A DNA stretch of 61,564 nt, the filler included, from Piptocephalis cylindrospora (lineage: Eukaryota), in the NCBI GenBank assembly GCA_003614145.1. It is 9 parts of 9 records of this genome, joined end to end, with 100 filler letters (N's around TTAATTAATTAA, not from the genome) between each part and the next. Parts side by side here need not be neighbours in the genome. Positions count along the whole stretch, not along the records: positions 1 to 6,786 come from KZ988254.1; 8 more parts are not named here. One strand, 5' to 3'. Shown here piece after piece: positions 1 through 61,564 of this stretch; the first letter of the stretch is position 1; the number at the start of each line of letters is the position of its first letter. Made by a program: the position numbers and the translations under genes. The notes under the pieces were generated by a model that saw only the letters and a program-made list of their open reading frames with translations, searched no databases and was not told the origin of the DNA.

Positions 1-171
1 GGGCAAAAAAGAGCATGGGGTTGCGAAGAGCACACTTTAAATTACATCCTCAGGAGGAAAACACCTTGCTCGTTGGGAACAGTGTGGATGTTCTATTCTA
101 TCACCTCCACCCTCCTCCCTTTTCTGGCTCGCTTAGTCCTTGCCGTCCCGGAAAGACCCTTGCGTCCAGAT

Positions 172-1542
172 ATGCTGTCCATAGCTAGAGTCCTCCCCAA
201 TTTATGGCGATCTTTCATGCCCAGGCCACTCTCCACCATGACTGGATCCACCGCCTCCGTTCTCCCCATGCTCAAGGCCCGCCTAGACCTATTGGGGACA
301 GAGACCGAGATTCAGGGATTGAACCGGAGACAGCTGCTGCTTCAGACTGCCCCTACACTCTCCTCTTATGACCTTTCCCAGTTACTCCGAAAAGACGCAG
401 ACCCTCTCGACCTGACCGCCGAGGATGTCGGCTCCCTGATCCTTGGTCTATGCCCTGCCCGATCCGTCGAAGCCTTTCGTCTTCTGCAGCCCTATCAGAC
501 CTTCCCAGGACGCCGATCCCGTACACCCTATCATGCCTTGGTGTATGGTCTTGCCAGAACAGGGGAGCTCACCAAGGCTGAGCGCGTCCTCCAAGCCCTT
601 AGTGCGGACCCATACATCACTAAGACTGCGGGGGCTCCCTATGCTGTCTATCTAAAGGAGTTATCACAGATTAAAGGCCCTGAATTTGCCCTGAAATGGT
701 GGATGAGCTGGTGTGCGGCCCACTTAAAGGACAAGTCCACCAATGGAATGATCATTCGCAATACCGTTTTATCCCTTCTTCTCAAGGTGCCCGGGAACCT
801 TGGTAAGAGCGAATGGATACGACATCAGCTTTCAGACTCTGCGAAAAACAGGAATACCTTTGGGATGAACCTGGTTCTAAGGACCGTTGTGAAAGCAAAG
901 AAGGAGTGGGAGGACCGGATTCATGCCGTCCTCGCTTCCAACTCTCATTTGAACTGGGATGCCACTACATATACCATACTGATCGATACGGCCTCTCGCC
1001 ATAAAAGATGGGATTTGGCAGAGGCATGGTACGACAAAGCCTTAGAGGAGGATGGTCTTTGCCCGGACACGGCCCTCTTGACGGTCATAGTAGGGTACCT
1101 TCTCAGCCGTAGGCTGGATAAGAAGGCCACAGAGGCCCAGATAGAGCTGATGCGTATGGCCCAGGTTCCCATCGTCGATGCTGGGGTATGTCGCCTGTGG
1201 ATACGGCATTATGGTGCCAGGAGGCAGCTGTCCGAAGCCAAGCGTATATGGAAAATGGCATGTGAAGCCGGGGTGGTAGATACGAAGCACCAAATGTACG
1301 ATGCCATGCTAAAAGCATTCATTGTCTCGGATAAATATGCATCCTGGCCCTCGTGGTTGAAGGAGCAGCAGGGAGTGCTTGGGGCACAGAGCGCCCTGTC
1401 CCCCTCTTCTTCCCTCTCTCGATCCCTCCTCAGCCTTCCTGAACGCGTTCGTCGAGGCGTGATTCGGCGTCAAGCATCACCAGCTGCTTCTACCCGCTTC
1501 CTTCCTTCTCCATATGCCGTCACATCCACGACCTTTCCCTGA
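172..1542 (+). CDS. Pentatricopeptide-repeat (PPR) protein, probably mitochondrial
   Basis: PPR-like motifs (TPYHALVYGLARTGELTKAERVL; TTYTILIDTASRHKRWDLAEAWYDKALEEDGLCPD; YDAMLKAF). ATG172 gives an R/S/L-rich presequence-like N-terminus (MLSIARVLPNLWRSFMPRPLST). Start codon uncertain. Confidence 0.75.
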   Translation: MLSIARVLPNLWRSFMPRPLSTMTGSTASVLPMLKARLDLLGTETEIQGLNRRQLLLQTAPTLSSYDLSQLLRKDADPLDLTAEDVGSLILGLCPARSVEAFRLLQPYQTFPGRRSRTPYHALVYGLARTGELTKAERVLQALSADPYITKTAGAPYAVYLKELSQIKGPEFALKWWMSWCAAHLKDKSTNGMIIRNTVLSLLLKVPGNLGKSEWIRHQLSDSAKNRNTFGMNLVLRTVVKAKKEWEDRIHAVLASNSHLNWDATTYTILIDTASRHKRWDLAEAWYDKALEEDGLCPDTALLTVIVGYLLSRRLDKKATEAQIELMRMAQVPIVDAGVCRLWIRHYGARRQLSEAKRIWKMACEAGVVDTKHQMYDAMLKAFIVSDKYASWPSWLKEQQGVLGAQSALSPSSSLSRSLLSLPERVRRGVIRRQASPAASTRFLPSPYAVTSTTFP

Positions 1543-3099
1543 ACATTTTTCCCCCATATTTTATCATTAGACTATTGACTTGACTGTATCAACGTAGGGT
1601 GTCCATTCCGCATATCGTGTATCTAATCTTTTGAATGGTCAGGACTGGTCTCTCCAGATGAGTCTAAGGTCGATCGATACTGCTGGACTAGATGGCAACG
1701 GAAGGATGGGGTTGGGCATGGGGCCTTCGCAAAGCAATGTCCAGACATATGGTTTTTAGTCCAGCAAACTACTGTGCACTCGTCTGGCTCTCTTATTATC
1801 CATTAGTCTCCCTGCAACGCCGAGAATTTTCTCTTTCTCCTTCTGTTTAGGATCCCGGGATACAGCAGTATATCCAGAGTATCTGATTATCTCATCTTGT
1901 GGATGCAAATATCTGAGCTCTGAACACGATACTTTCGCTATTTAACTAGGATGAAAAGCGATAGTATGGTTAGTACCTATCGCCCTAGAATAAGGAAGGC
2001 AACGTTGGGAAGGATAAAGGCCAGCGAATACAAGAATGGTTGATTTTATCTGATCTGTATCAGGCTCATGTTTCCCTCTATGGCCATCTAATAGAGAAGT
2101 CCTTTTAGAAAAAGGTGTAAAGGAAATAGACACACGGTTTATCTACCTATTTTGAGCGTCTTCTATAACGTATACCGTTCTGGTGAATGCAGGAGCAAAC
2201 CAATCATTACCCATCCTATCTAGATGGAAAGTAAGGTGAGGTATTACCGGGGAAAGTGCCCCTCTTCAATGTGATTCCCAAAGCGAGAAACGGACTCTAC
2301 AACCCCATCGTCCCTTCATGTCCAGGCTAGACACTGGAGTATCTTTCGTCCATGCCATCATGTACCTTTCTGCACATTTATCCTTTGGCGCTGTGCAAGT
2401 TTATCTACTAATTCACATGCTGTCTCTTTCGCCCTGTTCTCCCTTCATCCTCTGAACAAGCATCTCGCACTTTGTAAGAGATCGTAAGGCTGCACCAATC
2501 ATCTCATACGTTTCCCTAGCCACCTAGCCATCCTCTCCAAGAATACTACGCTCCTCATGCACATGTGAGCCGCTTTCCATTCATCTCTCAAGTATGGGGG
2601 TCAGAGTTATGGACATAATCACCCACCAGTTTCCCAGCCGTGAACGCCAAGGACCTCATTGATCAGGAAGCCTGGGGCTTGTGAGACTATCGCAAACTTT
2701 GACACAATGGCCCAGTAACTGAAACTCCGTATAGAGAACGAGCATCCTATTCTGGAGATCCAATTCCCTGCTCATTCCTGTGGGAGTGTAGTCCCATCAA
2801 ACGAGGCATAGCGGAGTTGGCATTTTCATCCTGTCCTAAGGCCATCCAGGATGGAAGAGGTCATTTAGATACAAGATGGGAAGAAAAGTGCCACAGTCGA
2901 ATCCTTCCAATGCATCTCCTTGCTTGATGGAAGTGGCGGAGTTTTAAACATTGAGCGGACTTCAAACATAAAGAAGTCCGCTGCGGAGATTTATAGGGTC
3001 TGGAGTACCTTGAATACGGAGGGTAATTCTATCACCTCTCTCCAGAACGGTTCCAGCCCTACATAAAGGGTCACGGTGGGTGCTCACGATCCCCATCCA

Positions 3100-3420
3100 C
3101 TCTTAGATTCCTTCTCCTACATTTTCTCCTTCCCACCTCCCCTCTCCTCTCTCCTTTCCTCTTTCCCTTTCTGCTTTTTCCGCAAAGACCTTTCAACAGT
3201 CTCTCCTTTGCCTGGTGCATTCCTCCCTCCTCTCACAAAGATCCCTTCACGGGCACTCCCCACCTTTCCCTCTTCCGCTTCCGCTTCCTCTCCCCCTCCC
3301 TCTTCCGCCTCTCCCCTCCTTTCATCTTTCCCTCCCCATCTCCCCCCTTCCTTTCCCTTTCCTCTCCATCTCCCCTTCCGCTGCCTAGCACAGTCCATCC
3401 CTTTTCTCTCATCAAACTCT
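3100..3420 (+). promoter_or_regulatory. Pyrimidine (CT)-rich promoter/5'UTR tract upstream of the micro-exon gene
   Basis: About 320 nt of strongly C/T-rich sequence directly before ATG3454. CT-rich tracts are common in fungal core promoters and 5'UTRs. Confidence 0.4.
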
Positions 3421-3453
3421 CTTAAAGGACGTCCATCCCCTTCTCGATTGACC

Positions 3454-6400
3454 ATGAAGCTCGCCCGCTGCCTCTTATCAATCCTCCTCTTTTCCTTATG
3501 CATAGATTATATCTCTGCGACACCGCCGAGTGTTCATTCGGGTAAGTGGCCATATGATAAGCGAATTTTACACATGCTTCTGCTCCTCACGATCTGCTTA
3601 CATTATCCTCTTACCCTATTTGACACGTAGTTCCGGGTGGCGGAAAAGGCTTTCATCCAGTTCAAACAGTTAAGAGTGAGTTAGAAAGGATAGGGGGAGG
3701 GGTGGGGAGGTTGGTGTCCATACACATAGTCGGATACACATGAGACTTCGTTTCCTCCATTTACCTTATCATTGTGATGGTAAGGATCATCCACTCACTC
3801 CCATACCACCCTACCCCATAAAACATTCCAAAGCTGGTTGGAATAGAGTGTTTGTAAGTTGTACATTTTGTATCTTTTCTAGTGGTTGTCTGCTTCTTAA
3901 AACTTATCACCATTTTGCCTTGCTCCTTCCCCTCCTATCAGAACAAGCCCGTAAGGACCCCGGATTCTTCAGGTAGGTTCCATGTAATATTTCCTTTCCT
4001 CTAGCTCCTTCTTTACTCGAGCTTACATTTCTTTTACCATCTTTAATCTGCCGTAAAAGTTCCAGTTAATAGCCGAGCAAGTAGTGTTTCAGGTCATTCT
4101 GGTACAATTACAGCACCGGTGGCGCCAAAGGTTCGTTAGCAAGTCGTCTTCTCTTTGTGACATGTCTTTTTATTCCTTGTTATTGAATGTGTGAGGAGAG
4201 GGTAAATAATTATTCATCATGCACTTATCATGACTCATCATCGCCTCCTGAATGAACAGGTATATCTTCTTTGGGCCTATTTCCTCCCTTCTTCTGTGCT
4301 AATCTTGAGGCCCTTTCCCTTTATTTTTTTTACTGACGCACTCCCTTCCTTTCCCCATCATCGAAAAATAGCCCAAGAATCAACGTTTTACTTTCTTCAA
4401 TGTAAGTTTGACTAAGAATTCCTGTACTTTATTCATTGGGGATGACAAACACGTGCTTTCTCCATATCTCTTGCCTTTCTACTGACACATTTACATTTAC
4501 TCTTTCTCATCTTTGTACCAACAGAAGAATAAGAAAGCCCCTGTAGGTTTGACTAGGCGTTTCCGTATTCTGTCTCTTAGGGATTCTAAGCACGCGTTCT
4601 CCATATTCCTTTACCTTTCTACTAACAACACATTTCCGCTCCTCTTCCTTCTTGGATCACCGAATGGCTGGACAGCTCAAGACGGAAGCAGAGGTAAGTT
4701 TGTCTAATTGCTTCCATATTTTATTTCCTGGGGATATGAATTGTATTGGTGCTTTACCTTTCTACTAAACCCGCTCTCGTCACCCCTTCCTTCACTATTG
4801 AATCAATAGCAATTCAAAGATGATTTTAACGCTCGTTCTGACCAGGTAGGTTAGGCTCGTCATTTCTATGTTCTATCCCTCGAGGATTGTGGGCATATAC
4901 TACCTCTTTGCTTTTCTACTGACACTCTCCATCTTTCCTTTTTGGGCCATTAAAATGATAAGGGTTCCGAGACAGCCTCATTGGTGAGTTTGGTAGATCG
5001 TTTTCGTATCCTACCCCTCGGGAAATATGGAGATGCGCTATTTCCTCATCTTCTTGATTTTTCATTGACACACTCTCCTTCCTCTTCCCTCATTTTTCGC
5101 TCAACAGAATAGTAAACACTCCGGATCTTCGCAAGAGGCGGTAAGCTTGGCTAGCCATTTCCATACTTTCTCTCCGACATTTTATTAACATGTTACCATC
5201 CCTCTTTCCTTTTCATTGGACCAATGATGAATGGATACCCAATTTACGATCATAGGTATGTTTGGCTATTTACCTTCATAATACATTTATCAGGGGACAT
5301 GATTGTATACCAGTTTCTATCCTTTTACTGATACTTTCCCGTCATTCCCTTTATTATCATTGACCTAATAGAACCTCCGACAGCAGTTTAATGAAAAGGC
5401 TCAACAGGTAGGTGTGATTAGCCCTTCACATATTCTATCTTCTGGGAAATATGGACATGCATTATCTCTTTACTTTTCTACTGACAAATTCTCGCGCCAC
5501 CTTCTCATTGTTGGGCTAATGGAAGCAGAACAACCCTGCTTCCCGGGGAACAAAGGTAAGATTTTCCGGGCTTTTACATTTCATTGCTTCTGGGGGTTAG
5601 GATAGTGAACAGTGTTCTACCTTTAATGCTGCAAGAATAACTGTTCTCTCTATCCTTTTTGTATTGATTACTTTACTGACGCCTCTGGATCCTCTTCCTT
5701 CATCCTTGGATTAATAGAGGGGAAGAGAAGATGATACTGAATCAGTGGCAACGGTAGGTTCCTATGCTTTCCAGAAAATTTATTTCGGGGATTATGGAGA
5801 TATGTGATGAATTACCTGCGGCTTTAGGACGTTGTTAACGTGCAATCCCCTAATTTATTTTGACCTTGCTTTATTTTCTAACGGATTCTTACCTCATCTT
5901 TAAACTGGTAGGAACAAGCTGATACCACCAACCTCGGACCCAATGTGAGACAATTTGACCTTTTATCTATCCTTTTCTCATTTTGCTGACTCTCTCGGGA
6001 CTTTCTCCATTATTGGACCACTAGAAAAAATCAAAGACCGCTGTAAGTTTCTGTGCCCTTTTCCATTCGGATTACCTTAAAAGCTATGGGGATGAGTGAT
6101 GGTCCACCTATGAGCACGCAGAGTGCTTCTGGTTTATTTTAGTTTCCTTTTAATCGTTTCTTTTACTCACTTCATTATCACCCCATCCCGCGCGATAACG
6201 CTATTCAATACTTTTACGCGTCTGGATGAATGCATTACATGCGATATAAAGAATCTTGCACGCCAACAACAAATGGATAGTGGGCGGCATAGGCAAGAGC
6301 AAGGTGTAAGTGCAAAGTGGGCTATCTTTGGGTGGTAAATGGGCTGTGACTTGCCTTGAGGAAACGTTTATATGAAGAAGTATCCCAGTTTTTCGAAGTT

Positions 6401-6755
6401 ATATGCAATTATCTAATCACTACCCTCTTTCATCCCCCTATTTCTTTATCTCTTTACGTCATTCAAGCGCGATGTAAGTATAGTTTTGATGTCATGCAAT
6501 TTCCCCTTAAGATTGCTTGAGCATTCTCATAACTTGGGATTAAACTAACCTATATTATTCTCATTTTCTTTCTCCTCCTTTCATCATCCCGCCATGCAGT
6601 TGATACGCAAGGTAATTATAATTATAATCTTGATATTGTTCTGAAATCCCCTTTCACAACGTTACTTGAGCGCACTTGACGTGGGATTGGGCCAATCTAT
6701 TCTCCTCTCACGCCTTTCCCTTCACGGTATCGAACACTCTTAGGCGCAAGCTATG
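3454..6755 (+). CDS. Secreted micro-exon gene (3' partial, runs off the contig)
   Basis: Exon 1, 3454-3541, encodes a signal peptide (MKLARCLLSILLFSLCIDYISA-TPP). Tentative exons 3631-3675, 3834-3853, 3942-3972 and 4060-4130 bring the total to 255 nt (phase 0). Phase-0 micro-exons follow at 4372-4401, 4525-4542, 4676-4693, 4810-4845, 4963-4983, 5108-5140, 5372-5407, 5529-5555, 5718-5753, 5912-5944, 6025-6042, 6252-6305, 6468-6473, 6600-6611 and 6744-6755, each flanked by AG and GTRAG/GTAGG/GTAAT. Confidence 0.8.
4260..6043 (+). repeat. Degenerate tandem array of intron+micro-exon units (about 100-200 bp period)
   Basis: Introns share the pattern GTA(A/G)GTTTG..TA...TTCC.TA.T.T.T...GGGA.ATG...TTTTCTACTGACAC...CTCTTCCTT...TTGGA.CAATAG. 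Confidence 0.75.
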
Positions 6756-6786
6756 GTAAGCACTTATCGCGCAGGAGTAGGGTATT

Positions 6787-6886
6787 NNNNNNNNNNNNNN
6801 NNNNNNNNNNNNNNNNNNNNNNNNNNNNNNTTAATTAATTAANNNNNNNNNNNNNNNNNNNNNNNNNNNNNNNNNNNNNNNNNNNN
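6787..6886. other. Artificial contig linker
   Basis: N44-TTAATTAATTAA-N44 (stop codons in all six frames). Confidence 0.98.
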
Positions 6887-7425
6887 CCTCCCTCGTGAAC
6901 CCTCCCCTGATTAAGATACCCTTTGATAAGAATTGATTCCAGTTAAGAACACGTCCCCAAGTCTCATTTTGCCGATCCAAGATTCCTCAAGATAAAGAAA
7001 GCCAAGCCCTGATTAAGATTTCCAAGACTAGATTTCAAGCCCTTCTAATTCCATCGTGAGATTCAGATCTCAATTTCCAACATAACAGTAGAAATATCAG
7101 CACGCTTTTGTGAGGCTGTGTATTATTAGGGAAAATTACAACCTTCCCTTTTTCCTAAAAGTTTTCACAAATTCGTTTGAAAAAAGGTTCAAGAAACTTT
7201 TCTCATAACATCGTTGCTTCCATGGACTTCCGATCCCTCCTATTTTCTCCATTTTCCTCCATTTATCCTCCCATTTCGCCATCGTTCCTCTTTCAATATA
7301 GCGGATGGACAGTATGTATCATAGTTGCTGAATGAGGATGATTTAAGTAAGAAAAGTGTACAAAAAAGACCGCAGTTTATTTTGTCTATTGCTTCTAAAC
7401 CATGATCTTGTAAAGCATGCGGAAC

Positions 7426-9513
<2,088 letters not shown>

Positions 9514-9988
9514 GCCAGTCTAGGCGAGTAGTTTAAGGCTCCAGTGAGGGAGATAAAGCTAATGAATGACACCTTTGGAAGACAACAAAGGGCAAGAGAA
9601 GGTAAGAAGAAAGCAGGCTGATCAATGAGTCGATGGTCAGTGGCGTTGCTCCTTTATATAAAGCCCAAGAATTGGGTTGGCTTATCACACACGCACTATC
9701 CCCAAGAAGCGTCTGACTAGAGGACGTGAGACAATGATGGGCGATTAGGTCAGTGAGACTGTTAAAGTTTGCAGACACATTTGATGTACGTCTATGTATA
9801 AACCCGCGAGGATAGTCGATTATGTCAGCCAAAAATCATATTGAAAATGATTTCTATTGGACAGCCTGGTTTGTCCATATGTAGGGGATAACTCTGCAGA
9901 ATTAGCTATAGTTAACTCGCCAACACTCGCCCCTCTCCCGACCTCGCATTTACTTTTAAAGATGGTTTCCATATACTTTGTTTCCCCA

Positions 9989-10056
9989 AGCAGACACTGT
10001 GTTCGGATGCCCATCTGCCTACCCCACTGGGGAAAATAAAATGGTTCTATCATCAT
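9989..10056 (+). mobile_element. 5'-truncated copy of a short (ATC)n-tailed retroposon with a 19-bp target-site duplication
   Basis: CATATACTTTGTTTCCCCA occurs at both 9970-9988 and 10057-10075. The insert ends CCCCACTGGGGAAAATAAAATGGTTCTATCATCAT. Near-identical sequence lies at 20787-20856 (-). Confidence 0.8.
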
Positions 10057-12001
10057 CATATACTTTGTTTCCCCACAACATAATGCTTTCTCAAAACCAG
10101 ATTATATTTTTAACATGTATCCAAGCCTCATTTGTGAACCGAAAGGGGTGGATAGCTGAGTGGTTGAGCAGCTACTATTCTACCCAACATCATGGATTAT
10201 TCAATCCTCGGGGACCTCCACATCTCAGCCATTTTCTCTCTTTCTGACCTCCTAGCTTTGATTCTCAAGTCTTGGCTTCAAAAATCCATTCATTTTATCA
10301 ACTCGCTTATTAGAGTTAGCGTTACTGTCTGCAAGGATTCTCTTTCATTATGGGTGTGTGTTGCAAAAAGCTATGCAATACGCTATCCTCTGCTCTCTCC
10401 TAATGATGTCCGCACATCGGAAGAGTGATATTTTCCGGATGAGATAAAGGTGCGTGTATGGCGTGTATGTGATGTGTGCGTATATGCATCTCTATGCGCG
10501 CTTTCAAGGAAGCATCGGATGGCTGAAGCGCACTAGCAACTTAGAGGACGTGTACGGGAGTAAGACTGGGCCTGAAGTAGTCTGACCATGGGATGCATGC
10601 TTGAGAGAAGCTTACTCTAGAGGCGCGACGACCTGGAATTGACCTGAGAAAAGAAACGCTCCCACTCCTAGATTCGCCCTTCCGTTTCTCTCCTCTTTTT
10701 TCACCTTTGGTTCTCCCTTGGTTCACATTTCTGTTTGTTCCTTGATATACTTTTTAGATTGCCATAATTCTTATTTTCGATATCTTGCCGCAGGCGACTG
10801 AATAGACTCCTAATAAAGTATGCTCTGGTTCTTGGAGACAGAACTATCACTATATTTTACCTCAAATAAGATACGCTACAGTGACAGAGATCAGCCATCG
10901 TGAGATGACCAAGACTTATCACTATCCTCGCAGATATCTACATTCCCTGCCGACATGTTATCAGTAAGGGTCGATTTGTATCTCTAGAAAGGCCTCATAG
11001 CCACAACATAGCCAATATATCAGGCATGTCTTCCATAACCATCTTGAAGCGATCCTCGGTCAAAGCGACCAGTAAGCACCGCGCCTTTGTGCTACGGGAG
11101 CTGTAGCTCTTTTTTCGCATGTACAGACCCAGTGTGCATTTACCTCGGTCTGATCCATCCTGCCATGATCAACTAACAGGAGGATAGCCTTCCTCTCCCT
11201 CTCTACTGGAGGAGGATCCTTCATTTACTCTCTAAACCACCCTTCATTAGAGGTGTGGAAGATACAGATGTGTTGCACACATGTGGGAGCAGATCAGCTC
11301 CCAGAATTAGATCTATAGATCCAGAGTCATTGTCCTCAGATAAAGACCCTCCCCGACATAATTTAGTGGTCCTCTGCTGGCCTCGGATATGGGGGGCACG
11401 CACTTTCATTTAAGGTACCAGAGCGGAGAGAGAACAAGGAGACCTTGTCAGATCCCCCACCCCTCATAGCCAGCTCATAAAAGCGGGCCCTTCCCCAAAC
11501 GGCGGCGTAGATGAGGAAGAGGAGGATCCAGGTCCAGGTTCAGGTCCAATGAGGTCTACTTCGCCATAGGACAGGGGTGGGCTGTGGAGGAGCCTGTGTA
11601 ACATGATAACAATACCAACCTTCTCCACCATTATATCACCGCCATATCCATCGGTACAAGCAGTCCTCTCACACGGTGTGTGTGTGGAGCGGGAAGTGAA
11701 CGAGAATGTAGAGCCTCATCGCTATGTTGTATCCACACCCTAAGTCACTCAAGGAGAACCAGGTGAGACGAGGGAATGACGGGGGTCAGGTGGGAAAGAA
11801 TGGTATAAGTATTAGGTGGCCTTTCTCTCTCTCACTCTCCGCGCCCCCCGCTCTCCATCTCCATTTCTCTCTCCCCTCACCACTCGCTCCATCTGCCCAT
11901 CCCCGAGGCCATTACCTTCCTTTGCCTTTTTGAGGAGCATACTAAAGAAAACGTACCTACCCTCCTCTTCCGTACGCCCTACCCTCCCACAAAGAAACCT
12001 G

Positions 12002-13580
12002 ATGGACGTAGTCCAAGAAGTAGAAGAGGAGCTCCGTCTCCTCACTCAGAAGCAGCAGAAGACGGCTGATCTGACTGACGCTCGACTAAAGGACATGGTG
12101 GCCTCTCTCCTCTCGGCTGCTGACACCCTAACTGAAAGTAGGTTCTGAAGCGGGAATGCATGGCACGCCCTAGCCTTGTGATGGAGAGAGGGGACAACCA
12201 AAGCAGTTTCGATCTAGGCACCCACTCACCCGCCCCCCAATCCTTCGTTTAGGCAAGGAAAAGGGCCTAGAAGTACTGGGGAAGTTGCACGCGGATACCA
12301 AGACCATGACCACTACTCTCAACTCTCAACACAGAGATTTGTATACCTCCTCTGGTCGGTACATCAAATTCCTCGAAAAGGTATGTCTCACCCGCTGAAT
12401 ACGGTATAAGGGGGGGGATGCACGCACTGACTGATTTCATCCCATCTAGAAATTTGATGGAGATCTCGATGTGGGTTACACTGGAGTACTGGATAATCGT
12501 CTGTCAACAGTACGTGAAGCCGTGATGGTTCATTTGCTCTCCACAGGCCATTTTGACCTAGCAGACCAGTACACCCAGGTAAGCCATTCAATACGGATAA
12601 TACCTCAAGGCTCATCCTCTTCCCTCATGTCCACTAATCACGATCATCAACCGTTGCTGTAGGACAACTCAGCTAGTATCCCCTCAGCCCAAAGAGAAGG
12701 ATACAAGTTGTTAAATAGCATTGTCCTGGCGCTCAGAGGCCGTAATGTCCTCCCCGCCCTGGAATGGGCCACTGAGCAAGCCACCATTCTTGAGACCACG
12801 GCGCCCCCTGGCCAGCCTTCGCTCCTATTCCAGCTGCACTCCCTGCGATATCTACAGATCCTCCAGGAATCTGTCCCTCAGGCTATTCATTATGCCCAAA
12901 AACATCTTGCAGTCTGGTCAAAGGGCCAAGAAGTTATCCTTCGTCGACTCATGTGTGCTGCCCTCTACACAGGCGGCGGGAGCGGAAGCGGGAGTGGAAG
13001 CGGGAGGTCCCTTGGGCTGATGGGGGGCAAAGGGGTCAGACGGCCGAAAAAGTACACCCGCATGGGGGGCTCCCGAGAATGGGAGGACGCGGAGCGGGGA
13101 ATCCGTGAAGGATTTTGTCGAGTGATCGGCGTGGCTGGTGAAAGCCCCCTGGCGACTACGTAAGTATCCCCCTTGTCTTTTTCCCCTCGTTTCACATGAA
13201 CATCCCACCCTTTCCTAAATAACAATAATAACCCCAATTCTCTTCTCCTATCAGACTCTCCATCGGAACCTTGGCTCTTCCGCGAATCTTGAAGATGGCC
13301 AAGGTGAAGCAGGTCAACAAGGCAGAGTGGACCTCGAACAATGAGCTTCCCGTGGAGATCCCCCCCTGCCCGACTCCGCCCACTTTCACTCGGTCTTTGT
13401 GTGCCCTGTGACCAAGGAGCAGTCGGATGAGTCCAACCCTCCCCCAAGAGACTCCCGTGCGGGCATGTCGTTAGCTCGGTAAGCATCCAAAAGCTCGCCA
13501 AAGGCCCCAGTGCCAAGGTCAAGTGTCCTTACTGCCCCAGCCAGTACTTTACCACGGATACTGTTCGGGTCTACTTTTAA
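12002..13580 (+). CDS. RMD5: CTLH/GID E3 ligase RING subunit (RMD5/GID2/RMND5)
   Basis: LisH/CTLH/CRA region ([21 protein letters not shown]) and degenerate [30 protein letters not shown]. Exons 12002-12137, 12253-12380, 12450-12578, 12663-13159, 13255-13580. Two apparent frameshifts lie in C-runs at 13360-13366 and 13441-13445. Confidence 0.88.
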
Positions 13581-13665
13581 AGAGTGCAAGGGGCCTAGCC
13601 AGGACACCAAATGTGGATGGATTCTAGCTAGTATGTGTGTGTGTGTGAAACGAGGGGAAAAAGAC

Positions 13666-13765
13666 NNNNNNNNNNNNNNNNNNNNNNNNNNNNNNNNNNN
13701 NNNNNNNNNTTAATTAATTAANNNNNNNNNNNNNNNNNNNNNNNNNNNNNNNNNNNNNNNNNNNN
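13666..13765. other. Artificial contig linker
   Basis: N44-TTAATTAATTAA-N44. Confidence 0.98.
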
Positions 13766-14991
13766 GGACCCTGGACGGGTCTCGGCCCACTAAACGCTCC
13801 GCTTCCCCGTCCCCATCAGCCACCTCCAATTATAAGATATCCCGAACAGAGTCCACCGCCTCCTCCTCTCCCTCCTCCGTCCTTCCCTCTACCCCCTTCA
13901 AGGTCAAGACCTCTCTTCCAGCCACCAATATCCCGTACGATGATCCTAAGCCAAGGAATCAGATCCCCATCATCCAATTTTGGAATACCGTCGACCCTCA
14001 CTTTAGGCCCTTGACCGAAAATGATCTGGCCTTCCTGGAACCCCCACACCCAGCCACGGCCGCGACCACAACCACGACCACAGCGGCCTCGGCGGAGGGA
14101 ACAAGCAAGGAGGGGTCGGAAGAGGGAGCGACGGGACAGGACGATACGGGCCCCTTTATCATCCCCCCGCTGGGTCGACACTACTCCACTGTGTGGGCCG
14201 AGGAAGACATGCAAAAGTCCGGTCCTGGCCCCACCCCTTCCCCTACCCAAGATCCCGGGGGCCTTAAAGCCCTGTATACCACCGTCGACCGGGCCATGGC
14301 TCCATCGGACCTGACCGATGATCATCTCCTCAGCCCCAAGCCCACCGCAGGCCCCTTGACCTCCCGTCTAGCCGCTGCCCTGATGCGCGACATCGGCGCT
14401 CACCGCGTCTGGGGCACCGATCCGCACATTCGCGCCAAGGCCTACAAGCAGACCTTTGACACCCTGGAGGGTCGGATCGAGCGTGAGCTGGCCCGCATCG
14501 GCCTAGTCCCCGAGGGCACCCAGGTCGACTGGACCGCCCAGGAAGATGATCCCCTATGCGCCGAGTTACGCAAGCTCCAGGAGGAATTAGTCAATGTCAA
14601 GGAGAAAAACGACCGACGTAAGCAGCTTCTTATTCCCCGCGTCCGCGATCGCATCGCCTACCAACAATACCTGAGTATCCGGGATGATCTAGACAAGGAT
14701 GTCTACGAACACGGTGTCAAACGACCCGGGTCCAAGGGCAAGAAGAAGAAGGGTCCTGGATCTTCCTCCTCCTCTTCCTCCTCCTCCTCGGTCATCTTCC
14801 TTCCCGAGGCCGCTGTTCCATCCCTGAAGCGACGACGTGCCTTTATCGATGCCCTTGGTCCCATATTTGACGATGATAAATTCACCGACCCTCCCACCGA
14901 GTTGTTTCACGAGGATGACGGGGATGGCAATGGGAGTGGGGATGGGGGTGGGGATGGAGAGGGTGAGAGGGCTGAAGGGAGCAAGGGATGA
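13766..14991 (+). CDS. ADA3: Transcriptional adapter 3 (SAGA HAT module), 5' partial
   Basis: NQIPIIQFWNTVDPHFRPLTENDLAFL, IPPLGRHYSTVWAEED, GPLTSRLAAAL, LEGRIERELARIGL, EDDPLCAELRKLQEEL. The frame is open from the contig start. Confidence 0.9.
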
Positions 14992-15587
14992 GCCGTGAAC
15001 CCTGTACTTTATATAGGTGTGTGGGATGGTGTGGTCCTAGGTGGGATGGAGGATAATGTGGGATGGGACCTGGTATGGAGGGTCAACAGGACCGGACGCG
15101 ACGTGAACTGTTGACGGTCGGACGCGACATGGCATGGGGATGGTCCGAGACGCGTCGCTGATGATAAATCCATGCGCGCGGTAGTGGCTTTGTACGCCCG
15201 CTCTATACACTATATATTCGGAGTCTTTATCTCTCTCCTTGCCCAAGCAACACAGTACACTCTTTTCCCTCCATTATCGCGTCAACAAGAATAAAGACTG
15301 AATCAAGGAAAGTAAACCTCGTGTATTGCAGAAAAGAGGTCATGGTGGGAGGGGAGGGGAGAGAATGGAAAAAGAAACACGCGTCTCTCACCCCAGTGGA
15401 AGGAAAAAGCGATGCATTCCCCACCACCATCCCATCCCATCCCCTCGCCCTACCATCCTCCTCCCTATCACACACTCACCTATCCATCTTCAAGGGTCTT
15501 TGGGTGAAAAGGGCCCAAGAGTAGGAAGGGGAGAGTGATGGGGGGGGGGGAAGAGGTGGGGAGAAATGGCCCTTGTCCTAACCCGCT

Positions 15588-16108
15588 TTACTCGGAGGCG
15601 GCGCGAAGAGCCTGGACGGCAATGCGGTCGAGGTCACGACGGCCCTCCTGGGAGATACGGCGGCCACTATGGATGGAGAAAAGAGGGGAAAGGTCAGTAT
15701 AGATTTCCACATGCCTATACGTCTCAAAGCGTCCATAGCAATGACTTACCCGTTGTCAGACTTCTCGAGGAGGTTGAGCTTCTCAAGGGCCTGGAGGACC
15801 TTGCGCTCGACGGAGCCGGAGGAAGTGGCGTGGTGGGAGGGGCGGGAACCGCGGTTCTTCTGGCCACCATGACGCTTCTGGAGGGCACCGACACCGACAC
15901 CGGGGCGAAGGTAGATGTGACGGACGACGGCAGCGGCGTGGATGTAGAACCAGTTGGGGTCATAAGGGGCCAGCTCCTTGTAGGGGGCGGTCTTGACGAG
16001 GTCGACCCACTTGGGGACCTCGAGCTTCCCGGAGCTCTTGAGGTGGGCGGCGTAAGCCTGGATAAAGACGGGGGCGCTAACGTCCTTGACGGTGATACCG
16101 ACAGCCAT
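15588..16108 (-). CDS. RPS19: 40S ribosomal protein S19 (eS19)
   Basis: ITVKDVSAPVFIQAYAAHLK..WVDLVKT..KELAPYDPNWFY..GRRISQEGRRDLDRIA. Exons 16108-15750 and 15666-15588; probable 5'UTR intron at about 16448-16118. Confidence 0.97.
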
Positions 16109-17151
16109 GATCTTGTACTGGGTTGGGGGTTGGGGGAGGGGTCTGTGGGGGAAGGGGAGAAGAAAGAAGAAAAGAGAGATGAGTCAGGGGGCTGATCCAA
16201 CGACGATGGCAAAAAGAGGCCAGGACATGTGGAGAATGCTTTTTTTCCTCTTTTTTTTTTCTTCCTTTCTACTTGCACATCCTCCCTCCCGGATGGCACT
16301 GTCACCGCGAAGGGAAACGGCCATATTCTCTCCTCTCTCTCTCTCTCTCCCACCCTTTCACTAGATCCTTCACGCACACCAGTAGCATACCACCAAGAGG
16401 GGTCAAAAAGGAAAGAGATGGAGGGGAAGGAGGGAAGGGGGAGCTTACCTCGGGAAACACGTCGAAGCGGCGGGTGTCAGGAAATCGAGAGGAAGAGAAG
16501 GAAGGCCTTCTGGGGGCGGGTGTAGGGGCGGAGACCTCCTCGTCCTCTCCCTTCTTTCCTGATTTTTCCTCTTGTCTCTCCTCCCCCCTCACACACGCAC
16601 TGTGTGTGTGTGTGTGTGTGTATGTGTATGAAGTCCTCTCCACACTTGAGCGAGAGATGGGAGTGAGTCAGGAAGAGAAGGTGTACCCCTCCTCCAACCA
16701 GCTCCTCCCTACCCACACCCACTGCTCGCCAATCTCCATATTGACTGGGCCAGCCTGGGTGTCTTGGTAGGGCGCAAGGTGAAAAAAGAAGAGAGGGAAA
16801 AAAAAGGCTTGCCGCCCATACATAGCCAGAATCCGAGAGGGTGATTGGCTAATCCCCCACACTGGGAAGGTGGAACTCTGAGATTTTTCAAAAAACGACC
16901 GTTTATCCTTATCAAGTGAAAATACTCTTTTTTCAGGTCACAATTCACCAGGTTTTCACATGAGCTCGGTCATTGCCTTTAAAATTGAAAACATGTCTAT
17001 TTTCGGGGTTTAGATTTCAAAGGCATCTCCTTTGAATCCTCCCCATTCCTCTTGCACATCCTCCCAGAGTTTGTCAATAGGGAGAAGATCCAACCCAAAC
17101 TAAATCTCCCTCCCACCCAACCCCCTCTTCCTCCCACTCCTCATCCTTCCC

Positions 17152-20093
17152 ATGACGAGTATAGTCAACTTCACGGCCCTGACCGGCTCGTTATCGGATA
17201 AACCCTTATGCTATCTTTTGCGCGTTGACGACGCCCTCTTCCTTCTCGACTGCGGTTGGGACGATCGGTTCCTCCCAGAGGATCTCGAGCTCCTGGCCGC
17301 CTATGCCCGTCAGGTCAACGTCCTCCTCCTCTCTCACCCCGACTTGACCCATCTCGGCGCCTATCCCTATGCCCAGGCCTCCCTGGGCCTCGATGCCGCC
17401 GTCTACGCCACTCTCCCCACCCAGAATATGGGTCGTATGTGTCTGCAGGACGCTGTCCTCCGTCGCATGGAGGGCGAGGACTTTACCCTCATGACCCCGG
17501 CTTCCGTCAACGACGCCTTTGACCGCATCCAGCCTCTGAGGTACTCCCAACCCACCTCCCTCCTGGGCAAGTGCCTTGGTATCTCCATCACCGCTTACGC
17601 CGCTGGTCACACTATCGGTGGTACCATATGGAAAATCCAAAAAGAATCCGATGAAATTGTCTATGCCGTCGACATCAACCATCGTCGTGAACTTCATCTC
17701 AATGGAACCGCCCTCCACTCCAATGGTACCATTCTCGACGCCCTCCACAGACCCTCCCTTCTCATCACCTCCACCCACTCCTCCCTCTCCTCCACCGCCC
17801 CACGCAAGGATCGACACGCTTCCCTTCACTCCACCCTCTCGGAAACCCTACTCTCCGGTGGCAATGTCCTCCTCCCCATCGATGCCTCCTCCAGAGTTCT
17901 CGAACTCCTTTATCTCCTCGAGCAGCACTGGTCTCTTCATCGTCTCTCCTACCCCATCTTCTTTCTCTCAAAAACCGCTTATCGTACCATCCATTATGCT
18001 AAAAGTATGCTCGAATGGATGGGCGACGGTATCACAGAGCAATTCGCCACCACCCGTGAGAATCCTTTCGATTTAAGGTAAACCTCTTTCATGGTGGTAT
18101 TACACGTAAAATCTGTTTCACTTATCCTCTTCTCTTCTCCTCCCTCATAGACATATTCGGTTGTGTCATCGCGTTGAAGAGGTAGAGGCTGTCCAAGGCC
18201 CAAAAGTTGTCCTGGCCACTGGATCCTCCCTTCTCTCAGGCCCATCCAGGGTCCTCCTTTCTCAATGGGCTCCTCACCCGGAGAATGTTCTCCTGCTCAC
18301 CCAACGATCTTTCCCTTCCTCTATGGCCAATCAGCTTCTGAGCCTATGGGAGGAGGCATCAGGCGTCTCGGCCCAACAAGGCCTTGGTCCCGTGGCTTCC
18401 CTACCTAACGGTCCTACTCATATTCCGGTACGTTTTCTTTTTGAGAGGCTGGATAAGAGGAAAAAAAATCTTATTCTATCCTTCCCTTTCCCTGATCGTA
18501 GATCAAAAAGCGTGTTGCTTTGGAAGGAAAGGAATTAGAAACTTACCGGATTGAGGAGGCCAAGAAGCGCCTTCGACTCGAGGAGGAAGCTGCCTTGCGT
18601 AGGGAAGCTGCCATTCTCTCGGGTGAGGCTGTCACTCTTCCTGGGGTGGACATTTCCGATGACGAGGCAGACGATGACGATGAGGAGGGAGTGGAAGGGG
18701 AGAGGGGCATGATGGGAGCCGAGTCCAAGGCCCCTCAGAATTCACTACTATCCAAGGAAGGGGATGAGGGTATTGTTCCAAGTAGGAAGCGGGAAAGGCC
18801 AAAGGAATCTGACTCTAATCCGAATGATCCATCCAGCCATGTCCTACACCAGCAATTTGACGTTTACGTTCGGGATCTCTATCAGGGAGGTCTGGACACC
18901 CAGGGACTTGCCTACCCCACCGAGGATGATCCCGAGGAGGAGGAGGAAGAGGGGGGGGGGAGGGTGATGAAGTCAGGGCTGGAGGAGGAAGGAAGCGCGT
19001 CTTCCTCGGCGATGCCCTCCTACGTATGTTCCCCTTCCAAGAGCGACGCCGTCGATTCAACGAGTATGGTGAGGCTATCCATGCTGAGGATTACATGAAG
19101 GCATCGGATCTCCAGGCTGCCTCTTCCTTGGCCAAGGCCTCCTTTGGTCCATCTGGTCCCTCCGCTGTCGGTCACCCCGATTTCCCCGATGATCCCACCG
19201 ATCCTATTCTCGGTGAAGAAGATCCTCTGATGGACTCGGTCTCCCCCTCTTCCTCCAAAAAGGCCCAGTCCGAACCCGTCAAGTACATCACCCTCGATGA
19301 AGGCCCCATCACCTGGCAATGCAAGGTCCAGTACATTGACATGGAGGGTCTGTCCGATGGCCGCTCCCTCCATATGATTCTTCCCCAGGTTAATCCTCGC
19401 AAGGTCCTCTTCGTTGCCGGAAACCGCAAGGAAACCAATGCCATGTCCGAAACCTGTCTCGCCCTCTCCGCCTTCACCCGTGATGTTCAGATCCCCCACG
19501 AGGGGCTAGCTCTCAACGTTTCCTCCTCAACCAACATCTACCGACTTCGTCTGGGTGATCAATTGGTCGGTTCCCTGAACTTTCAGATTCTTGGGGATTA
19601 TGAGATTGCCCGTGTTCGTGGCTTTGTCGAAGAGGAAGACACGGAGGAGAAGGAGGCTGAGGGGAAGGAGAAGAACAAGGACAACGAAGTAATGGAGGAG
19701 GCAAAGAGGCCCGTACCCATCCTCCATGCTTTCACGGATGTTCAGCATGCCCCCCACTCCCCCTCCCCTCCAGTCCCTCAGCTACCCGGCATGTCTCTCA
19801 AGGAAAAATCCACATTGGTAGGTGAAGTTCGACTTCCGGAGCTTCGAAGGCTCATTCAGGCCTCAGGTCTTCAAGCCGACTTTCGTGGGGAAGGTGTCCT
19901 TGTCTGTACTCCTGGTGGTGTGACCATTCGGAAGGTAGGTCTTTCTTTCTTCTTACCCAACCCTGACCCAGCGCACTCACCCCCTTCCCTACCTTGATAG
20001 ACGGCGACTGGAAAAGTGGCCATCCAAGGCCCATTAAGTGAGGTGTACTTTAAGGTACGCAAGCTCTTGTACTCTCAATTTGCCATTGTGTGA
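17152..20093 (+). CDS. CPSF2: Cleavage and polyadenylation specificity factor 100 kDa subunit
   Basis: MBL/beta-CASP fold: LLDCGW, LLSHPDLTHLGAYPY, AGHTIGGTIWKI, YIDMEGLSDGRS; C-terminus YFKVRKLLYSQFAIV*. Three introns; apparent frameshift in the G10 run at 18951-18960. Confidence 0.95.
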
Positions 20094-20525
20094 TGTGTCC
20101 TTCAGTGCCGGTGAGGATCGTTTAAAGGGTGTAGGTGAATACATGGACGATGGATATGTACCTCCTTGCTAGAGCGGAGGAAATAGGTTAAGGGTCTTTT
20201 TTTCTTCTGTGTCATTACTACTACTGCCGTTGTAAGGAATCGACACTTACTGTTTGCAGTACAGATAATGCGGCATAATCAGATCATTTAAAGATGTTGG
20301 TAAAGCTTGAGATGGATTGAACTGACATGGCGTGTTAGCTTCTATCTCTACCCATCGCCGTGCTATGTACTCATACACATACACCCCTATCCACTGACAC
20401 ATTCGTTGTACATCCTGGACATGGGAGGTGTGGAGACTCAATGCAACACACATTGCTTCACTTTATGCTCCGCCCATTCTGTATCATACTCTATCTCTCC
20501 CACCCACGCCCCACACCGCTCCCAC

Positions 20526-20625
20526 NNNNNNNNNNNNNNNNNNNNNNNNNNNNNNNNNNNNNNNNNNNNTTAATTAATTAANNNNNNNNNNNNNNNNNNN
20601 NNNNNNNNNNNNNNNNNNNNNNNNN
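20526..20625. other. Artificial contig linker
   Basis: N44-TTAATTAATTAA-N44. Confidence 0.98.
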
Positions 20626-20786
20626 TTTATACTGAGTGTTCCCTTTTTTTTTCCACGAAAAATTTACGTGGCACAAAGATATAGAGAACTGCCTGGCGGC
20701 ATAGACGATAGACCCAAGCGCTACTGGTCCATACAAAGACATGGAGGCACGCGGTACCGATTGCCCAAAGGCCTCGGCGCATGTTG

Positions 20787-20911
20787 TGATGATGATAAAA
20801 CCATTTTATTTTCCCCAGTGGGGTAGGCAGATGGGCATCCGAACACAGTGTCTGCTAGTATAGCTGGCATGTGTGGTACCAGGAGCACTATGCTCCCGAC
20901 GCGTACCCTAT
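20787..20911 (-). mobile_element. Longer (about 125 bp) copy of the (ATC)n-tailed short repeat
   Basis: Minus strand reads ATAGGGTACGCGTCGGGAGCATAGTGCTCCTGGTACC...AGCAGACACTGTGTTCGGATGCCCATCTGCCTACCCCACTGGGGAAAATAAAATGGTTTTATCATCATCA. Confidence 0.75.
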
Positions 20912-21061
20912 GTTAAAGAATAGATGGATGGTGGCGCGTGCTGTAATCTGAGAAAGGGATGATGCATCCACAAAGGATGAGCAATTTCTGTCAATTTTTA
21001 CCTAGTTTGGATTAACATACCCTGTTCCTTGGGTGATTCCCCATAAGAAAATACGTTTTTT

Positions 21062-21188
21062 ATAGGGTACGCGTTGGAGACTCTGTCCCTAGTACCATGT
21101 ATGCCAGTCTGACTACAGGCAGTCAATGTGTTTAGATGCTCATCTGCCTATCTCACTGGGGAAAATAAAATGGGTTTATCATCATCAT
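21062..21188 (+). mobile_element. Diverged copy of the same short repeat
   Basis: ATAGGGTACGCGTTGGAGA...GATGCTCATCTGCCTATCTCACTGGGGAAAATAAAATGGGTTTATCATCATCAT. Shares its 5' boundary with the copy at 20911. Confidence 0.7.
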
Positions 21189-21577
21189 TATATATATATT
21201 AATCTGATTTATTCTCTAGACATACATCAAGGGCTTCGTTGTGGGCGCCACGGGCTTCTTACCTGCCGATATAGATATACACTTGATTTGTCTAAATTAC
21301 CAAATATGCTAAGTACAGATGGCCTTTTCTAAATGATGATCATCTCAGCTTGCACCGCAGCATAACGACCAAGGCTTTATGAGTGCGCTACTTCCCCAAT
21401 GTCTCATTGCTGCATGCCAACTCCGACGACTAGCTGGTAAACAAAGGGAGATCGCGTCACGTCAATTCCAGCTCAGGGGCATCAAGCTATCTTTCCCGCC
21501 TCTCTCTTCTCCCTCCTAGTTTGCCCTATCTGCACCCTCCTCTACTCGTTCATCCCATTCTCTCTTCTCTCCGCAGT

Positions 21578-24500
21578 ATGCCGCCTCCAAGGAAGAGGCC
21601 TTTTGTACCCTCAGAAGCGGATGCCTCGGAGGCTCGCTCGATTACTCTTCCTTTGCAACGACAACGATCGCTCGGCACGCAACCTAGGAGGGGTGCCTTG
21701 ATGGCAAGGGTTGGGCAAGCGGAAATGAACCAGGAAAATATCCTATCAAGTTCGGAGAGTTCATCAGGAGAGCAACATGGCTCAAAGGAACAAGGAGATC
21801 GACGGGAGGGACGTCCCTCTACTCAAAGTTAGTATCTGTTCACTCCTCCAACTATTATTATTTTATGATTGGCCCTAATAATTCCTTTTTCCAGAAAAAG
21901 CAACAGCGAGACAAAGTTTAGCATTTCGAGCCTCCATTCTTCCGTCCACTCCGGAGCCCACGAGAGGGGAAAAGAGAAAGGCACCAGGCAGCTCTTCGTT
22001 GATACAAGAAAAGTATCGAATGCAAGAAGATACCTTGGTGCGATGGCTGAACCATGCGCTGCGGAACCCAAAAAATATTTTATTGGATGCTGGGGGCTCC
22101 GTTAACCTTGAATTTACCGAAGGATCCTCTTTGTTAGCAGGATCGGAACTTAAGCATACTGTGCTCTCCTGTGCAGACTTGCTACGAGGGGTTGGGTATC
22201 AAAGGGCGATGGCAGCTATTGAAAAGGTACGGTCTATTGTATTTTTGGATCATCTCTTTGGGTTGATGGGTGATGCTCATTTTATCTTCCTCCGATGACT
22301 AGGTCTATCGAATCTATCAACAAGAGCACCCAAATTGGAGGCCCTGCATCACTAAGGATATATTGGATCGTCTTGTGTTCATCCTTCAATACTACTCTCC
22401 CGAATTTCTTCATGTTGGCGTGATGGTGCTGGTTAAGGGATCAGAGAGGAAGGAGGTGAAAGACTCTGCCAGCCCTTCCACCTGGATATCCCTTGTAGGT
22501 GATTGATGAACCGCTGATGGGTGGATCTAATGTCATGAATCCCTTCTCATTTTCTTTCTCTAGCTCATTGACCCTGAAGGTCTCCTTCTGCAAGATAAGG
22601 CAAGAGACATTGACTATCGGGAAGCAATTATTCAAGTTCTAGGCCTAGTAAAGCTACTGGATCTCTCCATGGAAGCTGGGCTTTTCCCCCCTGGAAGGTC
22701 ACTCATTCAGCCTGTATGACATTCCATTGACGTTATTATTCCTAAATTTCTAATTAACCACCATTTTTGTTCTCTTTTTTCCTGCATCCCTGGAACTACT
22801 AGGAATCTGAGATGACCTCAAGTACTGGAATTCTGCAGGAGATAGTTCCAATACTATTTACCCGAGGATCTCGATGGGCTGGGGTACTCCAGACTCATGG
22901 CTATTCCCTTCACTACACTCAGAGCTCTTTGGATGGAGTATGTCTTTCAGTTGAGGACCTTGGAAAGGATCTACAGGATGGAGTGGGCCTCTTAGCGCTG
23001 ATACGACTTGGCTCACACCAGGCAAAGCTAGAGATTGACCAGGTAAGTAGGCCGTGTATCTTTTCTGAGCTCAATCATAGGGGCGCTTCGAAGACCTAGT
23101 ATCCTTAGTCACTTGATATTGATAATTTCTTTTTCGCTATTTGAATCGCCTGTAGAGAATTCAATACCCAGCAAAGACCCTAAATCAGAAATTACACAAC
23201 GCTAGGCTCTTCTTTTCTACGCTAGCGACTACACCTTTCAGATTAAACCTTCGAGCATCGGGGGTCTCCCCAAAGGATCTGGTGGAAGGAAGGAAGGATC
23301 GGATCATGGTTGTCTTATGGCAAGTCCTACTACAATGGCATCTCCCCACCCTCATTCCCTCTCGAGTATTACTTGGGGAGGTTGCTACCCTGAAAACCCC
23401 AGATATACCTTCTACTGTAGGTCTTTTTGTATATGGAACGTGATTGGAATGCGCTGCTGTATGACTCATCCGTTTCCGAGATCTCTTCCCCTTTCTCCTT
23501 TATAGCAGGATCGTTTACCTCTCTACTTTCGCAACGAGATGATTAGCCTTCTTCTTCGTTGGTGTCAATGTGTAGTAGCGGCCTCTCGTAGTGAGGACGA
23601 GGAGGGACGTAGACCCATTGTCCCCAATTTCACTATGTCTTTTGCGGACGGATCTGTGCTATGTCTCCTGATTGCCCACTATCGCCCTGACCTTATTGAT
23701 GCACGCAGAGTCATCATAGGGGAGGAGGGGGGAAGGAAGCGATCCAAAGTGGAAGTTGAAAGCCGAGAAGGATCAGTCGGACCTGGGGAACCATCTTGGT
23801 TCGTCGATTTGGCCAAGGCTCAAGATAGCTCACCTGTACATGTCGCTTGGCGCAGGAATGTGAATCTCCTTTCCCGAGCCATCCCGCATCTCCCAGGAAT
23901 GCCCATGCTCTGTAAGTTCATTGTCTCTTACACTGAGGGCTGATTATGCTCTTATCGATCATAGGATAGCTCCATTTATGCTTATGTATACTATCTGGCG
24001 CTTTCTCTTAGTGAATGAGGAATTCCACCCAATCCCAGATGATCGATCTATTATCCTTATCGTTTCCCATCTTTCCCGATCCCTTTTAATCATGGAAAAG
24101 AATGGCAATAGGCCCAATTCACCCTTACCTTTGAAGCCTTTGCGTACCGCGCGCAGTCAAGTCAAATTGGCTCAGAAGGCAACCAGGGTGATAGAGAGAG
24201 CCTGGAGGGAGTATCGGGATCGAAAAAAGATCCTAGATCGGATATCTAGGATGGCCCAAATGTTCCGTCGGTTTGATGGAGCAGCTCGTACCATCCAAAG
24301 CCACTGGCGATCCCGAGTTCAAGGTCTTCAACAACAACAAAGATTTCAAGACCTACGTAGGACTGTATCATTGATGCAGGCCGTGTGGAAAAGATCTAGG
24401 GCCTTTAAGAGGCGAGTTGAGGCGGAAAGAGGCGAGCTAAGAGCGCGCCGGGCCCAAAAGGCCAGGCTTATCCTGGTGCAGGCTCAATGTCGAGGCTGGT

Positions 24501-26983
24501 TGGGAAGGCATCGGATAGCTCAGGAGCGAGGTGCTGCCCTGCGCATCCAACGGGCATGGAGAGGATGGCGAGTTCGAAGGGACTTGGCTCGATGGAAGTC
24601 CGCAGCAATTCAAATACAGCGAGTATGGAGGGGATGGAGGGTGCGAAGAGACTTGGAGAAGCAAGAAAATGCTGCCCGACAGATTCAGCGCGTATGGAAG
24701 GGCATGCGGGATAGGCGGGGGTACCGGGCCCGTTTATCTCAGATCATCCGTTGCCAGGCCATTGCACGAGGCTGGGTGGTCCGATATGCCCTAGGTGTGG
24801 CATGGGATGCGGCCGTGCGAATCCAGGGAGCTTGGAGGTGGTATTGTCTAGAAGAGCGATGTAGATACCGACGGTGGGTTAAAGAAGAGAAGGCTGCCAC
24901 TATCATTCAAGCAACTTACCGTGGACGCATGGTGCGTCTAGCCTACAAGGAACATCTCATGCTCCGGGAAGAAGCTGCTCGCGTTATCCAAGCGGCTTGG
25001 CGGGGATATCAGGTGAGGAGGGAGGGCCGATCTTGGACTTTGGCAGCTATATGCATCCAAAGGCATTGGAGAGGCTGGACAGCACGTATAACCTATCTCC
25101 AAACCCGGGAGGCTGTGAGAATTGTGGAGGAGAGGTGGATGGCCAAATGTGAGGGAGAGGCCCTGAGATACTCCTTGTATCAGCTTAACTCTGCCGCCTT
25201 GAAAATACAGCGCCAGTGGAGGGCTAGACAGGTGGGTCGGTGGGTAAGAACGGGGTACCAGGGATTACTGGAGTCCACCGTCAAGATCCAGGCGGCCTTT
25301 AGGGGGTGGGCAGCACGAAAGGCCTATTGGGAGATGCATGATGCAACCCTGATCCTGCAACGGCAATGGCGAGCCCGAGCCGAGGGAATATGGGTGCGTG
25401 AGGCTTATCAGGAGCTGAGGGAGGCCACGATCCTATTACAGGCTTATACCCGTGGATGGATAGTGAGACAAAGGGTCTGGGATGCTCACTTTGCCGCCCA
25501 GGCCATCCAGGCGGCATTTCGGGGCTGGAGGACCCGGAGGTATCTTCAAGAGCTTGAGGGAGCTACTCTTATCCTCCAGCAGCTCTGGAGAGCAAGAGCT
25601 CGAGGGAGGTGGGTTCAGGGGGCGTATGCCGAGCTACGAGGAGCCACTGTATGCATCCAGGCACATGTCCGAGGTTGGAGGGTGAGACGGAGAGTGAAGG
25701 AGGCTCATGATGCGGCGCAGATCATTCAAACAACCTATCGACGCTGGAGAATTCAGCACATGTATCAAGAGCTCCACCAGGCTACCCTGACCCTTCAGAG
25801 GGCGTGGAGAGGAAGAAAGGTGATTCAAGAGCACCTACGGGAATGGAGAGATGTTCAAGTGGCAACAGGAGTGATCCAGCGTTGGTGGAGATCTCGAATG
25901 CTTTGTCGAATCCTGGCGTGGAGGATATCAATACGGAGACAGGTACGGCTCGAAGAAGAAGCATCTGTGAGGATACAGGCCATCTGGAAAGGGTGGAGGC
26001 AACGAAAGCACTATCACAGAATTCGTCGTGCCGCTACAAACATCTCTTTATGGTACCGACATAAGAGAGACCGCAGGAGGTACGACCGACTACGACAGGC
26101 CACCCTCCTCATTCAACGGGCTCGTCGGATCCAACTAGCTGAAAGGAGGAGGGAAAGGGAAAGGGCTGCATGGATCATCCAGAGATGGTGGCGTGTGGCG
26201 CACGGCCAATATGAGGATCGAGTGAAGGAGGAGGAAGCGGTACGAAGAATTCAGGCGGCATGGAAAGGATATCGAGTACGAATGGAGACATCCCGTCGGG
26301 TGGGTGAAGCCCTTGCACGGATCAGGCAGGTGACTGAGGGAGCCAAGGAAGAGATGCGTCTGGGGAACCGAACGTCCACGGCCTTACGGATCCTGCTGGG
26401 AGGATCGAGGATGTCGGATATCCTGGGAGCGTGTGTGCACCTGGAGGTAGTAACGCGGCTCTCCAGGGAGTGCCGATTACAGCTCCTGCATCATCAGGCA
26501 ATTGAGGTATTGTACGAGGTTCTCAGCGGGTGTAATCGTAGTATGCCTCACCAAGCGGTCATGCGGCATGGCCTCGCCTCCCTTTACCATCTGTCCTTGG
26601 ATGATGTGACAGCACCCTATGTACTAGGAAGCCCATCTTCCCATGTCCATTTGGGGATGGAAGGAGGGGGCAAGGTCAAGGGAGTGGATGTGCTCCTAGA
26701 GCTTCTTCAAAGGTATCGGGAAGCCTTGGATGTTTTAGGAAAGATATCATTGATCCTGCATCAACTGGTCGTAACGCGTGGTCTTATCCAGCCACTTCGT
26801 CGGACGCCCAATGCGGTTCGGCGGCTTCGAAGCATCATCCATCTAGTCTCCCGACAAGTGGCCATGGATGAGCGATCTCATCGAGCCCTAACTCAGGTGC
26901 AGGCTCGAGCCCTGCAGGAACGGCGAGTGATCATTGGACACCTCTCTGCCGTGGCTAGTGCAGGGGAGAGGAAGAGGATCTAA
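21578..26983 (+). CDS. ASPM: Abnormal spindle-like (Asp/ASPM) homolog: CH domains, IQ array, C-terminal ARM/HEAT-like region
   Basis: CH motifs DLGKDLQDGVGLLALI and NFTMSFADGSVLCLLIAHYRPDLI; about 28 IQ-like motifs; C-terminal RLGNRTSTALRILL..LEVVTRLSRECR..CNRSMPH. Multi-exon 5' part; start codon tentative. Confidence 0.88.
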
Positions 26984-27375
26984 GGACAAGATTGAGGATA
27001 TGAATATTGTATGCATAGAAGGCTGTGTCAAAACAGGGAAAAGCAGCTATGTCTGATTGATCTTATTTAACGAAAGGCCTGGTGATAGAACTTTTGTCAT
27101 GCTAGTCATCCTCCCAACAACACAGAGACAGTAGCATAATATTGGGGTTTGACCGCCATTCCCAGGTCCTAGAAAAGTTAATGTGCATTGATAATGAGGG
27201 AGATCCAACCTCTTTCCTTTCTTTGTCCCTATCCCGACTCATGCCCCTATCCCCATTCCTCTATTCCTTTATCCCCCAGTCTGTCAATTCCTCTCCTCCA
27301 CTCATAGATAAGAATGGTACTCTGCACAGTGAACCATGGGCATGGCCATGGCAGCTTCGTACTTTGCTTCATCCT

Positions 27376-27475
27376 NNNNNNNNNNNNNNNNNNNNNNNNN
27401 NNNNNNNNNNNNNNNNNNNTTAATTAATTAANNNNNNNNNNNNNNNNNNNNNNNNNNNNNNNNNNNNNNNNNNNN
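27376..27475. other. Artificial contig linker
   Basis: N44-TTAATTAATTAA-N44. Confidence 0.98.
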
Positions 27476-28365
27476 GCCCGAGAAACATCAGGATACCTCC
27501 TTGGAGGTTAGGTCGACCCCAGAAGGTCACTCGGAGAGGGCTCCCAGGGACATCTTTGCTCCCTCAGAGCACCGAGGGAAGAGAAAGCGCCTTCGGCAAG
27601 GAGAAGAGGCCATCCCAGTGCCTACCCTAGCTTCATCGACAGGCGCAGCCAAGGCCCCCAACACAACTCTAAAGATGGAGGGGTTGGAGGGAAGGGTGAG
27701 AGGGATAATGGAGGGGATGGCAAGCCTGAAAGGCATGTCAGGAGACATGCTGCAAGTGGTGAAGGCAGTGGCGGTGGTGGTACTCAAGGCCACCGAGATG
27801 ACCAAGGAACCACCAGCCATGGGGGTTGGAAGTCAGAATTGGGGATCGGGGGAATTTAGGGGGGTGCAAGCGCCCGTGTCCCTACCCGCCCTACCCACCA
27901 GCAAGAAAGGGAGCCTGCCCAAAGGAAAGCCTAAGCCCAAGGCACTCCCGAAAGAAGAGTTCCCTAAAAAGGACAAGTGGACCACAGTGGCCACCAAGGC
28001 ATCGATGGTCCAGAGAGTGGCATGGTCCACCCCCCAGCCTCCCCAAGATATCAAGAAGCGCCTCTCCATGATGACGCAAGAGAAGGCATGGGAGATCCTA
28101 GAGGGTCGAGGAAGGCACCAAAGAGGGATCAAGAGAAGGAACAAGGCAATGGATGGGTACAAACTAGTCTATTTCACACCCAATATCCACGAGCCGTACT
28201 CTGTCATGAGGTTCATGATGGGGAGGGAAGGAGTCCGGATGGACGAGGTGGCTTGGCTTTCCTACCTCGGGAACAAGCTCGAGGTGGCCATCTCCAAGGA
28301 TTACGAGAAGGCCCTAGTAGAGAGGATGGGAAAGAGGCGGAAGCATCACCCAGGATCTTACCCTT
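27476..28365 (+). mobile_element. Possible non-LTR retrotransposon ORF1-like fragment (truncated)
   Basis: Intronless, purine-rich, basic ORF with coiled-coil, KWTTVA and RRM-like segments (YKLVYF..MRFMMGREGVRMDEVAWLSYLGNKLEVAISKDYEKAL), reminiscent of fungal LINE ORF1 proteins. Composition changes abruptly near 28365. No RT is visible. Confidence 0.4.
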
Positions 28366-28795
28366 ATGAGATTTTGCCATTCCTTTTCAATCTTTCTGAA
28401 TGTATTAGTATCGTCTCTGACAAGTCGCTAATGTCATCTCTAGATTCAGATAGATGACGTAGTAGGATGGTAGTATGTGCGTGTAAAGGAATTGTGATGC
28501 TGTACAACAATAGGGACCAGAAATTCATCATCATCCATGGTGGGAGATGATCTTTCGAGAGCAACTTTGATGGGGGACACGTAAACTCTTTCTCGTGAGT
28601 ATATGACGTACGTTAGGCCAGCATTGAGCACAAAGTTGCTGGTATGGATAGATTGGAGAATCATTAGCCACATACCCTGCACAAATCATCGGTCGGGTCA
28701 AACTATAAACATACTCGGATCTCCCCATGCTGGGATGTGTGCTGGTTTACATCAGTATCATCCTTTCTCCTTCTCCTCAAAAGCACGAAACCTAT

Positions 28796-29827
28796 ATGAA
28801 GCCGAGTGTATCCAAAGTTCTTCAGCTGATCCCACCTCTGAGCCCTACCCTGCACAAAGGCCAAGCAGGTCGAGTGGGAGTATTGGGCGGGTCGGTGGAT
28901 TATTCGGGCGCGCCATACTATAGCGCCATGTCAGCGATGAAGTTAGGGGCGGACTTGGCGTTTGTGGTTAGTGATGCCCGGGCAGCCGGGACAATCCAAG
29001 GGTACTCACCGGACTTGATTGTACTGCCGTATCTGCACCCGAACGAGGGAAGCCTGGAGGAGGATGTCAAGGCCGTGGAAGGCCTGTTCCCACGGATTCA
29101 TTCGCTTGTGGTAGGTCCTGGATTATCTCGGAATGCCGAATTATTGGATCGGGCAGCCGAGGCAATCAAGGGAGCCCGGGATCGGGACATGCCAGTGGTG
29201 ATTGATGCGGTAAGAGGACGGGGGGTCTTATTTCTCTTTTAACTATTCCTCTAATGACGATGACGCTGCTAGGATGGACTCTATCTGATTCAGAAACGAC
29301 CTGAACTGGTCAAAGGAAACAAAAGGGCAGTCTTGACCCCCAATGTGATGGAGTTTAAGCGACTGTGCGAGGCGATGGGGGTGGATGGTCAGGGGAAGGA
29401 CGGGGAGGATGAGTGGGGGACAGCGCGTCGCCTAAGCCAAGCCTTTGGGGGGGTGACGATCGTGCAAAAGGGGCCGTCTGATTTGATTTGCAACGAGAAC
29501 CATAGTTTCCGGGCGGATAATGAAGGGGGGTTGAAGCGGTGTGGGGGTCAAGGGGACGTTCTTTCTGGGATACTGGGCGCGACGCTTGCATGGGGCCATC
29601 ACTGCATGCCGAGCATTCGGAAAGAAGCCAAGGAGGGGGGGAAGGAGCTCCCAGGATTGCCACTTTCCCCTGAGGAAGTGACGCCAATGGCGGCATACCT
29701 GTCGTGCACGCTGGTGCGAGAATGCTCCCGACGGGCCTTTTCGCAGCATGGGCGATCGATGCAGACGTCAGATATGCTTGAGCACATTGGAGAATCGCTT
29801 GTGAGGATGGAACAGTCCAAGCTGTAG
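28796..29827 (+). CDS. NNR2: ATP-dependent NAD(P)HX dehydratase (YjeF-C/CARKD) with C-terminal SKL
   Basis: HKGQAGRVGVLGGSVDYSGAPYY, VVGPGLSR, VVIDADGL, LTPNVMEFKRL, KRCGGQGDVLSG. Exons 28796-29209 and 29273-29827. Confidence 0.95.
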
Positions 29828-30214
29828 GCTGGAAGCCGTATGTGGTGATGGCGGTCGCTGTGTGTAGCGGTGTTTATGGGAAGAGATGCAGAATGACTCG
29901 CTTGCAGGGTACAATGGGATGAGGGTTTATCAATGCTCTTTTTATTTGCGTGGATCCGTGTCATGGGGACGATGCTGTATTTGCTCTTTCTTTGCTGCTT
30001 TTTTGATGTGTAGAATGATGCATGGGTAGAGCGACAACTTTTCCTATAATTCAGTCTCATTTGGTGATTTGAACAGTGCTTGGGCGGGATTTAGATCCGG
30101 ACAGGTCAGTCTGCAGCACAGGGACCATCCTATGGGACACCCGGATATACTTTCCCACCACGAGGGAGTCTTGCTCTCTTTTCTCTACTGCTTTTCACGC
30201 TTTGATCACTTCCC

Positions 30215-31382
30215 ATGTCCCTTGCTCGTTCCGCCCTACCTCGACTCTCTTCTGCTTGGACGCCTGGACGGCTAGGCAGTGTCACTGCTGACCTCGGGCC
30301 ACGGCCGCATGAGTGGACCAGTAGGGCCAGGGTGCATGGAGGGTCGAGACCGCCTCTGTCGCGAGTGTCACTGGTATCGACGGTTCACAAGGCCCCCACC
30401 TCGGACCTCCCGTCGGTGCACCCTCCTATTGTGGTGCTTCATGGGCTGTTTGGCTCGAAGCAGAATTGGAGGTCGTTATCGCGGGCACTGACGGGACAGA
30501 CGTTTGTAGATGTGCACGCGCTAGACCTACGAAACCATGGGGAGTCACCGCAGGATAGTCAGATGGATTATACGGTGATGGCGGAGGATGTAGCGGGGTA
30601 TCTGGAGGAACAGGGGATTGGGCGGGCATTTATCCTAGGGCACTCGATGGGGGCCAAGGTGGCGATGACCCTGGCTCTACATCCGGATGCGGAGGTGGCT
30701 CGACGGGTCCAAGGCCTAGTGGCGGTGGACATGGCGCCTCGACGGGCACCGCTTTCACTGGACTTTCAAACGTACCTTCGGGCGATGCAGCGGATCAATG
30801 AGGCACGGCCTCACAAGTCCAGCCAGGCGGATGCCCTTCTTTCCCCGGATGTACCTGTAGGTGTGATGGGGGGGACGGAGGGAGAGGATAGTGTTGTGAC
30901 TGAAAACGTGCTTTATCCCATAGGATGTGGGGGTGCGTCAATTCCTCCTGACCAACTGTAAGCGATCGGCGCCTACAGAGCCGTACACGTTCCGATTGCC
31001 GCTGGCTTATCTGGAAAAGGCGCTGCCCAATCTCTCGGACTTTCCCCCATCCCATTCTCCTCATCCGCCCGTGTACCATGGCCCATCCCTGTTTGTCCGA
31101 GGTTCTCGATCCAGTTATCTTGGGGATGAGGACACATTGGGGATCCAGACGTATTTTCCCAAAGCGGTGTTTTCCACCCTGGATGCGGGTCACTGGGGTT
31201 AGTGGGGAGGGGGTCCAGGGGGGATGCATCCACCTCCTCCCTTCCTTCCAACTCACCTCCTTTTTCCTTTAGTCCATGCTGAGAAGCCCACGGAATTCCT
31301 CGAGGCCGTATCCACCTTTTACAATGATGTGACCTCTGCTCTTCCTAGCACCCTTGGTGAGGAGGACACTATGCGGGGATGA
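30215..31382 (+). CDS. ABHD11: Alpha/beta hydrolase, ABHD11/YbfF-like, mitochondrial
   Basis: LHGLFGSKQNW, DLRNHGES, GHSMG nucleophile motif, DAGHWVHAEKP. Exons 30215-30856, 30924-31197, 31273-31382. Confidence 0.9.
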
Positions 31383-33539
31383 TGTCCTCTGTGTGTGTGT
31401 CATGTTGAAGGGGGGGGGATGTGAGATAGGGGACCACCCTTGATGGCGCTGGATGAGGCTAGAAAGTATGGAAATCATCACTGCATGGATGTCTGGATGG
31501 GATGGACCATAGTATCCCTCGTCTCACAGAATGAATAGTTCAATCGAGTATTACTTTTTTCCTTTTTAAAAGACCATTCATTTTACTTGCAATGGCATGT
31601 CCTTTCTCGCTAATAATATTTTTCAATTGTCATCGCCCGGCGGATTGATTTCATGCGCTGTTGAAGAGCAGATGTATATTTTCCCCTGCAGCAACCGCTA
31701 CTACTGCTACTATTACTAACTACTACTACTGATTGACATGTCCTCCATCCTTCCTTGTATTGAATCCTCCCTTTTCTCCTACCGAAATAGCCTGCTGATA
31801 CATGTCTGTAAAAGCGCCTCAAACCTAGATCCTTCTATGGCACACGGATACATTAGACTCTTGGGAGGAGGAGGAGGAGGGCAGGACCATCGAAATAACA
31901 GTCGGGTTGCACGGAAGAGTGGATCCATATCGACCCAATGCCCACGTCTCCGTCCCCCACACACAGGTAGGAGGGGGTGGGGAAACGGCCATCTGTGTCT
32001 CGTATGCAAAGGGCAAAAACCGAGCAGGACCGCCCGGTCTCCTCCTCAGGGCTGGGGAAGGGAGTGCCGGGGATACTCTCTTACCGTGATTTCCAGGGTC
32101 AGTCAGGTGAAATCAGACTCGTCCACGTGTACACTCACGGTGGCTTTGAAAGAGAGAGGGGAGCAAGGGCTTTTCCCCACTGGTTTATCTCCCCATGAGT
32201 GGGGGGCTGGGTTTAAGCTGCATCGGGGTAAAAGGGCAGAGGTGGCGAGGAGCAGTGGCGACGGAGTAGTGGAGGTAGTGAGATCCAATAAGGCTTGGAG
32301 TGGCGGGACTTGCCCGTCTCAGCGTGTGTCAGTCGTCGGATGGACGATTAGACAGCAAGACGCATCGGGAGGAGGTGTGGGAGAGGAGGGAAGAGGGTGG
32401 GGAGGAGATTTAGCAGATGTCGCGACATATGGACGGAGAGATGAAGGCAGAAGTGTTGCGGACACACACACACACAGAGAGAGAGGACGCGTACATTGAC
32501 CTTGGCATTCTCTCTCTTCTCTGCACTCTCTCCGTTCTCTTCCTATCTGGCCTGTCGCCGCACACTGTGTGTATCATAGACCGGACCATTTTCAATACTG
32601 AGAGTCAAAGGGCATGGGTGGGGGGCACTATTGACAGTAGGATGATTCACTTGACTTGGTTCGCATTGTTGTTACTGCTAAATAATCTCTTCATAGACAC
32701 ACACACACACACACACTTCAAAACGAACATTCCCCCGCTTTTACATATCCGCTCTCCCACCCTCCTTTTCCCACACAGCCTCATCCTGACCAATCAACCT
32801 AATACGGAAAAGGGCAGCCCTCTCTCAATCATCCGCTCCTCCTCTTTCCACCCTCATAGACGGGGTGGCAGTACGAACACTAGTGTGACTGGGGGAATTG
32901 GTCCGGTCAAACGGTGGTGGTGTGCCCTCCTAGACAGTCTCTTCTAGTCGTTGTAGCACACCATCCCGCGCCAGCACAATACTCTCTCGCCATCACGAGT
33001 TCCTTTCTCTCCCTAAAATGGATGCAGGACAGCACACACACACCCACACACACACACACATACATCTATTCCCTTATCCCGAACAGCAAGCAGGACCACC
33101 ATCTCTCCCCAGACTATGGAGATCTTGCCCAACCCATCTTCCCCACTCAACGTCCCAGGACAAGTTCATCTGACAAAGGGCCATTGGCCGAGCTAGGCCA
33201 AGAGTGCATAGTTGTGTGTATGTGTGTGTATATGTGTATTGTGTCCTCATACCTTTTAGAGATACCCCCGCACCCCTGGCAAGTCGCACCCTTCTCCTTT
33301 CTAGTGTCCCCGAGAGATCTGGGCGCGCGTCCCAAGGACTGTAACAGAAACCCATCCAACCCGCCCACCCCGGACATCATCTCCATGATCTTGCCCAGCA
33401 GCCAAATTGTCCCTCGCTCCTGAGAAGGGCACAGGGTAGGGGAATGAGGGAGGGCTGGAGATGGCGGGCATTATTCCTCCCCCCTCCCCCCCTCCACTCA
33501 CCGCACCCCACTCCCCGTAACTTCCGACCCTGGAAAAGC

Positions 33540-33547
33540 TATAAATA
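33540..33547 (+). promoter_or_regulatory. TATA box of PUT2
   Basis: TATAAATA about 110 nt upstream of ATG33653, followed by a CT-rich tract. Confidence 0.5.
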
Positions 33548-33652
33548 CGCGTCGTCTTCCTCCACCCCCACCTTTCCATCTCTCTCCCTGTCTATCCCAT
33601 CCATCCCCTATATTGATCTTGCACCTCCCCTCCCCTTTCACATTCTATCACA

Positions 33653-34217
33653 ATGCAAACCCCTCAGCTTGCCACCTTTAAGCTCCCCGCTGTCCGCAAT
33701 GAGCCCATGGTAAGTGAACGTGATCAGCCTTTCTCTCTCTTTCTTTCTTTCTCTCTCCTATCCCCCATCCCTTTGCTCACCTTCCCCCTCCCCCTCTCTA
33801 GTACAACTATGCTCCTGGAAGCGAGGAGAGACAAAAGCTTCGCGCTGCCGTCGACCGTATGTACAGCGCCGCCCCCTTCCAAGTCCCCATCGTGATCAAC
33901 GGCAAGGAGCTCCATCCCTCCGAGGGAAAGAAGCTCGAGAGCCAGCCCATGCCTAGCGAGCACAAGAAGCTCCTCTGCAAGTACGAGACCGCCGATGCCA
34001 CCCTCACCAAGAAGGCCATCGAGGGCTCCCTCGCCGCCCGTGACGCATGGGAGGCCATGCCCTTCAACGACCGTGCCGCCATCTTCCTCAAGGCCGCTGA
34101 CCTCATCGCCACCAAGTACCGGTACGAGCTCATGGCCGCCACCATGCTTGGTCAGGGCAAGAACCCCTGGCAGGCCGAGATTGACGCCGCCGCCGCACTC
34201 GCTGATTTCCTCCTCTT
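33653..34217 (+). CDS. PUT2: Delta-1-pyrroline-5-carboxylate dehydrogenase (ALDH4), 3' partial
   Basis: FKLPAVRNEPM|YNYAPGSEER..DRAAIFLKAADLI..YRYELMAATMLGQGKNPWQAEIDAA. Intron 33710-33801. Confidence 0.95.
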
Positions 34218-34317
34218 NNNNNNNNNNNNNNNNNNNNNNNNNNNNNNNNNNNNNNNNNNNNTTAATTAATTAANNNNNNNNNNNNNNNNNNNNNNNNNNN
34301 NNNNNNNNNNNNNNNNN
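34218..34317. other. Artificial contig linker
   Basis: N44-TTAATTAATTAA-N44. Confidence 0.98.
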
Positions 34318-34606
34318 CGGCATCCTCCTTACCGGTGATCAGCTGCTCGGGGTGGTAGAGCTGACGGTAGTCACCAGTGCGGACCTCGTCGACGACTGAG
34401 GGTTCCAGATCGACAAAGACGGTACGGGGCACGTGCTTACCAGCGCCGGTTTCGGAGAAGAAGGTAGAGAAGGAGTCATCGCTCTGGGCATTGGCATCCA
34501 TGGTGCCGTCGGGGGAGATGCCGTGCTCGAGGCAGTAAAGCTCCCAGCAGGAGTTACCGATCTGGACACCAGCCTGACCAATGTGGACGGAAATGCACTC
34601 ACGCAT
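34318..34606 (-). CDS. TUB1: Alpha-tubulin, 3' partial
   Basis: [58 protein letters not shown]. Confidence 0.98.
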
Positions 34607-35638
34607 GATAATAAAGGTTCACAAGTGAGAGGGGATTTACGGTGAGGAGGAAAGAGGAGGGAGGGAGGAGAAGGGAAGGGAGACAGTGGCAAAAGAGACA
34701 AGGTGCACAAGAGGAAAGAGAGGGTAAGGGAAGAGGGAGAGGAGTGGGATGTGGAGCGGATGAGATGGGAGTGGCGGCGCTTTAAATACTAGATCTGGGA
34801 GGTGAGATGGGATAAGGTGGAAAGGACCACGGGACTTTTCCCCAGTGGCAGGGCCAGAGAACCTGGGGCAACACATCTTTTTTGCCTTCCATTCAGAGGG
34901 GAAACGCGCAGATGTGTCTTTATCTGACTGTGTCTATATCTGTGCCTGTGTGTGAAGGGATATGATCGGAGTTGGTGACTTTTTCCCCCTCCGTTCATCA
35001 TTTTAGCTGGGATCATTGGTGCGATGGTGAGCACTATAGAGCGTGGACGGGGATGATGTTTGCTGACCAAGGACTTTGGAAGGAATGTGGGTGGCGCATG
35101 GAGGTGGTTTGGGAGGGGGAAGAAAAGGGAGGGAAGGCAAGGGTACTCACATCTACATACCTACACAGGACGGAAGAATGGCATAGCAATGTATTATGGC
35201 GGTAAGGGGGTTCAAGTCAAGGTCAAAGATGGAGGTACAGAAGAGTTCATTGATATTGTACGTTTAAATGAGTAGTTCAAATTAGCGAGTGAGTTAAGTT
35301 GAGATGGCTGGGTCACCATCGCAGATCACCTGGAACAGGAGTAGCGTACCATTTGGCTACCTGAAGTGATACGCAGTCGACCAAGATGGGGCTAGAATCG
35401 AATCTAATACATATGATGAGAGAAGCGAACTGTAAGGCGGCATGGACAGCCGCCTCTTAGTGTACATAGATGAAAAACATGGATCTACTTCTCAAGCAAC
35501 CATACACACTTTATTTCCATGAGAATTGCCCTTTCCAAAACCAACACACATAGAGACAGAGTCGAAAGGCCCTGAATCATCCTCCCCCCTCTATCCCATC
35601 TAATCATCCACATTCATCAACATCTCTGCTACAAAATG

Positions 35639-37021
35639 TCAAGGCTGGGAGGAAGCATTGGCCTCCCGATCTTTCCAAGCACCCCGAATTTTTTGGACAT
35701 TTCCCTTGAGCTAAATGCAGGAATTAGTTGCATTCTATACATCACAATCCAATCCTCCCCCCCTCCCCCCAGATCTTACTGTATCTTCGGTAATGTTGTC
35801 CTCGATACTCTCCTTGACTGATTGGGCGACGGTAATATGATTGGCCTTTTCCTTATCATCTCTAAAACGCATAAATGCCCATCGATTGTCAGCCAGGTAG
35901 GATGCCTCAACAATCCTTCCTTCATAGGGGACCCCTGCCTCTGTCCATCTGATTCGAGTATAGGATATTGATGAGTGTAATGACTCCATCTAACCGGTTC
36001 CAGCTAGCATCACCTACTCTTGGACCAAAGTAGGCGTATTCTCTAGGATACCCCAAGGTTGATGATCGTCATCTTTTATCCAGATATTCAACGCTCCTAC
36101 TAAGTCACCCTCCATCTCTCCAGACCCTCTTCCTCCCTCCTCAGATCCTCCCTCTCCGGGCCCCCCCTCTCCGCCTACATTATAGACATGAAGACGAAAA
36201 TCTACAGAATTTTCATCTGCGGGCTTCCACTTGAGCCTTTCATGAGAAAGAGAGATGGTTTTAGTATTTATCACGCTCCATGTCATTCTCCCCTTAACAT
36301 ACATGTCTCGGGTGGACCCTATCTTGTAGGGGGCATTGGCTCGAGAAAAGATAAGACCATCGCTCTTGTGCTTCTGTCTCGCCGGATCCAAGCTCTCCTC
36401 AAGGACAATGCCAAGACCATAGGATCGTTGCATGGGCTTACACACCACTTCAAAGGGCTCCCGGGCCCGCATGGCTGCAGACTCGGGGGTCCGTCTCCAC
36501 CGCCTGACCCAATCCAGGAGATCCTGTTGGAGTGCTCCGTACCGTTTGGTCAAGGGCTTTTCCAGGACACTGTCCCCCCAGATGAGAAGGGCATCAAAGG
36601 CATAGTACCGTAGGATAGGTCGTCCGGTCTGGGGATCGAGGTCAGTAACCAGCTCCCCATCGATCATATTAGCTCCGAATCGCCTATCTGCCGGGATGTG
36701 CCCGGGCTGAGGAAAATAGACCGTTTCCACCTGATAGTAGCTATTGTTCCGGTCCACCAGAAAGGTGGAGAGCTGTCCGGCTTCCGCAGCATACACGGAG
36801 AGGAGGAGAACACGGAGGCCATCCGTCTTCTCACATACCCAGTAATCCTGCTCCTCTAGGGCCTGGATACCCTGTCGACCAAAGCTCACGGGCTGCGAGC
36901 CCGGGAAACGAGGGTAGGAGCCTTTGAGCCCCAAACGATTATGAACCTGCCCTCTCAGGACCTCCTCAAGTTGTGGGTTGATCCTGTGTCCTGGGATGGC
37001 TGGGGGCTCTGGGAACTTCAT
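35639..37021 (-). CDS. CEG1: mRNA capping enzyme guanylyltransferase
   Basis: FPGSQPVSF, then motif I EKTDG, III IDGELV, IIIa YYAFDAL, IV SDGLIF, V LKWKP and VI RFRDDK. Multi-exon; last exon LKGNVQKIRGAWKDRE..*. Start codon tentative. Confidence 0.93.
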
Positions 37022-38253
37022 CGGCAGAGAGGACGGATGTGGTGAGGAGAGACGGGTGTGAGGAAAGGATGGTGTAAGCTAGACTGGCCCCCGGAAATAA
37101 TATGGGTAAAGATGGCTTCATGGTCCTGACCTTCTCATCTTTGGGCCCTCTCCCCACTGACGCCTTACTGGGCTGGCGCTTTGCCTCCGTCCTCCGCCAT
37201 GCTCACTGGTTATCGCTCCCTTTCTCGCCCCTTTGAGCCGCATGGGGCATTAAAATTTCCCATAGGATTTGCGAAAAACGAACATTTTATCCTGGAATTG
37301 ACATATAGGGCAGATGTGTTCCCATGATGCAAGATTGGTTATGTGCTTTTTCTTTTTTATATCAAAGCTAGACTAAACGACACCCCCAAAGGGCCTTCTA
37401 ATATATATAAGTGAGTTTTTAGGAATAAAGTAAATGGCCAAACAATTATTTCTATGACTTCACCGTGCTACAGTCCAAGTACTTGGGTACCATCCTCATC
37501 GCATGGATCCTGCAGCATGCGCTAGATCCTTGATCTTCACTCACTCTCTTCATCCTCCTTCGAGGAAGAATGGTATTATCGATATAATGATGGCTAAAGA
37601 CTCATTCGACAGCGGTGTAGGCCATTTTTACCTAAACGTCGATATTGTCTTCTTTTACTTATTTACTGGGGCACAGGTTTAATTCAATTCAAAAATGATA
37701 ATAATAGGAGATCATTCACCTTTCTCACCATCCTTACGAAAACATGCGTCTCCTAATGAGGTTGCCTCCCAGGGCAGGGCATAATCGATCTACCTTTTTC
37801 CCATCCTCCTATCCCTTTTCCCCCTGGAAAAACACCCTGGGTCCTAGACATTTCCTCACCTGTCATCGGTAAGGCTATTCAGGGGTGGGTGGTGAATTTG
37901 ATGATTGTCTTCAGCCCTTCCTTCTTTCCAAGATTCTCGCCCTCACAGACCGCCTAGATTTGTTCTGCCTATACCCATCCCCTCCCTTCACCTCATGTGC
38001 TCTACCCGATTTCTTTTCCCCATCCCACAGCCTACACACATACAGCCACCGACTGAGTTGACTTGGACACACAGTCAGATAGGTACATTGAGACCCAGCT
38101 TCTCCGACTCTCCTTTTCCTTCTTTTCCTTAATCATCACCACCTCCAAAGACAACATCTTTTCTTACTCTTTTCCCCCCCCCCCCCCTTCTCTCCCCATT
38201 TTTCTTCCCCACCTCCTCCTCCTCCCCCACCGTCCAACCCCTTCTTTCTCTCT

Positions 38254-38297
<44 letters not shown>

Positions 38298-38624
38298 ACA
38301 CAACGAAGCAGTCCTGAGATTACGAGTATAGCGTGTGGCTTGCTAGTCTGTTGCTTGCGTGTGCGTGAATTGCTCTCGTGTTCCCGGAAGCCCTTTTGAC
38401 AACGAACTTCTCTTCTGCTCGTCTATCCGGATTCATCTAGGCGAGCTTTGACACATATTTTGAATCATCCAGGGGTATTGACCATTCATCACCAGTTTCT
38501 GACCCAAAGAAAAGTGCCTTGCCTCTGCTCAGTGGACCCAGACCATTAGACTATCGATCTCACTCCTTCCCTCGTACTGATATTCATCGTTCTTTGATCC
38601 CGGTACCAACTCTCTCCAATTATC

Positions 38625-40953
38625 ATGGCCCGGCCTGCTTCCTCCTCCGCCCCAACATATCCTCGATCGACCACCACTTCCTCGGCCTCGGTCTCTTCCC
38701 CCCATCTAGCTCAGCCCACTCCGGTGGCCAGCTCATCGCATGATCGTCAGTTGCACCTTTTGACGGCCCTACGTCAATCCGAGGATGATAGACTCTCTCT
38801 GGAGGGGGTGCGTGGATCTATCCTCTCACCTACGTCCGCTGATCCTTCTCCACAGACTCAGTTGCCCCCCTCAGGCCGTAATCGTACGCCTAGTAGCATC
38901 AGCTCACGTACCACTCATTCGGCTTCTTCCCTCTCCTCCTACTCATCCTCTTCATCCTCCTCACTTCCCCTCGATGCCTTTCTATCCGAGGATCCCTCGT
39001 TAGACCCTGAGGCTTCCGCTAGAGAAATGATGGCGTTCCGACAGGAGCTGGGTCATGTCCATGACCCAGAAACTCTGCGTCAACTCATCTTGGATCGAGA
39101 GAGGGACCTGCGTCAAGCGGCTCTCATTGGCCTCTCGCTAACTCGACGACATCAGGAGATGGAGATGAGGCTATCGGAACTGGCCGAGGAAGGCTATCTC
39201 CCTCCCCCAGAGGATATCCTTCCTCCCTTCCCCTCCTGCTCTTCCCCCCCCATCGGGCACTCCTCCCTCCTAAGCTCACGAGATGAGAGCTTTGAAGTTG
39301 GGTCCGAGGAATGGTCCTCCCATGGCCCTCCTGCTCCATCAGCGGCGGTAGGGGCTGCAGAAGGGCCCAACATTCCTCAGTCCCCCAGACTTCAGGCGCC
39401 TGATCAACCTCAATCCCCCAGACTCCAGGCCCCACACCCCTTCTCCGTGCTGAGAGCAGCCTCCCGCTCCCCTCGGTACCCAAGGTCCGTTCCCTCACCT
39501 ATTGGGTCTCCCTCTCCCTCGGCAGACACCTCCTGGAATGGGCTGGGTGATGGAGGTCTAACCCCGTTGAGCCCTCGGTCCCCGTCGGCACGACACCTAG
39601 TTAATTCAATGGGCCGAGGAGGTGCAGGGAGACATAGACCGGGTCGACGCCAATCGGTGGGACATGGTGGGGGAGGTACATCTGGAGCCGAGGAGGTAGA
39701 TTACGTGGAGGTCGCTGATCTACACTTCCGGTCGATCAACCGGCAAAATGCCGAATTACGTCGGGAGCTCGAGGCGTTTCGGGAGGAATTTCAAACCTTT
39801 CGTAAGGAGCTTTCTACAGTCAATGGTCGGATTGACGATCTTTCCCGGGATATTACAGACCAGCGGAAACGAGGAAACGCGGATTCCCGACGGCTCGGAG
39901 ATATGGAGGGGGATCTAGCTGAGGCGGCCGGAGCCGTTGATCATCTCAAAACCCAGTTTCTCCTCGTCAAGGATGGTCAACGTGCTCATGTTTCTGATAC
40001 CAAGGGTGCTGTAAAAGAGGCTGTCATTGGGATGCGAAAGGTAAGTGGGGGGTGCATAGGGTCGCTTGAACTCGAAATGATGACCTAACCCCCCCTCCCC
40101 CTCAATGTAGTCAACGCAAATCATCGAAGTCCTCAGAGGAGAAGTGGGCCACCTATCACAGAGACAATTGTATGCCGAGGAAAGGATCAGTGCGCTGATT
40201 GAGGAGTATACGGCATTGCTTCAGAATGCCCAAAATACCATATTTACCCTAAATGAAAGCCGACTCGAGGCCGAACTGGAGCTAGAGCGTATGTCTTTCC
40301 CTGGTGGGGCAGGCAGGGAGGGCTTTCAAGGAGAACCCCTCCATGAGATCTTCCCCTCCCTGGACCTCTCCAACTCCACCTTTCCTTTAGAAGACGGATC
40401 CAAAGCCTCATCCACCCTTGCCCCCTCCTCTTCGACCTCTCCCTCCATCACCTCTACTTCCACTCAGACCAGTCCGTTGATGCAAAGGCAACTCTCAGGC
40501 AGTCGCCGGGACCGTACCATGAGTCTTCTTGGTGGATGGAGTGTCCTTGATGACCTACGTCGACCATCCATGGGCCTCAAGCTTCTTTTACGGGACCCCC
40601 TGGCCCAAACCCTCTATGGTGGATGGGGCGAGATGGCCGGAGAGGTGGGAGAGGTAACCTCTTCGGGTAGTCACAGGCTCACCACTTCGGGTCACCGGGC
40701 TACCTCTCCCCTTCCCCGACCGTCCTCAGCATCCTCGGCCCGATCCCGTTCTTTTTCCGCTTCTCCATCGCCCACTCCCTCCTCTACCTCCACTGCATCC
40801 TCTTCACACGATGGGGATCGACCTGCCTCAACCGTCCGTATCCTTCATGCTTACACCAAGGTGCCTTCGCCTTCCCCACCTGCCTCCTCCACATCTTCCT
40901 CCCCCAATCCCTCTACCTCGTTCTCCCCATCTTTGCCTCCTACCTTAGAGTAA
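38625..40953 (+). CDS. Ser/Pro-rich coiled-coil protein with a HAP1_N/CC1-box-like motif
   Basis: Exons 38625-40040 and 40111-40953 join in frame (GTAAGT..TGTAG). Contains LILDRERDLRQAALIGLSL and long heptad stretches. Confidence 0.7.
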
Positions 40954-41058
40954 TGATCTGTCCGTGGGTCTCTGTGCCATCAATCGATCCTTTGTTTCAC
41001 CTTCACCCCCCCCCCCCCCCCCCCCCCCCCCCCACCCCCCCCCCCCCCCCCACCCCCC

Positions 41059-41158
41059 NNNNNNNNNNNNNNNNNNNNNNNNNNNNNNNNNNNNNNNNNN
41101 NNTTAATTAATTAANNNNNNNNNNNNNNNNNNNNNNNNNNNNNNNNNNNNNNNNNNNN
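41059..41158. other. Artificial contig linker
   Basis: N44-TTAATTAATTAA-N44. Confidence 0.98.
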
Positions 41159-42177
41159 ACCCGAGCAGCAATGCCCTGGGAGATGACGGCGAGACGGAAA
41201 AAGGCAAAAGACTTTTCAAACTCCCAGTCTTTGATAGGCCATCGGCGACGGGTGAGATGACAGTAGTGTCGTTGGAGATCGGCCTCCTCGGGTACGGGCA
41301 GGGGATGAAGGTCACGGAGAGAGGTAGGGAGGGAGGGGAGGAGACCCGAGGGGGAAGAAAAAGGCTGAAGAAGATTAGCCAGATCCGAAAGCGGGTGGCC
41401 GAGGGTGGAAAGTTCCCAATCCAGGATACCGATGAGACGGGGTTCGGTGGGGTGGAAAACGAGGTTGTCGATCTTGTAATCTCCATGGACAATAGTGCAT
41501 TGGTCCTGTGCAGCATTCTTATCATACCAGGCCATAAGATCATCTAGGCGGGGCAATGGGCCTACGGGGGCGCCGGTAGACTTGTCAACGACACGGGCCT
41601 GGGCATCGGATACCTTGGAGAGAGAACGTTTCTGACGAGCGTAGTAATTGGCCGGGGGTCCGTAGGACTCGAGGCCGACATCCCGGGGGGAGACCTGATG
41701 AAGGAGGGCGAGGACAGAGACGGCCTCGTACCACAAGGCAAAGCGTTCCTGATGAGGCAGAGAGGGAAGGGAGACGTCAGAGAAGATGCGGCCCTTGAGG
41801 AACTCCATGACATAAAAGGGCGTGCCGAGGATCGAGGTATCCTCGCAAAGATGATAGACCTTGGGAACAGGGACCTTGGTGTGCTGGCCCAAGGCGTGGA
41901 TGATGCGGTATTCACGTTCGACGGCGTGGGCCGTGGCCGAGAGCAGAGAGCCTGGGGGCTTCTTTCGCACGACGTACTTCTCACCGGTGGCCGAGAGGAG
42001 GAGAAAGGTAGGGTTGGATTGACCCAGGGAAAACTGAGAAACATTGAGAGGACCAGTCAAATTCGGGATATAAGGCTTAAGATAGGTGAGAAGGCCGTCA
42101 AGGTCCAGGTCATTTCCTGGTCGGATGGCCGTCGTGCTCTGACCAGGCTCTGAGGTGAGGGGCTTTCCGCTGGGCAT
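41159..42177 (-). CDS. APH-family phosphotransferase (ACAD10/11 N-terminal kinase-like), 3' partial
   Basis: QFSLGQSNPTF, RKKPPGSLLSATAHAVEREY, GTPFYVMEFLKGRIF, VHGDYKIDNLVFHPTEP, ILDWELSTLGHPLSDLA. Confidence 0.92.
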
Positions 42178-42810
42178 TGTTCGGGGAAGTTGGATGGCTG
42201 GGATGAGAAGGAGGAAGGGAGAAGAGGAAGAGTGGCGTTGGTTTGAGCATGACCAGGTCTACATGGGTCTGGCTAATCTTGTGCTCTTTTACCCCAAGGT
42301 GGTGGTCCTGCTGGGACAGTTTCTGGCGCTCATCGTGGGACGTGTGTCCGACACGTTCGGGAAGAGAAAGCCGAAGGATCCGGATACTGGAGTGGGGCTA
42401 GGGAACAAGACTGATCCTGCACAACCCATACATATTCCCAGGTCCCTGTGCTTTATCAAGTGTGGGGAAGGGTCTTGGCGAAAATGGATTGAAAGTGATG
42501 AAATCAGGCATAATTCAATATGAGGCGATATGAGCGATGCAAATCATCCGAATATGGGGCATATTTGACGTTGCTTTTTATATATCTAGGCCAGATATGG
42601 AGGGAAATGAGCCGTCTCTTCTTGGGGGCGGCGACTTGGTAGTAGTAATGTGGAGTTGGTATCTGCAAAAAAAGGTGAACTTGACAAGCCAGGCCTAAAG
42701 GACAGATATTGTGGTTGATGTCGCGTCGAAAACGACGTCCTACCAGATTCACTCGACCACCTTCCTCCATCTGCGCGCATCGTGTACATCTAGAAAGTAA
42801 CAAGAACAGG

Positions 42811-45336
42811 ATGTGTCGTTTCTTGATTGTCCCTACGACCCGTTTATTCGGGGCGTCTCGGTTGGGCCTCGGTGGTATCTCAGGGCCTTGCTTGGCCTCT
42901 AGTACCTTGACCGGATGGTCCCGTAGAGGTCTGGCGACACAAGGTCCCCCTGATCCTTCTCCAGAGGATTCCTCTGACAGCTCCTCAAAGGATACTTCAG
43001 TCACAGATAAAAAAAAAGCACGGCCGAGAAAAAAGAAAGCTCTGGAGCCCATGTCGTCGGAGACCAAGGGTAGGATTGAGTCGTTGACTCATACGCTACT
43101 TAAGAAGGGGGTGGCGGATAATGAGGCGATTGAGGCGTTTAAACCAAAGACGACCTTGTCACCGCTTCAACGGGCCAGCTTTGTGGAGAAAATCCAGGCT
43201 GCATTTATGCGGACTCAGCTTCTGGATTACATTGTCTCTAAGGGCCGGGTGCCACGGGGGAACAAGCCAGCACTCGCCAAGATGATCATGGAGATTTGGC
43301 AGGGGGCATTGCCCAGTCGGGCAGGACTACAAGAGAAGCCCAAGGCGTGGGAGATGGACATGAGCGATGAGGCACTTCGGATACGTCGTTCAGGCAACAC
43401 CGAATGGGTGGATATGAGTAGTCGGGAGCTTTTCTTCCTCCAAGCCCAGGATCGGACTCTAGCACGGCATCTCGAGGTGACATTTCAAGTCCAGCTGACG
43501 CCATTTCCGGATAGGGGGATGTTGGAGGTGACGGGGACTCCCAAGGCTATCCGGGAGGTGCTTCGCGCATCCAATGATTCCTTGGTGAGTGGTTGGTATT
43601 TCTTTGGTGGCAAGACGGAGGGTGGGGGATTGTGTACTCATGGTACTTGATTATCGGGGATAGAAATACTTTGTCTTTTCCATGCCCGTCCCCCTAGACG
43701 CCTCTCAAACCTTGGAGGGAATGTGGGAGGGGATGATGGATGCCTCTGGTGCTCATCTTTCCCTAGAATCGGATGGCCAGGTGAGTAAAAGGGGTGAGAA
43801 TGATGATGGAAATGCCTGGGCGCCGAAAGTGTACTCATGGTTCACTTTAGCTGGAGATTGCCGGGAGACACCGACAGGACATTGCAACGGCCAAGCGCAT
43901 GGTGGAGGAAGCCTTGTCGATGGTAAGGGCTCTGAATGACTTATTCTCATTCTCATTCTCTTAAAACCCCTCTCTTATGATCATGCAGTACTCCAAGAGA
44001 TCGTCAGAGCCTTTACTGGTGTATGAAAGTGATCCCTGTGACAGAGCTACATACGGATTCCTGCCAATTCAGGATGACCAGGCTATGTCCCTTTTCCAGA
44101 GTACATCGAATCCTCAGCGACTTTCCCTTGTAAGCAGGATGGGTGGGATCGAGGAGGATAAGGCTCAGAAAGATGAGGGATCCGTTGAGATTATCGATGC
44201 ATCGAATTCGGCGGTCTTAGACCATGTGCTTTTCCTAGAACCTTCCGCCGAGTAAGTGGTGAGGTGATCTGTTCCTCAAGGTCATTCTTGCTCATTTTCT
44301 ATCTCCTTGTTATGAATCCAGGGGGACTAGTCATTCGAACGGGGGAATTGTTGATTTTCTATCCTCTCAGTTGGCTTCACCTCACCTGGCCTCTTCATCG
44401 TCTGGGGAGATGATTCAGAGGCTGACGGCAAGGTATGCGGATGAGCATCAAGGAGCTCCTTCTAGTATCCTCATTTCTTCGTCCTTTTCTTAGATTGGGA
44501 ACAGTTTTGTTATTTCAGAAGGGGTTCTTTGGATCCAAGATGGCCCTTTCTCCCAATGCCTCCGATGTTGAAGATTCTTCAGTACGCCGTTCCCAGCTGA
44601 AACATAGTCTCTTGGACTATCACCACACCTTTTTGCCCAAGTAAGTTGACCTCTCCCCATCCGTCTTATCCATCTTGCTCATATGCCGATGAGCGACACT
44701 AGTTACCCGATCTATCCGATTCGCCATAAGTTTATCCGTCTTTTGGATCCGTCTTACCAAGTCACCTTTCACTTTCGCCCCTCCTCCTCCCTCCCCTCCG
44801 AAGAAGGGTCGGCCGCGCTACGGGAAATTCGACTGAGGTGGTCCAGTAAGGAGCATGGGGTCTTGGGGGAGGTGGAAGCCGAGGGTGTCCTGAAAGGAGG
44901 GGTGGAACGGGATATGGCCATGGTAGCGGGGCCATGGGATTTAAATGTTTCCTCGGAGTTCATTCGACCCCTTTCTCTCCCCGCTGACACACTTACCCGG
45001 TTCAAGGAAGGATGTCAATGGCTGGAGACGGGGGGGGTTCTTGGGCCCCGGAGAATTTCGCTTCCTGTGGAGCAGGGCGAGGGAGAGGAGGAGTGGGCCT
45101 TGGACCGTACCATCCTCACCCGCGAGGAGATTTTTCCCTTGGACAAGTACATCCTTCGTGCTCATCGCTCCCAGGAGATGGAGTCCATGACGGAGTGGGA
45201 GGAGGTGGTCATGCATGGTGACCGAGTTATCTCCCCGGTGGAAGAAGAAGAGCATGAGGCAACCGGGTCGTCAGACAAGGGCCAAGACCTTGACTTTGTG
45301 GAAGCTCTGATCCGTCTGGGTCAGCATGGTCGGTAG
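42811..45336 (+). CDS. Multi-exon mitochondrial protein, possibly SLS1-like
   Basis: Presequence-like N-terminus; AAFMRTQLLDYI..KPALAKMIMEIW resembles SLS1_N; a KH-like segment follows. Canonical introns join ORFs through 45336. Family assignment is weak. Confidence 0.45.
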
Positions 45337-46382
45337 ACACCGATGGGACAGGGAGGAACTTAATATCCTGATGGCTATTTTATCATCATCATTGCATGTG
45401 AATTGCCTATAAGCCATTCCTGGTTGAAGGCACGTTTTATGATCTGCAAGGAGATTATTCAGCGCACAAGCAGAAGGGGATACTGATTCATCTTGATGCA
45501 GGGAGCTATGGCATGTTTCTGCGCGCATAGTTATAGAAGATGCATGTGGATTCTTGCCCTTCCCCAGTCTCTTACTCATCCTTTGATGTCATGAGTCAGG
45601 CAAATGACCTATTGAAGAGAATTGACTATTCTTGGCTACGTTGTTATTGTTGCTTATCCCCAAGATGTGCTCTCAGAGATAAGTCGTCCTCCTTGTGTAG
45701 TCTAGCCCGAAGATCGCTGCTCCCTTCTTCGTCGTGGTGGTCATAGTCGTTCTTCCCTGAAAACTTTCATTCCAGGTTCGACAAACCCCCTCTTTGTTTC
45801 CTCCTACTCCCCCCCTCCGTCCAATTCAGTAGCCCTATTCCATGTCACATGCCTCCTGGATCATTGGCAGGGGAGATGAGAGGGCACAGCATCACTGTCG
45901 GATCTTGAATGATGGGGCAGGCGGGCCGGGGATCTGATGACTTTCAGCCCCCGCCTACACAGCACACTGCATCCTCCCACACACACTGACCCAGAGAGCT
46001 CTCTGACCCAGAGGATACTGTGACCAAGTCCCGCGCCCTCTCCGCCCCCTACAAAGCCTCCTCTCCGATTCGACCTTGGTCATCCTTCCATCTCACATAC
46101 GCTCTCAGCCAGACAGTGACTTTTCCTCTCTCCCTTCCCTCCCTCTCCCTCCCTTACCTTCCACCTCACCAAGCCCTGGCTTCCGTGGATACTTTGAATC
46201 GCAAGCATCATCTTTGCTAAGAGGTCTTTTCTTGATATTTTCCATCCTCTTTCTTTCTTTCCTCCACTTTTTCTCCCTTTTTTTCTGTCATCTTTTCCTT
46301 CCTTTCAGCTCTGATTCCACCTTTTCCCGGCATCCTTGCATCCTCCTCCTTTTCCTCCTCAATAATCATCAAGTCTTTCCTG

Positions 46383-47019
46383 ATGGGTCAGTCTTCCTCC
46401 ACCCTCATTCATACCATCACCCCGCACAAGCGGCGATCAGCGGGTGCAAGGCCAAAGTCTACCTCAGTTCTTGAATCTCCCTCCTCTCCCTCAAAGTCCC
46501 GGGTGGGGGCCAGGAAGGGGAAGAGATATAGTCAACGGGTGAGCAAATTATCCATTGGAGCTCCCACCAACTTTCAGGTCAGTGTGTGCCGGAAGGGATG
46601 GAGTGGCCTGGCTCTTCCCATCACTTTATCACATTCATTTCCTCATTTCATTTCCCCGTCCAATTAGCATACCGCTCACATGGGCGCCGATGATATGGCC
46701 GAGTCCATGATGGATGTAAGTTCATTTCATATCCTCCTTCCTCCATTTCCCTCATCCTCCCTTCCCTGCAACATAGGCTAATAAGTTAAGGACACAAATG
46801 GCCCAGGTTACGGCTTTACTCGTCTTGGAAGATGGATCCCCCACATCCCCTCCCAGTGAGCCTCGTATGCCCACTTTCCCTCTCAGAGAAGGGGACAAGG
46901 CCCTGAGGAGGAGTCTTCCTCCCCCCACTTCCTCTTCCCTTGACCGTCCTCATTCCACCGGGTCTTCCCTAGGCGGCAGTGATTTCGCTCATTCACATCG
47001 GGAAATCCTCTTGACCTAA
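46383..47019 (+). CDS. Small CRIB-domain protein (CDC42 small effector-like) with predicted N-myristoylation
   Basis: Exons 46383-46577, 46668-46715 and 46777-47019 give 161 aa. N-terminus MGQSSS; CRIB SIGAPTNFQ|HTAHMG is split by an intron. Confidence 0.8.
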
Positions 47020-47899
47020 TTGGTCCGTCCTCCCATTTCTCCATCTCCCCTTAGGCGTGTATTCGAGGAGTAGGTCTATTCTATCCAAATCTCTCTATGC
47101 GTGCGCGCGAGAGAGGATGAAGAGTAGGAGCTCCTCTTTTCTTTATCCAAGCTGATCTGTGTAGTTGCATGCATCATTAAATTGTATGCTTGCTTCTCTG
47201 TGTGGACGCAGATGGGGTTAGTCTGGTGGTATTATTGTAACATGGAGATGATGGCCCCTCATGCTTTCTTGGTCTTTCCATGGCGATGTGGGGGTGAGTC
47301 AAGCATGCGCGTATTCAAGGAGAAGCAGATCTATCCTCATCGTCGCTCGCTCAAGTTTCCTTTCCTTTCTTTTCCATTTTTTCTTTTCCTTCCTTCATCA
47401 TTTCCCATCCAATAAACCGATACTCCCTCTTTGTTCCTCTGTCTTTCCTCTCTTCGTTGAATGATAATTCATGGTGAATGAACCATGTGCGTATACAAGC
47501 AGGCACGAACGAACGGAAAGGGGGATAGATGGATGTGTATGAGGATAGAATGGGATGAGAAAGAGGGGAGGAGGGAGGATAAGACCATTCTCCCCTCTCC
47601 CATCTCAACACCGAGATAAAACACACATGGGACAGCACACACACAAATTCGCTCACTCAAACAGGAGATATCACTCCATCAGCCGATAAAGAGGGGATAC
47701 AAAAAGGACACACACACACACACACATGGGAATAATCAATCTCTGGGACCGTTCATCTTTCGACGTAAGCCCTGTCTCATCTGTAAGATGCTTGCTACCA
47801 CTGAAAGGGGAGGGTAAGTCATTCATCTCTTCTCACTCTAACAAACCAGCAAAGAAAACTTACACTTCTCAACCTCCATCCTTTCCCCCTCGACAAGGT

Positions 47900-47999
47900 N
47901 NNNNNNNNNNNNNNNNNNNNNNNNNNNNNNNNNNNNNNNNNNNTTAATTAATTAANNNNNNNNNNNNNNNNNNNNNNNNNNNNNNNNNNNNNNNNNNNN
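47900..47999. other. Artificial contig linker
   Basis: N44-TTAATTAATTAA-N44. Confidence 0.98.
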
Positions 48000-48193
48000 C
48001 ACTTCATCACTTGTCGCGTCCTGGTAGTCTTCGCGTGTCAGCATAAAAGAGGATTGGAATGGTGAACTAAATCTCAGACAGTCCTTCTCTAGTCCATCCA
48101 CCCACGTACAGGCCATCCTTTCCATCCTCTTTCTCTCTTTCATCCTCTCTACGGCGCGCTCCTTGCGACTTCATACTGCTTTCCCCCCCCCAG

Positions 48194-51100
48194 CCTGATT
48201 GTTCGGCAGTCTGGTCGATAGCCCTGCAGCTCGAATCGTTCGCTGTAGCCTCCTGTTGTCTACTCGCATGCAAACCAATCAGTCCCCCCCTCTTGGCAAC
48301 CCGGAGCATCGCCTTCCGCCTCTTCTATTGGAGTTAGCTTGCCTTGTCCCAGGATGGACTGAATCCGCGGATATTCGTGTTCAAAGGTAAGGATGTTCCT
48401 TCTAATCACACTTTTCACCGTTGGGTCGGAGACATATGCCTGGGACTCTAAGAACGACCGTGTTGGTTGGGTATTTCTAGTATTTGTTTTTTTATACTGT
48501 ATTCATGCCTTTTCTTCATATACCCACGATTGAGGATTTTTAGGGAGGCGCTTTATACTGCAGTGAATAGGCGGCCATCGTTAAAACGGATCATATGTCC
48601 AAGGCTACTCGAGTGCCGTAGGCACCTGGATGCTGCTATCGACTTTGCTCAGGATAGTGCCATCGATCTAGTACGTATTTAGGTTTGTGAGGGGCTTCTA
48701 ACGAGATCATTTATCGGAAAGATCTTGCCCGGAAGTATTAATCGGGAATTGTGACTTTGGTGCATCGTTCACCCTCGTCTTGAAAACGACAAAAAAAACG
48801 ACTTACAGCCCTTCGTTGTCATATGGCACATATTTAGTTGACGGTCCTATCCACTATTCTTCCAGACATCCATGTATGGAGGCATGTACATTCCCCCGAG
48901 GCCATGAAGGATTTAGAGGAGTCGGCCCGGGTTGCCCTCTTTCTTCATCTTCCCCACATCAAGGTATTCAACATTGACATCTCGGAGGGTAACAGTAGTA
49001 GTAAAGGACGTTTTAATCAACCCTGCCATTACTCATCACTTTTCTCTTACTAACGTTATAGGATGGGGGCAGGAGAAAGATGTGGCTTCGCTTATTGATC
49101 GGTTGGATAGCCAGCTTTCGTATATCCCTAACGAGAGCGGAGATGGATCAGTGCCGCTCGCTCTTTCAATCCCCTCCCAGCCCTCCAGAGTAAGTTGAAA
49201 GCTCTAATTACCAAGGACATGGCGGATTTCATAGCAATCTACGCTAATTTTTAATGCTTCACTTTATCATTAAGGGCATCCCCGTCCATGAATGACCTTA
49301 TCGCTTGCCTTATGCTCACTTCAGCCTCAGACCTGGAAAAGAACCAAGTACGTCCCAGTAGCCTATGGACTCCATTCATCTTCTCCTGATCATCACTCAT
49401 ATCTCGCTTATCGTTATCTTGTAGATGCTTGCAGGGATGTACGATCAACTTTTGAACAACCACAATTCCATGGGTCTAGCCCTTCTACTTCTCTTCCTTA
49501 TCAAGGAGAGTGCTCAATCCAGCAGTGTACTGAGTGATGTAGAACATCTCTGTAGCCAGGCTTTGGACGTATCTTTTATTCTTGGTAAGAATGGATGTCA
49601 TATATACTTTTCCATCCCTCATGCCCTCTTCCAAAGGATGCTCATTCGTTCTTCCTTGATTACCCTTAGGAGAGGCCAACGTCCATTCCCTTGTCCGCTT
49701 CCTCTCTCAAGTGGATTTTACTCTGGAAAGAGCATCGAAACTTCTAATATCATCTGATTCTATGTTTCCTGAAGGAGTCAAGGTGAGAAGCTTATTTTTT
49801 GAAAGAAAATTTACCCCCCTTTTTCTTTCTTTCCTTTCTATCTCCTCTCACCTCTTCCCCTCCCATCTCCCTAGCTCACCACAATGGGTAGGCTCACAAG
49901 GGGGAAGCTGGCCAACCAAGCGTGTCAAGCGGAGGAGGAGAAGGTCAGGAAATGGATTGGTCGCGTCATCCGGACCCCGCTCGTCCGAGCTTTACCTGTG
50001 TATCGTGTAGAAATTATTTTGCGTTATGGAAGGACCATCCAACGACGCATGACCGCAGCGGAAGGGGTGATGGATGGGGATATACAAATGCTGGAAGAGA
50101 TGGGGGTTCCTGAACTACTTAACGTTCCATCCAATCGGCCCGTGGAATCCCCGGCCATCCTTGCACTCCTTCTCCTCCTCGCCTCTCTCCCTCTCCCTGG
50201 ACATCTACTCTCTCATGGCAATAGTGCTTGGGATTATGGTAAGTGATGGCAGTGTGAGAGAAAGCGAGTAATGGCCACGACGTCGTGCCTCTGCACTCTC
50301 TTAATTATAATGAACACATCCCTGATTACTCTTTCATATCAGTCTCGCTTCTCCGCTCTACCCCGTGCCGCCGGATCATTGGATCCGCCCTTGTTGATTC
50401 TAGATTTTCCGGAAGTTCCTTAGAGCCACTTATGGAGCTATGTTTACGCTGGGTACCTGGTCTATTCTATCCTCGGTCATGTCTACTACACGACGGGAGG
50501 CTAAGGTATGAGTGAGAATGCGTCGAGGTCCCCATGTATGACCGATTATTAATATACCTATGGAATAGAGCTGGAGACAAGGAAGATCTATCCTTACAGG
50601 CATCCAGGATGCAGCGGAGTCTACGACGATCCACCACGCCCATATCGATATCCCAAGTGCTATGCCAGTTGGAGGGGATTATTCGACTGGAGCCTACGGT
50701 TGAGAAAAATGCTCTTCAAACCCTCCTATCCATCCTATTGGGAGTTGAGCGGTAAGTAAACGTGCCTTTTCATTATTCTCCCCTTCCCTCTTTCTCATGC
50801 ACTTTTGGTAGATCCGAGGATACTGAGAAGCGCTTGGCATCCAAGGCCTGGCTAGCTCTCTATGCTTCTCAACCTGACTCAGTCGTTCGATCCTCGCTGT
50901 TCATCTTGTGCGAAGGGAATCCAGAGTAAGTGCAGTGGCTGAGTTCTGCATTGGGAATTTCCCCTCTACTCAATATTAATGCTAATATTCGCTGCTGCAT
51001 CTGTCTTGTAGGATACAGCAGAGTGACTCTATTCTCTGGGATCCATTGTATGTCCTTTCCTTGGATACTCGGTTCTTTCAATGTCCCTGGGCCTTGAGTG

Positions 51101-51955
51101 TACTTCTTGAGGTAAGAAGTGAAAAACACTTTATTATCCGGGTTATAATGCAATACCAATTTACTCACTTTATCCGTACTTGCAATAGATCTTAGGGTTT
51201 GTCCTATATAGTTCCCAGCGCAGCATTACCCTCTGGGCAGCGGAGGGTGATAAGGTGCGTTGGGGTTGATACCGAGCTTTATTTGAGGCACCGATCTTGA
51301 TTGTTCCATAAATTGAAGCATTGGAACCACACTACTCTCACTCAACATTTTCCTTTTTCCTTTTCCATATTCAGACCATCGAATGGACAGCACAACTACA
51401 GGCGACAGCAGTCATACAGCATATCCTTTCTTTACTAGCTACGATGGAGGAGGAAGATGCCAGAGCTCCCTTGATCCTCTCTTTCCTTGACGAGTGCTTT
51501 TCCTCCAACCCCACGACCCTGAGGCTGGTCCATTACCAGAGATACTCGGTCCATCTACTCCCCCTGCTCATGGAGCATGTACCAACTTTACGTAAGTCAG
51601 ATTTCCCATTTAACGCTCCATCAGTAGCTTAGTATTATTGACACGCTCGCGGGATAAACAGGAGGGATTTCCGGGTTTATGGATGAGCTGATGCAGCAAC
51701 CAACCTATGCGGCAAAGGGATGGGCCGCCCACGTAGGGGTATCAGTGCTTGAGCACCATCGGTCCTTGGAGGATGTGTAAGTTCAGAGCGGGTTTCAGGT
51801 AAGATGTGATGTTGATTGGGCTCTAAATCCTCCCTCCCCTCCTCATCATTCCTAGTTGTGGATGGGTTAAGAGGTTAAAAGACCTTCTAGACGAGTTAAT
51901 TCAGGCGGACGCCGCCGGGTTGATGGCTCTAAAATGCCGATTCGATGCATTATAA
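48194..51955 (+). CDS. INTS2: Intron-rich helical protein, Integrator complex subunit 2-like (5' end uncertain)
   Basis: C-terminal LSFLDECFSSNPTTLRLVHYQRYSVHLLPLLMEHVPT..FMDELMQQP resembles the INTS2 LVHFQGY..LLPL...IPS..FIPEL..QP region as I recall it. Many short GT-AG introns; stop at 51953-51955. Confidence 0.6.
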
Positions 51956-52925
51956 GCTGTATTCATGTGGAATGACTGATTTCGTCATGAATAGTAGAAG
52001 CCCGTGTATGCTTGGAATGTTCCCATTACGCGCACACGCGCTATTTTATTGCCGAGGCGAATGGAGATGGAATAGTAAGTGTTCCCCCATCGCACTCTTA
52101 ATGAGATGTTGATTTGTGGCGATGATGAGACTTTCCGGGAGATCAACGCTTGTCGGCGTCACCTGACCAACATCGTCCCCGCATACTGCCATCCAAAAAT
52201 TTATGATATCTTACTATTACTATTGTTAAAGACAATTGTGATGACATGTTAATCGTTAGTAGATATGGAATATGGGTCCATCTGCCTTTTTCTCCAATAG
52301 GTCTCAGCGCCACCTTCCCCACACGGCAATTTTCAATGGTTGGTGGGCTTGTGTTCTCCCAATCGGACAAACTGATGCCTCCGAAAGTCCGCAAGGTTCG
52401 TCCACATTCATCTCTGAGGACTCTAAAATCACACCCCACACTCTAGTCCTCCACGCTAGATTTTCCTCTCCGACCAGATTGGGAGCTGATTGCTTTGGAT
52501 GTGTAGATATGTCCTGCGCTCCCGGGGCAATTCACCTTCCGAAGCTGGAAGCAAAAGAGTGTCTTGGCACCTGAGGTATTGTCTTCAGATTTGAAGGGAA
52601 GAACTTTGGATCTTTGCATACTCTATAAAAGGAGTAAGCTGGTCGTTTCATCCCCCATGCAAATAATAGTACCATTCGGTACACCTCGCATCTCCTCTTC
52701 CCCCCTGTGCCCTCCCCTCTCCTCATTTCCAGATATCTGAGCGCTATCCTTGGGGATCTTTTTTGTGAAATCCTGGTAGGCTCTTTGTCTGGTTACTCGC
52801 TGGAACCCTGTATCTACATCCAAGCTCTCTTCCGACAGCTAGTCATTCATCCTTGGTGAATGGCAATTTACTATTCAATTGACTGCCCTTGCCTTACTCG
52901 TCCTTAATCAATCAATCATTACCCC

Positions 52926-54478
52926 ATGCACACGTCCAACCACGATCCTTTGTCACGTGAAGTCACAATGGATAGCACCATTTCCGTATCTACCCTTCCA
53001 TCCCAACCCACCTTGACCAGCATGACCCAGAGGGATTCGGTCATTGCAATGGACCCGCCCACTGAGATTGAAAAGGAGCGGATGTTCACAGAGCATAAGG
53101 ACTCAACTACTCCAGACCTAATAATACTTTCAAATGATACTGAGGGTCGGGAAGTGGTCTCGCCTCCCTCCCTACCGCAGCTACCTCCTTACTCAAAGAC
53201 CAGGCTCTACGCCATCCTCATGATTGTATCCTTTGCCGGCCTACTCAGCCCCATCTCCTCCACCATTTACTATCCAGGGTTGATCGACATCCAGAAAGAG
53301 CTGCATACCTCGGAGGATCTGGTCAGTGCAACCATCTCCCTTTATGTACTTTTCATGGGAATTGCCCCTCTCATGTGGGCCTCTCTGTCAGATACGTATG
53401 GTCGACGCCTCGTATACCTTGGATCCCTGAGCATCTACACGGTAGCTAATGTTGGATGTGCTCTCAGCGTCAATATAGCCATGCTCCTGGTCATGCGAGT
53501 TATCCAAGCATGTGGATCATCTTCGGTTATCGCCGTTGGGGCCGGGACCATTGCGGATATATTCCCATTGGAGAGAAGGGCACCGCTATGGGCCTTTTCT
53601 TTATGGGACCCTTAATTGGCCCCATTATCGGCCCCATTATTGGAGGCTACATGAACGAATATTTGGGATGGAGGTATATTTTCTATTTTCTATGCGGTCT
53701 GGGTGGATTAACCACCCTGGTCATTTTCTTCCTTCTTCCTGAGACCTTCCCGGCCAAGCGTCTAAAACGCCTTCATCCTGAAATTAGCTTCCCAAAGAAA
53801 AAGCGTCTCGGGCCCATTGATGCACTCAAGCTCCTTCGGTTTCCCACAGTGGCCATGACCATCTTTTACGTTTCTGTTGTTTATGGCAGCCTCTACCTGG
53901 TCACCACGGAGATTCCTCGTACCTTTGCTAATCTTTACCATTTGTCCTCCAGTAGTATTGGTCTCACCTACCTGGCCTCTGGGTGCGGAAATGTTGGTGG
54001 GGCTCTACTGGGTGGCCGCATGACCGATTGGATGACCCGACGAGCACAACGTAAGCAAGAAGGAACACCCAATGAGGGAAAGCCAGTCCCTTCCGAGGTG
54101 CGCCTCCTCTCAGCTCATGTAGGCTCTATTCTTCTACCTGCCAGCTTGATCGGGTACGGATGGATCATCCAAAAGAGCCATCCTCTGTACGCAGCCCTCA
54201 TCTGCCTTTTCTTCAATGGGATGGGCATGATGTTTGTTTTTACGGCATGCTCCACCTTTCTTGTAGATGCATTTCCCCGGCAGTCCGCTTCGGCTGTCTC
54301 TGTCAACAACTTTTGCCGATCCCTTTTTGCTGCTGTTGGATCCCTTGTGTCTGGGGCGGCAAACCGCGCCCTCGGTCCTGGTATTCTTATGGTCATCTGT
54401 GCCTGTCTGAGCATACTTGGCTCCATTTTCCTGGTCATCATCCAACGATGGGGTCATCGCTGGCCCAATCCCAAGTGA
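52926..54478 (+). CDS. MFS transporter, DHA1 drug:H+ antiporter family, with a 1-nt frameshift near 53578
   Basis: LSPISSTIYYPGL, APLMWASLSDTYGRRLVY, GAGTIADIFP(LERRG)TAMG, GPIIGG, WRYIF, LPET, FLVDAFP. One extra G in GGG 53578-53580 restores a single ORF. Confidence 0.9.
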
Positions 54479-54608
54479 TGTCGGATGGATAGGAGAATTG
54501 TAAGGTGCCCTCTATCACTCTATATATACCAGTATCTTTCTTAATAATAGTAGTAGTTGCCGGGAATATGGAAAAAATTATTCCAGAGCGACGCACGAAT
54601 TCTGATCA

Positions 54609-54641
<33 letters not shown>

Positions 54642-54733
54642 AAGGAAAAGGAAACCCGGGTTTTTTTTTTGAGAGGAGAAACACGGGAAAAACAAAAGGG
54701 GGTTTTTCAAAGAGTTATAAAAACAATGGGGAA

Positions 54734-54833
54734 NNNNNNNNNNNNNNNNNNNNNNNNNNNNNNNNNNNNNNNNNNNNTTAATTAATTAANNNNNNNNNNN
54801 NNNNNNNNNNNNNNNNNNNNNNNNNNNNNNNNN
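54734..54833. other. Artificial contig linker
   Basis: N44-TTAATTAATTAA-N44. Confidence 0.98.
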
Positions 54834-55420
54834 TGAAGAGCACCGGATAGATCATGCTGTCGAGCCCTCTGGGCAATGAGAACATTAAAGATGGCCGAAG
54901 TGGGCTGAATACCCGACTGCAAGATCCGAGAAAAGACGCCTTCGGCTCCAGCGATATCCCCTACTGCAGCATAGGCTGCCATCAAGGGCCCGTACAAGAA
55001 TACTGTGGGAATCAAAGCTTTTCCAGTGGTCTTAGATATCCTCTCTGGGGCCGGGGCGGAGAGTTCCTTGAGGATGATTTCGGCGCCCTCTGGATCTCTT
55101 CGACGGGCAAAGAGGACAATCAGTGCATTTTCAGTTACATGTGTGGGATCCACGTTCAGTGCCAGCATATCTCGTAGGATCTCCAAGGCTCCTTCTAGGT
55201 CGCCNNNNNNNNNNTCGCCTAGTCGGGCGTAGGCAAAAAGAGCGGCATTGGCCACCTTTGCTGTGACCTGCACCCCATTCTTGGGAGCTATGATACATTA
55301 GATACATTAGTAAGCAGTGATATGTCCTCGCTCTGAGCCACCTCATTCTGAAACCTACTTCGTCTCCCAGGGACCTTGCTAAGCATGTTGTAGAGAGTAA
55401 TTGCCTTCTCAGGATGCGGA
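54834..55420 (-). CDS. PPR protein internal fragment
   Basis: EKAITLYNMLSKVPGRR|TPKNGVQVTAKVANAALFAYARLGDLEGALEILRDM..VFLYGPLMAAYAAVGDIAGAEGVF. Intron 55358-55288. Confidence 0.8.
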
Positions 55421-56498
55421 AAGAGTTTACCGATCCGCCGGGCCTGGCACTTTGGCCCCCGCAGGCCCCTCTCCCTTCAACGCCCTTATCGGAGGATACA
55501 TGCGGGAGGGACGAGAGCGGGAGGCTCGACATATATATGGGGATATGCTGCGGGCCGGGGTCTCCCCCGATGGCCTCACCTACACCTTACTCATGGGAGC
55601 GCATGCACGGCACGGGAATGCTCAAGGGGCTACGGCGGCTTTTCGGGAGATGCGTGGACGTGGTTTCGAGCCTGATGCCTTTCACTACTCGGTCCTCATC
55701 CAAGCCTATGGCTGGGCCGAGGATACGGAAGGGGCCGATGCTGTGGTGGGTGAGTGGGTGGGCCGATTCGGAGGCCAAGTAAAGGCAGTGGACAAGGTTA
55801 TGTGGGGAGTTTTGGTGGGATCACGCCGTGGTCGATTTTGGGAGGCTCTAGAGGTATGGAGGGAGGCGTGTCGACAAGGCAAGGGCAGCCCCCAGGGATT
55901 TGCCATCCTGGCCAATGCGGCAGGAGCGGATATAATGAAGCTCCGACAGGCCCAGGAGGAGGCGGCAGAAGCTCGATGGATTGACGAGGAGGATAGACGG
56001 AGAAGAGCCCGACGAAGGATGACAAGTCAGTCTCCCCAGACAAGTCTTGAGCGAAGACTTGGTGAAAAGGAAGAGTGGCTGACGGAGAATGGAGGTGAGG
56101 AGGATGCTGAGTCCACCCGTGTAGTGGAGGCGGGTCGGAGAGGGGAGGATGCAGTAGATGCCCTGCTGGAGGAGTGGAATCAAGCATTGGAGAGTGAAGA
56201 CTGGGCTCCAAGTGGACGAAATGCTAATCAAATGGCAGCGACCCTGCTCCGAGCAGGTAGGATTGGGGAGGCTTCCCAGATCCTTCACGGCTATTTACGG
56301 GAGGAGCGCGAGGCCCGTGGACTTGCCGAGGAGGATGTGGAATGGGGGATCTCCTGGTGGGTGGCGGTGGCGGCATCGACATTTCTTCGTCAGATTCGGC
56401 TGTCCGAGGGACTACAAGTGATGCATGAGGTGATGGAGCGATTGGAGAAGGAGTGTCCCGAGTTACTTCGGCGGTTAGAGCGTGGCCAAGATGACTGA
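55410..56498 (+). CDS. PPR protein C-terminal fragment
   Basis: PFNALIGGYMREGREREARHIYGDMLRAGVSPDGLTYTLLMGAHARHG..GFEPDAFHYSVLIQAY. No ATG start at the 5' end. Confidence 0.8.
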   Translation, partial: QDAERVYRSAGPGTLAPAGPSPFNALIGGYMREGREREARHIYGDMLRAGVSPDGLTYTLLMGAHARHGNAQGATAAFREMRGRGFEPDAFHYSVLIQAYGWAEDTEGADAVVGEWVGRFGGQVKAVDKVMWGVLVGSRRGRFWEALEVWREACRQGKGSPQGFAILANAAGADIMKLRQAQEEAAEARWIDEEDRRRRARRRMTSQSPQTSLERRLGEKEEWLTENGGEEDAESTRVVEAGRRGEDAVDALLEEWNQALESEDWAPSGRNANQMAATLLRAGRIGEASQILHGYLREEREARGLAEEDVEWGISWWVAVAASTFLRQIRLSEGLQVMHEVMERLEKECPELLRRLERGQDD

Positions 56499-59119
56499 CG
56501 CTACTCAGATGATGATGAGACAACTGTATTATACCCGCTTTGAATGATGATAGATGTGCATGTATGTAATGGGCTTGAAGTGTCTTTCAGAGAACGAGAT
56601 GATGCCCATCCTTTGTTGCAATGCAATATTGACTCTACCTCTTTATCTCTACGGAGAGAAATGGATAAGGGTGTGGGCTGGCCGCTGAGGGGATAGTAAG
56701 TGAACATTGGGCCCTATGGACAATTACTTACCCATTTGTGGTTCCAATGCCTCGAATGGCATCTTTCATTTCCCGGGGTCCTAGTCAAAACCATACAACC
56801 CTATACCAACCTTCTGCAGGCAGCATTAATTAATCTACTTTTGAAGTAGGTTTTTGATGTTTTTCGGATTAACCAGCAAAGCGTCTTTTTACCTGCCTCT
56901 CAAATACTGGTAGTATCAGCACAACCATCCCACCTTATGCATTTTGACGCTTGTATAAAACGTGGTTGAGCGATTAGTGCATTTTCTAAGATATACGTAT
57001 TCAGCCTGTTCTTTGTTAAAGCATCTCTCTAACGACTATTCCTTAATAGCGATTTTAAATAGGGCCTCTCGTATTACTAAGATGAGTTTAATGGGGCTAT
57101 GAGCTGAATACTTTAGGGAAGAGTATGTGATTTCTAGACTGTTTGGTAGTATAAATACCTCATTGCACCGATTAATCACGAGGCTAATCAATTTATATTA
57201 CGATTTTGGTTGATAATACTTTTTCGTGCTTTTCTAAACTATTCAGGAATGTAGTGGTTTATGCACATCTATTGTTGTTAGGATTAATAGTACACGGGTC
57301 AAAAATATCGATTTGGTTGTTTTTTGGGGTTATTAAATCCGGGTACGTCCGTGTGGAGAGCTGATATTCATCCCAACTCAACTAAAAAGCATTATAATGT
57401 TGGGGAAAAGGCTTTTTAGATTAGATTGGATTTACTTGGTGACCAACAGGGACTGGAACACAGAAGGCGATGGTGCTTTAGGAGACGAGTGAGATGGATG
57501 CTCGTCGAGTAGAGTAAAGAAGCACTGAAAGGCATTATACTATCAGCGGAAGAGTCGTGTGCTTTGGAGGAAAAGGGAGAATAGCTTAATGTTTAGTACG
57601 AGAGGGACTTGAACTCCAGCAACAAGGAAAGGGCGGGTCGTATATCGGAGTAGACCCATCTGTCATCATTGGGGAGTCAAGAGAGGAGGGGCGGACAGAC
57701 CGTGTGTCGGAGTAGGCGCGTCTGTTAGGTGGCCTAAAGGAGAGGTGACTGGTCTGTCCGTTGAAATGGTGCTCCTGTCCCAATCCTTCTTTTCACAGCC
57801 ACTGCTGGTGTAACCGTGTTGGATGACGAGGCAACCGATGATGGCGCCAAGCCTCTGTAGCCCTCACTTGTTCGTATGTGGTATTCGTTGTAAGGTGTAT
57901 ATTTGGGGGAGGAGGAGAGTACTGAGGCTGCTGTACCACCTACTTGATTTGGTATAGAGACTCGACTCCACTGTCCACCTGGAGAATGGGAGGCGGAAGA
58001 TGTGTAGCGCAAGAGAGTTCTACTGCTCACTCACCTTGGTGCATAGGCCTGACTTTCTTCTGCACCCGAGGGAGAGGGTTATTATGGCCTATCCGTAGCA
58101 TTCTTCACCATTGTTCCTCCTCTTAGGAAGAGAAGGCGGCGCCGGATTCAATAGTCATGGGATCGTGTGGACCCTGCACCGTGCAGCGCCCAACTCCGAC
58201 AAGGGAGAGGATGCAGTAGTCTCACTCTCCCTCACTAAACCATCGTCTTTCCCCTCCACAATCGTCCTTCTCCCTCACAATGCCTCCTCCACGTTTACCC
58301 ATGCTGACCCTTTCCCTCTTTCCCTGTTACCTTCGGATCCAACCTCCCCTCCCCGACTTGATCCTACTCGCTCAACTATAAAGTCCAAGGGAATCGACGG
58401 CCTCTGCACTCTCTCTATCCCCTTTTTTTCCTCACCTCACCTCACCTCACCTCACTTCCTCCCCTCCCACCAACAATCATTCCACCCATATGCAATCATC
58501 ACCCCATACCATTTGATCATTACAACACCCAACTGTAACTGTCAAGTCATCCTCTCATGTACCATTTCACCTGTATTTAAAAACCCACCTTCACCTTTAC
58601 CACCACTGCCACCGTCTTATGGTTGGCCGGTACCATCGCCACCATTTCTTGGCTGACTGGTACCACCACCGGCCCGGAGATCCCCCCCCTCCAGGCCACC
58701 TTATCACGAAGTGCGGAGAGCGGGGGGTAAATACATTCATTGTTCCCAATGTTTGAGGCGGGCAATCCGCCGCCAGAGAATGTTCTTGAGCCTTCCTCCT
58801 ATGGCTATCCTTGACATCTCCTGGCCTTCCTCCTATGGCCCTTTGGCTGGTCTTCCACCTGTGGCCTCCTCCTCAAGCCTCCTTATCCATCGGTGGCTTT
58901 ATTTTGTTTGAAGAAATAGATCAATCTTTCGCTTCTTCCCTCATCTTTTCGCCTATTTTCAATATCCTGTTATTCAGTGGCTTTGCCCATATTTCACTAT
59001 ATTCCATCTCCAGTATAGTGCCTTGGAGGTAAAACGATCAGGGGCTTTTCGAGCGAGATGCACAGCTAAAGAATGGGAGAATTCGAATGAAAGAAATATA
59101 ATTTGCCTTGCGTCATCCT

Positions 59120-60742
59120 CTATCCCCTTCTACTTTCCTTCCCTTGGCCTTCTATTAGCGGATATTGGAAGAGTAATGCATGTATGAGCAGATGAATTTA
59201 GAGGGGCATACAAGAGTATAAGGCGTCCTCTCAATACACTTACCGTCCAAATGCCCTGCAGCCTTTCGCTTACTCGTTGACCCGGACGAGCCCCAGAGTT
59301 CATCCTCAAATTCGCGTTCCTCTTCCTCCTCCCCCTTGGTCTCTGCATGGCGTAATGATGAATTGAAAACGAAATAGAATGAGTAAATGTTGAGCCTCTC
59401 TCCTTCCGACCAGACAACCCCCATTCTCTTACCCTCAGTATCGTCCAGGAGAATGGCCGAGAGCCGTTGTTTCAGATACACCTTGTGCATTAATCGACGA
59501 GTGCCATGGATTTGATGAATACGAGCATGACGATCCAGGGAGACTGAAGCCACAGAGGATCCAGTCACATCCATACCGGTGACCGTACCAGCAAACCCCT
59601 TGTAACTGCCCGTGGCCTTGACGGCCCGAGTGTCAAAGACGGTGAGGTTCCCGATGGTGTCGCTGAGAAGGATGGACCGTTCATCGCCCATGGCCTCCAT
59701 GGACCTGACGGCCTTTTCCCCAAAGTCCACATTAAGGATGGGACGTCGCTTGACACGCGTATCATACAATCTGATCTGCTTGTATCCAGTCCCCGTGACA
59801 ATGGTGCGAGGATCTTGGGGATCCAGGAAAACCAAGTCGGCAATCCATACGGGTACCCGAAGTCGAAGGGAATCATCAGGAACCTAGAGAGCGATGAGAA
59901 ATGGATGAGTGGGCGGAAAGAGAGAGATTATCGCACAATGAAAAGGGTAAGCCATACGTTCTTGGCCTTGAAAATGGGCTTGGCAGCGGCCTGACCAGCC
60001 GTCTCTAGATCCCATACAGCGAGATCATGCTCCTTTCCTCCAACGGCCAGGGTGTTGTTCTGCTTGGGGTGAACACGGGCTCTGCACACATCTTTTCCAA
60101 CATCAAGAGAAGCCAAAACATCATTCGATCCTTCCGCTGCCGAAGAGTGCAACGGGCGAAGGGTGACATGACCCATGTTGGTGCAGGTGACGACCCGGCT
60201 AATGGGTAGTAGGATGAGCCATACGTACAGACGCCATCCCCAATGTCTAGATAAATCCTTACTCATTTACTTGTTCAAGACAGGTGTACCGTGTGTCTTT
60301 GGTCCAGGAAGCGGTGTCAACTGGGGCCTTCCAGGTACGGACGACCTCCCCATCCTCCACAGTACGATGCTCTAGTTGTCCATTGGCATGGGCCGAGAGG
60401 ATGCCACGACGAGGACCCAAATTTTCGACGGCGCCCTGGGTCCAGGTCAGGTGATGAACCGCGCTAGCCCTTGAGGGGGTATTCCATAGGCGGACATCCA
60501 CTACCATAGCTGGTCCCTCAGGCTCCAACTTTGTCTTAGGGCCTTTCTGTTTGGACTCTTGCTTTTCCGCCGCCATTTCTGCCTCTTTAACCTGTTCCTG
60601 CCGGGTTTTTGGCCGGATGTGCACGGCTAAGAGCGCGGGAGGGGGGTTGAGGAGTGAGTGGGGTCATCTGGGCCAAGGCTTGAGCGCATCACAAGGACTC
60701 ACCCTTTAGAAGGCCTAGTTCATCACCAGTGTAAAAGCGCAT
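59120..60742 (-). CDS. NSA1: Ribosome biogenesis WD40 protein NSA1/WDR74
   Basis: MRFYTGDELGLLK, AVGGKEHDLAVWDL, FKAKNV|PDDSLRLRVPVW, QIRLYDTRVKRRP, SLDRHARIH, KVYLKQRL. Multi-exon. Confidence 0.9.
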
Positions 60743-61261
60743 GTTGGATGAGCTGGGAGGATGGGACAAGGGAGCCTTTAAGGATGAGGAAAGTGGGATC
60801 CAATGGAGTATGATGAGCAGTTGGAATTGTTGTTAAAGGTCAGACTAGGCAAACGCAAGCACACACTATTCAGGACCATTTCCCAATGTACTGATATGAG
60901 TAGTGCAGTGCAGTGTGTGGAAAAAAAAAGAAAAAAGGACCACAACCTCCTTTTTCCATTCTCGACCAGACAAGGCCCATAGCTGGTGTGAGCCAACGCC
61001 ATGTTCCAGACCTCATCATAAATTATTAGGGCGGAGGGGACAAACCCCCACGCATATACTCCTAGTCCTAGAGCCTGGGCGGTAAGAGAAAAGCCTTAAG
61101 CATCACCATACTCTCCCAAGAACCATCTCCTCATCAATACATAGGCTATGACACAGATAATTGCAGAAGAAAAGGCACTGTATATCAGCCAGGATACACG
61201 TACCCATCCAAAAGAAGGGCACTCTCATCGCTAACGCGAGAAAAATCAGAGTAGGGAGCGA

Positions 61262-61564
61262 CTAGCAAGCCTCACCAGTACGAAGACAATCGATGGCGTT
61301 GAGGAGTTCACCATTTTTAGTGTCCATGTCAATGGACCAAATCATCCCACCGCCCAATTTCTTCTTTTGGGCAAATTGGGCTTTGATCTTGAGGGATTTG
61401 GGATTGTCGTAGGAAAGAAGAATACCTTTACGCTTGTTGACGGCAAAGGGCGTGGAGGATGATTTATCCCAGGAAATAGTCCAGCCGGGCTTGGGTGCAC
61501 CCTCGATTCCGACATTCTCGACGATCAAACGGTACATCCAGGTTTGATTATAATCGTTTTCGCT
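61262..61564 (-). CDS. GH18 chitinase, C-terminal part (5' partial)
   Basis: WDKSSSTPFAVN..LLSYDNPKSLKIKAQFAQKKKLGGGMIWSIDMD. Confidence 0.88.
   Translation of the reverse strand, partial: SENDYNQTWMYRLIVENVGIEGAPKPGWTISWDKSSSTPFAVNKRKGILLSYDNPKSLKIKAQFAQKKKLGGGMIWSIDMDTKNGELLNAIDCLRTGEAC

What the first reader, a model, noticed from the sequence alone, without database searches (positions are those of the whole stretch)
3454..6755. Hidden micro-exon gene encoding a secreted protein built from at least 15 symmetric phase-0 exons of 6-54 nt
Seen: after a signal-peptide exon, 15 AG..GT-bounded exons of 30, 18, 18, 36, 21, 33, 36, 27, 36, 33, 18, 54, 6, 12 and 12 nt. All are multiples of 3, phase 0 and stop-free, reading PKNQRFTFFN|KNKKAP|LKTEAE|QFKDDFNARSDQ|GSETASL|NSKHSGSSQEA|NLRQQFNEKAQQ|NNPASRGTK|RGREDDTESVAT|EQADTTNLGPN|KKSKTA|NLARQQQMDSGRHRQEQG|RD|LIRK|AQAM. 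The naive chance of this is (1/3)^15, but I chose the boundaries by eye and excluded two decayed units. Known: Schistosoma micro-exon genes combine a signal peptide with symmetric micro-exons that are skipped to vary secreted proteins. Inference: this is a fungal analogue, possibly an effector of a parasitic fungus diversified by exon skipping. I know of no described fungal system like it, and standard gene predictors would likely miss it.
Basis: partly seen in the sequence, partly recalled or inferred. Interest (0 to 1): 0.95.

Follow-up and report, generated by a model that had tools for sequence, protein, structure and literature searches.

The report
Flatworm-style micro-exon gene in a mycoparasite
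A fungus that parasitises other fungi carries a predicted gene in which a signal-peptide-like first exon is followed by at least 15 tiny in-frame exons, many separated by copies of one intron, a layout described from parasitic flatworms; it likely encodes a fast-changing, predicted disordered secreted protein, while variation by exon skipping remains untested.

Summary
Observation confirmed. All 15 exons are AG/GT-bounded, 3n, phase 0 and stop-free. A frame-blind rule of 13 array exons as 3n, against 10 of 30 elsewhere in the window. The organism is Piptocephalis cylindrospora, judged from a neighbouring contig. New here: introns 1-9 are paralogous copies of one module, the exons have diverged much further than length-matched intron pieces (excess identity 0.07-0.08 vs 0.20), one module is dead, and branch points are strong and distal. 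So tandem duplication plus frame selection explains the symmetry, which is not evidence of skipping. No transcript evidence was obtained, the gene runs off its contig, and searches with exon 1 found no protein match. The predicted model meets the published structural definition of flatworm micro-exon genes (MEGs), but skipping, paralogues and effector function are untested. The scan earlier noted symmetric-exon arrays in two other fungi, both Thr-rich proteins, unchecked here. Verdict: probably a real, unannotated, convergent MEG-type gene.

The parts
3454..3541 (+). Exon 1 (coding part): ATG, predicted signal peptide of about 22 aa, ends in phase 1
   Evidence: No other ATG from 2930 onward; hydropathy peak 2.7 (window 9); strong donor at 3542. 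SignalP not run.
3631..3675 (+). Exon 2, 45 nt, phase 1 to 1
   Evidence: Called by the frame-blind rule; AG-free zone of 67 nt upstream
3834..3853 (+). Probable exon, 20 nt, phase 1 to 0
   Evidence: Frame-blind call; branch-like motif 37 nt upstream; needed for 5' models B, B2 and C
3942..3972 (+). Exon, 31 nt, with a second donor at 3951 that would give a 9-nt symmetric form
4060..4130 (+). Probable exon; acceptor uncertain (4060 or 4073), weak donor; ends in phase 0
   Evidence: Both acceptors keep the frame, in models B and A respectively
4196..4201 (+). Possible extra 6-nt phase-0 micro-exon
   Evidence: Frame-blind call; model B2
4372..4401 (+). Micro-exon 1, 30 nt
4525..4542 (+). Micro-exon 2, 18 nt
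4676..4693 (+). Micro-exon 3, 18 nt
4810..4845 (+). Micro-exon 4, 36 nt; detectable paralogue of 5372-5407
   Evidence: 18 of 36 nt identical vs null 9.5
4963..4983 (+). Micro-exon 5, 21 nt
5108..5140 (+). Micro-exon 6, 33 nt
5141..5255 (+). Dead module: shortened intron copy, no acceptor AG at the usual place, ex-exon ends in TAG directly before a donor
   Evidence: Alignment; module profile hit E=0.001; zero-length call
5372..5407 (+). Micro-exon 7, 36 nt
5529..5555 (+). Micro-exon 8, 27 nt (tandem acceptor 3 nt upstream gives 30 nt, same frame)
5718..5753 (+). Micro-exon 9, 36 nt
5912..5944 (+). Micro-exon 10, 33 nt, weakest donor
   Evidence: not called by either frame-blind rule
6025..6042 (+). 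Micro-exon 11, 18 nt
6252..6305 (+). Micro-exon 12, 54 nt, 107-nt AG-free zone upstream
6468..6473 (+). Micro-exon 13, 6 nt
6600..6611 (+). Micro-exon 14, 12 nt
6744..6755 (+). Micro-exon 15, 12 nt, last visible exon
4402..5717 (+). Core of paralogous intron modules (introns 1-9, about 116-162 nt each apart from the dead one)
   Evidence: Repeat families D1-D9, alignment, pairwise Z up to about 11, ungapped identity 0.36-0.69 at +7..+42
6756..6786 (+). Start of the next intron, cut by the contig end; C-terminus and stop codon not visible
   Evidence: N-linker from 6787; a 1607-nt contig of run X2 overlaps only 6725-6786 and runs on beyond

Best explanation
This is likely a real, unannotated gene of the mycoparasite Piptocephalis cylindrospora for a predicted secreted, disordered, basic protein, likely built by repeated tandem duplication of one intron-plus-micro-exon module whose exons then changed faster than the introns and would mostly be spliced in constitutively. 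Shown: the exon layout, the paralogy of introns 1-9, the greater divergence of exons, one dead module, strong distal branch points, and the open frame. Inferred mechanism: a phase-0, 3n module can be copied, resized or inactivated without breaking the frame, so the gene works as an evolvable string of 2-18-residue peptide cassettes. Variation arises mainly at DNA level (module birth, drift or selection, death). Each short intron is probably recognised across the intron, with a branch point 31-83 nt upstream of the acceptor that keeps at least 54 nt between branch point and the next donor. The product likely acts outside the cell at the host contact as a display of short linear motifs; occasional skipping would be harmless but is not required.
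For: Frame-blind 3n excess, 13 of 13 vs 10 of 30; stop-free frame and codon-position bias. Introns 1-9 are alike well beyond the splice signals: 13 of 45 core pairs have Z>3 at +7..+50, and 0 of 45 exon pairs do. Length-matched control: exon excess identity 0.07-0.08 with 4 of 28 pairs at Z>2, introns 0.20-0.21 with 16-20 of 28. One exon pair keeps homology (differences at codon positions 1/2/3 are 8/3/7 of 12) and its upstream introns group together (support 0.80). Dead module at 5141-5255. Near-consensus branch motifs at most exons, branch-to-next-donor distance 54 nt or more; branch-to-acceptor median 40.5 (n=8) vs 20.5 (n=26 motif-called introns elsewhere), p=0.012. FoldIndex -0.21 to -0.28, no Cys, no hydrophobic segment in the mature part, K+R 29-32 vs D+E 18-19 in all four 5' models. 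Skipping is rare in fungi (PMC10282164).
Against: No spliced read or protein confirms any junction. The C-terminus is missing, so an anchor or folded domain cannot be excluded. Faster exon change could instead reflect constrained or homogenised introns, or several indels per exon, which my one-gap control does not model. Introns 10-15 show little or no similarity to the core module, so duplication is shown for only part of the array. The outside branch-point set is unverified, and the three annotated SelO introns give 31, 20 and an ambiguous 60 nt, which narrows the contrast. Long branch-to-acceptor distances also mark alternatively spliced vertebrate micro-exons (PMC12871342), so they do not show constitutive use. 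The link between short exons and longer branch distance is significant only after dropping the 54-nt exon (p=0.04 vs 0.35).
Confidence: 0.45

Rival explanations
1. A functional fungal analogue of flatworm MEGs: micro-exons are skipped combinatorially to release a pool of variant secreted peptides at the host interface.
For: Meets the operational MEG layout (vs PMC7653826). Any subset of the 15 phase-0 exons keeps the frame. Near-identical splice contexts and some weaker signals (four AAG acceptors in the gene, a weak donor at 5945, a tandem acceptor at 5526/5529, an alternative donor at 3951) could allow competition. Exons diverge faster than introns, as MEG mature regions do (PMC4350168). A module was lost without breaking the gene.
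Against: Symmetry is already explained by duplication. Introns are short (80-231 nt), unlike MEG introns of 0.1-5 kb, which favours intron definition. Skipping is 0.5-2.5% of fungal events. The fungal host has no adaptive immunity to evade (general knowledge).
Confidence: 0.3
2. The array is only a flexible spacer or stalk of a larger secreted or wall-anchored protein whose working domain or GPI anchor lies beyond the contig end; the exons drift almost neutrally apart from staying hydrophilic and in frame.
For: The gene is cut at 6786. Second codon positions are A/C-rich and T-poor, as in hydrophilic linkers. Earlier scan notes describe fungal stalks built from symmetric exons (unchecked).
Against: Not Ser/Thr-rich like mucin stalks (S+T 25-35 of 164-195 mature residues). 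Neutral drift would not by itself make exons diverge more than introns.
Confidence: 0.18
3. A decaying repeat or recently dead gene whose splice signals are relics, no longer transcribed or translated.
For: One dead module; no protein match.
Against: 15 exons of 8 different lengths are all 3n and stop-free, with intact signals and codon-position bias, although the introns differ from each other by 30-60%. A dead gene would have gathered frameshifts.
Confidence: 0.07

Closest known systems
Micro-exon genes (MEGs) of Schistosoma and tapeworms
   Same: Signal peptide followed by 10-20 short symmetric exons that make up most of the coding sequence; parasite; missed by gene finders; fast-changing mature region (PMC4350168, PMC7653826, PMC4015677 passages; bioRxiv 2023.06.21.545858 first third).
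   Different: Fungal; no sequence link found; introns 80-231 nt and recognisably copied from one another; skipping and a gene family not shown. PMC4350168 says MEGs appear restricted to platyhelminths.
Fungal micro-exons (Coprinopsis cinerea annotation; Trichoderma Xlr2)
   Same: Fungi splice very short exons: about 9% of C. cinerea genes have one of 15 nt or less (PMC12230235, passages), and Xlr2 has a regulated one (PMC11121469, abstract).
   Different: Those are scattered single micro-exons, mostly not frame-neutral (omitting one creates a premature stop in 835 of 1,165 genes), not a run of 15 symmetric ones in a secreted protein.
Repeat-per-exon secreted Thr-rich proteins noted earlier by this scan (e1-7556029, e1-9997532)
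   Same: Fungal secreted proteins with arrays of symmetric phase-0 exons; gain or loss of exon-plus-intron units.
   Different: By those unchecked notes the exons build Thr-rich stalks or repeats. Here the exons are nearly unalike, polar and basic, while the introns carry the repeat signal.
Kex2-processed repeat proteins (KEPs) of fungi (recalled, no call)
   Same: Signal peptide plus a modular, Lys/Arg-rich disordered chain.
   Different: The modules are not repeats, and only one Lys-Arg site occurs in the array.

Membership tests
Flatworm micro-exon genes (MEG) | At least 7 exons, at least half of them under 70 nt and divisible by 3, with a run of 4 or more (PMC7653826) | tested here: met
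   16 of 19, 16 of 20 or 17 of 21 exons in models A, B and B2; run of at least 15. Predicted model only, and truncated.
Flatworm micro-exon genes (MEG) | Micro-exons form most of the coding sequence (up to 75%, PMC4015677) | tested here: met
   67-71% of the visible CDS; the missing 3' end could change this.
Flatworm micro-exon genes (MEG) | N-terminal signal peptide | tested here: met
   By hydropathy and residue pattern only; no SignalP available.
Flatworm micro-exon genes (MEG) | Long introns (0.1-5 kb, longest centrally) | tested here: not met
   80-231 nt, at or below the low end of the MEG range.
Flatworm micro-exon genes (MEG) | Transcripts with exon-skipping isoforms | not testable with these tools
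   No RNA holder listed.
Flatworm micro-exon genes (MEG) | Multi-gene families | tested here: inconclusive
   No genome held. The module profile finds no copy elsewhere in the 61.6-kb window. No paralogous contig at 80% or more in one partial DNA run.
Flatworm micro-exon genes (MEG) | Sequence homology to described MEG proteins | tested here: inconclusive
   Only exon 1 with intron read-through was searched: no hit. The spliced protein was not searched.
Flatworm micro-exon genes (MEG) | High dN/dS in the mature region between orthologues | not testable with these tools
   No orthologue found; internal proxy only: exons more diverged than introns.
Kex2-processed repeat proteins (definition recalled) | Repeated peptides separated by dibasic cleavage sites | tested here: not met
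   No repeated peptide (0 of 45 exon pairs at Z>3); one Lys-Arg and a few Lys-Lys or Arg-Lys sites.
Ser/Thr-rich fungal adhesins and mucins (definition recalled) | Ser/Thr-dominated repeat stalk | tested here: not met
   S+T about 15-18% of mature residues, no N-glycosylation sequon.
Ser/Thr-rich fungal adhesins and mucins (definition recalled) | C-terminal GPI signal | not testable with these tools
   The C-terminus lies beyond the contig end.

The most novel reading that the evidence does not exclude
A mycoparasitic fungus has independently evolved a true micro-exon gene: a secreted host-contact protein diversified both by rapid exon evolution and by combinatorial exon skipping, caught young enough that its duplicated introns record how such genes are born. 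Zoopagales may hide a family of these that annotation misses.
Probability: 0.3. Interest if true: 0.88.

Novelty: new variant of a known kind. Interest (0 to 1): 0.62.

Why it matters
MEG architecture has been treated as a flatworm invention tied to evading vertebrate immunity. A convergent case in a fungus that parasitises fungi would show that the layout can arise without an adaptive immune system in the host, and in a kingdom where exon skipping is rare. Because introns 1-9 are still alignable, the locus offers a direct record of a module-duplication origin for micro-exon arrays. One long-read RT-PCR can decide whether exon symmetry here serves splicing diversity or is a by-product of duplication. 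It also suggests that secreted host-contact genes of Zoopagales are being missed by annotation.

Tried and rejected
No whole genome is held, so there was no genome-wide paralogue search. Sequencing runs: no RNA holder listed. Three runs guessed to be RNA laid 0 contigs on 1-6786, including the PPR neighbour; with no positive control on these runs this says nothing about expression. Protein searches with exon 1 plus intron read-through: none at E<=10 among 28 candidates of 103-2000 aa, no candidate of 31-102 aa, not found by exact look-up (7 of 7 window-derived sequences absent), no Pfam family, no Atlas hit at 0.9 or above. The profile search of cluster representatives was still queued and gave no result. 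Metagenome scans: none of 134 pattern matches encoded a relative of the PPR neighbour; a module motif gave 1 locus, a chance match in bacterial-type DNA. The gapped exon-versus-intron test was dropped because its shuffled null was 0.61-0.74; one search replaced it. One search crashed and was rerun. Earlier-finding look-ups by genome, by sequence and by organism words were empty. The primary MEG paper (DeMarco 2010) is not held, so MEG features come from secondary papers. Considered and rejected: assembly artefact (the copies are only 36-69% alike and a DNA run matches, though it may be the source), plain tandem repeat (Tandem Repeats Finder reports no such array), KEP precursor, mucin stalk. 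No fold or complex prediction was run.

Full report
Setting. The window is nine unrelated pieces of about 6.7-6.8 kb joined by N-linkers. The finding lies on the first piece (1-6786), downstream of a PPR-repeat gene (1-1542), and runs into the end of the piece. A protein on the second piece is 100% identical over the aligned part to a SelO protein labelled Piptocephalis cylindrospora, Zoopagales. That the first piece is from the same organism is inferred from the shared window and the similar GC of its PPR gene. The species is described as a biotrophic mycoparasite that could not complete its life cycle without a host (PMC6784888, passages). No whole genome is held.

A branch-point/first-AG rule gave 8 of 8 (strict) and 18 of 19 (loose) calls of 3n length. 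An AG-exclusion rule gave 13 of 13 in the array and 10 of 30 elsewhere in the window; simulated regions gave 1.6 calls on average, at most 6. Together the rules recover 14 of the 15 exons. The joined micro-exons have 0 stops in 130 codons against a shuffled mean of 6.4, and a codon-position bias (p=3e-4). The thresholds were chosen after I had seen the region and the modules are not independent, so the p-values are optimistic, but the contrast with the rest of the window is plain. Run X2 matches the DNA without listed differences, though it may be the window's source.

Gene anatomy. An ATG at 3454 opens an 88-nt exon with a signal-peptide-like profile. Three to five further exons connect it to the array; four alternative 5' models all enter the array in phase 0 and give 186-217 residues so far. 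The mature part is predicted disordered (FoldIndex -0.21 to -0.28), has no cysteine, no membrane segment and no N-glycosylation sequon, and is net basic. The last visible donor (6756) opens an intron that the contig end cuts. A contig of X2 runs about 1.5 kb further, but its letters were not shown, so the C-terminus is unknown.

The introns of the array core are copies of one another. Outside the splice signals, at +7..+50, 13 of 45 core intron pairs align at Z>3, and 0 of 45 exon pairs do. With length-matched intron pieces carrying the same length difference, excess identity over shuffles is 0.20-0.21 for introns (16-20 of 28 pairs at Z>2) and 0.07-0.08 for exons (4 of 28). So the exons keep a trace of common origin but have moved much further than the introns. 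One exon pair (4810-4845 and 5372-5407) is still recognisable, 18 of 36 nt, with second codon positions most conserved. One module (5141-5255) is dead: shortened, without its acceptor, ending in TAG before the next donor. Introns 10-15 show little similarity to the core. An earlier gapped version of the rate test had an inflated null and was discarded.

Splicing signals. Branch motifs are near consensus at most exons and lie 31-83 nt from the acceptor; the branch-to-next-donor distance is never under 54 nt. Motif-called introns elsewhere in the window have a median of 20.5 nt against 40.5 nt in the array (p=0.012), but that outside set is unverified and three annotated introns give 31, 20 and an ambiguous 60 nt. 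Longer branch-to-acceptor spacing is reported for vertebrate neural micro-exons and read as room for spliceosome assembly (PMC12871342, abstract and one results section). It fits real micro-exons and does not decide between constant and regulated inclusion.

How it most likely works. A phase-0, 3n exon with its intron is a unit that can be duplicated, resized by multiples of three, or silenced without harming the frame. That, with selection to keep the frame open, accounts for the symmetry, so the symmetry shows a translated gene and not skipping. I commit to a secreted disordered protein assembled from fast-changing peptide cassettes, mostly spliced in constitutively and varied over evolutionary time by module birth, change and death, probably at the host contact (0.45). 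True MEG-like skipping is the main rival (0.3): every subset of exons keeps the frame and some signals are weak, but the introns are short and skipping is reported as 0.5-2.5% of fungal splicing events (PMC10282164, passage). A neutral stalk of a larger protein (0.18) and a dead gene (0.07) follow. No call tested secretion, expression, isoforms or host interaction.

Comparison with what is known. The predicted model meets the operational MEG definition used for tapeworms (PMC7653826, passages; counts) and resembles schistosome MEGs in signal peptide, exon number and share of coding sequence (PMC4350168 and PMC4015677, passages; bioRxiv 2023.06.21.545858, first third). It fails on intron length, and skipping, paralogues and homology are untested or inconclusive. 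So it is built like a MEG and I do not file it as one. Fungal micro-exons are known as scattered single exons (PMC12230235, passages; PMC11121469, abstract). I found no paper on a fungal MEG-type gene: 'Piptocephalis' with 'micro-exon' gave 0 papers; 'micro-exon', 'fungal', 'effector', 'signal peptide' gave 0; the listings showed none. The library lacks most subscription papers, and I read no supplements. Two unchecked notes of this scan describe symmetric-exon arrays in other fungi, in Thr-rich proteins, so the layout may recur in fungi. The divergent exons within paralogous introns are what set this locus apart.

Relatives. Searches used exon 1 with intron read-through, not the spliced protein, and found nothing. 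Since a P. cylindrospora protein from the neighbouring piece is in the same collection, a model containing exon 1 would probably have been found; the gene appears unannotated. Metagenome scans found no relative.

Verdict. A probably real, unannotated gene with MEG-type architecture in a mycoparasitic fungus; a new variant of a known kind. Interest 0.62, about 0.88 if skipping is shown (probability 0.3).

Noticed in passing
window 5250-5261 and 4255-4265: Two AG|GT junctions with long AG-free zones upstream. They could act as zero-length exons (recursive splice sites) that split the two longest intron stretches of the gene.
   Followed up: partly
window 3942-4130: The exon at 3942 has two donors (3951, 3973). 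Using the first and skipping 4060-4130 also keeps the frame, a possible coupled alternative event.
   Followed up: partly
window 6306-6743: The last two complete introns (6474-6599, 6612-6743) resemble each other (Z 6.3) but not the core module, suggesting a second, separate duplication.
   Followed up: no
window 1-61564: The window is nine unrelated pieces of similar length joined by N44-linker-N44 spacers; genes at piece ends are truncated.
   Followed up: yes
window 23864-26983 (+): Long ORF with many IQ calmodulin-binding motifs (Pfam IQ, E=1.6e-45); looks like an ASPM/Abnormal-spindle-type protein (name recalled).
   Followed up: no
window 51312-51632 (+): Weak match to Integrator subunit 2 (INTS2, E=5e-5, below the curated cut-off) in a region of short ORFs that looks intron-rich.
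   Followed up: no
window 61262-61564 (-): C-terminal fragment that looks like a GH18 chitinase (judged by eye), of interest in a mycoparasite.
   Followed up: no
window 3100-3450: Strongly pyrimidine-rich stretch with short tandem repeats upstream of the ATG, and a TATA-like site near 3061.
   Followed up: no

Follow-up and report, generated by a model that had tools for sequence, protein, structure and literature searches.

Introduction

Micro-exon genes (MEGs) of Schistosoma are described as parasite genes that combine a signal peptide, a long series of tiny symmetrical exons and fast evolution (PMC4350168; 10.1101/2023.06.21.545858), and as restricted to flatworms (PMC4350168). Their introns are given as 0.1-5 kb, and alternative splicing of their transcripts is reported as demonstrated. 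In SmPoMuc, also from Schistosoma, micro-exons and introns form tandem genomic repeats in which introns are more alike than exons; the units are reported to be approximately 1 kb long and >93% identical, with few exon types (PMC2576457). Spider silk genes (Argiope MaSp2; Flag) carry iterated homologous introns between protein modules, arranged in higher-order repeat units; in the published account, these introns are on average 97.6% identical, the exons are homogenised too, and the products are structural fibre proteins encoded without micro-exons (PMC9779670).

Within single fungal genes, intron gain through expansion of a repeat of intron plus exon end has been described for Cryptococcus CNN00420, Coccidioides SOWgp and the SGD class (PMC2395259, PMC3609843). 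These repeats are reported as near-identical, with repeated exons and 4-6 copies. Micro-exons are described as barely studied in fungi (PMC12230235).

Piptocephalis cylindrospora is a biotrophic mycoparasite of the Zoopagomycota (PMC6784888). Here, an array of related introns and micro-exons of this fungus is analyzed and compared with the above systems. The array lies in a window of 61,564 nucleotides (filler included), the whole stretch of DNA that was analyzed (assembly GCA_003614145.1).

Results

Gene model and predicted product

The array comprises 12 intron units (80-162 nt) at 4260-6042 and most likely represents the middle of one predicted spliced gene, with a predicted secreted, unstructured protein as its product. 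This + strand gene starts with an ATG at 3454 and continues past 6786, its frame being open up to the contig end at 6786; a contig from run X1 reaches 1730 bases past that position. The span of 4260..6043 given in an earlier note on this DNA coincides with the array, and the gene itself is larger. The note mentioned neither the first exon with its signal-peptide-like start nor the frame-neutral design, and gene conversion was not among its two explanations. Outside the array, the following exons were modelled, of which tentative exons 2-5 (3631..4130) form the least certain section of the gene:

3454..3541, + strand: predicted exon 1 (88 nt), start codon and signal-peptide-like hydrophobic N-terminus (hydropathy)
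3631-3675, + strand: tentative exon 2, boundaries by eye, upstream intron outside the family
3834-3853, + strand: tentative exon 3, boundaries by eye, upstream intron outside the family
3942-3972, + strand: tentative exon 4, boundaries by eye, upstream intron outside the family
4060-4130, + strand: tentative exon 5, boundaries by eye, upstream intron outside the family
6252-6305, + strand: predicted phase-0 exon, 54 nt, flanking introns outside the family
6468-6473, + strand: predicted phase-0 exon, 6 nt, flanking introns outside the family
6600-6611, + strand: predicted phase-0 exon, 12 nt, flanking introns outside the family
6744-6755, + strand: predicted phase-0 exon, 12 nt, flanking introns outside the family

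In the visible part of the gene, exons of at most 36 nt that are divisible by 3 account for 339 of 648 modelled nt (52%), and those of up to 54 nt for 438 nt (68%). Mean hydropathy of the predicted product was 1.45 over residues 1-23 versus -1.25 over the remainder, which held no later hydrophobic stretch (maximum 0.41; the C-terminus lies outside the contig). The modelled chain of 216 residues is cysteine-free after the leader, hydrophilic and basic (31 K+R versus 18 D+E), with 82% disorder-type residues. The 58-residue read-through of exon 1 matched no Pfam family and, used as query, found no homologue among longer or near-length proteins; two weak unnamed matches, the better of which was 44% over a hydrophobic stretch, were set aside. 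A long C/T-rich tract (3100-3430) lies immediately upstream of the start codon.

Short contigs make up the window, and between them lie N linkers that carry a six-frame stop spacer (6787-6887 and the regions of 13667, 20527, 27377, 34219, 47900 and 54735), so that genes on either side of a linker need not be neighbours. The array is on the first contig (1-6786). On the second, a SelO exon is 99% identical to a protein assigned to P. cylindrospora, and run X2 contains both contigs; the species is thus assigned through the common assembly rather than by physical linkage, no connection between the end at 6786 and the second contig having been found. Genes identified by Pfam encode PPR proteins, SelO, a CTLH protein, Ada3, CPSF100, an IQ-repeat protein, NAD(P)H-hydrate dehydratase, an alpha/beta hydrolase, an mRNA capping enzyme, an APH phosphotransferase and an MFS transporter. 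A MITE-like element of approximately 400 nt (20787-21188) has inverted arms of about 125 nt that are 79% alike, with a solo end at 9987-10059; since the copy at 9987 draws contigs at depths in the thousands, the element is likely high-copy. Another high-copy repeat (6888-7265) marks the start of the second contig and has many variant contigs in runs X1 and X2. Of three runs guessed to be RNA, X4 gave no match on 1-6786, and X5 and X6 yielded repeats or adapter-bearing short pieces only on 6888-13660, results that speak neither for nor against expression. At 11408-12085, X5 reached an extreme depth and had loose ends resembling adapters, which suggests an artefact of amplification.

Splice frame and units of the array

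Splicing of the 12 units from 4260 to 6024 was modelled with a fixed rule, by which each intron ended at the first AG past its branch site, as taken from the alignment, and each exon at the next donor. All 12 resulting exon lengths, one of which was zero, were divisible by 3 (chance 1.9e-6): in order, 30, 18, 18, 36, 21, 33, 0, 36, 30, 36, 33 and 18 nt. The joined 309 exon bases contained 0, 1 and 13 stops in the three frames, a stop-free frame occurring in 0.2% of shuffles, and unspliced frames were open for at most 77 codons. All array junctions are in phase 0. When both strands were scanned blind, 13 of the 15 candidates for short exons within the gene were divisible by 3, versus 10 of 35 elsewhere (p 2e-4); one of the candidates in the gene, located inside exon 1, was spurious. 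Between units 5141 and 5256, AG and GT touch and no exon intervenes. The micro-exons below were all placed by the fixed rule:

4260..4371, + strand: unit 1, family-like in its 3' half only (held-out E 0.003, model positions 62-114)
4372..4401, + strand: micro-exon, 30 nt, phase 0
4402..4524, + strand: family intron, 123 nt (held-out E 2.5e-12)
4525..4542, + strand: micro-exon, 18 nt
4543..4675, + strand: family intron, 133 nt (held-out E 7.6e-14)
4676..4693, + strand: micro-exon, 18 nt
4694..4962, + strand: block A, consisting of intron 4694-4809, exon 4810-4845 (36 nt) and intron 4846-4962 (diagonal, block ranking)
4963..4983, + strand: micro-exon, 21 nt
4984..5107, + strand: family intron, 124 nt (held-out E 2e-11)
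5108..5140, + strand: micro-exon, 33 nt
5141..5255, + strand: family intron without the G-run segment (fixed rule, alignment)
5256..5525, + strand: block B, which repeats block A 562 nt downstream, consisting of intron 5256-5371, exon 5372-5407 (36 nt) and intron 5408-5525
5526..5555, + strand: micro-exon, 30 nt (27 nt with the second AG)
5556..5717, + strand: family intron, 162 nt, with a longer middle (held-out E 8.4e-7)
5718..5753, + strand: micro-exon, 36 nt
5754..5911, + strand: most diverged unit, 158 nt, assigned to the family by alignment (held-out E 1.4, not recovered)
5912..5944, + strand: micro-exon, 33 nt
5945..6024, + strand: truncated family intron of 80 nt that lacks the 5' block (held-out E 0.0029, model positions 58-122)
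6025..6042, + strand: micro-exon, 18 nt

Individual units carry traces of change. Two acceptors moved in frame: in intron 4543-4675 the homologous AG at 4663 is gone and the first AG lies 12 nt downstream, while in intron 5408-5525 the acceptor moved by 3 nt, with a second AG 3 nt further. One exon died: in unit 5141 the homologous acceptor at 5227 has no AG and the first AG adjoins the next donor, giving an exon of zero length. The interval 5228-5255 looks like a dead 28-nt exon, whose remnant would break the frame; splicing from 5141 to 5371 in a single step or in two steps yields an identical message. Internal segments were lost in two introns and gained in two. The contact of AG and GT at 5255/5256 is a possible recursive splice site left by the dead exon. 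A similar contact at 4259/4260 is a less certain candidate; the donor of unit 1 at 4260 is weak and directly follows the AG at 4258-4259.

Relatedness of the introns

Consecutive introns (4402, 4543 and 4694) had been noted to resemble each other. Their quoted starts are present and the introns align end to end; the GGGAAATATGGA motif attributed to introns 4984 and 5408 occurs at 5020-5031 and 5444-5455, and the branch-point motif recurs as described. A comparison with other introns after masking of splice motifs had been set beforehand as the test that could refute this resemblance, and array introns proved far more alike. With donor, branch and acceptor masked, the 66 array pairs gave a mean z of 2.2 relative to local shuffles, with 32% above 3. 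Control pairs (300 of 903, from 43 control introns chosen by eye rather than RNA-confirmed, one of them with a wrong end in this comparison) had corresponding values of 0.17 and 1%, and pairs of an array intron with a control (200 of 516) had 0.06 and 1%. The gene's other nine introns fell outside the family (masked mean z 0.33; 1% of 108 pairs above 3). Two of the 36 pairs of non-family introns, both neighbours, showed weak likeness (6474-6599 versus 6612-6743, z 3.4; 3542-3630 versus 3676-3833, z 3.2), perhaps reflecting older or separate duplications.

Ungapped comparison of intron bases +9..+42 yielded 47% identity in 10 units, versus 27% for shuffled sequences and 26% for the 43 controls, a level that 0 of 2000 shuffles reached. 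Differences between introns were transition-rich (ts/tv 1.74 versus 0.52 shuffled), and in 27 of 34 columns 7 or more of the 8 copies agree on purine versus pyrimidine, whereas only 6 columns keep the base itself. Held-out profiles recovered 11 of the 12 units, and elsewhere in the 61.5 kb window they detected no copy (best E 0.61). In the multiple alignment of units, intron identity was 38-62%, and the intron tree was star-like and nearly unresolved, with patchy best partners. The introns had no stable fold (z -1.6 to +2.2 in the 12 units); a conserved hairpin between +18..27 and the G-run, suspected by eye, comprised only 4 pairs with a consensus energy of -0.17 kcal/mol and was rejected.

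Contigs from DNA runs X1, X2 and X3 cover the array with letter-for-letter agreement, X1 and X2 being a possible source of the window, and no other contig at 80% likeness was found on the array among the matches listed. An assembly artefact was rejected, given the agreement of the three runs and a divergence among units too great for them to have been collapsed.

A traceable block duplication

Counterparts of units 4694 and 4846 lie at 5256 and 5408, each 562 nt downstream and with a 36-nt exon between them. The best 200-nt ungapped diagonal has this offset (identity 0.565; next best 0.46), and the pair 4694-4962/5256-5525 ranked first of 36 two-intron block pairs, with neighbouring in-register block pairs at ranks 2 and 4. 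This ranking took in the exon. Intron-only scores already paired the blocks, 5256 scoring best with 4694 (z 4.9) and 4846 with 5408 (z 7.2). Units 4543 and 5141 form the second-ranked pair and both have GA where the acceptor AG is expected. As the copy spans intron, exon and intron, it points to DNA duplication rather than intron transposition. The earlier proposal that an intron-plus-exon cassette was duplicated in tandem accords with this repeated two-intron block, with phase 0 throughout and with confinement of the family to the array in the window, and we consider a duplication origin of the array to be quite probable.

The exons of the two blocks are identical at 18 of 36 positions (50%), versus 122 of 192 (64%) for the masked introns, a difference that is not significant (p 0.14). 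Their spectra differ: 4 transitions and 14 transversions in 36 exon sites, versus 44 and 22 in 196 intron sites (transversions, p 1.5e-4). In a two-parameter model, no neutral distance fits the block exon at kappa 3.5-6 (p 0.002-0.011), kappa being 5.5 for the block introns and 4.25 for dispersed repeats in the window. Nine of its 12 residues differ, for which the neutral probability at the intron distance is 0.20. The transversion-rich spectrum, unlike that of the introns, suggests that part of the block exon was replaced faster than by intron-rate point mutation, and so selection, codon slippage or both may have driven fast replacement, in a case made by one 36-nt pair under a simple model.

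Divergence of the exons

Exons had been described as sharing little, which agreed with local alignments at the level of the null (protein p 0.47, DNA p 0.16); intron slices cut to exon lengths scored far above shuffles (0/1000). Two exon pairs earlier named as faint paralogues stood out weakly when taken by themselves (p 0.006 and 0.015, uncorrected), but not when the best of all 55 pairs was considered (p 0.21). Anchored exon identity was 30-32%, where shuffled codons gave 28% (eight tests, p 0.005 to 0.16), and third positions (25-29% matching) and ts/tv (0.41-0.50) were both at the shuffled-codon level. Intron identity did not predict exon likeness (rho 0.09). Because the exons have no detectable mutual homology, it is the introns that point to common descent of most of them.

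That exons diverged faster than introns, as had been claimed, was borne out by 8 equal-length pairs, in which identity was 83/225 (37%) for exons versus 366/710 (52%) for their upstream introns, and by the transversion excess in the one traceable pair. Acceleration of exons beyond the neutral rate is a near-even call that we place slightly on the doubtful side. Diversifying selection or intron constraint had been suggested as the cause. In the 8 equal-length exon pairs, which are saturated, non-independent and maybe out of register, pN (0.60) was below pS (0.75), which counts against a plain reading of diversifying selection; in the traceable pair, with approximately 6 synonymous sites, pN was 0.52 versus a pS of 0.40. 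Spacing within the introns does look constrained, and the cause is best shared out among faster exons, constrained introns and conversion in the past. Searches for orthologues in metagenome contigs via the neighbouring PPR protein gave 117 pattern matches, of which none were confirmed, and those via the intron pattern, which fits 2 of the 12 window units, gave no matches.

Splice geometry

The donor-to-G-run spacing is 34-38 nt (sd 1.0 nt) and that from branch site to homologous acceptor 30-41 nt (sd 3.0 nt), whereas the middle segment varies from 38 to 94 nt (sd 20.4 nt); a test for an indel deficit, which is a rough one, was significant in 3 of 4 parameter settings. CTRAC branch sites occur in 8 of 12 units versus 5 of 43 controls, and GGG at +30..+50 in 9 of 10 units versus 7 of 43 controls, the G-run lying at +34 to +38 in 9 of 10 units. 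Median distance from branch site to AG is 40.5 nt, versus 26 nt in controls, and the AG-free zone is 78 versus 51 nt. Branch sites are also distant (51-64 nt) in the non-family introns upstream of the 6- and 12-nt exons, and the distance from branch site to next donor is at least 53 nt throughout. Tiny exons need room between the branch site and the next donor, as established for vertebrate micro-exons, and by analogy the distant, strong branch sites would fit such a need. Features common to the introns may also reflect plain inheritance rather than constraint. A growth of branch distance with shrinking exons was unsupported (Spearman -0.41, p 0.11, 16 units).

Discussion

Competing explanations

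The reading that we favour, and hold to be somewhat better than an even prospect, is that the array grew by tandem duplication of intron and micro-exon and that exons were then rewritten faster than introns. The same duplication origin could instead have been followed by near-neutral, saturated exon drift in a floppy protein, with introns held by purifying selection on splicing signals and no positive selection at all. Such drift would agree with a pN below a pS at saturation, with the tight donor-to-G-run and branch-to-acceptor spacing (sd 1.0 and 3.0 nt, versus 20.4 nt for the middle) and with branch sites that are stronger and more distant than in controls. Intron substitutions, however, have a transition bias like that of dispersed repeats, transversions are as scarce in purine columns as in pyrimidine ones (59/364 versus 94/588) and no neutral distance fits the traceable exon; we regard drift as unlikely, if a serious contender. 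Gene conversion or unequal exchange might also keep introns alike while selection removes conversion across exons, as proposed for SmPoMuc and spider silk in published accounts (PMC2576457, PMC9779670). The star-like intron tree and patchy best partners are in line with this mechanism, but introns that are only 38-62% identical, versus >93% in those cases, and that lack any near-identical tract indicate that any conversion stopped long ago, which makes this explanation improbable.

Duplication of the cassette also has to be weighed against copying of the intron alone into an existing frame, by same-gene transposition or as a local introner-like element, in which case the exons were never related. 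The lack of exon homology in local alignments would follow directly, array introns are longer than controls (median 117.5 versus 81 nt), and fungal cases in which an intron, but no exon, was duplicated within a gene have been reported (PMC3609843). Nevertheless, all junctions are in phase 0, neither a copy elsewhere in the window nor a stable fold was found, and the block at offset 562 carries two introns together with the exon between them at 18/36 identity, so that we give this explanation little credence. Least probable of all, and by our estimate very much so, is an untranslated array of repeats, either decaying or non-coding, that bears motifs like those of introns. The dead exon and an exon-1 read-through without homologue are compatible with decay; against it stand the frame and stop statistics, acceptor shifts that are both multiples of 3, and GT and AG that are intact at nearly every unit despite approximately 50% divergence.

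Proposed origin and possible role

In the favoured reading, tandem DNA duplication of an intron-plus-micro-exon cassette would have built the array. Because of phase 0, every gain, loss or acceptor shift would be frame-neutral, so that the array could both expand and decay, as the two in-frame shifts and the dead exon suggest. The introns would have stayed recognisable because of an ordinary, transition-rich mutation spectrum combined with retained spacing for tiny exons (the G-run, a strong branch site approximately 40 nt before the AG and a long AG-free zone). Selection would favour exon change, or at least permit it freely, in a protein that probably meets the host fungus; a role of the predicted protein at the host interface is possible, and we assign it tentatively. 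If exons were skipped, a range of protein variants would result. Exon skipping is regarded as rare among fungi, and its use for producing variants, as considered here from predicted junctions, is rather unlikely.

A dozen copies of one intron at approximately 50% identity show which features persist beside tiny exons, and the array records in-frame shifts and losses of exons. Genes of this kind seem to escape gene callers, for which the missing record of exon 1 is weak evidence, and more may therefore be hidden in early-diverging fungi. If the reading is correct, a MEG-like gene in a fungus-parasitising fungus would represent a convergent way to vary an interface protein, its layout allowing modules of the protein to be left out or retained, as in the micro-exon genes of blood flukes.

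Comparison with known systems

In venom genes such as those for conotoxins and snake phospholipase A2, exons evolve faster than introns, and conotoxins show a transversion excess. The array resembles them in that exon divergence exceeds intron divergence; those studies compare gene copies, whereas here units inside one gene are compared. Fungal introner-like elements likewise form a family of related introns that are longer than ordinary introns, as the array introns are; unlike those elements, array introns are not near-identical, lack a stable secondary structure and were not seen in unrelated genes of the window. As in the SGD class, related introns are duplicated within one gene only, judged inside the window; the class as published requires near-identity, which is absent here. 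In contrast to the 4-6 near-identical copies with repeated exons of CNN00420, SOWgp and SGD, the array has 12 old units, all in phase 0, with exons diverged beyond recognition.

Very small symmetrical exons make up 52-68% of the visible modelled nt, in keeping with a MEG coding region that consists mostly of such exons. The original MEG description reportedly set a stricter 75% small-exon rule, of which this gene would fall short. Its layout and its predicted product are reminiscent of MEGs. Unlike MEGs, it belongs to a fungal assembly, searches with its exon-1 read-through gave no homologue that would link it to a MEG family, and its introns are short (80-209 nt) and mutually homologous; exon skipping, which is demonstrated for MEGs, would be a candidate process here. 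A literature search, which reached few subscription papers and no supplements (e.g., of introner surveys), found no fungal MEG-like gene. A fungal counterpart of MEGs that evolved independently in a haustorial mycoparasite is a rather doubtful proposal: a secreted host-contact protein of at least 15 frame-neutral, fast-evolving peptide cassettes would be diversified by exon skipping, the duplicated intron would serve as a reusable splicing module for micro-exons, and the zero-length exon would be a dead cassette.

Tandem exon-plus-intron repeats are common to the array and to the concerted repeats of SmPoMuc and silk, in which introns exceed 93% identity, as against 38-62% here. Relative to SmPoMuc, the units are small (approximately 150 nt) and approximately 50% identical, and every exon is different. 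By these analogies, the array would work like MEGs and SmPoMuc, although it belongs to neither. The tandem arrays compared here are all near-identical, whereas that of P. cylindrospora is, as judged from its sequence, old and purely phase 0, with no two exons alike.
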